A stretch of 61,521 nucleotides of DNA, the filler included, from Candidatus Babelota bacterium (GTDB lineage: Bacteria; JAGOBX01): NCBI GenBank assembly GCA_017999075.1. It is 14 parts of 14 records of this genome, joined end to end, with 100 filler letters (N's around TTAATTAATTAA, not from the genome) between each part and the next. Parts side by side here need not be neighbours in the genome. Positions count along the whole stretch, not along the records: positions 47,709 to 51,095 come from JAGOBX010000459.1; 13 more parts are not named here. The stretch is one strand, 5' to 3'. Under the pieces are notes generated by a model that worked only from the letters and a program-made list of their open reading frames with translations, was not told the origin of the DNA and did not search any database. Position 1 is the first letter of the stretch; the number at the start of each line of letters is the position of its first letter. The position numbers and the translations under genes are program-made. Shown in pieces: positions 1 to 61,521 of the stretch.

Positions 1-450
1 CCATACAAATACCATTGCAGTGCAGGGCGCAGCGCCCAATAAAATCGCTCCTGCCACATATTCTTTTGCAAGAGCAGCATCAATAAAATTTTGAAATACA
101 GTATAAAGAAAAAAAGCGGCTATCGCATACATAGTAAACGGTTTTATCAGCCAGTTTGTAACGCAAGTAACTACAAGACCTTTAGGTTTAGTAGTTGCAT
201 TTACTATACTTTTAAAATCTATCTTTAACATCATAGGATAAATCATCAGCCATATTAAAATTGCCACAGGTATTGAAACCTGGGCATATTCAAATTTGGC
301 GAGCGTATTTGGAATAATGGGAATATATTGACCGATTGCTACTCCCGCTATAATGCAAAGCGCAACCCATACAGTCAGATAACGCTCAAAAAAAGAAATT
401 CCGCTGACTTCAGAATTTTTTTTGCAACTTGTTTCACATAATTTGCTCAT
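1..450 (-). CDS. acr3: Acr3-family arsenite efflux transporter (N-terminal part, runs off the window)
   Basis: Manual translation from ATG at 450 (RBS GGAGGA): MSKLCETSCKK..SFFERYLTVWVALCII..VAILIWLMIYPMMLKIDF..NWLIKPFTM..GAILLGAAPCTAMVFVW, typical Acr3 motifs. Lies downstream of arsR. Not in the ORF track. Confidence 0.93.
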   Translation of the reverse strand, partial: MSKLCETSCKKNSEVSGISFFERYLTVWVALCIIAGVAIGQYIPIIPNTLAKFEYAQVSIPVAILIWLMIYPMMLKIDFKSIVNATTKPKGLVVTCVTNWLIKPFTMYAIAAFFLYTVFQNFIDAALAKEYVAGAILLGAAPCTAMVFVW

Positions 451-515
451 AATTGTCCTCCATTATTTTTTTATTCATTTGGGTAATTATTTCAAACTAA
501 TGTTAGAAATAAGTA

Positions 516-860
516 TTATTCGCTGCATTTTCCTGATTCTTTAAATTTTTTTAATCTCTCTTTGTCTTTATTTAGAATTTTATCTTCTTTCAAGGAAAAA
601 AGTGCATCATAAAAAGACTTTTTAAAAAAATTATATCCTTCTTTTGAAATTTTGAAATGTTTCCATTTTCCAACTTTTTTTTCGCTAATAAGTCCGGCAT
701 TCTTCAATTTCAGTAAATGCTGCGATATGCGCGGTTGCGACATTTTTAAAGCGTTTTCAATATCGCAAACGCATAATTCGCCGTTATGCAGAAGCGCTAA
801 TATCCTGAAACGGACTTCATCCGCAACAGCTTTATATTTTAAAATTTCTGTATCAAACAT
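516..860 (-). CDS. arsR: ArsR/SmtB-family metalloregulator
   Basis: ELCVCDI metal-binding box and MSQPRISQHL helix-turn-helix; directly upstream of acr3. Confidence 0.92.
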   Translation of the reverse strand: MFDTEILKYKAVADEVRFRILALLHNGELCVCDIENALKMSQPRISQHLLKLKNAGLISEKKVGKWKHFKISKEGYNFFKKSFYDALFSLKEDKILNKDKERLKKFKESGKCSE

Positions 861-884
861 TTGTCATCCTCTCATTTGAAATAA

Positions 885-921
885 ATAAACATATAATAAT
901 ATGATTATATGTTTATGTCAA
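885..921 (-). promoter_or_regulatory. Sigma70 promoter of arsR-acr3 overlapped by a probable ArsR operator
   Basis: Minus strand TTGACA (921-916)-17 bp-TATTAT (898-893). A perfect 13-bp inverted repeat ATAAACATATAAT (885-897)/ATTATATGTTTAT (904-916) spans it. Confidence 0.8.
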
Positions 922-974
922 GTTTTTTCATTTTTATAGACAGCTTTTCAGTTTTATCTGCTTAGGTAATAATT

Positions 975-2201
975 TTATTTTAACTCTGTTTTTTTCAAAC
1001 GTTCCATAATTTCTTCTTTTGAAAGATAGCCTTCGTGTCTGTCAATTTCAATTCCGTCTTTGCTGAAAAAAAATTGCGTGGGAATAACTTCAACGGGAAA
1101 CGAAGAAGCAAGAGTAGATTCCATATTGACATCTATAAATCTGATTTCTGCTTTGCCTTTTAATTCTTCTTTGAGTTCTTTTAAAATCGGTTCCATCTTT
1201 TTGCAGGGCATACAGGTTCCTGAACCTAAATCAATCAAAGTCGGCAGACCGGTTTTTAAAGAATCGGGTAATTTTATACGGTCTATTTTTGGTTCGAATT
1301 TTTTCAGATTTTTTTCGTTAATTTGGATGACATAATTTTCTTTCAGCGAATCAACAAATATTTTATAATTATTCTGCATTTCTTCCTGAGAAGCTGATGC
1401 CTTCATTTTATCGCGGATAAATGCATTTACAATAATGTCCTGTTTTGCTTTTTCTATTGCGTTGATTATCTCTTTTTTTTCAGCGTAGCCGTTTTTATGC
1501 GCTTCGCTGAAAACTATTTTCTGGTCGATTATATGCTTTAGAAACTCAAGCGGCTTGTCAGAAAAATATCGCTTATATTGAGCGGGCAACGCTTGAATCT
1601 CATTGTCGAATTCGTCCATCGTAATAGTTTCATTACCAATTCTTGCAATAATATTTTTTTGATTGGTATTTGAATTCGCGGTTTGTTCGGTTTCTTTTTT
1701 TGAAAAATATTTGTCAAATTCAAATTTAACCGCAATATCAATTTCTTCGCCTTCGGTTTTATATAAAACTTTTCTTTCCGGATTAACGAACAGAATATAC
1801 GGAATAGTATCTGCGCTGAATTTTTTTGAGATGCTTTTTTTAGCGTCGTCTATCAAAATCGGGAAAGTTAATTTGTTCTGTTTTACAAAATCATCAAGAT
1901 TTTTTTTGAATATATCGCCGTCCATATTTATTGATAAAACAACCAGATTTTCCTTTGCGTATTTAGAATGCAGTTTTTGAAACTGTTTCAGCGTTTCCTG
2001 ACAGGGGATACACATAGCCGAACCAATATCAATCAATAAATATTTCCCCTTATAATCGGCAGAATCAAAAAATTTGCCGTCCAATGTTTTCCCTTTAAAT
2101 TCAGGTATTTTATCGCCTGTCTTCAGCGGCGCGGCAAATGCTTTATGAATATTGAAACAAAATAAAATTGCCAACAATCCGATAACTAAAAAATTTTTCA
2201 T
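975..2201 (-). CDS. Exported fusion: TlpA/ResA redoxin (CIPC) + SurA/PrsA-like helical chaperone segment + thioredoxin (CMPC)
   Basis: Signal peptide; GDKIPEFKGKTLDGK..CIPC; IIARIGNETITMDEFD.. (PrsA/SurA N-terminal-like); C-terminal DLGSGTCMPCKKM..VIPTQFFF..RHEG. Confidence 0.8.
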   Translation of the reverse strand: MKNFLVIGLLAILFCFNIHKAFAAPLKTGDKIPEFKGKTLDGKFFDSADYKGKYLLIDIGSAMCIPCQETLKQFQKLHSKYAKENLVVLSINMDGDIFKKNLDDFVKQNKLTFPILIDDAKKSISKKFSADTIPYILFVNPERKVLYKTEGEEIDIAVKFEFDKYFSKKETEQTANSNTNQKNIIARIGNETITMDEFDNEIQALPAQYKRYFSDKPLEFLKHIIDQKIVFSEAHKNGYAEKKEIINAIEKAKQDIIVNAFIRDKMKASASQEEMQNNYKIFVDSLKENYVIQINEKNLKKFEPKIDRIKLPDSLKTGLPTLIDLGSGTCMPCKKMEPILKELKEELKGKAEIRFIDVNMESTLASSFPVEVIPTQFFFSKDGIEIDRHEGYLSKEEIMERLKKTELK

Positions 2202-2213
2202 AAACCCTCCAGA

Positions 2214-2380
2214 GTAAGGGGCTGTCTAATAAGTTAAAAAAGTAAGGGACTGACTAATAAGTTGAAAAAGTAACTCAAACCTCAGGTTTGAGGAAAATTT
2301 TATAGTTGATACTAAACAGTTTAATCAATGCAGAGCATTGATTTACATTATAAAAATCAACTTATTAGTCAGCCCCTTAC
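2214..2380. mobile_element. MITE-like element with 24-bp terminal inverted repeats; left repeat tandemly duplicated
   Basis: GTAAGGGGCTGTCTAATAAGTTAA (2214-2237) and GTAAGGGACTGACTAATAAGTTGA (2242-2265) are both inverted copies of TCAACTTATTAGTCAGCCCCTTAC (2357-2380). No ORF; two internal hairpins. Confidence 0.75.
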
Positions 2381-2382
2381 GT

Positions 2383-3078
2383 TCATTTAAAAATCAGATA
2401 AAGTCCGACAATAAAAAATATTACTGCAAAGATTTTTTTAAATAAAATTCCTGATTTCTGTAATTTATCCGAGCCAGATATTTTTTGAACAAAGCTCGTA
2501 GCGCAGCCGCCGATTAAAATCGGGACGCAATGTCCCAATGCAAATATTATTATAAGAATAACTCCTTTTATAAAAGTATCCTGAACTGCGACCATTGTCA
2601 GCATCGGCATAATGAATCCGAAAGTGCAGGGACCTGAAATGATACCGAATGATAAGCCCAGCAGAAAAGCTCCAAATGCGCCTTTTCTTGTGGTCTGCAA
2701 TTTCTGAAGTCCAGGTATATTTATTTGAAATAATCCAAACAGATAGATTGCTACTATTATTAAAATTCCGCCAACGATATAATTTCCGATATTCCCGATA
2801 TCGCCAAGCATTCTGCCGAGCATCGAAGTAATAACGCCTATCGCGCTGATTGAAATAAATAATCCGACACAGAATAACAGCGAATAATAAAAAGCGTTTT
2901 TTATTTTTTTATCTTCCGTGAACCCTCCGATATACGCTATAATAAGCGGTATACTTGATAAATGGCAGGGACTGAATATAACGCTTATAATCCCCCATAT
3001 AAACGCGCCGATATACGCAATAGTTCCGGCAGCCATTATCATTTCATTAACTTTTAGAAAATAAGTATCTAACATCAA
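2383..3078 (-). CDS. ccdA: CcdA/DsbD-type transmembrane electron transporter
   Basis: FSPCHL and GPCTFG cysteine motifs, about six TM helices, flanked by thioredoxin genes. Confidence 0.88.
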   Translation of the reverse strand: MMLDTYFLKVNEMIMAAGTIAYIGAFIWGIISVIFSPCHLSSIPLIIAYIGGFTEDKKIKNAFYYSLLFCVGLFISISAIGVITSMLGRMLGDIGNIGNYIVGGILIIVAIYLFGLFQINIPGLQKLQTTRKGAFGAFLLGLSFGIISGPCTFGFIMPMLTMVAVQDTFIKGVILIIIFALGHCVPILIGGCATSFVQKISGSDKLQKSGILFKKIFAVIFFIVGLYLIFK

Positions 3079-3243
3079 CTTTCTCCATATTATATATATA
3101 TTAATATTCCCTCAAATTCCCTCAAAAAATAAGTGCCAATAAAACTTCTACCATTTAAGTCGTTGTGCTTATATTGTATATTAATGATCGATTCAAAATT
3201 TTGTTTTTAGTAACTTGGCAATTTTTAAGGTATGCAGATTTAA

Positions 3244-3340
3244 TATTCAAAACTCAAAGAGGTTTTTCAATTAAAAAATAAACCAACTTAAATTTTAATA
3301 TAAAATTATTTTTCTTAAAAACCGCTTTGAGTTTTGAATA
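3244..3340. repeat. TA-bounded 24-bp inverted repeat (small MITE-like unit)
   Basis: TATTCAAAACTCAAAGAGGTTTTT (3244-3267) vs AAAAACCGCTTTGAGTTTTGAATA (3317-3340), 23/24 complementary. Confidence 0.7.
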
Positions 3341-3436
3341 CTTTTTCGCATTCCTCAAATGAAAAAAAACCTGCATGTCTGAAAAACTCTTTTCCGTCTT
3401 TATCAAGAAAAATTTGGGTAGGTATCGCCTGTATTC
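3315..3436 (-). CDS. Thioredoxin-family protein, C-terminal fragment
   Basis: Manual translation IQAIPTQIFLDKDGKEFFRHAGFFSFEECEKVFKTQSGF*, with the thioredoxin cis-Pro IPT motif; cut by the contig edge. Confidence 0.8.
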
Positions 3437-3536
3437 NNNNNNNNNNNNNNNNNNNNNNNNNNNNNNNNNNNNNNNNNNNNTTAATTAATTAANNNNNNNN
3501 NNNNNNNNNNNNNNNNNNNNNNNNNNNNNNNNNNNN
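3437..3536. other. Artificial contig spacer N44-TTAATTAATTAA-N44 (also 6972-7071, 10506-10605, 14021-14120, 17524-17623, 21023-21122, 24519-24618, 40632-40731, 44121-44220, 47609-47708, 51096-51195, 54583-54682, 58058-58157)
   Basis: Identical 100-nt six-frame-stop linker occurs 13 times; genes are truncated at the linkers. Confidence 0.99.
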
Positions 3537-4500
3537 CATTTAATACAGTCGGCGCAAGTCCGCCTGCTTCTATTGATTGATAAGCAAGTTTCAAACATCT
3601 GAATTTTTTCATATCAGGTTTGTGAAAAGTTAAATTGCACTTTTCTATTAAATCAAGTTTATGGAAACTGTTTTTCAAGCGTTCCGGATAGGAAAGAGCG
3701 TATTGTATAGGCAGTTTCATATCCGCTGTTCCAAGCTGAGCTATAATGGAACCATCTTTAAACTCAACCATAGAATGCACAATACTTTGCGGATGAATTA
3801 TGACTTTAATTTTATCAGGCGGCATATCAAAAAGCCATCTTGCTTCAATTACTTCAAGTCCTTTGTTCATCAAAGTTGCAGAATCTATAGTAATCTTTTT
3901 CCCCATTGACCAGTTTGGATGAGCTAAAGCCTGTTCAGGAACAACATTTTTCAAATTTATATTTTTAAAAAAAAACGGGCCGCCTGAAGCTGTCAATATT
4001 ATATGATCAATTCCCTGTTTATTTTCATTTTTCAAACACTGAAAAATAGCGCTATGTTCCGAATCTACAGGAATGACTTCTGCCCCGTTTTCAGCCGCAA
4101 TTTTTCTTATTATTTTGCCGGCTATTACAAGAGGTTCTTTATTGGCTATAGCTATTCTTTTCCCTTTCTTAAGTCCTGTAATAACCGGCATCAATCCTAT
4201 TGCGCCGACTACAGCCACAACAAGTATATCATATTCTGCTGATTCTGTAAGGCGGACAAGATTATCATCGCCGTAAAAAAACTTGATTTTTCCAAATTTA
4301 TTTTTGAGAGATTCGGCATCTTTAGAATTCGGTACTGAAACAAATTGAGGTTTAAATTCCTGAATCTGTTTGGAAAGGAGCGTTAAATTACTGAACCCTG
4401 AAATTCCAACAACCTTAAATTTGGTTTGAAATTCGCGTACAACATTTAAAGCGCTGACTCCTATTGAACCTGTAGAACCTAAAATTACTATTTTTTTCAT
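3537..4500 (-). CDS. dxr: 1-deoxy-D-xylulose-5-phosphate reductoisomerase (3' truncated)
   Basis: ILGSTGSIG, ANKE, PVDSEHSAIFQ, LTASGGPF, HPNWSMGKKITIDSATLMNKGLE. Confidence 0.97.
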
Positions 4501-5315
4501 ATAAAATCAATAACACGTTCTTTTATATTATAATATAAAACCGTAAAAGTCGCAGTATACAGAAGGCTGTCAAGTCTATCAATTATACCGCCGTGACCAG
4601 GAAGAATTTCACTGTAATTTTTTATGTTGGTAGCTCTTTTTATGGCTGAAGCGCATAAATCGCCAAGAGGACAGATTATACTCAATAATACAGCTAAAAA
4701 TATTATGTCGCCATATCCGATATTTTCAAAATAAATTTTTTTAAAAAGCATAGCATATATTATTGAAGTAAGTGTTCCTCCTATTGCTCCTTCAATAGTT
4801 TTTTTAGGACTTAACACAGGAGCAAGCTGGCGTTTTCCCATAAAACTTCCCACAAAATAAGCTCCGCTGTCGCAGACCCAGCTGAATGATAAAACAAAAA
4901 TTATTAATTTATTAAAATAATTATACGACTGATCTATTCTTGCAAGAAGATTGAAATGCAGTCCAAAAACTCCGAGATATATCAAAGTAAAAAATAAAAG
5001 TTTGGTTTTATCGTAGAATTCAGAAGGCGGAAGAAATAAATAGTTTGAAGTTATTATTATTAAAACCAATCCTGCAAACAAATTAATATTCCACATATAA
5101 TCGCTGTTATAATCAAGATTGACAAAAATTATCAGCGCAGTTATAGTCAATACTTTGTTTATTATACCTACTCCTAATCTGTGAGAATATATGAATTCAA
5201 ATGAACCTGCAGCGAGAAGGAAAGTTATCATTCCACGGTACCACCATCCCCCAAGATTAATCAAAAATAATACGATTGGAATAAGTACTGCAGCCACAAT
5301 AATACGTTTTACCAT
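4497..5315 (-). CDS. cdsA: Phosphatidate cytidylyltransferase
   Basis: SPKKTIEG and IKNYSEILPGHGGIIDRLDS; conserved uppS-cdsA-dxr order. Confidence 0.95.
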   Translation of the reverse strand: MVKRIIVAAVLIPIVLFLINLGGWWYRGMITFLLAAGSFEFIYSHRLGVGIINKVLTITALIIFVNLDYNSDYMWNINLFAGLVLIIITSNYLFLPPSEFYDKTKLLFFTLIYLGVFGLHFNLLARIDQSYNYFNKLIIFVLSFSWVCDSGAYFVGSFMGKRQLAPVLSPKKTIEGAIGGTLTSIIYAMLFKKIYFENIGYGDIIFLAVLLSIICPLGDLCASAIKRATNIKNYSEILPGHGGIIDRLDSLLYTATFTVLYYNIKERVIDFI

Positions 5316-6043
5316 TATTCTTTTACTCCTCCGAACCTTCTATCACGGTTTTGATAATCTATAATAGCCTGAACAAAATCTTCTTTAGAAAAATCTGGCC
5401 AAAAAGTCTGAGTTACCCATATTTCCGTATATGCAAGCTGCCATAATAAAAAATTACTGATACGCATTTCTCCGCTTGTCCGTATAAGCAATTCAGGATC
5501 AGGCATACTTTTAGTATAAAGATTTTCGTGAATTATTTTTTCATCGCAAACTTTATTTCCTGATTTTATAATTGTATTAATTGCATCAATTAATTCGCTT
5601 CTGCCGCTGTAATTTAAGGCAAGATTCAATGTAAAACCAGTATTATTTTTTGTAAGTTCTTTAGCCCGTTCAATATTTTTTTGAATAAAAACCGGTAATT
5701 CCCAAATTTTTCCTATAGTTGATAATTTAATATTATTAGCGTTCATTTCATCGATTTCATTTTCAAGAAAACTTCTAAGAAGATGCATCAAAACTTTAAT
5801 TTCCTTGGAAGGACGCGACCAGTTTTCCGTAGAAAAAGCGTACAAAGTCAATATTTTAATTTCTTTCAATTCTCCGCATATTTCACAAATTCTGCGGACT
5901 GTTTTAATTCCTTCATTATGCCCGAAAAAACGGGGGAGAGTTCTTGATTTTGCCCAACGCCCGTTTCCATCCATAATTATTGCTATATGTTTAGGAATAC
6001 GGTTTTTATCAAGTTTTAAGATAAGCTCATCCATTTTACTCAT
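5315..6043 (-). CDS. uppS: Undecaprenyl diphosphate synthase
   Basis: HIAIIMDGNGRWA, YAFSTENWSR, LIRTSGEMRISNFLLWQ, RRFGG. Confidence 0.97.
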   Translation of the reverse strand: MSKMDELILKLDKNRIPKHIAIIMDGNGRWAKSRTLPRFFGHNEGIKTVRRICEICGELKEIKILTLYAFSTENWSRPSKEIKVLMHLLRSFLENEIDEMNANNIKLSTIGKIWELPVFIQKNIERAKELTKNNTGFTLNLALNYSGRSELIDAINTIIKSGNKVCDEKIIHENLYTKSMPDPELLIRTSGEMRISNFLLWQLAYTEIWVTQTFWPDFSKEDFVQAIIDYQNRDRRFGGVKE

Positions 6044-6154
6044 AAATTATATATTATTTATCTTAGCCAAAAAGTCAAGATTATAATATTAGATTTGATT
6101 TTTTTAATAATATTTATATAATTTTTAAATATTAAACTTGAAAGGAAAAATTTT

Positions 6155-6562
6155 ATGGAAAATAATGGTGTTGAATATATTAAATATGAAGGCAATATTA
6201 TTGCAATAATAATTCCCGCATCATTTGAAAAACCAGGGTTGCATTTCTTCACGCCAGACACTTTTTCGCAGCAGTTGGCATATATGCATCATCCTGAAGA
6301 TCATAAAATAAGTCCGCATATTCATAATCTGCAATTACGTGAAATTCATTTTACTCTTGAAACGCTTTTTATCAGAAAAGGAAAAGTAAAAATTGATTTT
6401 TTTAATGAAAAAAAAGAATATATTATGACAAGGACATTATCCACCGGCGATGTTATTCTTCTTTCAGCAGGAGGTCACGGTTTTACTTTTCTCGAACCTA
6501 CTGATATAATAGAAGTAAAACAAGGTCCTCACGTAGACGGCTGCGATAAAATAAAATTCTAA
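6155..6562 (+). CDS. Cupin-fold protein associated with sugar-nucleotide clusters
   Basis: PHIH..E..GDVILL..GGHGF..EVKQGP cupin pattern; upstream of a DegT aminotransferase. Confidence 0.7.
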   Translation: MENNGVEYIKYEGNIIAIIIPASFEKPGLHFFTPDTFSQQLAYMHHPEDHKISPHIHNLQLREIHFTLETLFIRKGKVKIDFFNEKKEYIMTRTLSTGDVILLSAGGHGFTFLEPTDIIEVKQGPHVDGCDKIKF

Positions 6563-6566
6563 ACAA

Positions 6567-6971
6567 ATGATTATGATACCTGTAAACGAACCTTTATTTT
6601 TGGGAAACGAAAAAAAATATTTATGCGACTGCATAGACAGCGGCTGGATTTCATCTGATGGTCCTTATGTAAAAAAATTCGAATCAGAATTTGCAAAATA
6701 TATAGGAATGAATCATGGAATAGCTGTTTCAAACGGAACAGCATCCATAGAAACAGCTTTATATGCGTTAGGAATTAAAGAAAATGATGAAATAATTATG
6801 CCGAGTTTTACAATAATTTCTTGCGCTGTTGCAGCTCTGCGGCTGGGAGCAAAACCTGTGCTGGCAGATATAGAACCTGAAACGTGGAACATTGACATAA
6901 ACCAGATAGAAAAAAAAATCACTGAAAAAACCAAAGTTATTATGCCTGTGCATATTTACGGACATTCAGTT
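6567..6971 (+). CDS. DegT/DnrJ/EryC1/StrS aminotransferase (perosamine synthase-like), 3' truncated
   Basis: IPVNEP..SGWISS.GPYV..FE..AVSNGT..IMPVHIYG. Confidence 0.9.
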
Positions 6972-7244
6972 NNNNNNNNNNNNNNNNNNNNNNNNNNNNN
7001 NNNNNNNNNNNNNNNTTAATTAATTAANNNNNNNNNNNNNNNNNNNNNNNNNNNNNNNNNNNNNNNNNNNNTTTCAGTTTTTTTTTTTTCTATTCCTTTT
7101 ATTCTTATTTCATCTTTTTATACTTTTATATGCTGGAAAAATAATTATACTTATTTTTTTTTTATTGAATCCATATTTTTATTTATTTCTTTAAGTATAA
7201 TTTTTATCGATAAAAATTATTTATCTATTGTAATTTTATTTTTT

Positions 7245-8381
7245 TTGTCGATGATACCTGTAATTCCTGTGCCTTTTCTATTAAAAGTTCATGTTAAGGA
7301 TATAATAGATCCTGCGGCAGCCGAATTGTTGAAACGTAATATAAAATTTATGGGTATCGCAATTTATATAATGATCAGTATGGTTTTATTAATTTTTACA
7401 ATATTAGTTATCCATAGGAAAAATTTTGAAAAAAAATCAAAAGCTAAAAAAATTCTAATGGAAAAATATAGTGAAGTTATTAATAATTATTTATATGAAA
7501 ATTTGGATATTGCAGAGACTACAAAAAAATTAGGGCATATAAATTATCCTGTATTTCTTATGACAGTTGACAGAATCCTTGATTTGATAAAAGGAGAATT
7601 TGAAAACAAAATTATAGAATTAAGCAAAAATGCCGGAGTTTATAAATTTTTAATAAATGAATCGAAAAATAAAAAATGGTGGAAAAAAGTTAAATCTGTT
7701 TATCATCTGGGAAGGTTAAAATATGAAGAAGGAATCAATAATGGTTTTTATGAAGAAATTTTGAAGAGTAATTCAGAAGATGTCAAGATTGCTGCAATAG
7801 TTGCTCTTTCTTATATTGATAATGAAAAATCCATATATATGATTTCAAAAATGCTTTTTGACACGAGTAGTACAGTGCGGGAAAAAGCAAAAGAATCAAT
7901 AATTAAGTTCGGTAAAAAATCATATCAAATAATTATTAAACTTCTTGAAAACGAAAAAAAACCTGATAAAATTGCATTGCTTTTAAATTTAATGTCGCAT
8001 ATAAAAGACGATAATTTTATAAGTAAAATCGATTTTTATCTTAATCATTATGATAAAAAAATTATCGGTGCGGCTATTGATATTGCCGCATCTTTAGAAT
8101 ATCCCGTCGATTATCCGTTGTTATCCAACCTTCTTCAATCAAATGATATATACCTATTAAAAACCATATTAAAAAATATTCCATATATTGCCGATTTTAA
8201 AATTATAGATTTAATTAAAAATAATCTGGAGCATAAAGATTGGGATATACGTTATTTTACTGCATCAAGTCTTTATAAACTTGGTGATAAAGGCAAAGAT
8301 ATGTTGAACTTTATGATTAATAATTCAAAAGATAAATATGCAGTTGAAATGGCTAAAATGGTTATTGATGAATTAAGATAA
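7245..8381 (+). CDS. Membrane-anchored HEAT-repeat protein
   Basis: One N-terminal TM helix then HEAT-like repeats (KVKSVYHLG, VKIAAIVAL, WDIRYFTASSLYKLG); upstream of a GT2. Start uncertain. Confidence 0.75.
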   Translation: MSMIPVIPVPFLLKVHVKDIIDPAAAELLKRNIKFMGIAIYIMISMVLLIFTILVIHRKNFEKKSKAKKILMEKYSEVINNYLYENLDIAETTKKLGHINYPVFLMTVDRILDLIKGEFENKIIELSKNAGVYKFLINESKNKKWWKKVKSVYHLGRLKYEEGINNGFYEEILKSNSEDVKIAAIVALSYIDNEKSIYMISKMLFDTSSTVREKAKESIIKFGKKSYQIIIKLLENEKKPDKIALLLNLMSHIKDDNFISKIDFYLNHYDKKIIGAAIDIAASLEYPVDYPLLSNLLQSNDIYLLKTILKNIPYIADFKIIDLIKNNLEHKDWDIRYFTASSLYKLGDKGKDMLNFMINNSKDKYAVEMAKMVIDELR

Positions 8382-8563
8382 TGGGAATGTTTCCAAATGA
8401 TTGTTCTGCCATTTTTACAAAATTTATATATTGATAAGCAATAAGGTGATTTTGTAAAAAAATATATAAATATATTTTGAAAACAGTTCTATAATTGAAA
8501 CAATTATTTTATTTAATCTTATAAAAATTGTATTTTTTTCGAAAATACACGGTTTTTAAAGTT

Positions 8564-9955
8564 ATGACTGAATTTTTTAACACATTTATATTGTATTATT
8601 TTATTGTTTTAAATACAGCCTATACAGGAATGATGATAATGTCATTAGTGGGCGTTATACAATATGTCCGGCGTTTAAGACTTGTAAATTTTAAAGATTA
8701 TTTTAAATATAAAATCATTCCGCCTGTTTCAGTCATAGCTCCGGCGTATAATGAAGAATTAACTGTAGCTGAAAGCGTTAAATCATTATTGATGTTGCAA
8801 TATCCTGAATATGAACTTATTATTGTAAACGATGGATCAAAAGACAGAACTCTTGAAGTATTAATTGAAAAATTTGATTTAATTGTATCCAACAAGGCGG
8901 TAAAATTACAAATTTCACATAAACCCATAAAAAATATTTACCGTTCAAAAATGTATAATAACTTAATTGTAATTGATAAGGAAAATGGAAGAAAAGCTGA
9001 TGCATTGAATGCAGGAATAAACTTTTCAAAATATAATTATTTTTGTTCAATTGACGCTGATTCGATTCTTGAAAAAGATTCTATATTGCGAAGTATGCGG
9101 CCTTTCATTGAGGATCCTGATAGAATGATGGCAGTAGGCGGGATAGTGCGTATTGCAAATGGCTGTGATATAAGAGCAGGGGAAGTGACCAATATACGGT
9201 TACCGGACAGTGCTCTTCCGATGTTTCAGGTTATTGAATATTTCCGTGCATTTTTAGCTGGGAGAATTGCATTTGATGTGTTGAATTGTCTGCTTATTAT
9301 TTCTGGAGCCTTCGGAGTTTTCAGGAAAGATGTTGTTTTAAAATGCGGAGGTTATGCTCATAATACTGTTGGCGAAGATATGGAACTGGTTGTTAAAATA
9401 CATAAATACTGCCTTGAAAATAAACTTCCTTATAAAATATCTTTTACTCCAGATCCGGTGTGCTGGACCGAAGCGCCTGATACCACTACGATACTGGGAC
9501 GCCAGCGCAGCCGCTGGCAGCGAGGAACAATGGAAACCTTGTTCAAATACAAAAATATGATTTTTAATCCTAAATATAAGATTGTGGGAATGTTCGGTTT
9601 TCCTTTTTTTCTTTTTTTTGAAATGATGGGACCGGTTGTTGAACTTACAGGATATATATATGCTGTTGTCGGATTGATTACAGGACATATAAATATTAAT
9701 TTTGCGATTATGTTTTTTATTGTTGCTTATGGATGGGGCGTGATTCTTTCGATACTCTCAGTTTTTATTGAAGAAATGTCTTTTAAAAAATACCCGAAAC
9801 TGAATGATGTACTTAAAATTGTTTATTATTCTTTTCTGGAAAATCTCGGATACAGGCAATTAACCCTTATATGGCGCCTTCAAGGTATTGTGGATTATTT
9901 TAGTAATGTTCAATCATGGGGTGAAATGACGCGGAGCGGATTTAAAAAAAAATAA
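8564..9955 (+). CDS. Processive family-2 glycosyltransferase (cellulose/PNAG synthase-like)
   Basis: PAYNE, VNDGS, KADALN, IDADS, GED and QRSRW motifs plus TM helices. Confidence 0.93.
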   Translation: MTEFFNTFILYYFIVLNTAYTGMMIMSLVGVIQYVRRLRLVNFKDYFKYKIIPPVSVIAPAYNEELTVAESVKSLLMLQYPEYELIIVNDGSKDRTLEVLIEKFDLIVSNKAVKLQISHKPIKNIYRSKMYNNLIVIDKENGRKADALNAGINFSKYNYFCSIDADSILEKDSILRSMRPFIEDPDRMMAVGGIVRIANGCDIRAGEVTNIRLPDSALPMFQVIEYFRAFLAGRIAFDVLNCLLIISGAFGVFRKDVVLKCGGYAHNTVGEDMELVVKIHKYCLENKLPYKISFTPDPVCWTEAPDTTTILGRQRSRWQRGTMETLFKYKNMIFNPKYKIVGMFGFPFFLFFEMMGPVVELTGYIYAVVGLITGHININFAIMFFIVAYGWGVILSILSVFIEEMSFKKYPKLNDVLKIVYYSFLENLGYRQLTLIWRLQGIVDYFSNVQSWGEMTRSGFKKK

Positions 9956-10038
9956 TTTTTCAAATTTACAATTAATAAAAATCAAATTAAAATAAAAATC
10001 TATTCTGTTCATAAAAATAAAAATTGACGGAAATACAA

Positions 10039-10505
10039 ATGAAAAAAATTATTATATTTTTTATAATACTGTTTTTTATAAAAAATGTTTTTGCAGGAAA
10101 TTATGAAAAATTTTTGGTATTAAGAAATACGGGGAAACATTTAGAATCATTAAATGAAATTGAATCATTAATTGTTTCTGAACCGGAAAACTACGATTAC
10201 AAACTTCATAAAGCAATTGTTTTAAGCTGGATTGGAAAATATGCAGAAGCAGAAAAAATACTGATGAATATTATAAATAAATATCCCGAATATTATGAAG
10301 CGTATGTTAGCCTCGCCAGAATTTATTTCTGGCAAAATAGGTATAATGAAGCCGAACAATTTATTAATAAATTATTGTCATTAAAACCTGACGACACTGA
10401 ATCAAAAAAAGTTCTTGAGCAAATCAAATATCAAAAGCAAATTGTTTATAATAAAAATATTTTCATAGATAATATTCTTTCCAGCCGCAACGATAACAAA
10501 CAGAT
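10039..10505 (+). CDS. Exported TPR protein, possibly YaiO-like exporter (3' truncated)
   Basis: Signal peptide and TPR motifs (AIVLSWIGKYAEA, LARIYFWQNRYNEA); follows the GT2. Confidence 0.7.
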
Positions 10506-10679
10506 NNNNNNNNNNNNNNNNNNNNNNNNNNNNNNNNNNNNNNNNNNNNTTAATTAATTAANNNNNNNNNNNNNNNNNNNNNNNNNNNNNNNNNNNNNNN
10601 NNNNNAAACTTTCATCAAAAGTAAATGATATGGTTAAGATATTTAAAACCGATTAATTTATAAAATAGAGTTTGAAAAA

Positions 10680-11558
10680 ATGAAACAAACAGATTTTAAA
10701 AAAAACAGGTCAATATATTTTATGATGCTTCCGCATCTTGTTTTTTTTTCTGTATTTTTTTTAATTCCTGCTATCTGGTGTGTTTATCTGAGTTTTTTTA
10801 AATATGATTTGTTTGAAAAAAAATTTGTAATGTTTCAAAATTATTATGAATTGATTTTCAACCATCCGTTATTTTATAAAGCTTTTGTAAATACGGTTAT
10901 TTTTGCAGCGGTATTTACTCCTATATGGCTCATTAAAGCTTTGATAATATCTGCATTAATACAGCAATATCGACTGAAAATACAAACATTTTTTAAAGCT
11001 GTTTTTTATTTACCGCATGTAACATCTGCAGTAGTTTTATCTATGGTATGGTTGTGGATATATAATCCTGAATTCGGATTGCTGAATTATCTGCTATCTA
11101 TTTTAGGCATTAATAAAGTTATGTGGTTAGGTAATCCTGACATTGCAATTTATTCTATTATAATAATGCAGATACTTGTTTCTGGAGGAGCTTCAATAGT
11201 TTTGATTTCGGCTTCAATATCATCTATTCCGAACCATATTTATGACGCTGCAAAATTAGACGGAGCATCAAAATTTCAAATTTTTTTTAGAATTACGCTG
11301 CCATTGATAAAACCTGTTATTCTATATCATGTTATTATAGGTTTAATTGGAAGTTTCCAGGTTTTTTCCAATATTTATGTTATGACCAAAGGCGGTCCTC
11401 AATTCTCCACATTAACTGTTTTATATTTGATTTATGAAACAGCATTTGAAAATTACAGTTTTGGATTAGCATCTGCTCAATCTGTTATTTTAGCCTTGAT
11501 TATATGCGGAATAAGTGTTTTTCAATTTAAGTTTTTTGGAGAAAATATTGAGTACTAA
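10680..11558 (+). CDS. Carbohydrate ABC transporter permease (MalF/UgpA-like)
   Basis: EAA loop IYDAAKLDGASKFQIF; TKGGP. Confidence 0.92.
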   Translation: MKQTDFKKNRSIYFMMLPHLVFFSVFFLIPAIWCVYLSFFKYDLFEKKFVMFQNYYELIFNHPLFYKAFVNTVIFAAVFTPIWLIKALIISALIQQYRLKIQTFFKAVFYLPHVTSAVVLSMVWLWIYNPEFGLLNYLLSILGINKVMWLGNPDIAIYSIIIMQILVSGGASIVLISASISSIPNHIYDAAKLDGASKFQIFFRITLPLIKPVILYHVIIGLIGSFQVFSNIYVMTKGGPQFSTLTVLYLIYETAFENYSFGLASAQSVILALIICGISVFQFKFFGENIEY

Positions 11559-12393
11559 GTTTAATTTTGAAAAAAAACAGACATTTTTTAATTTTATTTC
11601 ATTGTTTATTTTAATATTTTTTTCAATAATTTATTTAACTCCGCTTTACTGGATGACAGTTACTGCGTTTTCTACGCCTGAATCTGCTTTAAAAACGCCG
11701 CCGCAACTTTTTCCGAATCCATTTTTTTTTGGTAATTTTAAAGAAATACTTAATCATCCTGATATTTTCAGGTGGACTTTCAACAGTTTATTTGTATCGT
11801 TCGCAGTAACTGTAATTTATGTATATTTTTCTGCGTTATCAGGATATGTTCTGGCAAAATACAATTTTAAAGGGAAAAAAATTATTTTTTCGACATATGT
11901 GGTTTCTATGATGATTCCGTTTCAGGTTATAATTGTTCCTTTGTATATTTTATCTTCAAAGTTAAATATGTCAGACACTTATTACGGTTTGATTTTTCCT
12001 GCTGTTTCTGCGCCATTCGGAATTTTTTTAATGAAACAGATGATGAATAATTTTCCTTATGAACTTGTAGAAGCTGCTAAACTTGACGGGTATTCAGAAT
12101 TCGGTGTTTTTAATAAGATAGTACTGCCGCTGTCGCTGCCTGGAATAACTACTCTTGCGACTTTTACATTTATTGGGGAATGGAACAGTTTTCTCTGGCC
12201 GCTGATTATAACCGAATCATCAAAAATGAAAGTTCTTCAGGCTGGAATAGTTCATCTTCAGACATCTATGCCTATGAATCATACCTATTTAATGGCTTCT
12301 GCTTTTTATTCTGCAATACCTGTAATTATTGTATTTTTTGCGTTTCAGAAATATTTTTTGAAAGGCGTGAAAATAGGTCAAGTCAATTATTGA
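11548..12393 (+). CDS. Carbohydrate ABC transporter permease (MalG/UgpE-like)
   Basis: ELVEAAKLDG, WNSFLWPL, FQKYF; probable TTG start. Confidence 0.92.
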   Translation: MSTKFNFEKKQTFFNFISLFILIFFSIIYLTPLYWMTVTAFSTPESALKTPPQLFPNPFFFGNFKEILNHPDIFRWTFNSLFVSFAVTVIYVYFSALSGYVLAKYNFKGKKIIFSTYVVSMMIPFQVIIVPLYILSSKLNMSDTYYGLIFPAVSAPFGIFLMKQMMNNFPYELVEAAKLDGYSEFGVFNKIVLPLSLPGITTLATFTFIGEWNSFLWPLIITESSKMKVLQAGIVHLQTSMPMNHTYLMASAFYSAIPVIIVFFAFQKYFLKGVKIGQVNY

Positions 12394-12528
12394 TGCAAAA
12401 AATTGGTCTGAATTTTTGATCTATTCAATCTAAACTATTTTTTATTTTTCTGATGCATTATTTGGAATTAATATATATAATTTTTGTTGATTCTTCAAAA
12501 AATATATATAAAAATGGAGTGTGAAATT

Positions 12529-13545
12529 ATGAATTTTTCAGAAATGATTATTGATAAAATTAATAAAAAAATTAAATCTACCGGTTCTAAAAAAAAACTT
12601 GTTTTACCTGAAAGTTCTGATGTCCGCACATTGAATGCGATTTCTGTTTTGAGTAAAAAAGATTGGCTCGAAGGAGTTATTACTGTCGGAGATAAAAGTC
12701 AGATTGAAAGATTAGTAAGAGAAAATAATATTGATTTTTCTAAAGTTGAAATGATTGATATTAATTCTGATCCTTTAACTGAAAAATATATTAATAAATA
12801 TTATGAAATGCGTAAGGATAAAGGTATTTCTATTGATGATGCTAAAAATATTATAACCAATAATTTGTTTTACGGTGCAATGCTTTTGAAAGAAAATAAA
12901 GTTCAGGGAATGGTTGCAGGAGCATTGAACACTACTGCTGATGTTTTGAGAAGCGCTATTCAGATTGTCAAAACCTGTCCTGGAATAAAAAAAGTGTCGA
13001 GTTGTTTTGCTATGATAGTTCCTGAATGCAGTTTGGGAGCAGAAGGCAGGTTTATTTTTGCCGATTGCGCTGTTTTACCGGATCCTGATTCCGAAACTCT
13101 CGCAGATATAGCAGGTTCTTCTGCAAAAACGTTTGAACTTATTTTTGAAACTAAACCGGTTATTTCATTTTTGTCGTTTTCAACAAAAGGCAGCGCAGAA
13201 CACGCGCTTGTCGATAAAGTTAAAAATGCGGTTAACATAGCAAAACAAAAATTTCCTGGTTTGGAAATTGACGGTGAAATGCAGCTTGATGCTGCCATAG
13301 TTCCTTCTGTAGGTTCGAAAAAAGCTCCTGGAAGTTCTGTTGCAGGCAGAGCAAATGTGCTTATATTTCCTGATTTGAATTCTGGAAATATAGGATATAA
13401 ACTTGTTCAGCGGCTTGCTAAAGCCGAAGCATACGGTCCTATTATTCAAGGTCTTGCCAAACCTGTTAGTGATTTGTCGAGAGGTTGTTCTGTTGAAGAT
13501 ATAGTTAATGTTGGAGCTATAACAGCGCTTGAATCTTATTTATGA
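12529..13545 (+). CDS. pta: Phosphate acetyltransferase
   Basis: LVLPES.D.R, FADCAV.P.P, SFSTKGSA, DGEMQLDAA, PDLNSGNIGYKLVQR, DLSRGCS. Confidence 0.95.
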   Translation: MNFSEMIIDKINKKIKSTGSKKKLVLPESSDVRTLNAISVLSKKDWLEGVITVGDKSQIERLVRENNIDFSKVEMIDINSDPLTEKYINKYYEMRKDKGISIDDAKNIITNNLFYGAMLLKENKVQGMVAGALNTTADVLRSAIQIVKTCPGIKKVSSCFAMIVPECSLGAEGRFIFADCAVLPDPDSETLADIAGSSAKTFELIFETKPVISFLSFSTKGSAEHALVDKVKNAVNIAKQKFPGLEIDGEMQLDAAIVPSVGSKKAPGSSVAGRANVLIFPDLNSGNIGYKLVQRLAKAEAYGPIIQGLAKPVSDLSRGCSVEDIVNVGAITALESYL

Positions 13546-14020
13546 AAATATCAGATAATTTTTACGCAAGACTTTTCAGAACAGGCATATCATTAGCTGC
13601 AGTTTTTATTATAGGAATTTGCGGATATATACTGATTGAAGATATGAGTTTTACAGACGCGTTTTATATGACTGTCATAACAGTCAGTACTACGGGTCTG
13701 TATGTTGGCAACACATTAACTGAACCTGGAAAATATTTTACCGCTCTTTTAGTTATTCTCGGAATAGCCACTTTTGTTCAGGGAATAAATATCATAACGA
13801 CTTTTGTTATGAATGATTACTACAACGCAATGTTTAAAAAAAGGAGACTCTTGAAAATGATATCTAAATTCAATAAACATATAATTATATGCGGATGCGG
13901 AGAACTCGGTTTGGAAATAATAAAAGAAATAAAAAAAAAGGCGAGGAATGCGTTGTTGTTGATAATAATTCAGCAGTAAAACAGTCTTTTTTATCTGAAG
14001 ATATTCAGATACCATTTATC
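13542..14020 (+). CDS. Two-TM potassium channel with TrkA-N (RCK) domain; -1 frameshift at 13931-13940; truncated by contig end
   Basis: DAFYMTVITVSTTG pore helix and HIIICGCGELG RCK start. The -1 frame continues GEECVVVDNNSAVK.. to the contig edge. Confidence 0.8.
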
Positions 14021-14120
14021 NNNNNNNNNNNNNNNNNNNNNNNNNNNNNNNNNNNNNNNNNNNNTTAATTAATTAANNNNNNNNNNNNNNNNNNNNNNNN
14101 NNNNNNNNNNNNNNNNNNNN

Positions 14121-14236
14121 GTTCTGAAGAAAAAGAATTAATTTTAAAATTACATGATTTATATAAAGGAAAATCAATAGAAACAAATGAAGATAATAAA
14201 TCGATTATCGATAGAATAAAGGATGTGTTTAAATAA
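14121..14236 (+). CDS. Probable DnaJ C-terminal fragment
   Basis: Manual translation SEEKDLILKLHDLYKGK..KSIIDRIKDVFK* resembles the DnaJ tail; short fragment only. Confidence 0.5.
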
Positions 14237-14527
14237 ATGACTGATCCGGATATGAAAGATAATCATCCGAAAAACACTGAACCTGAACCGCAAAATAAAA
14301 ATAATTTGAAAGAATTAACAGAAAGCTTGCGTCTTATGTCTATAGTGTCGAATATAGGTTTTACAATGGTTGGCTGTATTCTTACAGGGTTTTTTATTGG
14401 GTTGGCAATAGAAAAATATGTTGTTCATAAAACTAATGCAGTTTATGTAGTTGCCGGGACTATTCTTGGAGTAATAGCAGGGTTTATAAGTATTTACAAA
14501 CATATTTTAAAAAAATTAATTAAATAG
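14237..14527 (+). CDS. AtpZ/AtpI-family small membrane protein
   Basis: IGFTMVGCILTGFFIGLAIEK..GTILGVIAGF two-TM pattern. Confidence 0.7.
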   Translation: MTDPDMKDNHPKNTEPEPQNKNNLKELTESLRLMSIVSNIGFTMVGCILTGFFIGLAIEKYVVHKTNAVYVVAGTILGVIAGFISIYKHILKKLIK

Positions 14528-14547
14528 AATGAGGGATAATATAAAAT

Positions 14548-14781
14548 ATGAAAACGGAAAAGTTTAATTTTGAAGAAGGAGTTAATACTCTTGAAGAAAT
14601 TGTAAAAAAACTTGAATCTCCGGATACAGGGCTTGATGAATCAATAGAAATCTATAAAAAAGGTATGGATATTCTCAATAAGTGCAATAAAAAACTTGAA
14701 GAAGCTGAACTTCAAATTGTTAAACTTACAAAAAATGAAAATAAATCTTCAGGCAACTTGCAGAATACAGAAGAAATATAA
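14548..14781 (+). CDS. xseB: Exodeoxyribonuclease VII small subunit
   Basis: FEEGVNTLEEIVKKLE..LDESIEIYKKGM..C..KLEEAE. Confidence 0.92.
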   Translation: MKTEKFNFEEGVNTLEEIVKKLESPDTGLDESIEIYKKGMDILNKCNKKLEEAELQIVKLTKNENKSSGNLQNTEEI

Positions 14782-14826
14782 TATAATATAATATAATAAG
14801 TAAGATTTTTAGGAGAAAAACCTGAT

Positions 14827-16407
14827 ATGATTAAAAAAAATTTTAAAGCATTATTTATAATTTTATTATTTTTTGGCATATCAAATTCTGCGATTGTTTT
14901 TTCTGCTGAAAAAATAACTGGAAAAACTGATTATGGTTTTGACACTGTAGCAATAACGTTTATTTATACAAATGATATACACGGCCAGATAAAACCATAT
15001 AAATCTGTATGGCTGGATACAGCAAATCCTCCGTTAGTCGGCGGATTTGCTGTATTAAAAAAATATATAGACGATTATAAAAGAAAAAATCCTGATAAGC
15101 TTGTTGTTGTATTTGATGCAGGAGATATGTTTCAGGGAACACCTGAAGGAGATTTGACAGACGGAAGAATAGTTATAGATTGTATGAATTTAATAGGTTA
15201 TTCTGCAGGGACTTTGGGAAATCATGAATTTGACAGGGGTGAAGACAAGCTTATTGAATTATTAAATCGAGTAAATTTTAAAATGCCTGCTGCAAATGTT
15301 GAATGTTCTGAAAAAAATATTGATGAATTTGTTTTTCTGGATTACCCAGAATATAATTTGAAAATCGCGGTTACAGGATTATTGACAACTGAAACTTTAA
15401 GAATAATCGGGAAAGATAAACTTAAAAAATTCAAAATAAAAAAAGAAAGGAGCTCATTACGAAAAACATTAAAAAAAATAAAAAAATCTGAACCTGATTT
15501 GATAGTATGTCTGTCTCATTGCGGAACTGAAGTTGACAGTGGATTAATAAAACGAATTAAAGAAGTTGATATAATTTTTGGAGGACACGACCATAAAGGT
15601 AAAGAAAAGTCAATGAAACGCGATGGAGTGAAAACATTTTTGTTGAGTACATACGGGAAATTATCTTATGCGGGAAAATTTGAAATAGTGTATGATAGAA
15701 TTAATAAAACAATTATATATGATACAAATGTCCTTGTTCCTTTGAAAATAACTGATATAGGGGAAGATTCTGGAATGCTGGAATTTATAGCTGATAAAAG
15801 TAAAGATATAGAAAAGATTATGGATGTTGAAGTCGGATTTTCAGAAGAAGATTTGACAAAATCAAGCGAAGGCGATTCTTATGCTGATTCGAAATTAGGA
15901 AATTTGCTTACAGATATCCTTCGTGAATCAGGAAATGCGGATCTTGCGTTTTATAATAATTCAGGTATAAGAAATAATATTTTGAAAGGAAAAATTATGT
16001 TTCGTGATGTTTATCAGATTGAACCATTCGGGAATACGGTTTTTACAATGGAATTGAAAGGCGGAGATATAAAAGAATTTTTGTCGAACATGGTTAATGA
16101 CGGGTATCACAGCATGCAGATGTCAGGGTTGATTCTAAAATATTATAAAAGTAAAAGCGATAATAAGTATTATATTGAATCATTGACGCTTAATAACGGG
16201 GAAGAACTTAAAAATAATAAAAGATATAAAGTTGCTGTTCCAAATTATATCGGCGGAGCTAATGATGGATATACTCTTTTTGGAAAAGGCGAAGAAAAAC
16301 ATGACACTTTGATTTATATAAGAGATGCATTGAATGATTTTGTAAAAAAAAATAATCCGTATAAATATAATATACCTCCGCGTGTAATTTTTTTAGGTGA
16401 AAAATGA
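14827..16407 (+). CDS. Exported 5'-nucleotidase/UDP-sugar hydrolase
   Basis: TNDIHG, DAGD, GNHEFD, LSH.G, GGHDH, NNSGIR, PFGN; signal peptide. Confidence 0.92.
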   Translation: MIKKNFKALFIILLFFGISNSAIVFSAEKITGKTDYGFDTVAITFIYTNDIHGQIKPYKSVWLDTANPPLVGGFAVLKKYIDDYKRKNPDKLVVVFDAGDMFQGTPEGDLTDGRIVIDCMNLIGYSAGTLGNHEFDRGEDKLIELLNRVNFKMPAANVECSEKNIDEFVFLDYPEYNLKIAVTGLLTTETLRIIGKDKLKKFKIKKERSSLRKTLKKIKKSEPDLIVCLSHCGTEVDSGLIKRIKEVDIIFGGHDHKGKEKSMKRDGVKTFLLSTYGKLSYAGKFEIVYDRINKTIIYDTNVLVPLKITDIGEDSGMLEFIADKSKDIEKIMDVEVGFSEEDLTKSSEGDSYADSKLGNLLTDILRESGNADLAFYNNSGIRNNILKGKIMFRDVYQIEPFGNTVFTMELKGGDIKEFLSNMVNDGYHSMQMSGLILKYYKSKSDNKYYIESLTLNNGEELKNNKRYKVAVPNYIGGANDGYTLFGKGEEKHDTLIYIRDALNDFVKKNNPYKYNIPPRVIFLGEK

Positions 16408-16459
16408 AAAAATAATTTTTTTAGATTGATGTTTTTACAGGGGAATAATTATATAAATT

Positions 16460-16504
16460 AAAAAAGCCGCAACATTGTATTTTTCAATGTTGCGGCTTTT
16501 TTTT
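16460..16504. terminator. Bidirectional intrinsic terminator
   Basis: A6-GCCGCAACATTG..CAATGTTGCGGC-T8 between convergent genes. Confidence 0.88.
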
Positions 16505-16622
16505 AGGAAAATGAATCCGTAAATTATGCTTTCAGAATATAGTTATATTATATATTTTTTTCAGAATTATAACTTATAAATCGGCTGTTTGGAAACATTC
16601 ATATTATAACAGCTTATTAAGA

Positions 16623-17195
16623 TTATTCATCAAACATATCATCATCATCGTCCATCCATCTTCCGCCTCGTTTGCCTGAACGGTTATCTCCGCGGAATCC
16701 GCCTTTTTTGTTTTTAGCTTTTTTAAATTTCTTTTCTTTTTTGGGTTCTGCAGAAACTATTTTATTTAGAAGTTCATCTACATTTTTATCTTTATTTGAT
16801 TTAAATTCCTGTACTTTTGTCTGCATTTTTGAAATATTATATTCCATAAGCTGAACGCGTAAATCATAAGTAGCTGCAATCTTGTCTTTCATTTGTGATT
16901 TAATTGCCGATTTATCCTGTTCTGAAGCTTCATCGTATTTATTTTTTAAATCACGACCTTCTTTTCTTAAATCAACAATTTTATTCTGAATTTCAACTAC
17001 TTTAGGATCAAGTTTCCGTTCTTTGTTGAATTTGCGTTCTTTCATAGAATTCTGCATTTTGTGTTTTGATTTTCCCATCGTCATTTTATCACAATCTTCA
17101 TTATCGCAATTTTTAGGCGCGGCATAAACTGCTGATAACGATAAAACCAATAATAATACTAAAGATGCTAAAATAATTTTGTTAAATTTCTTCAT
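16623..17195 (-). CDS. Exported helical protein (Spy/CpxP-like)
   Basis: Signal peptide, Met/Lys-rich N-terminus, long coiled coil; downstream of a putative anti-sigma factor. Confidence 0.5.
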   Translation of the reverse strand: MKKFNKIILASLVLLLVLSLSAVYAAPKNCDNEDCDKMTMGKSKHKMQNSMKERKFNKERKLDPKVVEIQNKIVDLRKEGRDLKNKYDEASEQDKSAIKSQMKDKIAATYDLRVQLMEYNISKMQTKVQEFKSNKDKNVDELLNKIVSAEPKKEKKFKKAKNKKGGFRGDNRSGKRGGRWMDDDDDMFDE

Positions 17196-17523
17196 TGTAA
17201 CTTACCTCCGTAATAATGTTTGACATAAAATTATCCATATCGGATTTCAATTGGTTTATTTCAGATTCCATATCTGAAAATTCGGTATAGTTTATTTTCG
17301 TTTCACCTCCCTGATGGTTTACGGTTACATTTGTTAATTGAATGTCTGTTTTTTTGTTTACTGAATAATTTTCAATATTTTTTTTTCCTGAATTTACCAC
17401 CAAAATTACAGGTAAAAACAATATAATAATAACCGCAGCAGAATACTTTATAAAATTAGAATTGAAAAATTTAAAAAAAACATTTTGGTTTAAAGTTATT
17501 TCTTTTTTTATAGAATCGAATTT
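17182..17523 (-). CDS. Single-TM protein, possible anti-sigma factor (5' truncated)
   Basis: Frame open to the contig edge with one TM (KYSAAVIIILFLPVILVV); overlaps the start of the Spy-like gene. Confidence 0.4.
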   Translation of the reverse strand, partial: KFDSIKKEITLNQNVFFKFFNSNFIKYSAAVIIILFLPVILVVNSGKKNIENYSVNKKTDIQLTNVTVNHQGGETKINYTEFSDMESEINQLKSDMDNFMSNIITEVSYNEEI

Positions 17524-17623
17524 NNNNNNNNNNNNNNNNNNNNNNNNNNNNNNNNNNNNNNNNNNNNTTAATTAATTAANNNNNNNNNNNNNNNNNNNNN
17601 NNNNNNNNNNNNNNNNNNNNNNN

Positions 17624-17901
17624 CAAAAATAGTTTTGGAGCAATAATATTATGAGAAGTTTCAATCCCGTATAATGCCACTTGTCAGATTCATCAAAAAA
17701 TATTCCCGAACCAAAAACAAATGCGGAAGGAACAAACAAAAATAACAATTTTTTAGAAAAAAAATTGTTATTTTTTTTAATTATCAGCAAAATTAAAAAA
17801 AATAAAATACAAAAACAAGAAACAAGATATAAACTTTTGTTTGAAATAATAAGAAGCAGCGTTAAAATATTAATGACTATAAACAAAAAATAAGGAGTCA
17901 T
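17624..17901 (-). CDS. Membrane protein (3' truncated)
   Basis: Hydrophobic ORF starting 3 bp after the miaB stop. Confidence 0.5.
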
Positions 17902-17904
17902 AAT

Positions 17905-19227
17905 TTATTGATCGCTTATTAATTCTCCGAAAAGAGTCCAGCTTTTCCATGAATTAATCTTTACTTTGCAAAATTTTCCTATAAGCTCCTTATTACCTTT
18001 AAAAATAACAATTTTGTTATGTTCTGTTCTTCCTGTAAGATATTCATGATTTTTAGGGCTTACATCTTCAGTTAACACCTTAACTGTTTTATTTGAAAAA
18101 AACTGATTAAACTGTTCTGAAATTTTTATTTGAAGATCAAGAAGAATTTTATGCCGTTCTTCTATTAGTTTTTGAGGAATAGAATTTTTATAATTGGCAG
18201 ATTCTGTATTTTTTCGAGGTGAATATTTAAAAATAAATGCGCTGCTGAATTTCACATATTCAAGCAAAGAAAAAGTTTCCATAAAATCCGCTTCTGTTTC
18301 TCCTGGAAAACCGGCTATAATATCAGTTGTAAGACTGATTCCATCTATATATTTCTTTAATTTACCAATCAAAGAAATATAGTGCTGCCTGGAATATCTT
18401 CTATTCATAAGTTCAAGGATTTTAGTTGAGCCTGATTGCGCAGGCAAATGCAAATGTCTGCATATGTTATTCGATTCGGCAATTATATCTATAAGTTCAT
18501 CCGATAAATCTTTAGGATGTGAAGTAACAAAACGAAGCCAGTAATCACCTTTTATTGAAACAATTTTTTTAAGAAGTTTCGGAAAAGTGCTTCCGTCACT
18601 CAAATCATTTCCATAAGAATTGACATTCTGCCCGAGAAGAGTTATTTCTTTATATCCATCACTCAGCAATTTTTCAATTTCTTTAATTATGTCATTAAAA
18701 TTTCTGCTTATTTCTTTTCCTCTTACATACGGAACTATGCAGTAAGAACAATAATTATTACAGCCGCTTATTATTGAAACCCAGGCTTGAGTAGAACTTT
18801 CACGTTTGCGGGGAGTTTTGCTTGTCAAAATTCTGCAATCTGATTTAACCGCTGAAACCCTTGTTTTTTTTGATATAATTTCAGTTATTATGTTGGCAAA
18901 ATTATGAATATCCGCAGGTCCTATAACAAAATCAAGATGATTTATCCTGTTAAGAAGCGAATCCCCGTATTCTTGAGCTACACATCCGCAAATTCCAATT
19001 ATCAAATCCGGATTTTTTTCTTTATACTGTTTTAATTCACCTATTCTTCCTATTATTCTATTTTCTGCATTCTGGCGGACTGCACAGGTGTTTAAAATTA
19101 TAATATCAGGATTTTCAATCAAATTATTATATGATGTAATTCCGATTTCATTTAACAATCCGGCAATAATCTCGGAATCATGCTTATTCATTTGACATCC
19201 ATAAGTAAGTATTGAAGCTTTTTTCAT
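17905..19227 (-). CDS. miaB: tRNA methylthiotransferase
   Basis: TYGCQMN, NTCAVR, GCNNYCSYCIVPYVRG radical SAM motif, C-terminal TRAM domain. Confidence 0.96.
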   Translation of the reverse strand: MKKASILTYGCQMNKHDSEIIAGLLNEIGITSYNNLIENPDIIILNTCAVRQNAENRIIGRIGELKQYKEKNPDLIIGICGCVAQEYGDSLLNRINHLDFVIGPADIHNFANIITEIISKKTRVSAVKSDCRILTSKTPRKRESSTQAWVSIISGCNNYCSYCIVPYVRGKEISRNFNDIIKEIEKLLSDGYKEITLLGQNVNSYGNDLSDGSTFPKLLKKIVSIKGDYWLRFVTSHPKDLSDELIDIIAESNNICRHLHLPAQSGSTKILELMNRRYSRQHYISLIGKLKKYIDGISLTTDIIAGFPGETEADFMETFSLLEYVKFSSAFIFKYSPRKNTESANYKNSIPQKLIEERHKILLDLQIKISEQFNQFFSNKTVKVLTEDVSPKNHEYLTGRTEHNKIVIFKGNKELIGKFCKVKINSWKSWTLFGELISDQ

Positions 19228-19268
19228 TTTTTATCTACTGCTGCTGACCCCTCTTTTAAAAAAAATAA

Positions 19269-21022
19269 TTATAAAAACTCTGAGCCTGTCTTGATAATAT
19301 CTTTTATAGAATCATTATCAACAATATCTTTTATGATCTGAAACGGATTTACCGAACCGCTCCGGTTATTTTTTATTTTTATAGTAACTATATCAAAATT
19401 TTTTAATGTTTTAATCGAAAATTCAGAAACGAATTCTTTCAAGTCAATAATTTTATTTCTATCCTTTTTTAAAACAGTAATTTTTGATTCAGAAATATTT
19501 TTAATTTTTTCATATGATATTCCTGAATTTTTATATAGTACAATATTATAAATATTTTGTTCTATTGATTCGGAAATAGATTGTTTTTTATCATTTAATT
19601 TAAAAATACTTTTAAATAAAAGATTTTTATTAAAAAACAGATTCAATTGTTTTCTAACTTTCTCGCAGTCAATTTCTGTTTCAAGGGTAACATCTATTAT
19701 TTCAGATAAACTTATAAATCCAAGTGATAATGCGCCTGAAAACTCTATAAGAGGTTTTTTATTAAACCCTTGCGAATATTTCATTTTCAATCCTGCAAAT
19801 TTAAGCGAAGTTAACAGCAATTTCTGCAAATCAAGGTGGGAGATAAATTTTAATTTATAAGATTTTATATAAACCATTCTGTAAACATATTTTAAATTTT
19901 CATCATTTTTTCCGATTGCAGAAATGGATTTATCCTGATTAGTTTCAACGATACTGGAATTCGTGCCGCATTTTTCTTTTTTATTTATTATTATTTGATT
20001 GGAGCAATCAAGATAATCAGAACATCCATTACATCCGGAAATTCTGCAGTCATCTATTTGTTCTCCGTTTAAAAATTTAAAATATTCTTCTTTTAAAAAA
20101 CTTTTTTTTACACCAATATCAATAAAATCCCACGGAAGAAAAGAATTTATGTCAATAGATTTTGTTAACAATTTGTAATCTGCTCCGGATTGTCTGATGG
20201 CATTGTCCCAGTAATCAAACTTAAAATATTCTGTCCAATTATCCATTTTAGCGCCATTGTTAAAAGCATTAAAAATTATTTCATTGGTTAATTTTCCACC
20301 TCGTGAAATAACAGATTCAACCAGACCCGAATAATAAGAATGCCATATCAATTCTATTTTTTCGTATTTAAGTTTTGAACATAAATATTTTATTTTTTCA
20401 TTAAATTCTTCATACGAAGCATAACTGCACCATTGAAGCGGAGTATGCGGTTTCGGCGTAAAAACAGAAAGACTTACTCTGATTCGTTTTATTTTTCGTT
20501 TACCGTAAAACAACAATGATTTTACTATTGATACAATCCCGTCAATATCTTCAATTGTTTCATCAGGCAAACCAAGCATAAAATACAATTTTATAGTTTG
20601 GTAACCTCTGTCTATAGCAAGTTTTAAAGCAAAATCAATATCTTCATCAGAAAGATTTTTATTGATTTTTTTCCGCATTCTCAAAGAACCTGCTTCAGGC
20701 GCAATAGTTATACTGTTTCTTTTAGTTTCATTAAGATTATATGAAATAAGCCTGTTTAATGTATCAGCTCTCAGAGACGGCACTGAAACTGCAATTTTAT
20801 TTTTGTCCAATTCAGGAATTATATTAGTTAATAAATAATCTATATCAGGATAATCGCTGCTGCTTAATGAAGACAATGTCAGAGAATTAATCCCTGTTTT
20901 TGATATAATCCCGCAGGCAGTATTCATTATTTCATCAGAATCAACAGTTCTAACCGGTCTGTTAATATATCCTGCAAGACAAAATCTGCAACCTCTTACA
21001 CACCCGCGCATAATTTCAATAT
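19269..21022 (-). CDS. B12-binding radical SAM protein (TIGR03960-like) fused to a DUF2344/TIGR03936-like domain (5' truncated)
   Basis: RGCVRGCRFC, TIAPEAGS, FTPKPHTP; C-terminal FISHLD..YSQGFN. Confidence 0.88.
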
Positions 21023-21122
21023 NNNNNNNNNNNNNNNNNNNNNNNNNNNNNNNNNNNNNNNNNNNNTTAATTAATTAANNNNNNNNNNNNNNNNNNNNNN
21101 NNNNNNNNNNNNNNNNNNNNNN

Positions 21123-22760
21123 GCACTAATTAAGGAAACATTATTGGCAATGAAAATTAGACCAACGACTGCAACGATAACAAGATTGCAATATAATGAC
21201 GAAAGAAAAATGTGTGCACATTTCAAGGATGGAAAAATTCAAAATTACAAATTAAGTAAAGATGAATTGCATAATTTAACTGTTGAAAACAAAATGAAAG
21301 AAAATGATATTTTAAATAATTTATTTTATGTACAACTCGAATTAGATAATGAACTTTTAAAAAATATTGACATTGCTGACACGCCAGGATTTAATTCAGG
21401 TGTTGCTCGTCATTCAGAAATAACAGCAGAATTTATTAAGCAATCGGATGTTATTTTTTGGATTTTTGACGCAACTAAAATGGGCAAAAAAACAGAATTT
21501 GAAACACTTCAAAAATATTGTCGTCAATTTAGACCGGTAATAATTGTTAATAGAGTTGATGAACTTTCAAATGAGGAGAATAAAAGGCCGGAGGAAATTT
21601 TGAAAAATGCTATTAATAAAATTGACGGATTTTATGATAAAATATTTTTTGTTTCGTCAAAAAAAGCGTTGGATAGTAATACTTACAGCGAAAGTAATAT
21701 ACAAATTGTTATTGATTTTTTTAACAAAGAAACCATTCCAAATTCGAATAAAACAAAATTTCAAATTACAACACTTAAAATTATTGAAAGAATTAATCAG
21801 ATATATAATGAATTGAATAAAGAACTTAATGGTTTAGAAATTGTATTGAATAGTTATAAAGAAAAAAATATACAATTGGATAAATTAATTGAATTATGGA
21901 ATAAATCAACTAATAATTGGATTTCATCTTTAGATAAAGAAGATAAGTTTTTATTAAAAAATTTATCTAATTATTTTTTAGTGTCCGGATTAGATAAAAA
22001 TTTTGAAGCTAAAGCCAAAGATTATGTTTATGAGATAGATTCATTGAAGCGTGATTTCGATAAAATTAATCGGTGGGGTAATAAAATTGTAAATGATGAG
22101 AATACATTGGATTTTTTTTTTAATAATTTACAAAACCAATATGAAACATATAGGAACAGATATTTTGGTATTAAGTCAATTTTAGATTCGATTTTGGGAG
22201 ATTTCACTAAAGAAAAAAAGAAAATAAATCGTAAAATTGATCAATATGAAAATATGCGTGCTTCATATAATGAAGATGTAGATAGTTATAATAATTTTTT
22301 AAATCTTACCAATAACAACGAAAAATTATTAACTACAACTATCAAAGAATTTTTGAATAAAACTATTTTGAAAAAAATTAATGAACAGAAAAGTGTTGTT
22401 GATAATTTTCAAAAAGAAATAAAAAAACAAGAATCGGAAATAAAAAAAATAATTAAAAAATATGAAATCAAACAAGCTGATATTTCAATAATAACAAAGG
22501 ATGTATATGCTGAAGTTAGAAAGATTATTGAAAATTGTAAAATATCTTTTTTTAGTAATAATATAATTAATGATTTTAATTCGCTTGTTCAGGAAGCTAA
22601 TCAGCATATTGACAAACAGAAGTCGACATTAAATTGGGAAAATATTTATACGAGAAAACAAATTGATAATATTATTAAGAAACAAAAAGAATCAGAAAGT
22701 ATGCAAAAAGGAAACTATCAATATGCTTCTAAAGAAAGCCGAACCAAAGCAAAACTGTAA
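21123..22760 (+). CDS. Dynamin-like GTPase with coiled-coil stalk (5' truncated)
   Basis: G2 PTTA, G3 DTPG, G4 NRVD, VSSK; long helical C-terminus; G1 lost at the contig edge. Confidence 0.85.
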   Translation, partial: ALIKETLLAMKIRPTTATITRLQYNDERKMCAHFKDGKIQNYKLSKDELHNLTVENKMKENDILNNLFYVQLELDNELLKNIDIADTPGFNSGVARHSEITAEFIKQSDVIFWIFDATKMGKKTEFETLQKYCRQFRPVIIVNRVDELSNEENKRPEEILKNAINKIDGFYDKIFFVSSKKALDSNTYSESNIQIVIDFFNKETIPNSNKTKFQITTLKIIERINQIYNELNKELNGLEIVLNSYKEKNIQLDKLIELWNKSTNNWISSLDKEDKFLLKNLSNYFLVSGLDKNFEAKAKDYVYEIDSLKRDFDKINRWGNKIVNDENTLDFFFNNLQNQYETYRNRYFGIKSILDSILGDFTKEKKKINRKIDQYENMRASYNEDVDSYNNFLNLTNNNEKLLTTTIKEFLNKTILKKINEQKSVVDNFQKEIKKQESEIKKIIKKYEIKQADISIITKDVYAEVRKIIENCKISFFSNNIINDFNSLVQEANQHIDKQKSTLNWENIYTRKQIDNIIKKQKESESMQKGNYQYASKESRTKAKL

Positions 22761-22770
22761 AATGCACCCC

Positions 22771-22875
22771 GTCTAACTTTTAAGGCGTAAACGATGTTGC
22801 GGGATAGCAGAAAAGTAGTATCTTTCTCCAACTGCGTTTTACGCCAAGATGAACGCAGCCGCGTCTGAACCCTAA
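22771..22875 (+). other. Possible integron attC site (left arm), interrupted by IS1380
   Basis: RYYYAAC box GTCTAAC 10 bp after the dynamin stop, followed by GC-richer palindromic DNA (GGCGTAAACG/CGTTTTACGCC; CTGCGTT/AACGCAG). No GTTRRRY before the IS end. Confidence 0.45.
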
Positions 22876-24518
22876 CCTGAATCTTTCACGATTAAAATAA
22901 AAAAACGAACCAACAATAATAAAAGACCATATCTAAAGCAAAAATTTTCAGTCAAAACAAGTAAGCAAAAAATGCACTCATTTAAAAAAAAAACATTAAA
23001 GTTTTTAGAAGAAAATGCCGAAATCATAAATATAAAAAATATATTTAAAGGCAGTGCGGAAAATGAAAAAAACAACTACGATAAAATTTAAAGGATTCAA
23101 AAAAAGAGAAGTTATGGCCGATTTCAATGGCGGGAAAATTACGAGTGATGCGGGTATGATATTGTTTCGAGAAGTTGAAAAAAAAAGTAAAATCATAAAA
23201 CGAATGAGCGAGTGTATTCAGGATACGCGGGAACAGAATAAAGTATTACATAGTATTGAAGAATTAATGAAACAACGCGTTTATGCAATAGCAGCGGGAT
23301 ATGAGGACGGAAACGACCATAAAGAATTTAGAAAAGACGAATTGTTTAAACTTTTATGCGAAAAAGAACCTGATGGCGAAGAATTATTATCAAGCCCTTC
23401 AACAATAAGCAGATTTGAAAATAGCGTGGTCAGAAAAGAATTATTTGAAATGAGTAAAATATTAGTGGATGATTTTATAGAGAGTTATAAAACAGCGCCC
23501 AAAGAAATAATATTAGATTTTGATGCAAGTGATAATCCGGTTCACGGAGAACAGGAGAATAGATTTTTTCATGGATATTATAATGAATATTGTTTCCTGC
23601 CGTTATTTGTATTCTGCGGAGAAAAATTACTTGTAAATTATTTGAGACCTGCGTGGTTCGGCGCGGCGCACCATACTTGGGCGATATTAAAATTATTAGT
23701 TCAGAGAATAAGGAAATCATGGCCTGCTGTAAAAATAATATTTCGCGGAGACGCCGGATTTTGCAGTCATCAGATGTTTGGTTGGTGTGAACGCCTTAAT
23801 ATTGAATATATCGTTGCAATAGGTAAAAACAAACGAATAGAAAAACTTGCGGAAAATATTATTGCCGAATCTGAATCAAAATACAAACAGACAAATGAAA
23901 AAGTTCGAGAATTCGGCGAAATAAAATATGCCGCTGAAAGTTGGAAAAAAGAACGCCGTGTAATAATCAAAGCCGAACGGCTTGATGATAAAATGAATGT
24001 AAGATGTATAGTGACAAATAATAAAGAATTATCAGCGCAGGAATTATACGATAAAGAATATATTCCTCGCGGAGATATGGAAAACAGAATAAAAGAACAT
24101 CAGCTTTTTCTTTTTTCGTTAAGAACAAGCTGTCATGAATTTGCGGCGAATATGTTTAGAGTTATGCTGTCTTCAATAGCATATGTGCTGTTTGAAAAAT
24201 TCCGCAGTATCGCACTGAAAAATACGGAATACGCAAAAGCGCAATGTTCTACCATAAGAACCAAATTTATAAAAATAGCTGCATTGATAGTTTCAAACAG
24301 CAGAAAAATAATGTTTAAAATAGCAAGTCATTTCCCTTATCAAGAATTATTCAGACAAATTTGCGTTAATTTGAATTGAACAATAAAATAATTTATCTTT
24401 AATCAAATCATTGATATTTTCTTAAATCCTGAGATATGGAAAAGTCTGCGCAAAACTATAATTTTTCGGTTTTTATAAATTCATTTTTTGCATTAATACG
24501 AATATTTTTTTTGATTTG
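22876..24518 (+). mobile_element. IS1380-family insertion sequence (right end beyond the contig)
   Basis: Left end CCTGAATCTTTCAC.. (IS1380-like CCTGAA start) upstream of the transposase. Confidence 0.8.
23063..24379 (+). CDS. IS1380-family DDE transposase
   Basis: DFNGGKITSDAG, GYEDGND, LDFDASD..HGEQE..FHGYY, RGDAGF, Y..RG.MENRIKE. Confidence 0.95.
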   Translation: MKKTTTIKFKGFKKREVMADFNGGKITSDAGMILFREVEKKSKIIKRMSECIQDTREQNKVLHSIEELMKQRVYAIAAGYEDGNDHKEFRKDELFKLLCEKEPDGEELLSSPSTISRFENSVVRKELFEMSKILVDDFIESYKTAPKEIILDFDASDNPVHGEQENRFFHGYYNEYCFLPLFVFCGEKLLVNYLRPAWFGAAHHTWAILKLLVQRIRKSWPAVKIIFRGDAGFCSHQMFGWCERLNIEYIVAIGKNKRIEKLAENIIAESESKYKQTNEKVREFGEIKYAAESWKKERRVIIKAERLDDKMNVRCIVTNNKELSAQELYDKEYIPRGDMENRIKEHQLFLFSLRTSCHEFAANMFRVMLSSIAYVLFEKFRSIALKNTEYAKAQCSTIRTKFIKIAALIVSNSRKIMFKIASHFPYQELFRQICVNLN

Positions 24519-24635
24519 NNNNNNNNNNNNNNNNNNNNNNNNNNNNNNNNNNNNNNNNNNNNTTAATTAATTAANNNNNNNNNNNNNNNNNNNNNNNNNN
24601 NNNNNNNNNNNNNNNNNNTATAAGCAGAGGAAAAT

Positions 24636-25841
24636 ATGAAAGCATTATTATTGACGAATGAATATCCTCCCTATATTTATGGAGGGGCAGGAGTCCACGT
24701 TGAATATTTAAGCAGAGAATTGGCAAAATTGATAGAAGTTGAAGTTAGATGTTTTGGAGACCAGAAATTTAAAGATAAATCTTTAAGCGCTAAAGGATAT
24801 TTATACGATAAAACTCTGTTTAGAAATTGTCCGAAATTATTGGAATCACCATTGTCTGCAGTTATGCGATGCCTTAATTTCAACAGCGAAAATATTGACG
24901 CTGATATTGTGCATTGTCATACATGGTATACTCATTTCGGCGGAATACTTGCTAAAAAGAATTATGGAATTCCTCTGGTTATTACAACTCATTCTCTTGA
25001 ACCTTTAAGGCCGTGGAAACGTGAGCAATTGGGATTGGGTTATGATTTTTCATGCTGGGTTGAAAAAACAGCGCTTGAAATGGCAGATGCCATTATTTCT
25101 GTTTCAAAAGAAACAACGGCTGATATTTTAAAATATTTTAATGTCAAACCTGAAAATATTAAAATGATTCCTAACGGTATTGACACAGACGAATATAAAA
25201 AAACTGCGGACAGGAATTGTTTCTCGAAATTTGGAATTGATCCGGAACAGCCATATGTTCTGTTTGTAGGCAGGATTACAAGACAAAAAGGAATAATTCA
25301 TCTGGTAAATGCAATAAAATATTTGATGCCGGAAATACAGGTTGTATTGTGCGCGGGCATGCCTGATACTCCAGAAATAGGAGTTGAAATGGAACAGGCT
25401 GTAGCTGAAATAAAAAAAATGCGTAAAAATATCGTATGGATAATGGAAATGGTTGATAATAAAACCAAAATAGAATTGTATTCAAATGCTGCAGTATTCT
25501 GCTGTCCTTCGATTTATGAACCTTTTGGAATTATTAATCTTGAAGCAATGGCTTGTGAAACTCCTGTTGTAGCAAGTTCTGTCGGAGGAATGAAAGAAGT
25601 AGTTATGCATAACGAAACCGGATTGCTTGTTGAACTTGACCAGCTTGACGTTGCGCCTTTTGAACCGAAAGTTCCTGACAAGTTTTCCAAATCTCTTGCT
25701 GAAAACATAAATAAATTGTTTGTAAATCCGGAATTGAGAAAAAAAATGGGAATGGCAGGTAGAAAAAGAGTTGTGGAGAATTACAGCTGGACATCTGTAG
25801 CAGAAAAAATTGTTAAATTATATAAGTCATTAATTTTATGA
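24636..25841 (+). CDS. glgM: GT4 glycosyltransferase, GlgM-type (maltose-1-phosphate synthase)
   Basis: LTNEYPPYIYGGAGVHV, HCHTWY, HSLEPLRPWKREQLG.GY, YEPFGIINLEAMAC; same cluster as glgE. Confidence 0.85.
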   Translation: MKALLLTNEYPPYIYGGAGVHVEYLSRELAKLIEVEVRCFGDQKFKDKSLSAKGYLYDKTLFRNCPKLLESPLSAVMRCLNFNSENIDADIVHCHTWYTHFGGILAKKNYGIPLVITTHSLEPLRPWKREQLGLGYDFSCWVEKTALEMADAIISVSKETTADILKYFNVKPENIKMIPNGIDTDEYKKTADRNCFSKFGIDPEQPYVLFVGRITRQKGIIHLVNAIKYLMPEIQVVLCAGMPDTPEIGVEMEQAVAEIKKMRKNIVWIMEMVDNKTKIELYSNAAVFCCPSIYEPFGIINLEAMACETPVVASSVGGMKEVVMHNETGLLVELDQLDVAPFEPKVPDKFSKSLAENINKLFVNPELRKKMGMAGRKRVVENYSWTSVAEKIVKLYKSLIL

Positions 25842-25920
25842 AACCATAAAATATAGAATAAAGGTTTGCTATAAATAACTTTTGATAAAATTTGGTTTTA
25901 TTTTATCGGGAATCTTTTTT

Positions 25921-27831
25921 ATGCCGAAAAATGAATTCAGCTCAATTGAAGAAAAATATAATTTGATTATAAATAATATTTCTGATTATATTTATATTGT
26001 CGACCGTAATTTTAAAGTTTTGGAGATAAATGATTCTGCTGCTGCGTTATGGGGGAAAAAACGCTGTACAATAATAAATAAAAGTTTAGACGAGTTATTT
26101 CCTCCTGAAATTTCTTCAAGATATAAATCAACTTTAACCGGTATTTTTAAAAATGGCGAACCTGTATTCACCGAATCTAAGATGATTGTCTGCGGCAGGG
26201 AATATCATATAGATGCGCATTTAAACCCTATAAAAAATAATAAAGGAGAAATAATTGGAGTTATAGGCGTTTCCCGTGATTATACCAAACAAAAATTGTT
26301 TGAAATTCAACTTAAAGAAAGTGAATATAAGTACAGATCATTAATTGAAACCACGAACACAGGTTTTCTTATATTGGATAATTACGGAAATGTTATAGAC
26401 GCTAATCAGGAATACGTCAGGCTTACAGGGTATAAAAAATTAGATGATATTAAAGGCAGAAATGTTATAGAATGGACTGCTGATTATGATGTTGAACGAA
26501 ATAATCAGGAAGTTATAAAATGTTTGAAAAATGGCTATGTTAAAGATCTGCGGATAGATTATGTTGATGAAAAAGGAATTATTACAAGTGTTGAGATAAA
26601 CGCAAAAGTAATCAGAACTGATAAATCATTAAGAATTTTATCGTTATGCAGAGATATAACGGATCGTAAAGAGTTAGAAAAAAAAATAATAACTTCTGAA
26701 AAGTTATCAGCCATAGGTAAACTTACAGCCGGAGTAGCGCATGAATTTAATAATATTATGGCTATTATACAGGGGAATGCTCAAATAATAGAACATATAG
26801 TAAAACAAAAGAAAACCAAAGAAATAATTGATTGCGCCGGTAAAATATCATATGCGGTTGATAGGGGAAAATCAATTGTAACCAATATGATGGCATTTGC
26901 AAAACCAATCGAACCTCAGAAAGATTTTTACAGTTTATGCGATATTTTTGATGAAATAATTAGTATGCAAAAGAAACAGTTGAAAAGTGAAAATATAAAA
27001 ATTGAACATAAAAGATTATGCAGAAATAAGAAAAAAGGAATGAAAATATATGCTGATAAAGGGCAAATAGAACAAGTATTGATTAATATCCTTATAAATG
27101 CGAGACAGGCAATAAAACCTAAAGGAGCCGGGACTATAAGAACGTTCTGCTTTAGAGAAAACGGTAAAATTATTTTTAATATCCAGGATGACGGAATAGG
27201 AATATCAGAAGATAAGATTAAATATATTTTTGAACCTTTTTTTACGACTAAAGGAGCTTATTCAAAAGATAATTTCGGAATAAAAGGAACAGGATTGGGA
27301 TTAAGCATTTGTCATACTATAATAAAAAATCATGGAGGAAATATTGAAGTAGAAAGCGAAGAAGGAAAGGGGACTTTGTTTAAGATAATTTTGCCTGAAG
27401 AATATTCCGAATTAAAAATAAAAAAATCGGGAAACGTTATTGAGGATCCGGAGACAGAAAATAAATTAAAGTTAAAAGTGCTGTTAGTAGATGACGAAAC
27501 CGATTTATTGAAATGTTTAAAAAATATATTGGAATTATTGAATTGTTCTGTTGATACTGCTGTTTTGGGAAGCGAAGGAATAAAATTGGCAACAACAAAA
27601 AAATATGATTTGATTTTTTTAGATATTCTTATACCTGATATTTCAGGAGAAACCATATTTCAAAAAATCAGGGAATTTGACGGCAAAGTGCCTATAGTAT
27701 TTATTTCCGGGCATATAGGAGCCGAATTAAAAAGATTAAAAAAACTCGGATTATATTTATTTATTCAGAAACCGTTTTCAATTTCAGATATAAAAAAAAT
27801 ATTGAACAGCGTGTATTATAATAAAATATAA
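25921..27831 (+). CDS. Hybrid histidine kinase PAS-PAS-HisKA-HATPase-REC
   Basis: Two PAS domains, AHEFNN H-box, N/G1/F/G2 boxes, C-terminal receiver (VDDE, FLD, KP). Confidence 0.93.
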   Translation: MPKNEFSSIEEKYNLIINNISDYIYIVDRNFKVLEINDSAAALWGKKRCTIINKSLDELFPPEISSRYKSTLTGIFKNGEPVFTESKMIVCGREYHIDAHLNPIKNNKGEIIGVIGVSRDYTKQKLFEIQLKESEYKYRSLIETTNTGFLILDNYGNVIDANQEYVRLTGYKKLDDIKGRNVIEWTADYDVERNNQEVIKCLKNGYVKDLRIDYVDEKGIITSVEINAKVIRTDKSLRILSLCRDITDRKELEKKIITSEKLSAIGKLTAGVAHEFNNIMAIIQGNAQIIEHIVKQKKTKEIIDCAGKISYAVDRGKSIVTNMMAFAKPIEPQKDFYSLCDIFDEIISMQKKQLKSENIKIEHKRLCRNKKKGMKIYADKGQIEQVLINILINARQAIKPKGAGTIRTFCFRENGKIIFNIQDDGIGISEDKIKYIFEPFFTTKGAYSKDNFGIKGTGLGLSICHTIIKNHGGNIEVESEEGKGTLFKIILPEEYSELKIKKSGNVIEDPETENKLKLKVLLVDDETDLLKCLKNILELLNCSVDTAVLGSEGIKLATTKKYDLIFLDILIPDISGETIFQKIREFDGKVPIVFISGHIGAELKRLKKLGLYLFIQKPFSISDIKKILNSVYYNKI

Positions 27832-27958
27832 TATAATATAAACAAGATTAATATTGCCGGAATTAAATATTGTATTAATAGTATAGTAAAAAGAGTGAAA
27901 TTATTTTTTAAAGTTTTTATATTTTTATGAACATTTTTATTTACGGAGAGAAAAAAAT

Positions 27959-29701
27959 ATGAAAAAATTAAGCGTTATGATTGAAAATGTTTATCCGGAA
28001 CTTGACGGAGGAAAATATGCTGTAAAACGGGAAATAGGAGATTGGTTTGAAGTAACAGCTGATATTTTCCAGGAGGGACACGAATCCTCTGAAGCAGTAT
28101 TGAAATACCGTAAAAAAGGCGAAAAAAAATGGAATGAAACCAGAATGAAATTTATTGATAATGATTTATGGCGGGGAAGTTTTGAACTTACTGAAAACGG
28201 GAAATATGAATATACAATCTCAGCGTGGCCTGAAAAAAATAAAAATATTGTAACGGATTACGATAAAATACTTGAAGTTAAAGTCGATCCTGTTATATCC
28301 AGATATGCTTCTTGGTACGGAATGTGGCCTCGCTCTCAGGGTACAATTCCGAATCAAAGCGCGACTTTTAAAGATATGGAAAACCGTTTGAAAGAAATAA
28401 GCTGGATGGGATTTGACGTAGTTTATCTTACTCCGATTCATCCGATAGGGAAAACCCATAGGAAAGGAGCGAATAATTCACTGGCGGCGAAACCTGGAGA
28501 ACCAGGTTGTCCTTATGCGATAGGTAATGAATCAGGAGGTCATTGCGCAATTGAACCTGGACTCGGAACCATAGACGATTTTAAACATTTTGTGGCAGAA
28601 GCAAAAAAATACAATATGGAAGTTGCATTGGATATTGCGCACACGTGTTCGCCGGATCATCCTTATGCGAAAAATCATCCTGACTGGTTTTACAGGGAAC
28701 CTGACGGAAAAATAAAATGTGCGGAAAATCCTCCGAAAAAATACGAAGATATTTATCCGTTCAATTTTTTTTGTGAAGATTGGGAAAATTTATGGAAAGA
28801 ATTAAAACATATTTTTGAATTCTGGATAAAACTGGGAGTTAAAATTTTCAGGATAGACAATCCTCATACCAAACCTTTTACATTCTGGCATTGGATCATA
28901 AATGAAGTTCAGAATGATTATCCTGAAGCTGTTTTTTTATCAGAAGCTTTCACAAGACCGAAAGTTATGAAATCATTATGCAAATGCGGATTCACCCAGA
29001 CATACACTTATTTTACATGGAGGAATTTTAAACAGGAAATCATAGATTATTTTACTGAAATCACAAAACCTCCTGTTTCAGAATATCTTCGAGGAAATTT
29101 ATTTACAAATACACCTGATATTTTACCTGAAATACTGCAATACGGCGGAAGACCAGCGTTTAAAATGCGGGCTGCTCTTGCTACAACTCTGTCATCGTTG
29201 TGGGGATTGTATAATGGGTTTGAATTATGTGAAAATAAAGCAGTTCCCGGCAAAGAAGAATATATGGATTCTGAAAAATATCAGTATAAAGTATGGGATT
29301 GGGATAGACCTGGAAACATAAAAGAATATATTAGAAAATTGAATTTTATACGAAAAGAAAATCCTGCTTTGCAATATTATAAAAATTTAAAGTTTTACCG
29401 GTCAGACAATGACAATGTTGTTTTTTACGGTAAAATGTCGCCTGATAAAAAAAATATTATATTTACAGCTGTAAATCTTGATCCGTATCATTCTCATGAA
29501 ACAGGTTTATTTATTCCTATTTTTGATTTAGGAATAAAACCGGATCAGACTTTTATATTGCATAATTTGATTACAGACGAACGCACTATGACCCGCGGAG
29601 AATATTTTAAAATAAAACTTGAACCGAATAACGAGCCTGCAGTGATATTTAAATTGGAACGCTGGGCAACCCGCGAAAACAATTTTGATTATTATTTATA
29701 A
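27959..29701 (+). CDS. glgE: Alpha-1,4-glucan:maltose-1-phosphate maltosyltransferase (short form)
   Basis: ENPPKKYEDIYP, FRIDNPHTKP (nucleophile), FLSEAFTRP (acid/base), NTPDIL. Confidence 0.95.
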   Translation: MKKLSVMIENVYPELDGGKYAVKREIGDWFEVTADIFQEGHESSEAVLKYRKKGEKKWNETRMKFIDNDLWRGSFELTENGKYEYTISAWPEKNKNIVTDYDKILEVKVDPVISRYASWYGMWPRSQGTIPNQSATFKDMENRLKEISWMGFDVVYLTPIHPIGKTHRKGANNSLAAKPGEPGCPYAIGNESGGHCAIEPGLGTIDDFKHFVAEAKKYNMEVALDIAHTCSPDHPYAKNHPDWFYREPDGKIKCAENPPKKYEDIYPFNFFCEDWENLWKELKHIFEFWIKLGVKIFRIDNPHTKPFTFWHWIINEVQNDYPEAVFLSEAFTRPKVMKSLCKCGFTQTYTYFTWRNFKQEIIDYFTEITKPPVSEYLRGNLFTNTPDILPEILQYGGRPAFKMRAALATTLSSLWGLYNGFELCENKAVPGKEEYMDSEKYQYKVWDWDRPGNIKEYIRKLNFIRKENPALQYYKNLKFYRSDNDNVVFYGKMSPDKKNIIFTAVNLDPYHSHETGLFIPIFDLGIKPDQTFILHNLITDERTMTRGEYFKIKLEPNNEPAVIFKLERWATRENNFDYYL

Positions 29702-29735
29702 ATTATAAACAAATTTTTTTGGAAAGTTGATAAAA

Positions 29736-31181
29736 ATGAAAATAGCTTTTTTTACATCAGAAGTTTACCCGTTTTCAAAAACCGGAGGATTGGCAGATGT
29801 TTCTCAGGGGCTGCCGAAAGCCTTTAAAAAAAAAGGAGAAGATATAAGAATATTTACTCCGTATTATGAATGCTGCGAAAAATTCAATCCATCGCTGATT
29901 CCTGATTCAAAGATTTTTGTGAGGATAGGCGATGCTGATATTGAAGCTTATTTATACGAATCACGGCTTCCTAACAGCGATGTCCCTGTATATTTTATAG
30001 GCAATAAAAATCTTTTTTTCAGAGAAACACTATACAGCAGGAATAATGTTGATTACGAAGATAATTTTTTAAGATTTGTTTTATTTCAGCGCGCTTCAAT
30101 AGAATATTTGAAAAAAACAAATTTTTATCCTGATATTATTCATTCAAATGATTGGCCTTCGGCATTGACGTCAGTATATTTAAAGACGATTTACGCACTT
30201 TCATTTCCTTTAACCAAAACAGTTTTCACCATTCATAATATAGGATATCAGGGATTATATTGGGTATGGGATATGAAACTTACAGGATTGCCGTTTGAAT
30301 TGTTCAACTGGCGTCAGCTTGAATATTATGGAAAACTTAACTTATTGAAAGCAGGAATAGTGTTTTCTGATGCTGTAACGACTGTAAGTCCGACATACAG
30401 CAGGGAAATAATGTCTGCGCAATATGCATACGGACTTCAATCCGTGCTTGAAGAACATAAAAATAAAGTTTTTGGAATTATCAACGGAGTGGATTATGAT
30501 GAATGGGCACCTGAATCCGATGGATTTATATCGTATAAATATGACAGAACAAATTTAGAAAATAAATATAAAAATAAAAATGTTTTACTTGAAATGTGCG
30601 GTTTTTCGTGTAATGACGAACCTGTATTCGGAATGATCAGCAGGCTGGTTGAACAAAAAGGATTAAAATTTATAATTGACAACATTGATAAGCTGATGGA
30701 AAAAAAAATGAAAATAATAATACTCGGAACAGGAGATAAAGGCATTGAATCAAAGCTTGAAGCTATCAATGAAAAATATCCGGGGAAGTTCCGGGCTTTT
30801 ATAAAATTCAGTTCTGCATTATCGCATTTGATTGAAGCAGGATCAGATTTATACATGATGCCATCGCTTTTTGAACCTTGCGGGCTGAATCAATTATACA
30901 GTTTAAGATACGGGACAATACCGCTTGCAAGAAGAACAGGAGGATTGGCTGATACGATAACCGATTGTAATCCTTCAAATATTATGAATGGAGAAGGAAC
31001 TGGATTTTTATTCAATAATATTGACAATTCAGAATTTATAAATAAAATTAATTATGCGCTGACCATATTTGAAAATAAAAAGTTATGGAATATGCTGATA
31101 CAGAATGCTATGTCGCGCGACTGGTCATGGAATGTGAGCGCTGATAAATATATTGAATTATATAATTCATTGCTGAAATAA
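29736..31181 (+). CDS. glgA: ADP-glucose glycogen synthase (GT5)
   Basis: KTGGLADV, HSNDW, TIHNIGYQG, SRLVEQKG, FEPCGLNQ. Confidence 0.96.
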   Translation: MKIAFFTSEVYPFSKTGGLADVSQGLPKAFKKKGEDIRIFTPYYECCEKFNPSLIPDSKIFVRIGDADIEAYLYESRLPNSDVPVYFIGNKNLFFRETLYSRNNVDYEDNFLRFVLFQRASIEYLKKTNFYPDIIHSNDWPSALTSVYLKTIYALSFPLTKTVFTIHNIGYQGLYWVWDMKLTGLPFELFNWRQLEYYGKLNLLKAGIVFSDAVTTVSPTYSREIMSAQYAYGLQSVLEEHKNKVFGIINGVDYDEWAPESDGFISYKYDRTNLENKYKNKNVLLEMCGFSCNDEPVFGMISRLVEQKGLKFIIDNIDKLMEKKMKIIILGTGDKGIESKLEAINEKYPGKFRAFIKFSSALSHLIEAGSDLYMMPSLFEPCGLNQLYSLRYGTIPLARRTGGLADTITDCNPSNIMNGEGTGFLFNNIDNSEFINKINYALTIFENKKLWNMLIQNAMSRDWSWNVSADKYIELYNSLLK

Positions 31182-31233
31182 ATTTGTGCGCTGAAAGCTG
31201 GTTTTATAAAATTTATTTTTTAAAGGATTTTTA

Positions 31234-33375
31234 ATGTATCAACATTCTAAAATCCTGTTATGCTTTAACGATGAACAGTTAAAGGCAAATATAACCGGAC
31301 TATTAATTAAACAAGAATATATTGTTGTTTCGTTCGACAAATCACAAGTAAACTTTTTTGATTTTTTTGATTCAAATCAGATAGACGTTGCTCTATACGA
31401 TAAAAGTAATTATCCTGCTCTTATTCAAATGAAAAATCATGACAAACACAGGAAAATCCCAACAATACTTATATTGGATTCTATAGATGAATTAAAACTT
31501 GATATGAGCAATAAAACAGATGAGTTTATTGTTAAACCTGTAAATGAACTCGAGCTTTATGTTAGAATCCGCACTTTATTCAGATTGAAAAAATATCTTG
31601 AACTTATAGAACTTGACGCGCGCAACTGGCAGAAAAAAACAGAGTTAAAAGACGATGAACTTAATAAACTTAAAGAATATAATAAGCATATTGTTGAAGC
31701 TTTTCCTATGTCTATGTTTATTATAGACAAACAGCATAAAATACAATTTTTGAATCAAAAATTTGCCGAGTTAAGAAGAACTGAAATAAAGAATATAATG
31801 TATAGGTATTTGAATGAAATATTTAATTCTGATATATACAATTCAATTATTAAAATAGAAATCAATAAAAGCATATATGACCTGCAGGTGCGGTTTTTGA
31901 ATGATGTTCAAAATTTGTTCTATGATCTGGGAGAACGCATTTTTGATATTTCAATAACGCCCTTACGGGAATACGGAGATAACCTGCAACTGCTGATTAT
32001 ATTGCATGATATTACTGAAAAGAAAAAAAATGAATGGAGAAATCATCTTGTTCAGGAGCTTCTTTCGTATATTCAGGATATTTCAGAAGTTGAAAAAACA
32101 TTGTTTATAATATTAACTTGCGTAACAGCAGGAGCGGCATTAGGATTCAGCAGAGCATTTTTATTGCTTTTTGATCATGAGTCAGGAAAACTCGAAGGGA
32201 AACTTGGAGTTGGACCGAGCAGCCAGCAGGATGCAAATAAAATTTGGGCTGAACTTTCGAACAACCCGAAAAGTTTATCTGATTATATCAAAGATTATGA
32301 TAAAAATATCGCGGCAATAAAAAACAAGCATGCTGATTTTTTAAAACAATTGACTTTTACACAATCGGAAATAGATGAAAGCATGAAACGGTGTTTTCGT
32401 GAAAAAAAAGCTGTAAAAGTTGAAAATTACAATATGGACAATTCATTTTTCGGCAAGATGGCAAGATTACTCAATATTAACGAATATGTAGTGGCTCCTT
32501 TGATAAGCAATAATAAACCTATTGGAATAATAGTGGCAGATAATAAATACAGTTATAGAAGAATCGATTCGGACAATATAGTTTTGTTCAGTCTTTATGC
32601 TACTCATGCGGCGCAAAGTCTTGAACTTGGGAACAGTTACGACAATTTGAAAACTAAAATAATGGAACTTAAAACTACAAGAGAAAAATTGTTTGCTTCG
32701 GAAAAGATGGCGACAGTAGGAAAACTTGCGGCAAACATTGCGCATGAAATAAGAAATCCGTTATCAACCATAGGCGGATTTGCTCATAGAATTAATAAAA
32801 GTCTTAAAACAGGAAATATATCAGATGTTCAGAAATCAACTGATATTATTTGCGATGAAGTTACCAGACTTGAAGAAATTTTAAGCAGCATAATGGATTT
32901 TACGCGCAGTGGAATGGTTAATAAAAATTTATGCAGGATAAAAGAAATAGTAGATAAATCATTATTCATATTAACTAATGTGCTTGAAACCGAGAGTATA
33001 AGAATTGAATATTTAGATGATTCCGGCAATCTTGAAATTATATGCGACAGCCAGAAAATCAAACAGGTGTTAATAAATATTTTTAAAAACAGCATTGAAT
33101 CAATTGCTGAAAGCAGAAAAAAACCCGGATGCATTAAAATTCATACAATTGCTGAAGAAAATTTTTGTAAAATAATTGTTTCAGATACTGGAGCTGGAAT
33201 GAATGAGGAATCTTTATTGAATTTGTTTTCTCCATTTTTTACCACAAAAGAAAATGGAACCGGACTTGGCATGACAATAGTAAAGAATATTATTGAGGCG
33301 CATAACGGAAGAATTAATTATACATCGAAGGTAAATGAGGGAACTGTTGTTACAATAGAGTTGCCTGTCAGGTAA
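31234..33375 (+). CDS. Sensor histidine kinase (degenerate REC-PAS-GAF-HisKA-HATPase)
   Basis: KPVNELEL..RIR receiver tail, PAS, GAF (FSRAFLLL, IGIIVADN), AHEIRNPL, GTGLG. Confidence 0.92.
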   Translation: MYQHSKILLCFNDEQLKANITGLLIKQEYIVVSFDKSQVNFFDFFDSNQIDVALYDKSNYPALIQMKNHDKHRKIPTILILDSIDELKLDMSNKTDEFIVKPVNELELYVRIRTLFRLKKYLELIELDARNWQKKTELKDDELNKLKEYNKHIVEAFPMSMFIIDKQHKIQFLNQKFAELRRTEIKNIMYRYLNEIFNSDIYNSIIKIEINKSIYDLQVRFLNDVQNLFYDLGERIFDISITPLREYGDNLQLLIILHDITEKKKNEWRNHLVQELLSYIQDISEVEKTLFIILTCVTAGAALGFSRAFLLLFDHESGKLEGKLGVGPSSQQDANKIWAELSNNPKSLSDYIKDYDKNIAAIKNKHADFLKQLTFTQSEIDESMKRCFREKKAVKVENYNMDNSFFGKMARLLNINEYVVAPLISNNKPIGIIVADNKYSYRRIDSDNIVLFSLYATHAAQSLELGNSYDNLKTKIMELKTTREKLFASEKMATVGKLAANIAHEIRNPLSTIGGFAHRINKSLKTGNISDVQKSTDIICDEVTRLEEILSSIMDFTRSGMVNKNLCRIKEIVDKSLFILTNVLETESIRIEYLDDSGNLEIICDSQKIKQVLINIFKNSIESIAESRKKPGCIKIHTIAEENFCKIIVSDTGAGMNEESLLNLFSPFFTTKENGTGLGMTIVKNIIEAHNGRINYTSKVNEGTVVTIELPVR

Positions 33376-33410
33376 AAATTAAAAATTTAGATAGGAGTCA
33401 ATACCGCATT

Positions 33411-33785
33411 ATGAAAAAACAAATAAAAATATTGTTAGTTGACGATAATGATAATCAGCGTTTGCTGTATACCCAGGAACTTGAAGAAGAAGGGTATAAT
33501 ATTGTGACTGCAAGCAATGGGAAAGAAGCTGTAGATAAAGTTTTATCGGAAAAACCTGATCTTGTAATACTTGACATACAAATGCCTGGAATTAATGGTA
33601 TAGAAACATTGGATGAAATATTGACATATAACAAACAATTGCCGATAATACTTCATTCTGCTTATTCAAATTATAAAGAAAATTTTATGAGCTGGGCTGC
33701 AGACGCGTATATTGTTAAATCATCGAATCTTGATGAATTAAAGAAAAATATTGACAAAATTTTGAAAAACAGGGGAATAGTTTGA
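33411..33785 (+). CDS. Single-domain response regulator
   Basis: ILLVDD, ILDIQMPGING, YIVKS. Confidence 0.93.
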   Translation: MKKQIKILLVDDNDNQRLLYTQELEEEGYNIVTASNGKEAVDKVLSEKPDLVILDIQMPGINGIETLDEILTYNKQLPIILHSAYSNYKENFMSWAADAYIVKSSNLDELKKNIDKILKNRGIV

Positions 33786-34669
33786 TAAAAAGCATGACCG
33801 GTTATGCCAGAACCGCTAAATCAGGCCAAATAGGGAATATCGACATAATAATCAAGTCTGTGAATAATAAAAACTGTGAGGTGACTGTAAAATCTCCTAA
33901 GATTTTGTTTGAACTTGAAAATGAAATAATCAATAAGGTTAAACAAAAATTGCAGCGTGGGAAAATATATGTTTTTATTAGCATTACAAACTGCAATGAT
34001 AAAAAAATTGTATTAAATAAATGTGCGTTAAAACAATATATTTCGGAAATAAAATCTCTGCAGAAGGAATTGACAGATTATGTTTTTACGGTACCAGAAA
34101 TTTGTTCATTGATGCAGTTGCCGGAAATTATTGAAATAGAAAGTTTAGAAACGGATATAACAGATTTTAAAAAAGATGTATTTCAAGTATTAGATGAAAC
34201 TCTTGAAAAAATTGATAAAATGCGAATTAATGAAGGAATTAATCTGCTTATGCCATTTTTATCTTATATAAATCAGATTAAGAATTTTGTTGAAATAATA
34301 AAAAAAGAAGTTCCTGTTTCATTAGAAAATTATAAAATTAAATTGGAAAAATTATTGAATGAATTGTATTTTTCTTGTGTAGAAGATAAAGAAAAAAAAA
34401 TTATGGCTGAATTAGGGTTGTATGCGGATAAAATTGATATTACAGAAGAAATTGACCGTTTGTCAAGTCATCTTGACGAATGTGAAAAATTGTTGAACAA
34501 CAAAAGTTCCGAACCTGTAGGTAGAACTCTTGAATTTTTAGTTCAGGAATTAAACAGAGAGATTAATACCTCTGGAGTAAAATCAAATAATTATGTTATT
34601 TCTCAAGCTGTAATTAATGTTAAAAGTTTAATTGATAAAATAAAAGAACAATCAATGAATATAGTTTGA
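33782..34669 (+). CDS. yicC: YicC/YloC-family endoribonuclease
   Basis: MIKSMTGY, IKSVN, DITEEIDRL.SH, GRTLEFLVQELNREINT. Confidence 0.93.
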   Translation: MIKSMTGYARTAKSGQIGNIDIIIKSVNNKNCEVTVKSPKILFELENEIINKVKQKLQRGKIYVFISITNCNDKKIVLNKCALKQYISEIKSLQKELTDYVFTVPEICSLMQLPEIIEIESLETDITDFKKDVFQVLDETLEKIDKMRINEGINLLMPFLSYINQIKNFVEIIKKEVPVSLENYKIKLEKLLNELYFSCVEDKEKKIMAELGLYADKIDITEEIDRLSSHLDECEKLLNNKSSEPVGRTLEFLVQELNREINTSGVKSNNYVISQAVINVKSLIDKIKEQSMNIV

Positions 34670-34699
34670 AAAAATATTTTTAAATAGAGAGGTTAAAAA

Positions 34700-35803
34700 A
34701 TGGGAGCACTATCAACTTTTAAAAAAGAAATGAGAAAATGTCCTGTATGTGAAAATCAATTTAAAGAAGAGTTTATGCTGACAGGTTCAATGCGTCAGGT
34801 CAGTATTAATATGAATGAAGAGTTAAGGACTTTTTATAAAGAATATCAGGGTTTTCCTGTGGCTCCGTTTATATATGAAGTTATTACTTGTCCGAAATGT
34901 TATTACAGTTCTTTGATATCCGATTTTAATTCTATATATGTTCAAAAACAGAATTATACAGAAAAAGAAACTGAACAGATAAAAAATTTAAGGATAAATG
35001 TTATAAAAAATCAAAATCAGAGAAAAGAATTGATAAAAAATATTGTTGATGTTAATTTTGAAGAACCAAAAAATCTTGAAACAGCATTGGCTTCATATAT
35101 ACTTGCTGTTGACAGTTATAATTATTTTAATGAGAAGCTTCAGCCCGATACTAAAAGAGCGGTGTGTTCATTGCGCGCTGCATGGCTTGCCGGAGATTTG
35201 AATCTTTCTGAACTTCAGGAAAAATATTATAAAGAAGCGCATAAATATTATTCTATCATATCTTCAAAACCTGATGACAGCGGCGGATTTAAACTTGGAC
35301 CTGACTGGGGGAATAATTTCGGGTTTGAAGGAGCAAGGTTTATAAAAGTAATGCTTGATTTGAGATTTTTAGACGAAGTTGAAAATATTAAACAGAGATT
35401 TGAAATTATGCAGAATGTAAGGGCTACTTTTTCGAAAATACGAGGGATGGGTAAAGCAAGCCAGAATAAACGCGGACCTTTACTGAAAATCGCTGAAGAT
35501 ATGTTTGAAAAAGTTCAGCCGGTTTATGAAAAACTGAAAGCTAAAATCGAATCCGGAGATTATGCGGATTCTGCGGATTTAAAACTTGGCGATAAAATAA
35601 CAGTAACTACTGCCGCAGTGCAATCTGAAGAAGAACCTGAACAGGAAGAAAAAACAGTTGAAACACAGGAATCAAAAAAAGAAGAAGAATCTGATGTTTA
35701 TAAAAATGCGGCTACTGAAGTAGTCAAATATGCGTTAAGATCAGGAATTAAACGCGATTCAATAAAAGATATTGAAAAAATTCTGATGAAATATTTTTCA
35801 TGA
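34700..35803 (+). CDS. DUF2225-like zinc-ribbon/TPR protein
   Basis: CPVC..CPKCYYS and LRAAWL motifs; acidic tail. Confidence 0.75.
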   Translation: MGALSTFKKEMRKCPVCENQFKEEFMLTGSMRQVSINMNEELRTFYKEYQGFPVAPFIYEVITCPKCYYSSLISDFNSIYVQKQNYTEKETEQIKNLRINVIKNQNQRKELIKNIVDVNFEEPKNLETALASYILAVDSYNYFNEKLQPDTKRAVCSLRAAWLAGDLNLSELQEKYYKEAHKYYSIISSKPDDSGGFKLGPDWGNNFGFEGARFIKVMLDLRFLDEVENIKQRFEIMQNVRATFSKIRGMGKASQNKRGPLLKIAEDMFEKVQPVYEKLKAKIESGDYADSADLKLGDKITVTTAAVQSEEEPEQEEKTVETQESKKEEESDVYKNAATEVVKYALRSGIKRDSIKDIEKILMKYFS

Positions 35804-35826
35804 AATAAAAGGGAGAATAACAGCAG

Positions 35827-37653
35827 ATGAAAAAAAAATTGTATATTTTATTTGTTATAGTTTTAACATTGTTGTCCGGAATTAATTGTTCCAAACAAAA
35901 AGAAACTAAGCTTGATTCGGTGAATAATCTTAAATACGGATTATTACATTATCTGCCGGAAGATTCGATGATAGCTGTCAGATGCAGAAATATCAGTGAA
36001 ACTTATGCTGATTTTATAAAAAGCGAGTTTTATAGGCAATTGATGAGTTATCCGATTGTTCAGACAGCTAAAAATGGTATTAATTCTTTAGATTCGACAG
36101 AATTTGAAAAAAATTTTGAGTTCAAACCATCGTTCGATAATTTTATAGAGATTGCAGGAACTGATTTTGCCTTTGCGTTCACATTAAAAGATAATAAACC
36201 TAAATATATTATTTTATCTGAATATACCAGTGACAGTGTTATAAAAAAAATTGATTCGAACCTTCCTAAAATATTTTCAAACTCTGAAAATATGACATTA
36301 TCTGAAATTGAAATTGAAGGTATAAAAATTAAAACTGTAAAAATGATAATAAGAGGTGCAGGTATTTTATCTCTAAATGCTTTAGATGATAAAACAGAAT
36401 ACCATTTGAATTATTTTTTTGATAAAGGAATTTTATGTTTGTCTAACGATACAGAACTGATAAAAAAATCAGTAGAAACGATATTAGGGAAAAATAATAG
36501 GTCTATTATTGACAATAATGACTTTCAGACAGCATTCAAACAGCTTGATTTGAACAAACAGGTGATAACTTTTTTTAAACCTGATGATTTAAGCGAGTCT
36601 CTACTTTCCCATCCTTTGTTATCTAATATAAAGAATGCTAAAGATGCGTTCAGTCTATGGAACATAATTTCAGCAACATCTTCAAGTTTTGATATTAAAT
36701 CTAAAACTGTTATTAAATCTTATACAATATATAATAAAAATGCAAAAAATCAGAAACTCCTTGAAATGTATAGAAAAAAATCAGGAGAGCTTCAGACTGC
36801 AAGTTTTATTCCTATGAATGCAATGCTGTTTTTAACTACTAATTTGATAGATGCTTCAGGTATGTATGATTATTATCTGGGATTGTTTGACGAAAATATG
36901 AATAAAAAAGTCAAATCAGAAATTAAAAAAATTGAAAAAACCGTTGAACTTGATTTGAAAAAAGATATTTTGAATAATATAGGCAGCCAGATTTCAATCG
37001 CTTTGTTTGATATTGACGGTATAAGCGTTAATCCTAATGACGCGTTAAATTCATTGGCTTTTATAGCTGAGGTTAAAGATAAAACCAAAATAGATAAATT
37101 ATTTCAGAATAGTGTTAAAAAATATTTTTCTGAAAACTCAAAATCATTGAACAGCGGATTAAGTTTTAAAATTGAAAAATCAAAGTATAATGAAAATCAA
37201 ATCACTAAAATCGTGAGTTCGAAATTCAAACTTAATCCTCCATCATACGTTTTTAAAGATAAATTTTTTATCATAAGTTCTGAAAAAAAAATAAAAGATA
37301 TACTTGATACGCCTAAAGAAAAATCTATAATTAATCTCCAGAAAATTTCAGAACTGAAAAAAATATTATCTGATGCCAACGGATTTTTTTATTTTGATTT
37401 TAATCAGTTTATAACTACAGTATCTGAAATAGCTGATATGACAAAAGTTTTCTGGGACAGAGATGATATGTATTTTTCATCTTATGTGAAACCAATTCTT
37501 GAAGTACTTACTTATATAGATTGTTTTTCAGGGTATTCGAAAAATGATGAATTGGGATCGCTTTCTGAATTATACATTTTTACAGCTTCACCTAAAAATA
37601 AAACGCAGTTAAATTCTGTTGAACCTAAACAACATGAATTAAAAACTCAATAA
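35827..37653 (+). CDS. Lipoprotein, DUF3352-like
   Basis: Lipobox-like GINC; duplicated YLPEDS/FIPMNA domain architecture. Confidence 0.6.
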   Translation: MKKKLYILFVIVLTLLSGINCSKQKETKLDSVNNLKYGLLHYLPEDSMIAVRCRNISETYADFIKSEFYRQLMSYPIVQTAKNGINSLDSTEFEKNFEFKPSFDNFIEIAGTDFAFAFTLKDNKPKYIILSEYTSDSVIKKIDSNLPKIFSNSENMTLSEIEIEGIKIKTVKMIIRGAGILSLNALDDKTEYHLNYFFDKGILCLSNDTELIKKSVETILGKNNRSIIDNNDFQTAFKQLDLNKQVITFFKPDDLSESLLSHPLLSNIKNAKDAFSLWNIISATSSSFDIKSKTVIKSYTIYNKNAKNQKLLEMYRKKSGELQTASFIPMNAMLFLTTNLIDASGMYDYYLGLFDENMNKKVKSEIKKIEKTVELDLKKDILNNIGSQISIALFDIDGISVNPNDALNSLAFIAEVKDKTKIDKLFQNSVKKYFSENSKSLNSGLSFKIEKSKYNENQITKIVSSKFKLNPPSYVFKDKFFIISSEKKIKDILDTPKEKSIINLQKISELKKILSDANGFFYFDFNQFITTVSEIADMTKVFWDRDDMYFSSYVKPILEVLTYIDCFSGYSKNDELGSLSELYIFTASPKNKTQLNSVEPKQHELKTQ

Positions 37654-37663
37654 AACCTAAAAA

Positions 37664-38662
37664 ATGAAAAAAGGGAAATATTATAAACCTATAGAAAATA
37701 ATCAGGAAATTCAATGCCTTCTGTGTCCAGCTAAATGTTTTATAAAACACGGGAAAACAGGGTTTTGCCGTGTTAGAAAAAATAATTCGGGAATTCTTGA
37801 ACCTCTCACATATGGAAAAATTTCAGGAATGTCGCTTGATCCTATTGAAAAAAAACCAATGTATCATTTTTTTCCGGGAAAACAAATCTTGTCTGTTGGT
37901 TCAATAGGATGCAACCTTAAATGCGTATTTTGTCAGAATTTCGATATATCCCAAAATTTTAATTTTTCTTATTTAAGGGAAGTCAGTAAAGAACAACTTC
38001 TGGAATTAGCTGTGTCTAATGAAAATAACATCGGAATAGCATTTACTTATAATGAACCCTTGATCGGATATGAATTTGTTTTGGATACGTCTGTTTATTT
38101 CAGGGAAAATGGCTTAAAAAATGTTATAGTATCAAATGGTATTATTAATCGTGAACCTATGTTAGAGCTTGTTTCATATATAGACGGAGCCAATATTGAC
38201 TTGAAAGGAATTGATGATGAATTTTATAAAAATAATTGCAGAGCAGGAAATGCGGATACTGTTTTGCAAACTATTGAAATATTGTATAAGAATAAAGTTA
38301 CAGTCGAAGTTACAAATTTAATTGTAACTGGATTGAATGATTCTATTGAAAAAATAAAAATACTGGTTGATTCTGTTTCTTCTATATCAAAAGATATTCC
38401 TCTTCATTTTTCAAAATATTTTCCGAGATATGAATATTTAAAACCTGCTACGAATGAAAAAATATTATTGAGTGCATATGAATATGGAAAAACAAAATTG
38501 AATTATGTTTATGTCGGAAATGCGAATATAGACAAAACTTCCAATACTTATTGTCCATCTTGCGGAAAACTTTTAATTGAACGGCTTGGATACAGTGTCA
38601 AAAAAATGTTTAATACTGTAAATTGTCCTGAATGTAAAACTTATATTTATGGAATTGAATAA
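37664..38662 (+). CDS. amrS: AmmeMemoRadiSam-system radical SAM enzyme
   Basis: CLLCP..C, DPIEKKP.YHF.PG, GCNLKCVFCQN, FTYNEP, CPSC..CPEC. Confidence 0.9.
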   Translation: MKKGKYYKPIENNQEIQCLLCPAKCFIKHGKTGFCRVRKNNSGILEPLTYGKISGMSLDPIEKKPMYHFFPGKQILSVGSIGCNLKCVFCQNFDISQNFNFSYLREVSKEQLLELAVSNENNIGIAFTYNEPLIGYEFVLDTSVYFRENGLKNVIVSNGIINREPMLELVSYIDGANIDLKGIDDEFYKNNCRAGNADTVLQTIEILYKNKVTVEVTNLIVTGLNDSIEKIKILVDSVSSISKDIPLHFSKYFPRYEYLKPATNEKILLSAYEYGKTKLNYVYVGNANIDKTSNTYCPSCGKLLIERLGYSVKKMFNTVNCPECKTYIYGIE

Positions 38663-40631
38663 AAAAAATATATTATTTTTATTTATAATTTTATTATTTT
38701 TTTGTTTTGACAACAATATTACCGCATTGGAAATCAGAATTGATTTATCAGCTATGGATGGTTCGGCATCCGGAAACTGGAATACTATTTCTTTGGCAAA
38801 TGCAAATTTAACCACATCAAACCTTAAAAATTATACTGACGGCGCTGCTTCCTCAATATCTATAACAGGTTCTGGCTGGAATGGAGAATGGCACGGTACT
38901 ATACCTGCAGGATATTGGTTTGACGGCGGTGCAGGAATGGGAGACAGATTATATTGCAGCACAGGTTCTGCAAGTTTTACGTTTTCAAATTTAGGCACTT
39001 CCACTTATAGCGTTGAAATTCTGAGTGAAGGAGATGCTACGGTTAATTATTTAACAGTAAATAGTTCATCAGCGTCAAGAAGCAATTTAGGAAATACAGT
39101 TTATCCATGGAACCAGGGAAATTCAAATGATTGGCTTATATGGGATTCAGTTACGCCTTCAGCAGGTCAAATTACTATAAGTATTTCGGTTCAATCAGGA
39201 ACTTATTTAAATATGGATTTGATTAGAATTGTTCAATTAATTACTGCTCCGGCTGCGCCGACATCAAATGCCGCAAGTAATATATCTCCCACAAGTTTTT
39301 TGGCAAACTGGAATACTGTAGGTGATGCGACCGGATATAAACTTGATGTTTCTACAGTAAATACTTTTGCAAGTTTTGTTACTGGATATCAGGATTTGAA
39401 TGTTGGAAAGGTAACTTCTTACAGAGTTTCGGGATTGAATGCAAGTACAACTTATTATTATCGTGTTCGTGCTTATAATACTGTTGGTACTAGCGCTAAT
39501 TCGGGAACTCAAAGCACTGCAACAACAACGGCTGCAACTGAAAAACAGGAATTCACTTATACCGGCAGCGATCAAACTTGGACTGCTCCTGCTAATGTCA
39601 GACAGGTATATGTTCAAGCTTGGGGTGCAGGCGGCGGTAAAAGCGGCTATTCTACAAGTTATGCAGGCGGCAGCGGTGGTTATTCAAGCGGCACTGTTCC
39701 TGTAAGTCCAGGTCAAACTTACACTATAGTAGTAGGTCAGGGAGGCATAGGTTTGGGTGTTGGTTCAGGCGGAACTGCCGGCGGTTCGGCTACTTACGGC
39801 GGCGGCGGTTATGGAACAATGGGCGATGCTTCCGGTGCGTCAGGCGGTGGATTATCAGGTTTTTTTATGGGAAATAGCGGAATGACATTCGATGCAAGCG
39901 GTCAGGCCAGGGCTTTCATAATAGCAGGCGGCGGCGGCGGTTCTACGGGATATGCTGGTGGCGCTGGTGCTGGCGGTGGAACAACCGGCGGCGCTGGCGC
40001 TGCGACAGGCGGTAACGGAGGCACTCAATCAGCTGGCGGCACTGGTACAGCAGGAGCTGATGGGAGCGCTTTATGCGGAGGTAACGGCAGTTCAACTGGG
40101 TTTCAGGCATCAGGCTCAAGTGATGGAGGAGGAGGCGGCGGCGGCTACTGGGGAGGTGAAGGCGGATATGATGACGCTAAACCAGGCGGCGGCGGTTCAG
40201 GATATTTACATGGAACAATTATCGGCGGACAAACAACTCAGGGAACTCAGGGACCAACATCATCAGAGGCAACACCGCCAAATACAGGGAATTCTGATTA
40301 TCTTTCAACTGCCGGTGTTGGCGCATACGGGCAAGTAAGTACAGCAAGCGGCGCAAACGGCGGTCATGGGCTTGTTGTATTAAGCTGGACACCAAAAATA
40401 ATTGACCAAAATCTTTTAACAAACGCTGGCGCTGAATCAGGAACATTAGACAGCTGGACAATAATTGAAAATGGCGGTAATGGGTGGACAGTTTATGAGA
40501 ACGGCATAGGCGGGAATTATTTATTTGCAACTTCTCATTTATGGTGCAAAAAATCTCAAACTATTGATTTGATTGCAAAAGGATATACTGCCGCAGAATT
40601 AGATTCTGTTCCTAAAATATACGTTGAATGC
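38649..40631 (+). CDS. Large secreted protein: beta-rich domain, FN3, glycine-rich domain, F-box-associated (FBA)-like domain (3' truncated)
   Basis: Signal peptide; FN3 (SFLANW..GYKLDV..LNASTTYYYRVRAYN); WGAGGG..GGGGGGYWGG; NLLTNAGAE..FATSHLWCKKSQTIDL. Confidence 0.85.
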
Positions 40632-40731
40632 NNNNNNNNNNNNNNNNNNNNNNNNNNNNNNNNNNNNNNNNNNNNTTAATTAATTAANNNNNNNNNNNNN
40701 NNNNNNNNNNNNNNNNNNNNNNNNNNNNNNN

Positions 40732-40776
40732 GTCATAACCGAAGTAGTATTTTACGGGCATATAATATTGATACAT
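40732..40776 (-). CDS. Possible N-terminus of an iron-containing alcohol dehydrogenase
   Basis: MYQYYMPVKYYFGYD resembles the 'f.f.mP.ki.fG' start; only 15 codons visible. Confidence 0.35.
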
Positions 40777-40948
40777 ATTCATATTTTTTTAATTTCCCTG
40801 ATTTTATTGTTGTCAAAAAATAAGTTTGTAAAAATAGTTACTGAAAAAAATAATAAATTTATTTGAATAGAAATGATATAATTAAAAATAACAAATTCAA
40901 GATAAAAATAATGATATATATTTATTTTTTGTGTTTTTGAAAAATAAA

Positions 40949-40977
40949 TTGACAAATTGATATATTTTAAGTAATAT
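40949..40977 (+). promoter_or_regulatory. Sigma70 promoter upstream of clpX
   Basis: TTGACA-17 bp-TAATAT. Confidence 0.6.
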
Positions 40978-41090
40978 ATGTAATTTAAATAATTCTAAAA
41001 AACTGGGAATGCCCATAAATATAATCATCAAGCATAGTTTTTGTTAAATAAAAAATAAATAAAATTATATTTTAAGAAAGGAAAAATTAA

Positions 41091-42350
41091 ATGGCTGGAC
41101 GAACTAATGAGAGAATGCGTCATTGTACATTTTGTCAGAGACCTGAAATTCAGATTGATGGACAATTAGTTGCGGGTCCTGGAGTGTTTATCTGCGAGGA
41201 TTGCGTTAATGTATGCGTGTCTATAATAAAAGAAAAGCGTGTAGAAAAAGCGCAGCCTAATATTAAATTTCATTTTGATTTAAAACCGAAAGAAATTTAT
41301 GATATATTGTCGCAATACATAATAGGTCAGGATGAAGCAAAGAAAACATTGGCTGTAGCTGTATATAATCATTATAAAAGGATTAATTACCCTGTAATAA
41401 ACAATACAGAAATTGAAAAAAGCAATATACTGCTTATAGGTCCTACAGGAGTAGGAAAAACTTATATAGTCAGGACTTTAAGCAAGATATTAAATGTTCC
41501 TAATGTTATAGGAGATGCGACTACTTTAACACAGGCCGGTTATGTTGGAAGTGATGTTGAAGAATTATTATCCCGTCTTGTGGCAGCGGCAGATGGAAAC
41601 ATCCAGACTGCAGAACGTGGAATAGTTTATATAGATGAACTTGATAAAATTGCAAGAAAATCTGAAAATACAAGTATTACACGCGATGTGAGCGGCGAAG
41701 GAGTGCAACAGGCACTTCTTAAACTTGTTGAAGGATATAAAGCCACTGTTCCTCCGGACGGAGGAAGAAAACATCCTCAGCAGAAATTATTGATGGTGGA
41801 TACTGCACAGATTTTATTTATCGGCGGAGGAAGTTTTGAAGGACTTGACAAAATTATTGAACGCAGGATAAATAAGAAAACTATGGGATTTGGAGCTGAT
41901 GTTATTTCTAAAAACGAAGATAAGGATATTTCTTCAATACTTGAACAGGTTGAACCTCACGATTTGATTAAATTCGGAATGATACCAGAACTTGTAGGCA
42001 GATTTCCAATAATAGCAACTTTTAATGAATTGAATGATGAAGATTTAAGAAAAATACTTACTGAACCCAAAAATTCAATTGTCAAACAATATACAGAATT
42101 ATTAGGACTTGACAATATTGAACTTGGTTTTACAGAAGAAGGGCTTAAAGAAATAATTAAGATTTCTAAAAAAAGGAAAACAGGTGCGCGCGGGCTTCGC
42201 AGCGTAGTTGACAAATTGCTTAAAGAGCCGATGTTTGATATGCCTTCAAAGAAAGTTAAAAAGCAAAAGTTTATAATTGATGATAAATATGTATTATCGT
42301 GTTATAAATTGTTTGATAGTACTTCGGAAGTTGATAAAAAAATAAGCTGA
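41091..42350 (+). CDS. clpX: ATP-dependent Clp protease ATPase subunit
   Basis: C4 zinc finger, [26 protein letters not shown] loop, TGARGLR. Confidence 0.97.
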
Positions 42351-42425
42351 ATCATATAATTGACTAATTATAAAGATGCTTATTTTATAAGGTGATTCGT
42401 TTTTTGTAATAAATTTTTTTATTGG

Positions 42426-42463
42426 AAACAGCCATTCATAAGATTTTTTGAATGGCTGTTTTA
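42426..42463 (+). terminator. Stem-loop/terminator after clpX
   Basis: AAACAGCCATTCA..TGAATGGCTGTTT 13-bp stem. Confidence 0.65.
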
Positions 42464-42488
42464 TGTTGCAGGATTCGGTTTAAGCCAG

Positions 42489-44120
42489 ATGAATTTTGAA
42501 CAAAATTTGTTTTCAATGAAAACGGGATTTTCCGATCTTCCGGATTATTTAATTCACTCCAAAAAGATTTCAGGAACAATAGAAAAAATCATTTTTTTCA
42601 ACCAGGAAAATAATTTCGTAATAGCAAAATTACAAATAAGCTCGAGTAATATAAGTGTTTCTGTCAAAGGTAAAATAATTCAGCCTTCCGAAGGCATGCA
42701 GGTAGAACTTGACGGATACTGGGATACTGATAAAATACACGGAGTCCAATTTAATTTTGTGAGTTGTGAAATTATAGAACCCACCACTCGAGAAAGTATA
42801 ATCAGATTTTTAGGTTCAGGACTGATTAAGAATATAGGGATAAAAACAGCTGAAAAAATAGTTGCAAATTTTGGCACAGAAACATTGCAGATCATTGAAA
42901 ATTTTCCCGAACGATTGATTGAAGTTGCGGGTATAGGAAATTCAAAATGCAAATTGATAACAGAAGGATATAAGAACCATCTTGATATAAAAAAAATAAT
43001 GATGTTTTTATCTGAACATAATATTTCTGTAAAATTCAGCTATAAGTTGTACTCTATTTATGGAGTAGAAACTATAACCGTTTTAAAAAATAATCCGTAT
43101 ATACTGATTCGCGATGTTAAAGGGATCGGATTTAAAAAAGCCGATGAAATAGCAAAAAAACTCGGCATACCTTCAGATAATAATTTAAGAATTGTAAATG
43201 GATTGTATTTTATTTTATCAGAAGCTGCTGGTTCAGGACATTCATATATTCCTTTTGATGAGTTTAAAATCAAATCTTCGGAACTTCTCAATGTGGATGG
43301 AGAAAAGATCAATTGTGTTTTAGCAAATACATTGCTTATGAATGATGCAAACATAATTATTGATGAGGACAGGGTATATTTGAAATGGAATTATTTTTGT
43401 GAATACGGAATAGCTGAACATCTGAGCAGACTTATTAATACATCTGATTCATTAAACGGAATATCGTATGAAGAAATAGAAAAATTGGCAGAAGAGTTGA
43501 GTGCTCAGAACAAAATCAGACTATCGGTTAATCAGCTGAATAATATTAAAACTGCAGTTAAAGAAAAAATATTTGTTTTAACCGGAGGTCCTGGAACAGG
43601 AAAAACTACAATAACTTATTTTATAGTTAAAATTTTTCAAAAGTTAAATATGCATACTGTTTTATGTTCTCCAACAGGCAGGGCCGCTAAAAGACTTTCG
43701 GAATTAACTCTGGAATGTGCAACTACGATCCATCGTTTGCTTGAGTATTCGCCTCAGTCAGGTTTTCAAAAAAATGAGAACAATAAACTATCGGCTGATG
43801 TTGTAATAATAGATGAATTCAGTATGACTGATTTGACATTGTTTTATAATTTACTTAAAGCCATTAAATATAATACAAAACTGATTTTAATAGGAGATTT
43901 TAATCAATTGCCGAGCGTCAATGCTGGAAATTTGCTGAGCGATATAATTTCTTCCGGAAAAATAAAAATAGGAGAATTGACAGAAATTTTTCGGCAGGAC
44001 GAAAAATCTCTGATTATTTTTAATGCTCATAATATTATAAATAATAGGAATTTACTTATAAGTAATTCACAAGATTCGGATTTTTTTCTAATTTCAAATG
44101 AAGATAAAAAAAATACGTTG
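42489..44120 (+). CDS. recD2: RecD2-family helicase (3' truncated)
   Basis: N-terminal OB/HhH region (NPY.L...GIGFKKAD), TGGPGTGKT, PTGRAAKRL, IIDE.SM, IGD..QLPSV. Confidence 0.93.
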
Positions 44121-44231
44121 NNNNNNNNNNNNNNNNNNNNNNNNNNNNNNNNNNNNNNNNNNNNTTAATTAATTAANNNNNNNNNNNNNNNNNNNNNNNN
44201 NNNNNNNNNNNNNNNNNNNNTTTAATATTAT

Positions 44232-44654
44232 TCAATTGTTTATCCTAACAGCAAAATAATACGCTTTGGCAAAGATTTCTGCTAAAAATTCATTAATAAA
44301 AGACGAACATACTAATCCGACAGTATCTTTGCCTGCTGTAACAAAATCAGGAACTTTTTTTTTTTTTTTAGCAATAACACCTATAAAATCAGGCCAGATA
44401 TTATATATTATTTTTTTTGCTTTTACTGGAATATATGCAAACGATTCAACTGTTTTAAAACTTACAATCAATGATAACGGCTTATTATTATCTCTGATTT
44501 TCAATTCGTAAATTTTTTCAACAGCATTTTTATCATACGCAGAACAAGCTAATCCGTATACTCCGCCAGATGGCCATAAAATTAATCCTCCTGATAATAT
44601 TATCTCATTTAATATTCCAATATATTCAATGCCTACTTTATTAATTATTATCAT
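44232..44654 (-). CDS. Sua5/YrdC (TsaC)-like protein, short and degenerate
   Basis: VYGLAC..AVEKIYELKIR..NKPLSLI; WPSGG replaces the usual PT(E/D)T; ends near the contig edge. Confidence 0.65.
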   Translation of the reverse strand: MIIINKVGIEYIGILNEIILSGGLILWPSGGVYGLACSAYDKNAVEKIYELKIRDNNKPLSLIVSFKTVESFAYIPVKAKKIIYNIWPDFIGVIAKKKKKVPDFVTAGKDTVGLVCSSFINEFLAEIFAKAYYFAVRINN

Positions 44655-45048
44655 CTATTATTACCCCGGCTTTTTCAAACTCTTGTTTATAAAAATCTTT
44701 TATCGCAAGATGCAATGCTGAAGCTGCATAATTCGAACAATGAATTTTATCTTCAGGCAGACCGCCGGCTTCTTCAACTGCAGTTACATCAGTTATCTGA
44801 AGAGCCTCGCCCAAAGTTTTATTTTTTGAAATTTCAGAAACTATTGAACACAAACCTATGGCTGCCCCGCATCCGAAAACTTTATATTTAACATCTGCAA
44901 TTCGATTATTTTCAACTTTAATGTAAAACTCAAAATAATCTCCGCATTCTTTACTTCCTATTTTCCCGATTCCGTCTGCGTTTTCAATAATGCCGACATT
45001 CCTTGGTTTTAAAAAATGATCTACAAGTTTTTCACTGTAATTATGCAT
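44641..45048 (-). CDS. IscU/NifU-type Fe-S scaffold
   Basis: YSEKLVDHF..PRN, CGD, FGCGAA, KIHCS. Confidence 0.92.
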   Translation of the reverse strand: MHNYSEKLVDHFLKPRNVGIIENADGIGKIGSKECGDYFEFYIKVENNRIADVKYKVFGCGAAIGLCSIVSEISKNKTLGEALQITDVTAVEEAGGLPEDKIHCSNYAASALHLAIKDFYKQEFEKAGVIIDDNN

Positions 45049-45160
45049 TTATTTGAGTTTACAGATGGTTTGATTTTAGAATTATACTATTATCATGCAA
45101 CATAATAAAATTGACATTTATCTGAAGTCAAGCTATTTTCGCCGCATAAAACTATTTGTC

Positions 45161-45194
45161 CCCGGTAAATTTTATAAACGAAAAATTTACCGGG
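45161..45194 (-). terminator. Hairpin downstream of trpB2
   Basis: CCCGGTAAATTTT..AAAATTTACCGGG 13-bp stem. Confidence 0.55.
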
Positions 45195-45239
45195 AGTAAT
45201 ATAATTTACAAAATAAACGCTCGTTAAATAATATAACTT

Positions 45240-46604
45240 TTATAAAACAACTTCCGGCAATTCTGTAAGAGATTTATCGATTTTAGATTGTTCAAGTTCG
45301 TAATTTACCAATTGATTGTTTAAATATTTTTCATAAGACGCCATATCAAAATGTCCATGGCCGCTTAAATTAAACAGTATAATTTTTTCTTCTTTCCTAT
45401 TTCTGCAGTCTATTGCTTTATCTATCGCGCATCTGATAGCATGAGATGATTCAGGAGCAGGTATAATTCCTTCTGTTTTAGAAAACAATGCAGCAGCTTC
45501 AAACACAGGAACTTGATGATACGCAACAGCATCAATCAATTTCAATTCTTTAGCGTAACTTACAAGAGGCGACATCCCATGATAGCGGAGTCCTCCTGCA
45601 TGTATCGCCGCAGGAATAAATGAATGCCCTAGAGTATGCATTTTTAAAGCAGGTGTCATCTTAGCAGTATCTCCATAATCATACGCGTATTTTCCTCTCG
45701 TAATAGTCGGGCATGAAAAAGGTTCAACAGCTATTATCTCAGGATTTTTCGTTTTATTAATTTTATCCTGCACAAATGGAAATGCAATACCTCCAAAATT
45801 ACTGCCGCCTCCTACGCAGCCTATAATTATATCAGGATAAGCATTCAATGCTTCAAACTGTTTTTTACATTCAAGTCCAACTATAGTTTGATGAAGAATA
45901 ACATGATTTAATACACTTCCTAATGCATAATTCGTATTTTTGTTAGTTACTGCCATTTCAATTGCTTCGCTTATTGCTATGCCAAGACTGCCTGGAGTAT
46001 CTGGCATCTGTTCAATAATTTTTTTCCCGAATTCGGTAACATTGCTTGGACTTGGATAAATTGTTCCTCCCCATGTTTGGATCATTGTTTTTCTGAACGG
46101 CTTTTGATCATAACTGATTCTTACCATGAATATTGTAATTTTCATGTCAAAAAAAGTTCCGGCTAATGCTAAAGCGCTCCCCCATTGACCTGCGCCGGTT
46201 TCAGTTGAAAGATTATCAACTCCTGAAATTTTATTGTAATACGCCTGGGGAATAGAAGTGTTGGGTTTATGGCTTCCAGCAGGACTCACACCTTCATATT
46301 TATAAAATATTTTAGCAGGAGTGTTTAAAGCCTTTTCAAGACGTTTTGCCCTTATTAAAGGAGCAGGTCTCCACAATTTATATATTTCATAAACTTCGTC
46401 AGGAATTTCGATCCAGCGCTCTCTTGTTACTTCTTGTTCAACAAGATTTTTGGGGAAAATAGCAAGAAGCTCGTCCGGAGTTGCAGGTCTTTTTTCTCTT
46501 GGATTATAAGGCGGCGGCAAAACTCCTGGAAAATCAGCCTGAATATTATACCATTTTTTAGGAAGTTCAGATTCAGGTAAAATATATTTAATGCTTCCTT
46601 CCAT
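45240..46604 (-). CDS. trpB2: TrpB2 (TrpB-like PLP-dependent enzyme)
   Basis: PKKWYNI, SPAGSHKPNT, TETGAGQWG, GSLGIAISEA, HAGGLRYHG, NLSGHG. Confidence 0.94.
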   Translation of the reverse strand: MEGSIKYILPESELPKKWYNIQADFPGVLPPPYNPREKRPATPDELLAIFPKNLVEQEVTRERWIEIPDEVYEIYKLWRPAPLIRAKRLEKALNTPAKIFYKYEGVSPAGSHKPNTSIPQAYYNKISGVDNLSTETGAGQWGSALALAGTFFDMKITIFMVRISYDQKPFRKTMIQTWGGTIYPSPSNVTEFGKKIIEQMPDTPGSLGIAISEAIEMAVTNKNTNYALGSVLNHVILHQTIVGLECKKQFEALNAYPDIIIGCVGGGSNFGGIAFPFVQDKINKTKNPEIIAVEPFSCPTITRGKYAYDYGDTAKMTPALKMHTLGHSFIPAAIHAGGLRYHGMSPLVSYAKELKLIDAVAYHQVPVFEAAALFSKTEGIIPAPESSHAIRCAIDKAIDCRNRKEEKIILFNLSGHGHFDMASYEKYLNNQLVNYELEQSKIDKSLTELPEVVL

Positions 46605-46649
46605 AAACACACACACTCCAAATTAGTTTTTAAAAATTGTTTCTGAATT

Positions 46650-47608
46650 CTAATTATTCAGTAAAAGTATTTCTACCCTGCGGTTCAATTTTCTTCCTTC
46701 GGATGTCGAATTATCTGCTACAGGTTTGGTGTCAGCCCATCCTATTACATTCAATCTTTTTTCAGATATTTTTCCTTTGGAAATAAAATAATCTATTACT
46801 GCAACTGCGCGGGCAGTAGACAACTCCCAGTTTGAAGAATACTTTGAATTTGACTTAAACGGAATATTATCTGTATGTCCTTCAACCTGAACTCTTCTAT
46901 CAGGATAATTATTTAATATTTCTATAACTTTATTCAGAGCTTCTTTTGAAGCATCTTTCAGCTCGGCCTGTCCTGCGCTAAATAAAACTTTATCTGAAAA
47001 AGTAATTTGAAGCTCTCCCTTATCAGTTTCTTTTACATTAACCTGTTTTTGTTCAACAAGTTTTGACAATTCATTTTTTATATTTTTATTGTCTTCCGCA
47101 AGTTTTTCAAGTTCTTCTTTACTTTTTGTCTGGAGTTTTTCAAGTTCTTCTTTAGATTTTGATTTAATCTGTTCAAGTTCAGTTTTCAAATTTTTATTAA
47201 TTTCTGATAAATTGCTTATTTCAAGTTCCTTTTGTTTCAAATTTGCCGTAATTTCTTCATTCTGAACTGGAACAGCAGCCGGCGCTTCTTTACCCGCAGC
47301 ATTAACCATACTTTTTACAGTAGCATTTAATTCCTCTACTTGTTTATTTAAATTATTATTTGCCGCCTGCAATTCTTCAACCTGTTTTTTATATTGATTT
47401 GCTGTATCATTCAGTTTTTGTAGTTCAGAATTATTTTTAGATTCAGCATCTGTTTTAGAAAGGGATTTCGCCTCACTTTTTTGGTCAATACTTGACTTTA
47501 CTGAATTTAATTCATCTGTAAGTTTTTGAATTTGATTTTTAAGGTCATTATTGGATTTACTTAAATTTTCTATCTGCTTTTTATACTCTTCTTCATTTTT
47601 CCTGGTTT
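46650..47608 (-). CDS. MotB/OmpA-like peptidoglycan-binding protein with long coiled coil (5' truncated)
   Basis: VEGHTDN, NWELSTARA, NRRVEI; frame open to the contig edge. Confidence 0.88.
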
Positions 47609-47708
47609 NNNNNNNNNNNNNNNNNNNNNNNNNNNNNNNNNNNNNNNNNNNNTTAATTAATTAANNNNNNNNNNNNNNNNNNNNNNNNNNNNNNNNNNNN
47701 NNNNNNNN

Positions 47709-47861
47709 TCCTTAAGAAACAGCTGAAAGGCTGATTTCCGCATAATAGGGTTTCGCTATACCGTTATTATAAATCCGCCGCGAAGATCCGCGTGAGGTTC
47801 CTTAAGGCAGTTATCGTAAAAGATAACAGGCCCGCATAACAGGGTTGCCGGATTTTCGCGG
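47709..47861 (+). ncRNA. Candidate IS110 bridge RNA (two internal-loop modules; 5' part truncated)
   Basis: TCCTTAAG-hairpin-CCGCATAA(T/C)AGGGTT occurs twice, 90 nt apart. The second copy is closed by a 13-bp stem CCGCGAAGATCCG/CGGATTTTCGCGG whose G-U pair favours the + strand. Confidence 0.65.
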
Positions 47862-48069
47862 TTTTCAATTATTAAGTATTGTTTCGGATTTTAAAATTCA
47901 TTGTTTCTTTTTGGCCGACCAAAAAGAAACAAAAAGTCGCTTACTTTTTTATTGAAAAAAGTAAGATAAAAACAAGGGGTTGTTTGCTTTATGAAAACCA
48001 TTTTTTATAAAAATTGGTTTTCATGCTTTCCAAAAAAATTTTTTAATATTTTTTACAGGAGGCATTGAA

Positions 48070-49431
48070 ATGATAAATGAAACATTAAAAAAAACCGAGG
48101 CGGAAAAATTTGTTATCGGAATTGATCCAGGCGATACTGAACATAAGGCTGTACTTGTATCGCCTGCTCGCATTTCATTATGCAAACCTTTCTCAATAAA
48201 GGTAAATGCGGAAGGATTTGAAACATTTTCAAAATGGCTTGATCAGATGAGGAAGGAACATAAAATAAATCAGGATGACCTGATATTAGCAATAGAATCA
48301 TCCTGCAATTTATGGCAGACTTTTGAATTTTATTTCAAAGAAAAAGGATATAAAATTGTTAAAGTCAGTCCTCTGACGACCTATCTTTCAAGAGGATTAA
48401 AAAACAGCAATTTATCAAAATCAGACAACAAGGATTGCCTTCTCGTGGCAGAATCAGTATTGAATGGTAAATTCACGGAATGTTACGAAATCGGCAAAAT
48501 TTATGAAAGACTAATAACGTTGAATATAGCGTTAAATAAATTACAGGATACCTGCGTGCAGGCAAAACTGCGTGTTCGTGGAATACTACATAAAATATTT
48601 CCGGAGTTTCTGAACATCCTTGACCTTAATACTGCCACCGCTGGTTTTTTATTGAAAAAATATATTTTTCCTGTTGATTACTTGAAAATAAAAGATTCTG
48701 AAATCACTGAACTGGGCGAGGTTTTAAAAAAATTATCTCAATCACAGCACAATTCTGAAACAATTCATAAACTTAAAAATGCCGCAAAAAAATCAATAGG
48801 CATCAGAAAAGAATATATTGAAGAAGCTGAACGTATATTGTTCAAAAGTTTTTTTGATGTTTATGAAAATTTAAGCCGCGAGGTTCTGATTGTCGGCGAA
48901 AAAATAATTCAAACTGCATATGAATGCAGGGAATTCCATATCCTTGTTTCAGTTAAAGGAATCTCGGAAATATCAGCAGCGCAGATAACAGCTGAAGTTG
49001 GAGGATTCTTAAGATATTCTCATTATAAACAGATTGAAAAACATGCGGGATTGAATCTGAGAATAAATCAGTCTTCTAAAACTGCAAACGCAAGGCACAT
49101 AAATAAAATCGGAAACAAGCGACTCTCAAAAGTTTTATATCAGACAGCGCGGCACGTAACAAATTATGTTCCGGAGGTAAGGATAAAATATGTTAACAGA
49201 AAACAGAAACATAAAGCTTACAAGAAAAATATTATAGCTTGTATTTCACCGCTTCTGCGCTTGCTGTTTTCGCTGGTTAAAAATGATAAACCTTATCAAC
49301 TCGATGAAAACGCTTACAAAGAGCTTTGTGCAATCGAAACAAAATACAATATTAAAAATAAAACCATAGATCATTATACTCCTAAAGAAAAAAGCAGATT
49401 CACAAAAAGGCATTTACTGAAAAAAATATAA
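48070..49431 (+). CDS. IS110-family recombinase/transposase
   Basis: RuvC-like DEDD (IGID, AIES, KSDNKD), IFPEF linker, C-terminal VKGIS..AAQITAEVG..AGLN..NQSS..INKIGNKRL; RBS AGGAGG. Confidence 0.93.
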   Translation: MINETLKKTEAEKFVIGIDPGDTEHKAVLVSPARISLCKPFSIKVNAEGFETFSKWLDQMRKEHKINQDDLILAIESSCNLWQTFEFYFKEKGYKIVKVSPLTTYLSRGLKNSNLSKSDNKDCLLVAESVLNGKFTECYEIGKIYERLITLNIALNKLQDTCVQAKLRVRGILHKIFPEFLNILDLNTATAGFLLKKYIFPVDYLKIKDSEITELGEVLKKLSQSQHNSETIHKLKNAAKKSIGIRKEYIEEAERILFKSFFDVYENLSREVLIVGEKIIQTAYECREFHILVSVKGISEISAAQITAEVGGFLRYSHYKQIEKHAGLNLRINQSSKTANARHINKIGNKRLSKVLYQTARHVTNYVPEVRIKYVNRKQKHKAYKKNIIACISPLLRLLFSLVKNDKPYQLDENAYKELCAIETKYNIKNKTIDHYTPKEKSRFTKRHLLKKI

Positions 49432-49920
49432 TTTTAAATTGGAGTTCTGGATTATGTGAAATTTTATATTTTAAATTTTTTACAAAATTCAGCGATTCGA
49501 TTGTTTTATTTCTTTGGCAGATAAAATAATCCACTTTACTGTTTGAAAATTTTGATTGCCTATTATTAACATGGCGCTGTAAGAGGCGGAAACGCGCTCC
49601 GTATAACCGCATAAAATAAAGTGTTACCTTTTTTACCGGGTCGGATAAAAAAATTCTTCAATTATTGGCTGATTAACTTCGAGCCGTACGCCGCTGCAAA
49701 TATAAGCGGCATTATAAATTAAAGTGAGGATGGATATACCGGTAGGAATAAACTAGGGGAACCACGCAGGCAAAAAAAATGACTAAAGCCGTACTGGTTA
49801 TCGCTGTATTCATAAGGGCATATCTATGCTTTCATAGATGATTTTTTTTATGGTTTGATTTTTTTTTACTTCTGTTTTTTTTAATACTGGAATTTTTTTC
49901 TTGACAAAACGGGGGGAGAT

Positions 49921-50013
49921 AGGAGCTATCCTCGTTTTGCCGAAGGCAAAATGACGCGAAGCGCCGAGCCCGTAGGGCTCGAGGGATAGCTCCAAGATAG
50001 TCGCTGTCAGAGG
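49921..50013 (-). other. attC-like folded site downstream of the nuclease gene (R' side replaced by the IS end)
   Basis: Stem GGAGCTATCC(C)TCG/CGAGGATAGCTCC with one extrahelical base; three sub-hairpins with GAA, GAA and GTA triloops on the + strand; R''-like GACTATC. Confidence 0.7.
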
Positions 50014-50948
50014 TAATCAGGAATCATCATTAATTTACCAAAACGTTCGTTTTCTTTTTCTGAATGATTCCTTAAAGTTAACTGAGAGATACATACGATA
50101 AATTCTTTAAGTTTGTCAAAAGCTTCGTCTGTATAAATATCCCCATGTACATGAATACCGTTCAATATTGCCATTATCCATTTAATATAGCATCGAGGTA
50201 TTAATAAATCTGAAATATCATTCCAGCCAGTTATATTGCCTCGCTCCTTATAAGCTAATCTTTCTAATGATTTATCGCATTCACCCTTACAAGCCCAATA
50301 AATACTGTGAATGGTTTTTTTGCCATCTTCGTTATTTCTACTTTGCTCCATAGCAATAATACCGGAATAATTTTTATCAAGCAATTCTTTTCCACAAACA
50401 TCACATAATAGAGGCGAATAATCAGAAAGTAAATCTGTTTTAGTATCTTTTGGAGCACATATTTGCTTATAGCTTTCTGGAAAAAATCTTTGAATGAGAT
50501 TGATGCCTTCTCCGCAATTAAGAAGTTCCCTTTCAATTCTTTCATTATCAAGTATGGCAATTTCTAAATTATTATTTTCTTGAATTCCTTTAAGGCGTCT
50601 TGATAATGGAGAGCTTATTACAGTAGAATAAAATCCAATAAAACCATTACACTTATGGGCGTTAATTCGATCAACAATATTCTGCTCATCTGCTTCGCTA
50701 ACAGAAGCTCCGCTGTGAATTCGATGTTTGCAGCTTATCAACCATCGCTTTTCGGAACTTGTCAACGTACCTTTTTGTTTTTCTACTGCAATAATATCTC
50801 GCCCACCATCCTGTCCTCTATCCGGTCCTTCTTTGACCTTGAAATGTAATATAATTTCAATAAACTCTCTACAAAATAATTCAAAACTATCTTGTTTTCC
50901 ATCAGCTTTATTAGCCATTGGAATTTCTTTGAAATTTAGTGCTCCCAT
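50007..50948 (-). CDS. Mrr-like PD-(D/E)XK endonuclease with C-terminal zinc-binding domain (cassette gene)
   Basis: FELFCREF..GQDGGRDII..WLISCKH; CDVC..WACKGEC; RBS GAGGAG and no room for a promoter. Confidence 0.78.
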   Translation of the reverse strand: MGALNFKEIPMANKADGKQDSFELFCREFIEIILHFKVKEGPDRGQDGGRDIIAVEKQKGTLTSSEKRWLISCKHRIHSGASVSEADEQNIVDRINAHKCNGFIGFYSTVISSPLSRRLKGIQENNNLEIAILDNERIERELLNCGEGINLIQRFFPESYKQICAPKDTKTDLLSDYSPLLCDVCGKELLDKNYSGIIAMEQSRNNEDGKKTIHSIYWACKGECDKSLERLAYKERGNITGWNDISDLLIPRCYIKWIMAILNGIHVHGDIYTDEAFDKLKEFIVCISQLTLRNHSEKENERFGKLMMIPDYL

Positions 50949-50970
50949 TTTTTCTCCTCTGATGGCGACT

Positions 50971-51055
50971 ATCGGACAGTGCTTTTACTCGGCGCGAAGC
51001 GCTGACCGCAAAGCGGCCGAGCCCGCAGGGCTCGAGGTAAAAGCAAAAGTTAGAT
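50971..51055 (-). other. attC-like site upstream of the nuclease gene
   Basis: Minus strand ATCTAAC-TTT-TGCTTTTAC(C)TCG..CGAGTAAAAGCA-CT-GTCCGAT. Three sub-hairpins (GAA, AAA, GCA loops on +). Shares GAGCCC-G(T/C)A-GGGCTC with the 49921 site. Confidence 0.75.
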
Positions 51056-51208
51056 GTCGTACTCTATCCTTTATTGCAATGCAACTGCTTTTTCCNNNNN
51101 NNNNNNNNNNNNNNNNNNNNNNNNNNNNNNNNNNNNNNNTTAATTAATTAANNNNNNNNNNNNNNNNNNNNNNNNNNNNNNNNNNNNNNNNNNNNCATTT
51201 ATACATAT

Positions 51209-51284
51209 GGGGCTGTGGCGCAGCTGGGAGCGCGCTTGAATGGCATTCAAGAGGCCGAGGGTTCGACTCCCTTCAGCTCCACCA
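51209..51284 (+). tRNA. tRNA-Ala(GGC)
   Basis: GGGGCTG/CAGCTCC acceptor with G3:U70, anticodon arm CTTGA-ATGGCAT-TCAAG, encoded CCA. Confidence 0.97.
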
Positions 51285-51484
51285 ATTTTTTATATTGGTT
51301 TACAGTCATTAAATTTACATTAGCAAATAGTTATATTCATTTTGTAAATAAAACGATTAAAAAGAATTGGGAATTTGAAAATTTTAAAACATTTATAAAT
51401 GCATTTTTTATTTTAAAAAACTAAGACCAGGTTATTTAAAATATATGAAAATTTATAAATATTTAGGAGAATATAATATAATAT

Positions 51485-52462
51485 ATGAAAATAAATTTTT
51501 TTGAATACACAAAATTTCTTGCCTGTCCCGAATGCAGAAAACCAATTGAATTTATTTCTAACGCTTATTATTGCAATAATTGCAAGAAAAACTATCCTAT
51601 TATCGATAATATTCCAAGATTTATCGAAATTAAAGACGATTTATTATCAAAAGCAAAAGCACACTGGGAAGATTCCCCTAATTTTCAATATGAAGCGAAA
51701 TCCGAATTATATACAAAGGAATATTACGAAGAACAGGATAAATGGAGAAAAAATGACATCGACCCTTTTTGTATGAAAGAATATAAATTCAATGAGATTA
51801 AAGACAAAGTTATTCTTGATATCGGTTGCGGTTCTGGATGGGTAGTAAAACAGGCTGCAAAAAATGGAGCTATTGTCATAGGTGTTGATTTTGCCGAAAA
51901 AGCGTGCATTAGTTCAAGAAAAGCTCTTGACACTTATAGCTTGAATGGATTAATAATACAGGCTGACGCTCAACATTTGCCTATAAAAGACGAAATTATA
52001 GATCGAATATTTTCTATAGGTGTTCTGCATCATATACCTAAAACCGAATTAGGCATTGAAGAAGCTTTTAGAACGCTAAAAAAAAAAGGAACTGGATTTA
52101 TCAGTTTATACGGCAAATTATTTTTTTTCAATAAGCTTATTTTTCCTGTCACTCAATTTTTATTAAAAATTCTATTAAAAGCTCCAAAAGTAAGAGATGG
52201 AATTCAAAATACTACAGATTATGACGAATTTTACAGATTTATGGATGGAGCGACAAATCCTATAGGCAGATGGTACACTAATGAGCAACTGATACAAATG
52301 TTCCATAAATTTAAGATATTATCCATATCAAAAAGTCATTTTCCCTTAAGATATTTAAACTTATTTGGAATTCCTCTAAAAAAATTAATTCCAAAATTTA
52401 TACATATAATTCTGGAAAATAATTTCGGAATGATGCGTAATATACAATTTATTAAACATTAA
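51485..52462 (+). CDS. Class I SAM methyltransferase with Trm112-like N-terminal zinc ribbon
   Basis: LACPEC..CNNC..YPIIDNIPRF; ILDIGCGSG; ADAQHLP; GVLHH. Confidence 0.88.
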   Translation: MKINFFEYTKFLACPECRKPIEFISNAYYCNNCKKNYPIIDNIPRFIEIKDDLLSKAKAHWEDSPNFQYEAKSELYTKEYYEEQDKWRKNDIDPFCMKEYKFNEIKDKVILDIGCGSGWVVKQAAKNGAIVIGVDFAEKACISSRKALDTYSLNGLIIQADAQHLPIKDEIIDRIFSIGVLHHIPKTELGIEEAFRTLKKKGTGFISLYGKLFFFNKLIFPVTQFLLKILLKAPKVRDGIQNTTDYDEFYRFMDGATNPIGRWYTNEQLIQMFHKFKILSISKSHFPLRYLNLFGIPLKKLIPKFIHIILENNFGMMRNIQFIKH

Positions 52463-52638
52463 AAATATAATTAAATGAATTTTTAACATATCTGTCAACG
52501 GTTTCTGTTTTTCTGATTTTTCAAATTCATATCTATACATATAATTATATTGTGCTTTTAAATAATTTAATAATTTCAAATAATTCAAAGAATTCTTGAT
52601 TTTTTTTATAATTCACATAAAATGTTTCAATCTAAAAT

Positions 52639-52722
52639 GCCGAAGTGGTGAAATTGGCAGACACGTACGGTTCAGGTCCGTATGGGAGCAATCCCTTGTG
52701 GGTTCGAATCCCATCTTCGGCA
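52639..52722 (+). tRNA. tRNA-Leu(CAG)
   Basis: GCCGAAG/CTTCGGC acceptor, TACGG-TTCAGGT-CCGTA anticodon arm, long variable arm; CCA not encoded. Confidence 0.96.
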
Positions 52723-52762
52723 TATTCAATATTATTTCTATTGTACAGTATGGATTTAATCT

Positions 52763-53206
52763 ATGGTTCAACAAACATCTATCCGCAATCAGGTTCGCGA
52801 CATTTACAGAATAATAGACGCTAATTACAACAGAATCAATGAAGGGTTAAGGGTGATCGAAGAATATTTCAGGTTTATAACTGAAAACATTGATATTCAA
52901 AAAAAAATAAAAGAAATCAGACATATACTTTTTTCTGAGATAACCGCAAATTTTGATTATTCAAAACTTCTGGAATTCCGCGACTCGCAAAATGATCCTG
53001 GTTCAAAATATTCCACAAATTCTGAATTAGATAAATCAAGCGCTGAAAATATTTTAATATCAAATTTTAAACGGATTCAGGAATCATTAAGAGTACTTGA
53101 AGAATATTCAAAACTGATATATCCTGAATCAAGTATAACATTCAAGAAACTAAGATTTGAACTTTATGAAATTGAAAAAAAATGTTGCGGAAATATTGAG
53201 CTTTGA
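52763..53206 (+). CDS. Stand-alone ThiD2 / ThiE N-terminal-like helical domain protein
   Basis: RIIDANYNRINEGLRVIEE..RD..D.G..NFKRIQESLRVLEE..LRFELYEIEK. Confidence 0.8.
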   Translation: MVQQTSIRNQVRDIYRIIDANYNRINEGLRVIEEYFRFITENIDIQKKIKEIRHILFSEITANFDYSKLLEFRDSQNDPGSKYSTNSELDKSSAENILISNFKRIQESLRVLEEYSKLIYPESSITFKKLRFELYEIEKKCCGNIEL

Positions 53207-53219
53207 AATAATTAAAAAT

Positions 53220-54407
53220 ATGTCAAATTTTACTATTGAAGAATTTAATCACAGAATTTCAAAATTACAGAATCATCTTGCATCAAAAAATATTGATGCA
53301 GCTGTATTGACCCAGAATTCTGATATTTATTACTATTCAGGTTCGTGCGAACCTCTGTATCTTATTATTCATTCAAAAAAACCTGCTGTGATGTTAGCGA
53401 GAAAAGCAATTTCAAGAATACGCGAAGAAGTAAAACACATTGAATTATTCGAATTTTATAATTCTTCTGATATGCAGAAAATAATTGACAAGCTCGAACT
53501 GAAAAATTCAGGTTGTATAGGGTTTACTCTTGATACAGTATCGTATTCAACTGTGGACAGGTTTAAAAAAATCATTAATTTTTCTGCTGCTGCAGATATC
53601 TCTTTTGACGTAAGAATGCTCAGAGTATGTAAATCAGAATCAGAATTAAATGTCCAGATTGAAGCAGGAAAAATTACTGCACAGCTTCCGGAAGTCATAA
53701 AAAAAGTTTTCGTTCCCGGAATGACAGAACTTGAACTCAGCGCTGAAATCGAAAAATATTTCAGACTAAACGGCGGAAGTCCGGTTATAAGATGCAGAAA
53801 AGAAGGAATTGAATGTATCGGAGTATGTTCGTCAGGAATTAATTCTCTTTCAGGAACAAAATTTGACGGAATATGTTCAGGTTCAGGAATTTCTTCTGCA
53901 ACTCCTTACGGAGCAAGCCGTGATATAATACAAAAAAATATTCCTGTAATAATTGATTTCGGATTCAGTTTATACGGATATATTGTAGATATAACAAGAA
54001 TGTTTTGTTACGGAAAAGTTTCTGATAAAATTATAAACGCATATAATTCAATGTTAAAAATTGAAAATGAACTGATAAAAATTATAAAACCAGGAACTTT
54101 ATGGTGTGACATTTATGATTCTGCTTTTAAAATGGCTGTTTCTGCAGGATACGAAAAAGAATTTATGGGATTGGATTCTGAAAAAGTAAGGTTTGTTGGT
54201 CACGGCATAGGTTTAGAACTGGACGAACCACCGTTCCTTGCGCCTAAAATGAATTTCCTGCTTGAAGAAAATATGGTTATTGCAATTGAACCTAAAGTAT
54301 CATTGCCTGACATAGGAGTTATAGGCATTGAAAACACTTATATAATACGTAATAAACACAATCAATTACTTACCTGCTGTTCAAATGATTTTATTTATAT
54401 AAATTAA
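53220..54407 (+). CDS. M24 Xaa-Pro peptidase family protein
   Basis: Creatinase N-domain; IDFG..GYIVDITR, GHGIGLELDE.P, AIEPK, GIENT. Confidence 0.92.
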   Translation: MSNFTIEEFNHRISKLQNHLASKNIDAAVLTQNSDIYYYSGSCEPLYLIIHSKKPAVMLARKAISRIREEVKHIELFEFYNSSDMQKIIDKLELKNSGCIGFTLDTVSYSTVDRFKKIINFSAAADISFDVRMLRVCKSESELNVQIEAGKITAQLPEVIKKVFVPGMTELELSAEIEKYFRLNGGSPVIRCRKEGIECIGVCSSGINSLSGTKFDGICSGSGISSATPYGASRDIIQKNIPVIIDFGFSLYGYIVDITRMFCYGKVSDKIINAYNSMLKIENELIKIIKPGTLWCDIYDSAFKMAVSAGYEKEFMGLDSEKVRFVGHGIGLELDEPPFLAPKMNFLLEENMVIAIEPKVSLPDIGVIGIENTYIIRNKHNQLLTCCSNDFIYIN

Positions 54408-54477
54408 CTTGAATTTTTATTTTTTTCATTTATATTTTAAAATATAAATATTTATAAAATAATTTTAAAAACATACA

Positions 54478-54582
54478 ATGAATCAAAACTATAACGCTGA
54501 ATATTTATCAGGCGATTCGCCAAAAATATTAATAATCGATGATGACAATGATATTCAAAGAGTTATAACAACGATTTTCAAA
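54478..54582 (+). CDS. Receiver-domain protein N-terminus (truncated)
   Basis: MNQNYNAEYLSGDSPKILIIDDDNDIQRVI. Confidence 0.6.
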
Positions 54583-54682
54583 NNNNNNNNNNNNNNNNNN
54601 NNNNNNNNNNNNNNNNNNNNNNNNNNTTAATTAATTAANNNNNNNNNNNNNNNNNNNNNNNNNNNNNNNNNNNNNNNNNNNN

Positions 54683-57600
54683 GGCTATAGATGAATTTGA
54701 TGTTGTATATTCTACAAATTCAGACGGTACCGGAGATGCAATCGGGCTTTACAAGATCTGGAGGTATTCAGACAATAATCCGTCAGGATTGACTACTGAA
54801 GGATATAGAAAACTCGGAGCTTCTGCAAATGGAAACGGAAATATGCCGTTTGGCAGCGGATACGGTTCAGATTATAATCAGATGGGGAGAGCAGAACATA
54901 TTGTATACGATAAGATAAACCAATGTATTTGGGTTTCTGATATGGAAAACAACAGGATAGCGAGGTATGATATAACTTACAATAATTCATCAAACCTTGA
55001 AAATATGATTGAAGATTTGACTATAGAAAATGCCGGGGATACACCGAATATAACAGGTTATCTTGTTTACGGATCAAACGTAAATTATTTTTCTTCTGAA
55101 GATCAGTATTACTGCAGAGAAGGAATGAATGATACAATTGATATACTTTTTAATAAAACAATGAGCGTATCAGATACACCTGTTGTAAAGCTTGTTTATG
55201 AAGACAATTATGAAACTGATGTCGTTATACATTATTATTCTGCAAACAAACTTATTGTTTTGTTTAATATAATATCAGGACATGACGGAATAGCGTTTTT
55301 TCGAGTATCAGGAGCTAAAGATTTGTTTACCACAGGTCAACTGAATGAACCTGATGAATCTGTTAAGATTGTTGTTGATACTCAGCGTCCTGAAAAACCT
55401 GTTTTAAATATAAGCAGTCCATATAATGTAACTTCTAACCCTGTTTATCCTTATGTTACAGGAACAGTAAACGACAGAAATCCATTGAAAGTAAGCGTAT
55501 ATACATTCAGCAATGAAACGGGAAGCAGTATATCGTATACTCAGCAAAATATAAATCTTAATCCTGATAAATCTTTTACAGCCATAAGTGTAAATTTGAT
55601 TTCTCCGTCTCCTTCTGAAAATTATATAGGCGCTGTATGTTATGATAAAGCCGGGAATGTAAGTGAGACATCTGATTTAAAAAAAATAAATTTTGTTAAC
55701 GGAACTCCTGGAATAGCTTCAGTAACTCCTGATTATGATACAGGATATGTAATTAATACTGCTCATAGTTTTTATATAAAGTATACTGCTGCTGAAAATA
55801 TTCTTGAATCCTGTACTATAACATTTTATGTTCCTTACGGATGGTCAAATCCGCAGAACGTTCTCCAGACATCTGCCGGTTATGTTAATATAAAAGATAC
55901 TGACAGTGTTTATAATTTACGTATAAATACGACGTCTTCATCAGATACATTTTTTTCTGTAACTTTTGATTCAATGTTTTCCGGAGGATATTTTACTTTA
56001 ATATACGGAGATACTTTAAATGGAAATAATCAGAATGCAAAAACATTAATTTCTAATAATGCTGTTTTCGGACAAAATAATTTTACAGTAATCAGGAAAA
56101 AACATTCTTCTTCCAACGAACAGATTCAAACCAATGATATATATGTAACCGGTCAACCTTTGAGAATAGGATTTGAAGATAAACTTATAAATACTTTTGT
56201 TTTTAAAGGACAGAAAGATGTTTTATTCGGGGAATTGACTTTTTATAATGACAATATAAATAAATCATATAAATTGACAAGTTTTGATATTATTATTAAA
56301 GATACTCAGAACTTGGGAATTATTCCATCTGCAGTTATTTCAAAACTATCTGTTAAAGATATTAATGCATCGTATTGTTTAAAAACATCAATAGAAAATT
56401 CCGGGAATAAAATTTCAGTTGTTTTATCTGAAAACATTACTATTAATCCTTCTTCATCAAAAACTGTGGGAATATATATTGACATTATGCAAACTTCGGT
56501 TTCTTCGGGTTTCAGGATATTTTTATCTGATTCTGACAGTTATAAAGTATTTGATGCTGAAACATCAGGGATACAACTGACGGTATCTGCGGTAAATACA
56601 TTTGATTCGATGTATTCATCGGCATGCAGTATTAATTCTGCAAATCCTGCAACTGATTTGTATATTGATTATACCGATTATTCACCTGATTATGCAAGTT
56701 ATGGTCAGGCAGCGACATATATTTTTAAATTATCTTTGAGTAATCCTGTTTTAAATTCGTCATTGATAAAATTGAAATCAATAACGTTTAATTTAACTGA
56801 CATTGCCGGTTCAGGAATAAATTTCAGTTCTGTAATAAACAGCATCGCTTTAAAAAAATCAGAAAGTTCTTTATACTATTCAAATGTAAGTTCAATGCCT
56901 TCGGCAGACAGCATAACAATTAGCTTAACTGATTTTTACATTCAATTCGGCGATACAAAATATATAGATTTATATTGCACTTTTAAAAATGTTTCAGCTA
57001 TTCAATCGGTAAAGTTTAAAGTTTCAGGGCAGTCAGGTTTTAATGCAGTAGATAATAATCTTAATTCAGGATGTACTGTAAGCATACTTCCTTCGTCTTC
57101 AAAAGTTTTTCCTTTGATTTCTAAAGGAACAGCAATGCAATCACCTAATATTTTAAATAAAATTTATACTTCATTTGATAATTCTCAGATATTAACAGGT
57201 ACAGAATTTTCTGTTAACGCATATTTTAAAATTAATTCTGACAGCGCTAAAGCAGTGGTATTTCCTTCTGCTTCGGATTTAAAATTTTATATAAATAATA
57301 CTGATTCGAGTTCTGAATTCAGTATTTTATCTATGAGTTCTGCTACTGTTTTTGAAACGGGTTATGCTGGAAATACTATAACTTACACATGTAAACAAAA
57401 CGGATTATCGTCAGGAAATTTAAAAGTTGATTTTATTGTTTCAAAACCGCAGGGAATTGATTTTAATGATTATTATTACGGCGGACAATCATTGGTATTG
57501 AGTGACAGCAAAGCATATTTTGATACTTCCGCTGTTTTGAATATTATAAGCGATTCCATAGAATTAGTTAATTATTCTCTGTCGAATTTTAATGTATATC

Positions 57601-58057
57601 CTGATTCAAATGGGATACAGGTGTTGAAATTTGTGATAAAAAATAATCAGATTTTAAATGATACAATTGTTTCTATGATTATACGGAAAACTGTATCAAA
57701 TAACGGAATTGATACGGTTTTTGTTTATTCGGATAATGGCAATGGCGTTTATGATGCTGCTGATACTGAACTTGCTAACTCTGCCTTTCCAGGAAATACG
57801 GTATCATTGAATATAAATTATATGATAGGGTCATTGTCAAGTAAACTGTTTTTTGTTACAGTTCATTTGTCAAAAACTTTGACTGATGGAGATACGTTTG
57901 ATTTTGAAATTCCAGCTAATTCTTTGTATTTAATGAGCGGCCTGACTCGTCCGGCAACTTCTTTTAATTCTTCAGGAGAACTTAGAGCGCAAGTCTCAGG
58001 CGACAGGATTTCTATTTATCCTCAGGAAGACACTGTTGCAGTAGGTCAGTATGTTTC
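54683..58057 (+). CDS. Internal fragment of a very large secreted/surface beta-sandwich repeat protein
   Basis: ORF covers essentially the whole contig (>1100 aa); NHL-like (WVSDMENNRI), Ig-like (VDTQRP, DKAGN) and repeated Ser/Thr/Asn-rich modules. Confidence 0.75.
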
Positions 58058-58157
58058 NNNNNNNNNNNNNNNNNNNNNNNNNNNNNNNNNNNNNNNNNNN
58101 NTTAATTAATTAANNNNNNNNNNNNNNNNNNNNNNNNNNNNNNNNNNNNNNNNNNNN

Positions 58158-58746
<589 letters not shown>

Positions 58747-58935
58747 ATATTTTTCAATATCATATTCGGTAGTTTAATCTACTCAAATTACTTACTTTTG
58801 TTTTTTTTTCGGTTCTGTTTAATTTAACTCAATAAATTAACAGGGTCCGGGTACTAAAATTGTCAAATATTTTTTATATTGTTTTCCTTGAAATTCAAAA
58901 GAATTTCTTTTTTTATTAAAATTTTGAACACATCT

Positions 58936-58964
58936 AATATATCATTTTTTTTTAATGTTGTCAA
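58936..58964 (-). promoter_or_regulatory. rRNA operon proximal promoter
   Basis: TTGACA-17 bp-TATATT with extended -10 TG. Confidence 0.75.
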
Positions 58965-59176
58965 GTAAAATTTTATATATTTTCTTAACACATTATTTTT
59001 CAATAAATTAGATATATTTATTTTAATTATTTTATATTAAAATTTTTAATTTCTCAAAGAACAAAAGTTCTTTTCAAATTATACTTATGTTTTAAATATT
59101 AAATTATTTAATTTTGGATTATTTTATAGTTGAGTTTAAACTGAAGATTTATTTAGTTTAACTTTCAAACTCTTCC

Positions 59177-59204
59177 AATATATCATAAAAAATAAATTTG
59201 TCAA
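59177..59204 (-). promoter_or_regulatory. rRNA operon distal promoter; boxA-like TGTTCTTTGA near 59054-59063
   Basis: TTGACA-16 bp-TATATT with extended -10 TG; tandem arrangement typical of rrn operons. Confidence 0.7.
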
Positions 59205-59290
59205 GTTTTTTAACAATATTTTATATAAACTGTTTATTATCATAACATTGTCGTCATTTAATTTTATATTATTAAACAAAACACCCTAAC

Positions 59291-59325
59291 AAAAGCCGTT
59301 ATTTCGTGGAATTGAAATAACGGCT
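59291..59325 (-). terminator. Terminator after tRNA-Leu(TAA)
   Basis: AGCCGTTATTTC..GAAATAACGGCT 12-bp stem followed by a T run on the minus strand. Confidence 0.75.
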
Positions 59326-59338
59326 ATGTAAAAACGGG

Positions 59339-59427
59339 TGGTGCCGAAGGACGGACTCGAACCGACACGGGAACAAGTTCCCACGGGATTTTAAGTCCCG
59401 GGCGTCTACCAATTTCGCCACTTCGGC
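59339..59427 (-). tRNA. tRNA-Leu(TAA)
   Basis: GCCGAAG/CTTCGGC acceptor, CGGGA-CTTAAAA-TCCCG anticodon arm, variable arm, encoded CCA. Confidence 0.97.
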
Positions 59428-59497
59428 AAACTATAAAATCAATTATGCGAAAACGCCTTAACCCTTGAAAAATCAAGGTTTTTAATTTATTACACAA

Positions 59498-59525
59498 ATT
59501 ATAATAAAAAAATTTCGTTTGTCAA
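59498..59525 (-). promoter_or_regulatory. Consensus promoter of tRNA-Leu(TAA)
   Basis: TTGACA-16 bp-TATAAT. Confidence 0.75.
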
Positions 59526-59828
59526 GATTTTTTTTGAAATTCATTAGTTTTAACAAAATCTATGGAGTAAAATAAAAACCAAATAAAAACAATGATTACG
59601 GAAAAAAAAGTAGTTTTTGATATGAACAATTATTATTCAATTTATAAAAGTTTTTATAAACACATAAAATAATGGAACTGTTTCCAAAATATATTTATAT
59701 TTTTTTTTACAAAATCAACATTATTGTTTATCAATGTATAAATTTTATATAATGTTGGCCTATTTAAAACATTCACACTTCTTATTTTAGATATTAGTTA
59801 AAAAAATTACACAGACAAAATACAAAAA

Positions 59829-61148
59829 TTAATAAACCAATATAGATGGTAATAACAAATAATCGAAAAATTTTTTCATAAATGTTCTGTTTTTCCAATT
59901 ATCAACAGATATTTGATTGGAATTCTGTATATCATTTAAAAACATTTTTTTTAATTCAACAGTAAATTCTCTATCTAGAATTTCAATATTATTCTCAATG
60001 TTCATAAAAAAAGCTCTATCAAGCAGATTAACTGAACCTACTGTGCACCAGATGTCATCAACAAGCATATATTTCGCATGTAAAATATGATCTTTCAATT
60101 CATAAATTTTTATTCCGTTTTCTAATAATAAAGAATAATATAACCTTGAAGTCCTGCGTAAAAAAGGCAAATCTGTTTTCGAAGGTAAGATAATCTTAAC
60201 TTCAACACCGCGTTTAACTGCATTAATAAGAGCATTCCTGAATATTTTATTAGGAATGAAGTAAGCATTGGTAATATATACGTATTCAGTCGAGGAATTT
60301 ATTATTTTAAGCATAGTTTCAAAAACCAAGCGGTTTTCGAAATCCGGAGACGAATATAATAAACGAGCTAAAGATTTTCCATAAAAATTTTTTTTCAAAG
60401 ATTCGTCAACAACACTTTTTTTCAAAAACAAATTATCAAATTTCAATTTTAAATTATTTATGCCTGGAAATGGAATATCCTTTCCAAACCAGCCATAACC
60501 AGCTTTTTTCCATGTTTGGTCAAATTTTTCTATGATATCAAACAACACCGGTCCTTGTATTTCCACACCTATATCCCTCCAGTATTTATATTCTCTGCCA
60601 AGGCCTATTCCGCTGATTACAGCAGTTTTAGAATCCACTATGAGAACTTTGCTATGGTCCCTGTTATTTATTTTTATAATACTCCACCATAAAACAGGAT
60701 TAAAAAATCTAATTTGAATTTCTGATGCATTTTTTAAATATTTAGAATAATAAAAACTAGGGCCAAAACTTCCAAGCTTGTCAATAATAATTCTAACTTT
60801 AACTCCTGATTCCGATTTTTGCTGCAATAATTTAAAAAAATCTATTCCAACTTCATCATTTCTGAAAATATACTGATCAATACAAATATCTTTTTCAGCC
60901 GATTCTATCAATGCATACATTCTGCTTAACACCTCATCGCCTGTCTGAAGTAGTTTAAGTGAATTTCCTTCATAAAACTTTATTTTTTCGTTTTTCTCAA
61001 GCGTTTCCTTTAAAAACTCAATGCTATTAGAATCGGATTTTACATCATAATTATTTTTGTATTTCAATAAATAGTAAATGCGTTGCGGGGTTGCCGTGCA
61101 TGAAGATAAATATGATGCTATCAGTAATAATATTATTTTTTTTATCAT
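59829..61148 (-). CDS. cls: Cardiolipin synthase / phospholipase D family (lipoprotein-like N-terminus)
   Basis: Two HKD motifs (HSKVLIVD, HAKYMLVD), WRD, YITNAYFIP. Confidence 0.9.
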   Translation of the reverse strand: MIKKIILLLIASYLSSCTATPQRIYYLLKYKNNYDVKSDSNSIEFLKETLEKNEKIKFYEGNSLKLLQTGDEVLSRMYALIESAEKDICIDQYIFRNDEVGIDFFKLLQQKSESGVKVRIIIDKLGSFGPSFYYSKYLKNASEIQIRFFNPVLWWSIIKINNRDHSKVLIVDSKTAVISGIGLGREYKYWRDIGVEIQGPVLFDIIEKFDQTWKKAGYGWFGKDIPFPGINNLKLKFDNLFLKKSVVDESLKKNFYGKSLARLLYSSPDFENRLVFETMLKIINSSTEYVYITNAYFIPNKIFRNALINAVKRGVEVKIILPSKTDLPFLRRTSRLYYSLLLENGIKIYELKDHILHAKYMLVDDIWCTVGSVNLLDRAFFMNIENNIEILDREFTVELKKMFLNDIQNSNQISVDNWKNRTFMKKFFDYLLLPSILVY

Positions 61149-61149
61149 T

Positions 61150-61503
61150 CTATTTTTTTAACCCTGCAATATTATCAAATGTTTCATATAAAAATTCCAA
61201 GGTTTTTAAATCCTGTTCCATTTCATGAAATTCAATAGTGCAATTTCTGCCGAATCTGACAAAAAATATTTTGTCAATTAATTTTGAAAATTTTTCTGTT
61301 TTTTCAATAGTGATACCTGTTTTATTTAATAGCTCAAATACCGTCAATTTATCAGGATTAGCTGCAAAATTGATTTTAAATTTAGCAGATATATAATAAA
61401 CCAATGAATCGTATATCCTTTCATAAAAAATTTTCGGTTCAATTGTTTCAGATATGTTTTTCAAATCAAATTTATCAAAAACTGTTTTTTTGTTAATTGC
61501 CAT
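61150..61503 (-). CDS. Hypothetical protein
   Basis: 117-aa ORF ending 1 bp before the cls start; no recognised motif. Confidence 0.55.
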   Translation of the reverse strand: MAINKKTVFDKFDLKNISETIEPKIFYERIYDSLVYYISAKFKINFAANPDKLTVFELLNKTGITIEKTEKFSKLIDKIFFVRFGRNCTIEFHEMEQDLKTLEFLYETFDNIAGLKK

Positions 61504-61521
61504 TTTATTGCATTTTTTTTT

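Follow-up and report, generated by a model that had tools for sequence, protein, structure and literature searches.

The window analysed here is a stretch of 61,521 nucleotides, filler included, from Candidatus Babelota bacterium (GCA_017999075.1), and is a chain of short contigs joined by 13 linkers (N...TTAATTAATTAA...N). The contig of interest (47709-51096, 3.4 kb) carries an IS110-family transposase gene with loop-forming modules upstream of it and diverged loop candidates downstream, the right end of the element, and two attC-like hairpins on either side of a single open reading frame. In window coordinates, these features are:

47709..47752, + strand: module 1, whose 5' part is lost at the contig edge; the end of the 5' loop strand, the apical hairpin and the 3' loop strand are left
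47777..47862, + strand: module 2, with a closing stem, a large internal loop and an apical hairpin; positional homologue of module 2 in the related locus L002
47901..47965, + strand: a pair of strong hairpins separating the modules from the gene; the first has a 14-pair stem (47901-47932), and the second, at about 47938-47965, was read by eye
48070..49431, + strand: IS110-family DEDD transposase, 453 aa (PF01548, PF02371)
49564..49630, + strand: diverged loop at the position of the relatives' target-type loop, with a weak fold and the motif GCTCCGTATAAC as against the relatives' GCTTCGTCTAAC
49622..49754, + strand: weak donor-binding-type counterpart (covariance model R2, 11.2 bits, E 1)
49900..49922, + strand: right end of the element, TTGACA followed by 16 nt and then the ..ATAG end, laid out as in more than 30 relatives
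49923..50013, no strand assigned: attC-like hairpin A (-26.9 kcal/mol, z -5.5), its left outer arm displaced by the element and its right outer arm at 49996-50013
50007..50948, - strand: 313-aa open reading frame between hairpins A and B, with no family match
50956..51054, no strand assigned: attC-like hairpin B, the sister site (-27.9 kcal/mol, z -4.2), with GTTAGAT at 51049-51055 (+)
51055..51096, + strand: probable left end of a second copy or close variant, a 13/16 match to the left-end 16-mer of L002

The linker at 47610-47708 directly precedes module 1, and the suspicion of a first-pass annotation of this DNA that a contig edge cuts the left part of the element is borne out by the edge at 47709. 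Contigs from other runs reach further: a 2234-nt contig of run X6 covers 47709-49810 in one piece and extends 135 nt further left, and an 836-nt contig of run X1 extends about 210 nt left of 47709. Run X1 holds several co-occurring variants at 85-96% identity, and in run X6 the element has a depth of about 109 while the cassette is nearly absent there. A 30-letter loose-end consensus at 51095, from one contig each in X1 and X2, reaches about 29 nt past 51096, and about 14 nt are missing between it and 47709. Parts of the stretch are without read cover in runs X2 and X5.

The 453-aa product has the domain make-up of the family, an N-terminal RuvC-like DEDD domain and a C-terminal Tnp domain (PF01548, E 8.5e-14, and PF02371, E 4.2e-15), and NCBIfam NF033542, the model for IS110 RNA-guided transposases, matches it over its full length at 129.3 bits, just below the cut-off of 140. 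In an alignment of 25 relatives D19, E76, D119, D122 and S335 are invariant; going by the residue roles in IS621, we take the first four to be the catalytic D-E-D-D and S335 to be the conserved Ser. The C-terminal Tnp part aligns weakly to IS621 (8wt6, E 8e-4), with S335 near the IS621 catalytic Ser region. Both domains and all of these residues being intact, the earlier assignment to the IS110 family holds. Relatives of the protein form a cluster at 94%, one at 87%, one at 46% and then a large clade at 35-40% identity. Scanning a genome collection with the protein returned a single locus at 38% identity, and scans of viral contigs returned no relative, the two matches there being chance matches to unrelated genes. 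A tblastn search of plasmids gave 723 matching records, all below 60% identity and the 15 listed at or below 28.9%; no close plasmid-borne IS110-family gene and no attC-targeting relative was among these matches, and ISKpn4 was compared by description only.

Hairpins A and B are built alike: three mini-hairpins are enclosed by a stem of 10 bp, in which a single G is left unpaired at an identical position in the two sites. Their core motif CCGAGCCCGYAGGGCTCGAGG is found within the window only at these two sites. An 18-nt inverted repeat (89% complementary) brackets the 313-aa reading frame. The repeat is multi-copy, since the depth in run X1 reaches 110-319 in bins over the repeats as against 8 over the reading frame. 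The consensus of attC sites places R'' and R' boxes, RYYYAAC and GTTRRRY, at the two ends. Site B carries a canonical GTTAGAT (+) with the partner ATCGGAC, and site A carries GATAGTC, its left box having been displaced. An imperfect hairpin with an unpaired base, a single reading frame between copies and a multi-copy repeat are all traits of attC arrays, and "attC-like" is a fair label for A and B, the boxes other than GTTAGAT being imperfect. The fold of hairpin A thus agrees with the earlier statement that the element abuts an attC-like hairpin. Rfam, searched over 44000-54000 at E up to 1, gave no match on the element.

To place the element among its relatives we used a DNA set made up of L002, whose transposase is 47% identical, and about 80 loci drawn mostly from the large 35-40% clade. 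Element ends in the relatives were fixed from identical or near-identical copies at different sites (the pairs L048/L049, L021/L026 and L011/L068). Elements of the large clade are 1.9 kb long, start TAACGAT.TCTAT.. and finish ..TTGAC. N8-9 AAG[T/A/C]AG; the copies L048 and L049 show 100% identity throughout their 1928 nt (TAACGAT.. to ..AAGTAG), and immediately outside both ends the flanks differ. All right ends in the family finish ..AG, and the right-end string at 49900-49922 is unique in the window. This layout, with its TTGACA, supports the position of about 49922 proposed earlier for the right end, and the junction string given for 49917-49929 is in the sequence as quoted. There is no duplicated core at the element boundaries of L048/L049, and the left flank of L002 lacks an AG next to the end, so that the same core dinucleotide at both boundaries, an IS621-like trait, is absent from these elements; at the left junction in the window AG is present (51052-51053).

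The left end of L002, at position 324, is homologous to that of the family. Position 51055 is the single best match in the whole window to its 16-mer (13/16), and 12/16 is reached at 19 other positions. The matching stretch makes up the last 42 nt of the contig, has the same orientation as the left end of L002 and abuts hairpin B; its boundary is ambiguous within 51053-51060, and 51053-51059 also completes the outer stem of hairpin B. On this sequence, 51055-51096 is probably where a second copy, or a close variant, has its left end, and a circular or tandem form of the element may be an alternative source of it. The occupied positions differ between the two sites, being the boundary of outer and inner arm in A versus the outer edge of the GTTAGA box in B.

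Two loops lie downstream of the gene in the relatives, the first of them consisting of an apical stem and an internal loop that is closed by a long stem. In this first loop 83.5% of cells are paired, compared with 38-46% when the partner is slid, and of 23 pairs 16 have undergone compensatory change. In its 5' strand the loop is antisense to the right flank of the element that carries it (5.33, versus 4.19 with sd 1.25 for the flanks of others, n=30), with k-mer enrichments of 8 and 5 versus 2.8 and 1.1; we call this loop target-binding-type. The guide is about 11-14 nt long and pairs best with the right flank at +5..+15. The same 5' strand gave 4.30 against the element's own right end and 4.25 against those of others, and the right flank compared with the left-end interior (5.00 vs 4.58) was not above the values of other elements. 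The closing stem of the second loop is 84.5% paired, and each of its 11 pairs shows compensatory change. The variable letter in the AAG[T/A/C]A of this loop's 3' strand copies the right-end letter (22 of 22 by eye, with k-mer support), and we term the loop donor-binding-type. Structured RNA with loops that covary with flanks or ends, a trait of the IS110 family, is thus found in the relatives, and extends to the window by homology and architecture. It is in the 3' target-type loops of these homologues that the loop-flank covariation which the first-pass annotation proposed to test was found. The right flanks of many relatives carry RYYYAAC-like boxes and GC-rich palindromes.

Upstream of the gene in the window, module 2 is closed by a stem of 14 bp, G-U pairs included (47777-47790 with 47849-47862), around a large internal loop, whose two sides measure about 19 and 21 nt, and an apical hairpin of 6 bp. 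It folds at -38.3 kcal/mol (z = -4.9), with none of 200 shuffles as good. The stem-loop form is the one described earlier, and the dimensions then given, a 13-bp stem and a 16x17-nt loop, are close to these and are replaced by them. Modules 1 and 2 have in common the strings TCCTTAAG and CCGCATAA(T/C)AGGGTT, as had been noticed for 47709-47752 and 47799-47846, and a 15-nt repeat (47738-47752 and 47832-47846) is 93% identical between them. In both modules UCCU stands just ahead of a conserved UUAAG and could pair with AGGA at 49921-49924. L002 likewise has two modules with the same architecture at the same place, and the motifs of module 1 are those of its module 1 (392-462). The stem sequences of the two elements are unrelated yet still paired, and for this reason, together with the common architecture and place, the modules must be more than chance. 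The L002 modules (392-557) lie inside the element, given that its left end at 324 is homologous to that of the family. The two hairpins at 47901-47965 may mark the 3' limit of an RNA. A blastn search with both non-coding regions against 81 loci gave short matches only, and a descriptor search for the modules gave too many false matches to use.

Covariance models of the relatives' target-type loop (R1) and donor-type loop (R2) were both run on 56 loci. R1 matches 47 of the 56 loci, once each; 46 of these matches are downstream of the gene, and the single upstream one (33.4 bits, E 2e-6) is in L002, where it coincides with module 2 at 474-559. Module 2 of the window is matched in the same register as in L002 at 9.7 bits (E 4.6). 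R2 matches 48 loci, all downstream of the gene, including L002 at 2169-2303 (35.3 bits). Both L002 and the window keep a diverged loop at the 3' position where the relatives have their target-type loop, and R1 at E up to 10 gave no match at 49564-49630 and did not detect the 3' counterpart in L002. A guide RNA 3' of the gene, which is a trait of IS1111 elements, is therefore the rule among the relatives (46 of 47 matches for R1 and 48 of 48 for R2), and the window and L002 have their donor-type loop 3' and their target-type loops 5'. The strong match of R1 to L002 module 2, and the weak one to that of the window, agree with the earlier view of the upstream modules as guide-loop-type RNA, and their left-end position, already noted then, is exceptional in this clade at 1 of 47 matches. 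We consider it probable that the window and L002 represent a subclade in which target-type loops sit within the left end and the donor-type loop within the right, a reading that draws on these two elements, with the matches in the window resting on position and architecture.

These observations lead us to favor the following model. The element would be an insertion sequence of about 2.3 kb from a clade of its own within the IS110/IS1111 superfamily. It would be inserted into attC-like hairpin repeats that stand on both sides of a cassette with one gene, and a second left end would be present at the sister repeat. In the relatives (1.9 kb, 35-40% identity) the guide RNA is 3' of the gene; the 5' strand of its target-type loop pairs with the top strand of the right flank, and the donor-type loop that comes next repeats the right end in its 3' strand. 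In the subclade that the window and L002 form, target-type loops would occupy a long stretch of non-coding DNA 5' of the gene, within the left end, and the donor-type loop would have stayed 3'. With target-type loops to the left and the donor-type loop to the right, the RNA parts would then flank the junction of right and left ends and be contiguous only in the excised circle. The upstream modules may be functional target-binding loops aimed at arms of the hairpin repeats. As a whole, this division of the loops between the two sides of the gene seems to us somewhat likelier to be right than wrong. A bolder extension is tentative and, on balance, doubtful: a split multi-loop bridge RNA in which two or three target loops (modules 1 and 2 and the diverged 3' loop) and one donor loop are spread over both ends and joined in the circle, giving one recombinase several hairpin-arm targets, as a living intermediate of an RNA move between the right (IS1111) and left (IS110) ends.

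The 5' strand of L002 module 2 is complementary at 11 of 11 positions to the right flank of the window's element at +5..+15 (2 of 5000 shuffles), in the same register as in the relatives; the comparison is across elements and one of many, with 3 of the 11 letters in the closing stem of L002. At the level of sequence, this hints that loops of this kind have arms of this family of repeats as their targets. The same guide has no match in its own flank (3493 of 5000 shuffles as good), and the best of the L002 loops against its own right flank is the 3' loop, with a weak score of 8 (451 of 5000 shuffles). The whole 5' strand of module 2 in the window compares with its own right flank as well as 3370 of 5000 shuffles do. 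Loop strands set against their own element ends were in no case above shuffles, the best result, 133 of 3000, coming from L002 for module 2 and the element's left end, and a likeness seen by eye between module 3' strands and the sub-terminal right end did not exceed shuffles either.

The first-pass annotation had read modules 1 and 2 differently, as together making up a full bridge RNA of the IS621 type, its donor loop ahead of its target loop, with minus-strand sites and a CT core, specifying this very insertion site. All right ends in the family finish AG, which is CT on the minus strand, the UCCU ahead of UUAAG in both modules can pair with AGGA at 49921-49924, and the pairing of the relatives' 5' strand is IS621-like only if read on the opposite strand, as that model would have it. 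A variant copy in run X6, which diverges after 49909 and then again reads AGGAAC TATAC (30-letter consensus), would also turn one of its wobbles into a Watson-Crick pair. Against this, the 9-nt match proposed between GAGGUUCCU and 49921-49929, made up of 5 Watson-Crick pairs, 3 wobbles and 1 mismatch, is at chance level, with 25 of 6760 contig positions reaching it. The predicted donor-left sequence ..TC-CT is contradicted by the left end at 51055, which gives ..ACA-CT-AT on the minus strand, or ..CAT-CT if the core is shared. The CT-GT of the sister site does exist, on the minus strand of 50979-50982, but the position that is occupied there reads CT-AA. Neither L048/L049 nor L002 shows core duplication. 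The donor-type loop lies downstream of the gene, clearly in L002 and weakly in the window, and for that reason module 1 is not supported as a donor loop; its strand motifs are those of module 2 and the target-type loop, not of the donor-type loop. We therefore hold it quite unlikely that the two modules encode this site in the manner proposed.

Another possibility is that the upstream modules are relics or regulators, duplicated loops that serve as an mRNA leader or as transposase decoys, while the 3' RNA does all of the guiding. That loops persist in the window and L002 where the family has its 3' loops would fit, as would the low R1 score of module 2 in the window and the fact that the right flank of L002 is best matched by its 3' loop, but this last match is not significant. 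L002 module 2 is, moreover, a full-length and well-paired match to R1 whose 3' counterpart escapes detection at E up to 10, and the stems have been kept despite complete sequence turnover between elements with 47% identical proteins. Loss of guiding function upstream thus appears unlikely to us, less so than the IS621-type arrangement above. The layout might also belong to no single element, if 47709-47900 or the 42 nt at the far end had been misjoined. The window is made of short metagenome contigs, and X1 holds several of the 85-96% variants together; however, the independent X6 contig runs unbroken from 47709 to 49810, and L002, from a different data set, has the same layout, which makes an assembly artefact very improbable.

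Targeting of attC by elements of this superfamily has been described in the text of Siddiquee et al. 2024 (PMC11187229) for the IS1111-type ISKpn4, ISPst6 and ISPa25, which use a 3' seekRNA. Like these, the element here has a DEDD transposase and a site-specific insertion beside or inside cassette recombination hairpins, and, as in IS1111 seekRNA, there is a structured RNA in which a segment pairing with the top strand would be followed by one pairing with the bottom strand, placed 3' in the relatives as well. Unlike the attC-targeting IS1111 elements as they are described there, it has a 453-aa protein and, in this subclade, target-type loops 5' of the gene. The IS1111 group is further marked by sub-terminal inverted repeats of 7-17 bp; by eye, no clear long ones are seen in L004 and L048, the two elements compared. 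The same text counts, among more than 350 IS110-family entries in ISfinder, 26 with two long non-coding regions, and contrasts ISMtsp17 with ISPye21. Those 26 entries resemble our subclade in having long non-coding regions on both sides, with the RNA side switching between close relatives; unlike here, they are counted in the text with their loop-by-side layout undescribed, on which the supplements may bear.

In IS621 and the IS110 group, as given in the text of Durrant et al. 2024 (PMC11208160) and Hiraizumi et al. 2026 (PMC13626964), both loops are in one left-end RNA and a CT core is present at both boundaries. The element shares with IS621 two kinds of internal loop (target and donor), an RNA upstream of the gene inside the left end, a probable circular intermediate and an outward-facing TTGACA near the right end. 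It differs in that its donor-type loop is at the right end, that its relatives are without a duplicated core and that the guide is about 11-14 nt and pairs at +5..+15. Unlike in IS621, a simple join of the two ends puts TTGACA 22-26 nt (counted by hand) from the left-end TATNNT, a spacing too wide for a standard promoter across the junction. Target stem-loops have been reported, in the text available for a recent preprint, as a layer of specificity (bioRxiv 10.64898/2026.03.19.712850). A literature search of main texts and abstracts, supplements aside, gave no description of target-type and donor-type loops on opposite ends of an element.

Targeting of attC as such is already known for another IS1111 subgroup, and bridge and seek RNAs are being made into genome-writing tools. 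The arrangement described here would bear on two open questions, namely how the RNA moved between element ends and whether one recombinase uses several target loops. Insertion into attC-like repeats bears on how such elements reshape cassette arrays. An element with its loops split between the two ends would, if the model is true, show the RNA move in progress, and would be a natural test of separately supplied loops.

Thirteen linkers, consisting of N runs around TTAATTAATTAA, join the concatenated contigs of the window between 3440 and 58150; the contigs are each about 3.5 kb in size, apart from one of about 16 kb. Features which appear to span a linker are not true neighbors. Two features lie on contigs that adjoin the one carrying the IS110-family element (47709-51096) in the window:

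46650-47372, ORF of the OmpA family whose N-terminal part is long and repetitive; a 33-nt tandem repeat lies at 47101-47166
51209-51284, match to the Rfam tmRNA model at the extreme start of the following contig, scoring 36.9 bits (under the gathering score of 47) and spanning no more of the model than its tRNA-like ends

The right flank of the first element copy (49923-49940) is similar to the interior of the probable left end at the far end of the same contig (51062-51078), and the heptamer CTATCCT is common to both segments. This flank-to-left-end similarity was not upheld among the 23 relatives compared (5.00 vs. 4.58). Directly upstream of the left end, the motif AAAAGTT is found both in the window (51044-51051) and in L002 (308-316), the nearest relative with available DNA. 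Its recurrence could be a product of chance in AT-rich DNA or could represent a common left-target motif.

Two further observations come from other related loci. The target-binding-type guide-RNA loop of L021 has a 5' strand that is, by eye, also a perfect complement to 10 nt within the element's own left end, TTCTATGCTG:

1995-2004 and 3560-3575, loop/left-end complementarity in L021, identified by eye

The L037 locus contains a second left end of the family, TAACGATTTCTATCTT, at 2725-2740, approximately 800 nt downstream of the right end of the first element, which suggests that copies of these elements are clustered.

Follow-up and report, generated by a model that had tools for sequence, protein, structure and literature searches.

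The long right arm of a two-armed IS110-family element is probably the ancestral site of a predicted guide RNA

Analysis of a 61,521-nt stretch of DNA from a Candidatus Babelota bacterium (the window) showed that its IS110-family element carries four loop modules at two ends, two of them in an enlarged left arm upstream of the transposase gene and two in a long right arm downstream of it. The right arm consists of 488 non-coding bases between the transposase stop codon (49431) and the right end of the element (49919). We consider it probable that this right arm is the integral, ancestral arm for a structured guide RNA (predicted), with its second module as the donor loop. What is unusual in this sublineage is the enlarged left arm, with its two paralogues of right-arm module 1.

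The element, its gene, and its surroundings

The window is a set of concatenated draft contigs, chained by N-linkers (47610-47708 and 51097-51195) that bear the six-frame stop word TTAATTAATTAA, and genes across linkers are therefore not physically linked. The contig that contains the element extends from 47709 to about 51096 (3.4 kb). Because it begins within the left arm, the first ~246 bp of the element, including the left terminus, are absent from the window. A complete, independent copy (L002) was found in a metagenome scan; window positions 47710 to 49918 match it at 93.6% over 2,210 bases, and the DNA past both of its ends is unrelated to that in the window. Another copy, L003, is 99% identical to L002 and has a different left flank. 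The element common to L002 and L003 begins at L002 position 172, which fixes the left end, and the left arm in the window aligns to L002 418 to 774. The complete element is about 2.45 kb long, with a left arm of 603 bp (in L002), the open reading frame (ORF), and a right arm of about 490 bp. Both long arms occur together in L002, so the two-armed layout described in the initial annotation recurs in an independent copy.

A 2,801-nt contig from public run X5 covers L002 175 to 2625 with one difference and then enters a palindromic repeat of the kind found at window 50966 to 51046, providing a third right junction. Comparison of the three right junctions places the right end at 49919, one base short of the 49920 given initially; similarity to L002 alone ends at 49918. 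The element is a discrete unit: its flanks differ in the window, L002, L003, and the X5 contig, and its ends are conserved across relatives. The features referred to below are as follows.

47709-48069, + strand: left arm, cut by the contig start (603 bp in L002)
47709-47765, + strand: left-arm module A, partial; its 5′ basal strand precedes the contig start
47776-47863, + strand: left-arm module B, with a 12-bp basal stem, an internal loop, a distal hairpin, and CCGCATAAC on the 3′ side
48070-49431, + strand: IS110-family DEDD transposase gene, 453 aa, identified by Pfam
49432-49560, + strand: right-arm proximal spacer, poorly conserved (86.9% identity to L002)
49567-49626, + strand: right-arm module 1, aligned by position with relatives (the "third copy" of the initial annotation)
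49634-49744, + strand: right-arm module 2, putative donor-binding loop, basal stem TACCGG/CCGGTA
49745-49850, + strand: conserved 3′ block with the second AGCCGTAC unit, within the 94.8%-conserved core
49851-49919, + strand: T-rich right terminus with a conserved subterminal CTTGACA (49900-49906)
49920-49994, no strand assigned: flanking DNA, likely target; forms a long imperfect palindrome, with a second repeat of this type at about 50966-51046

The transposase matches Pfam DEDD_Tnp_IS110 (PF01548; E 8.5e-14, 52.1 bits) and Transposase_20 (PF02371; E 4.2e-15, 56.3 bits), both above cut-off, and has the DEDD/RuvC-like N-terminal domain and PF02371 C-terminal domain of the IS110 family. A protein search found 175 relatives, of about 429 to 500 aa; two are close (94% and 87% identity), one is 46% identical, and the others are 34 to 40% identical. 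When species-representative genomes were scanned with a profile, 66 loci were recovered, most of them from MAGs with the labels Ignavibacteriota, Bacteroidota, Nitrospirota, Calditrichota, and Neomarinimicrobiota. Scans of genome contigs for close relatives returned one distant locus at first and then none.

One rearranged copy and one possible further one were also seen. In L007, a further copy, the left arm is broken at 1952 to 2877 by another insertion sequence with a DDE_Tnp_1 transposase, and the point of interruption is equivalent to window position 47945. In run X6, one high-depth contig joins L002 position 364, which lies in the left arm before the loop modules, to position 2087 at the ORF end. 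The joint may represent a deletion derivative with the whole right arm or an artefact; its shorter side has only 20 letters, and it was not counted.

The palindromic repeats are likely to be the target of the element. The two palindromes in the window have a 19-mer in common (at 49966 and 51019), where 0 are expected, and they bracket a 313-aa ORF (50007-50948, − strand) with no Pfam match. The element adjoins one palindrome, and the X5 copy adjoins the other kind. The layout recalls cassette-array or REP-like repeats, by analogy. Short contigs from runs X1 and X2 match the right flank of L002 (2623-2662) without the element, after unrelated DNA that ends in CTATC, so the L002 right flank is itself a dispersed repeat; a clean empty site for L002 was not obtained from these contigs. 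In several distant relatives (L129/L130 and L133/L136), TAACC is found 6 to 9 bases past the right terminus CAAGTAG. TAACC is also the word that opens every left end, which points to either a conserved word in the target or an extended crossover region. On the neighbouring contigs, a probable tRNA gene lies at the start of the next one (51209-51284), where a tRNA-like acceptor and T-arm were recognised (Rfam tmRNA gives 36.9 bits, below the gathering score), and a 240-aa ORF at 46650-47372 on the − strand combines a C-terminal domain of the OmpA family with an N-terminal half that is repetitive and resembles a coiled coil.

The right arm and its two loop modules

The measured length of 488 bases agrees with the roughly 490 bp of non-coding DNA first noticed after the ORF stop, and all of the motifs named there are where they were said to be. 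The third scaffold copy (49580-49607) has TAAG at 49580-49583, a GCG stem, GAAA loop, and CGC stem at 49586-49595, and CCGTATAAC at 49599-49607, with ATGGCGCTG before it and CG after it; it is a paralogue of both left-arm loops. The AGCCGTAC word occurs at 49682 and 49787 and is followed by ATTATAA at 49711 and by ATTCATAA at 49808, respectively. The composite pattern TAAG-N8-30-CCGYATAA had four matches in the 61.5-kb window compared to 0.44 expected, a count reached by 1 of 100 shuffles, and three of the four lie inside the element on the + strand (47713, 47803, and 49580). The 9-mer CCGYATAAC by itself is weak, with two matches compared to 0.43 expected (2 were reached by 6 of 100 shuffles). 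A DNA-pattern scan of genome contigs for the module 1 motif picked up 120 stretches, none of them beside a transposase relative, and these were discarded as chance matches.

Further comparison with L002 showed that the arm is not uniformly conserved. The core (49561-49850) is 94.8% identical, compared to 89.4% for third positions of the ORF and to 86.9% and 83.8% for the outer portions of the arm. About one-third of the core differences are packed into ~10 bases at about 49604 to 49613 (L002 about 2309-2318), which is the 3′ loop strand of module 1. The window letters at this place make CCGCATAA, a word that is also present in left-arm modules A and B. The change could be guide reprogramming or gene conversion between modules, judging from the letters. 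Contigs of run X1 aligned to L002 lose their match at 2311 and continue with window-type letters.

Several other features of the arm were examined. A promoter-like site at 49543-49572 has 9 of 12 matches, and its spacer is one base longer in L002. A hairpin at 49822-49839, unchanged in L002, is followed by a run of eight T's (49842-49849); read by eye, the two together appear terminator-like. Because its stem contains just two G-C pairs, this hairpin was not called by the terminator scan. The arm contains a single ORF (70 aa, − strand, 49400-49612), which was rejected as a gene because two 1-base indels break its L002 version. Single-sequence folding of the arm gave z values of −2.55 for the + strand and −2.07 for the − strand, which do not discriminate between the strands, and an Rfam search of the whole element at E≤1 returned no family except PhrS at 15.7 bits, which is at chance level. 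The subterminal CTTGACA is also present in L004, L001, L133, and L136. A repeat search found no terminal inverted pair in the window, which is without the left terminus; by eye, the left end resembles the complemented right end only in part. A sigma-70 promoter at a circular junction was rejected, since the right-end TTGACA and left-end TATAAT would be >20 nt apart in the circle by our own count.

The right arm is a property of the whole family. Relatives on about 50 genome contigs have right arms that align block by block and are collinear with the studied arm by position. Pairwise comparison of multi-copy relatives gave right arms of about 420 to 630 bp, and none of the arms other than the right one is long in these distant relatives.

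In an alignment of 22 module 1 sequences, 94.3% of cells are paired compared to 77.9% in column shuffles, two-sided changes are found in 12 of 16 pairs, and the covariation score was reached by 0 of 500 shuffles. When the register was slid, pairing was only 34 to 49%. The frequent G-U pairs are compatible with the transposase (+) strand only. A covariance model built from the 22 relatives matched 48 relatives, 26 of them outside the model, with one match per relative, in every case on the + strand and past the stop codon. In 40 relatives with an intact ORF, module 1 lies 36 to 216 nt past the stop; it is present in 40 of 40 when an intact ORF and 240 nt or more of downstream sequence are required.

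In the window, module 1 has a distal stem-loop (49583-49599), a 3′ loop strand that begins with CGTATAAC, and a basal stem, TAACA/TGTTA, whose duplex is AT-rich and weak (−4.0 kcal/mol compared to the family mean of −16.8). MAFFT lines it up, by position, with module 1 of the 22 relatives. The initial annotation had envisaged a model of the left loops scanned over the right arm; the scan was run in the reverse sense, with the family right-arm model over the element, and gave a weak, partial match to the L002 motif (9.2 bits) and none to that of the window, whose right arm had no match at E≤10 (69 kb) or E≤1 (282 kb). The family nhmmer profile did not match the right arm of the window either. 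Because profile searches miss this arm, distant homology rests on a bridging relative (L004), on collinearity, and on short shared blocks. L004, whose transposase is 47% identical in aa sequence, has module 1 at the same offset, ~150 nt past the stop, with the stem altered on both sides (GCG/CGC to ATGA/TCAT), and a profile made from the arms of distant relatives detects the right arm of L004 (E 1.7e-4). The bases of module 1 that precede TAAC were also compared with left flanks as a candidate guide for the left target, and cognate pairs matched no better than non-cognate ones (1,083 and 4,024 of 10,000 permutations).

Module 2 has ATAAAAAA in its 5′ loop strand (49645-49652) and GTGAGGAT in its 3′ loop strand (49724-49731). 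Its distal hairpin (49690-49710), with shoulders, is within the first AGCCGTAC...ATTATAA unit; the second AGCCGTAC unit belongs to the conserved block past the module. RNAalifold gave only four inner pairs for module 2, as bulges shift the register, and a duplex-energy permutation test was used instead. Cognate basal duplexes were more stable than non-cognate ones for both modules (−16.8 versus −10.5 kcal/mol for module 1 and −14.1 versus −7.4 kcal/mol for module 2), and 0 of 10,000 permutations were as low in either case. The basal duplex of module 2 in the window, at −10.6 kcal/mol, ranks 2 of 17 partners, with a sequence unlike that of its relatives.

Module 2 is most likely the donor-binding loop, as judged by its relation to the two ends of the element. 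The left-terminus consensus in relatives is TAACGAT-Y-TCTAT, and in 28 of 28 relatives base X of the module 2 5′ loop (AGA-N-X-ATT) is Watson-Crick complementary to left-terminus base 8, although this covariation has only three states (X/Y T/A at 3 loci, C/G at 5, and A/T at 20) and hence represents few independent events. It would agree with a short helix between the module 2 loop and top-strand bases 5 to 9 of the left terminus. The left terminus of this element is TAACGTTTTCTAT. In L002, the loop ATAGAAAA, at the homologous place, complements the left-end TTTTCTAT at 8 of 8 positions. The loop in the window is one base off that of L002, its complementarity being judged on the L002/L003 left terminus. 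In L004, the pairing holds at only 2 of 5 positions in a hand alignment. The 3′ loop strand resembles, by eye, the right terminus in the same sense, with AAGTAAG compared to CAAGTAG in most relatives, and L001 has A for T in both places. In this element, GTGAGGAT compares by eye with the right end GGGAGGA plus T.

These observations can be joined into one proposed mechanism. The right arm would specify a structured RNA on the transposase strand throughout this family of ~440-aa DEDD elements. The RNA would consist of two tandem internal-loop modules, in each of which a basal stem leads to a two-sided loop and then to a distal hairpin that varies in length, in a bridge/seek RNA layout downstream of the gene as in IS1111-type elements. 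Once produced, it would be bound by the transposase and guide recombination, with module 2 pairing with the donor (the left terminus of the element) and module 1, the other loop of the family, as the presumed target binder. In this sublineage, the basal stem of module 1 would have decayed, with its well-stemmed paralogues A and B in the enlarged left arm. Two characteristics of bridge RNAs and seekRNAs are present: the family has stem-closed loops backed by covariation, of which the window keeps the module 2 stem, and a loop strand is complementary to the donor termini (one base covaries with left-terminus base 8 in the 28 of 28 relatives, and all eight positions match in L002).

The left arm and the alternative explanations

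Modules A and B were found in L002, L003, the window, and L004, with basal stems of 11 to 12 bp. Module A, seen whole in L002 (397-473), has an 11-bp basal stem round an internal loop and a distal hairpin; the letters of the hairpin differ between the window and L002, and the pairing is kept. Both modules agree with right-arm module 1 in the shoulders of the stem and in the ...CG-NN-TAAC... sequence of the 3′ loop strand. Left arms with such modules are not typical of the family. In 33 relatives with a locatable left-end motif, the left arm has a median length of 110 bp (range, 88 to 243 bp), compared to 285 bp in L004, and no module 1-like match was found in the left arm of the other relatives. 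L004 module B (474-556) is the sole match to the family model in the sublineage (19.5 bits; E 0.034 at 69 kb and 0.14 at 282 kb). The complement of the module A 5′ loop (from L002) matches the right flank in the window at 9 of 11 positions, a post hoc comparison.

This distribution bears on two proposals of the initial annotation. The right arm had been seen there as the extra one; however, module 1 follows the stop codon in 48 relatives whereas left arms are short, so that view is not sustained. The suggestion that the arm carries additional loops was correct in that loop-type RNA modules are present, but the right arm is the ancestral one and the extras are the left loops. It appears from the sequences that the left arm acquired its loops as copies of the target-type loop of the right arm, where the closing stem has been lost. 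Whether the sublineage has in this way become a natural bipartite multi-loop guide system, with the donor loop on the right and duplicated target-type loops A and B on the left, is a more tentative matter; we regard it as possible but on the whole doubtful.

The right arm could be homologous to that of the relatives but retired in this element, with guiding moved to A and B and the arm kept for the terminus, termination, or regulation. The failure of the family model to match module 1 in the window and the weakness of its basal stem would be expected from retirement, as would the 11- to 12-bp stems of the left modules and the fact that the best match to the family model in the sublineage is L004 module B rather than a right-arm module. 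However, the central right arm is conserved above synonymous sites, the basal stem of module 2 is kept by means of a different sequence, L002 retains an 8-base complement to its left terminus, and the module 1 stem-loop with its flanks has persisted between this element and L004 at 47% aa identity. We therefore consider retirement unlikely. Much less likely still is a small RNA resembling Ssr9 of ISPpu9, either regulatory or hitch-hiking, which would modulate transposase expression through complementarity with a left-arm RNA and be dispensable for transposition. ISPpu9 is a known case of such a module in the IS110 family, going by the portions available of the source, and module 1 does resemble A and B in the same sense, like a decoy for an antisense RNA. 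But Ssr9 accompanies only some copies, whereas all 40 of the relatives whose right side is complete have the arm, as do L002, L004, and the X5 contig; moreover, the arm has a two-loop architecture with terminus covariation, and no internal second set of ends was seen in it.

A nested origin, also raised initially, in which the arm would be left over from another IS110 at the same hotspot, is hardly tenable, and the same holds for a mis-assembly. These alternatives draw on the left-loop-like motif within the arm and on the short contig being cut at a repeat. However, the same arm is collinear in L002, the 2,801-nt X5 contig, and L004, and blockwise in the distant relatives; there is one set of termini, with neither a transposase remnant nor an internal repeat of the element ends seen; the core exceeds synonymous sites in identity to L002 (94.8% versus 89.4%); and the 70-aa ORF, the only one in the arm, is broken in L002. 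An integral, ancestral right arm for a predicted guide RNA remains the reading that we favor.

Relation to known systems and implications

The cited papers are used here for the portions of them that were available. According to Durrant 2024 (PMC11208160), the bridge RNA of the IS110 group is placed at the left end and that of the IS1111 group at the right end, and the RNA is inferred to have moved between ends during evolution. Siddiquee 2024 (PMC11187229), covering >350 ISfinder entries, gives long non-coding regions as downstream in 186, upstream in 123, double in 26, and absent in 17. Thus, the premise that one long non-coding end is usual agrees with both papers, but the 26 two-region entries qualify it. 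ISHvo10 and ISAcp5 are named as double in Siddiquee 2024, the available portion of which says nothing on what the second region holds or does; in the literature searched, they are named only in that paper and its preprint. These entries are like the present element in that both ends are long. The phrase "split bridge RNA" was found together with IS110 in one preprint, as far as its available text goes.

The element combines features of both groups. As in the IS1111 group, a long non-coding region with a structured RNA (predicted here) lies downstream of a DEDD transposase, and, as in IS1111 seekRNAs, the loop strand that pairs with the top strand is 5′ of the same-sense strand, an order that Siddiquee 2024 (PMC11187229) gives for matches to the target. 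The same paper separates IS1111-type transposases (330 to 350 aa) from a subgroup of 395 to 455 aa that includes IS110. The 453-aa protein found here falls within the latter range and is set apart by its length from the IS1111 group. The long left arm with loop modules is a further difference from that group, which has subterminal inverted repeats of 7 to 17 bp. Like the IS110 group and IS621, the element carries, ahead of the gene, two modules in which a basal stem closes an internal loop. Unlike in the IS110 group, where the right end is short in the sources available, the right end here is both long and conserved and has a structure; the two loops on the left closely duplicate one another and a right-arm loop instead of forming a distinct target/donor pair; no junction promoter is apparent; and the left ends of relatives are short. 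The family as a whole is large and mostly uncultured, and it would join an IS110-like big transposase with an IS1111-like downstream two-loop RNA (predicted).

Two smaller RNAs offer partial parallels, again from the portions of their sources available. ISPpu9 also has an RNA gene (only predicted in our element) behind the transposase, with a sequence related to the upstream region, but Ssr9 is optional, separately mobile, and regulatory, whereas the arm here is family-universal with guide-like covariation. In CazIS110-1 (bioRxiv 10.1101/2025.10.25.684509), a TBL-only RNA, which is a single-loop RNA that functions alongside a full bridge RNA, provides a precedent for additional guides with one loop; it is, however, a truncated product of one locus and not an extra loop copy at the opposite end.

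RNA-guided IS110 recombinases are under development for genome writing, and their natural diversity bounds what can be engineered. If the left loops are used, this sublineage would provide natural split or multiplexed guide loops and direct evidence of a guide RNA moving between element ends. If the bipartite reading is true, the "bridge" would be built from RNAs of opposite ends and more than one target could be read, and the element would be a living intermediate of the right-to-left bridge RNA translocation that Durrant et al. inferred, as given in the available part of that paper. If the left loops are unused, the element would still be a clean case of which arm is ancestral, with a testable pairing between the donor loop and the terminus.
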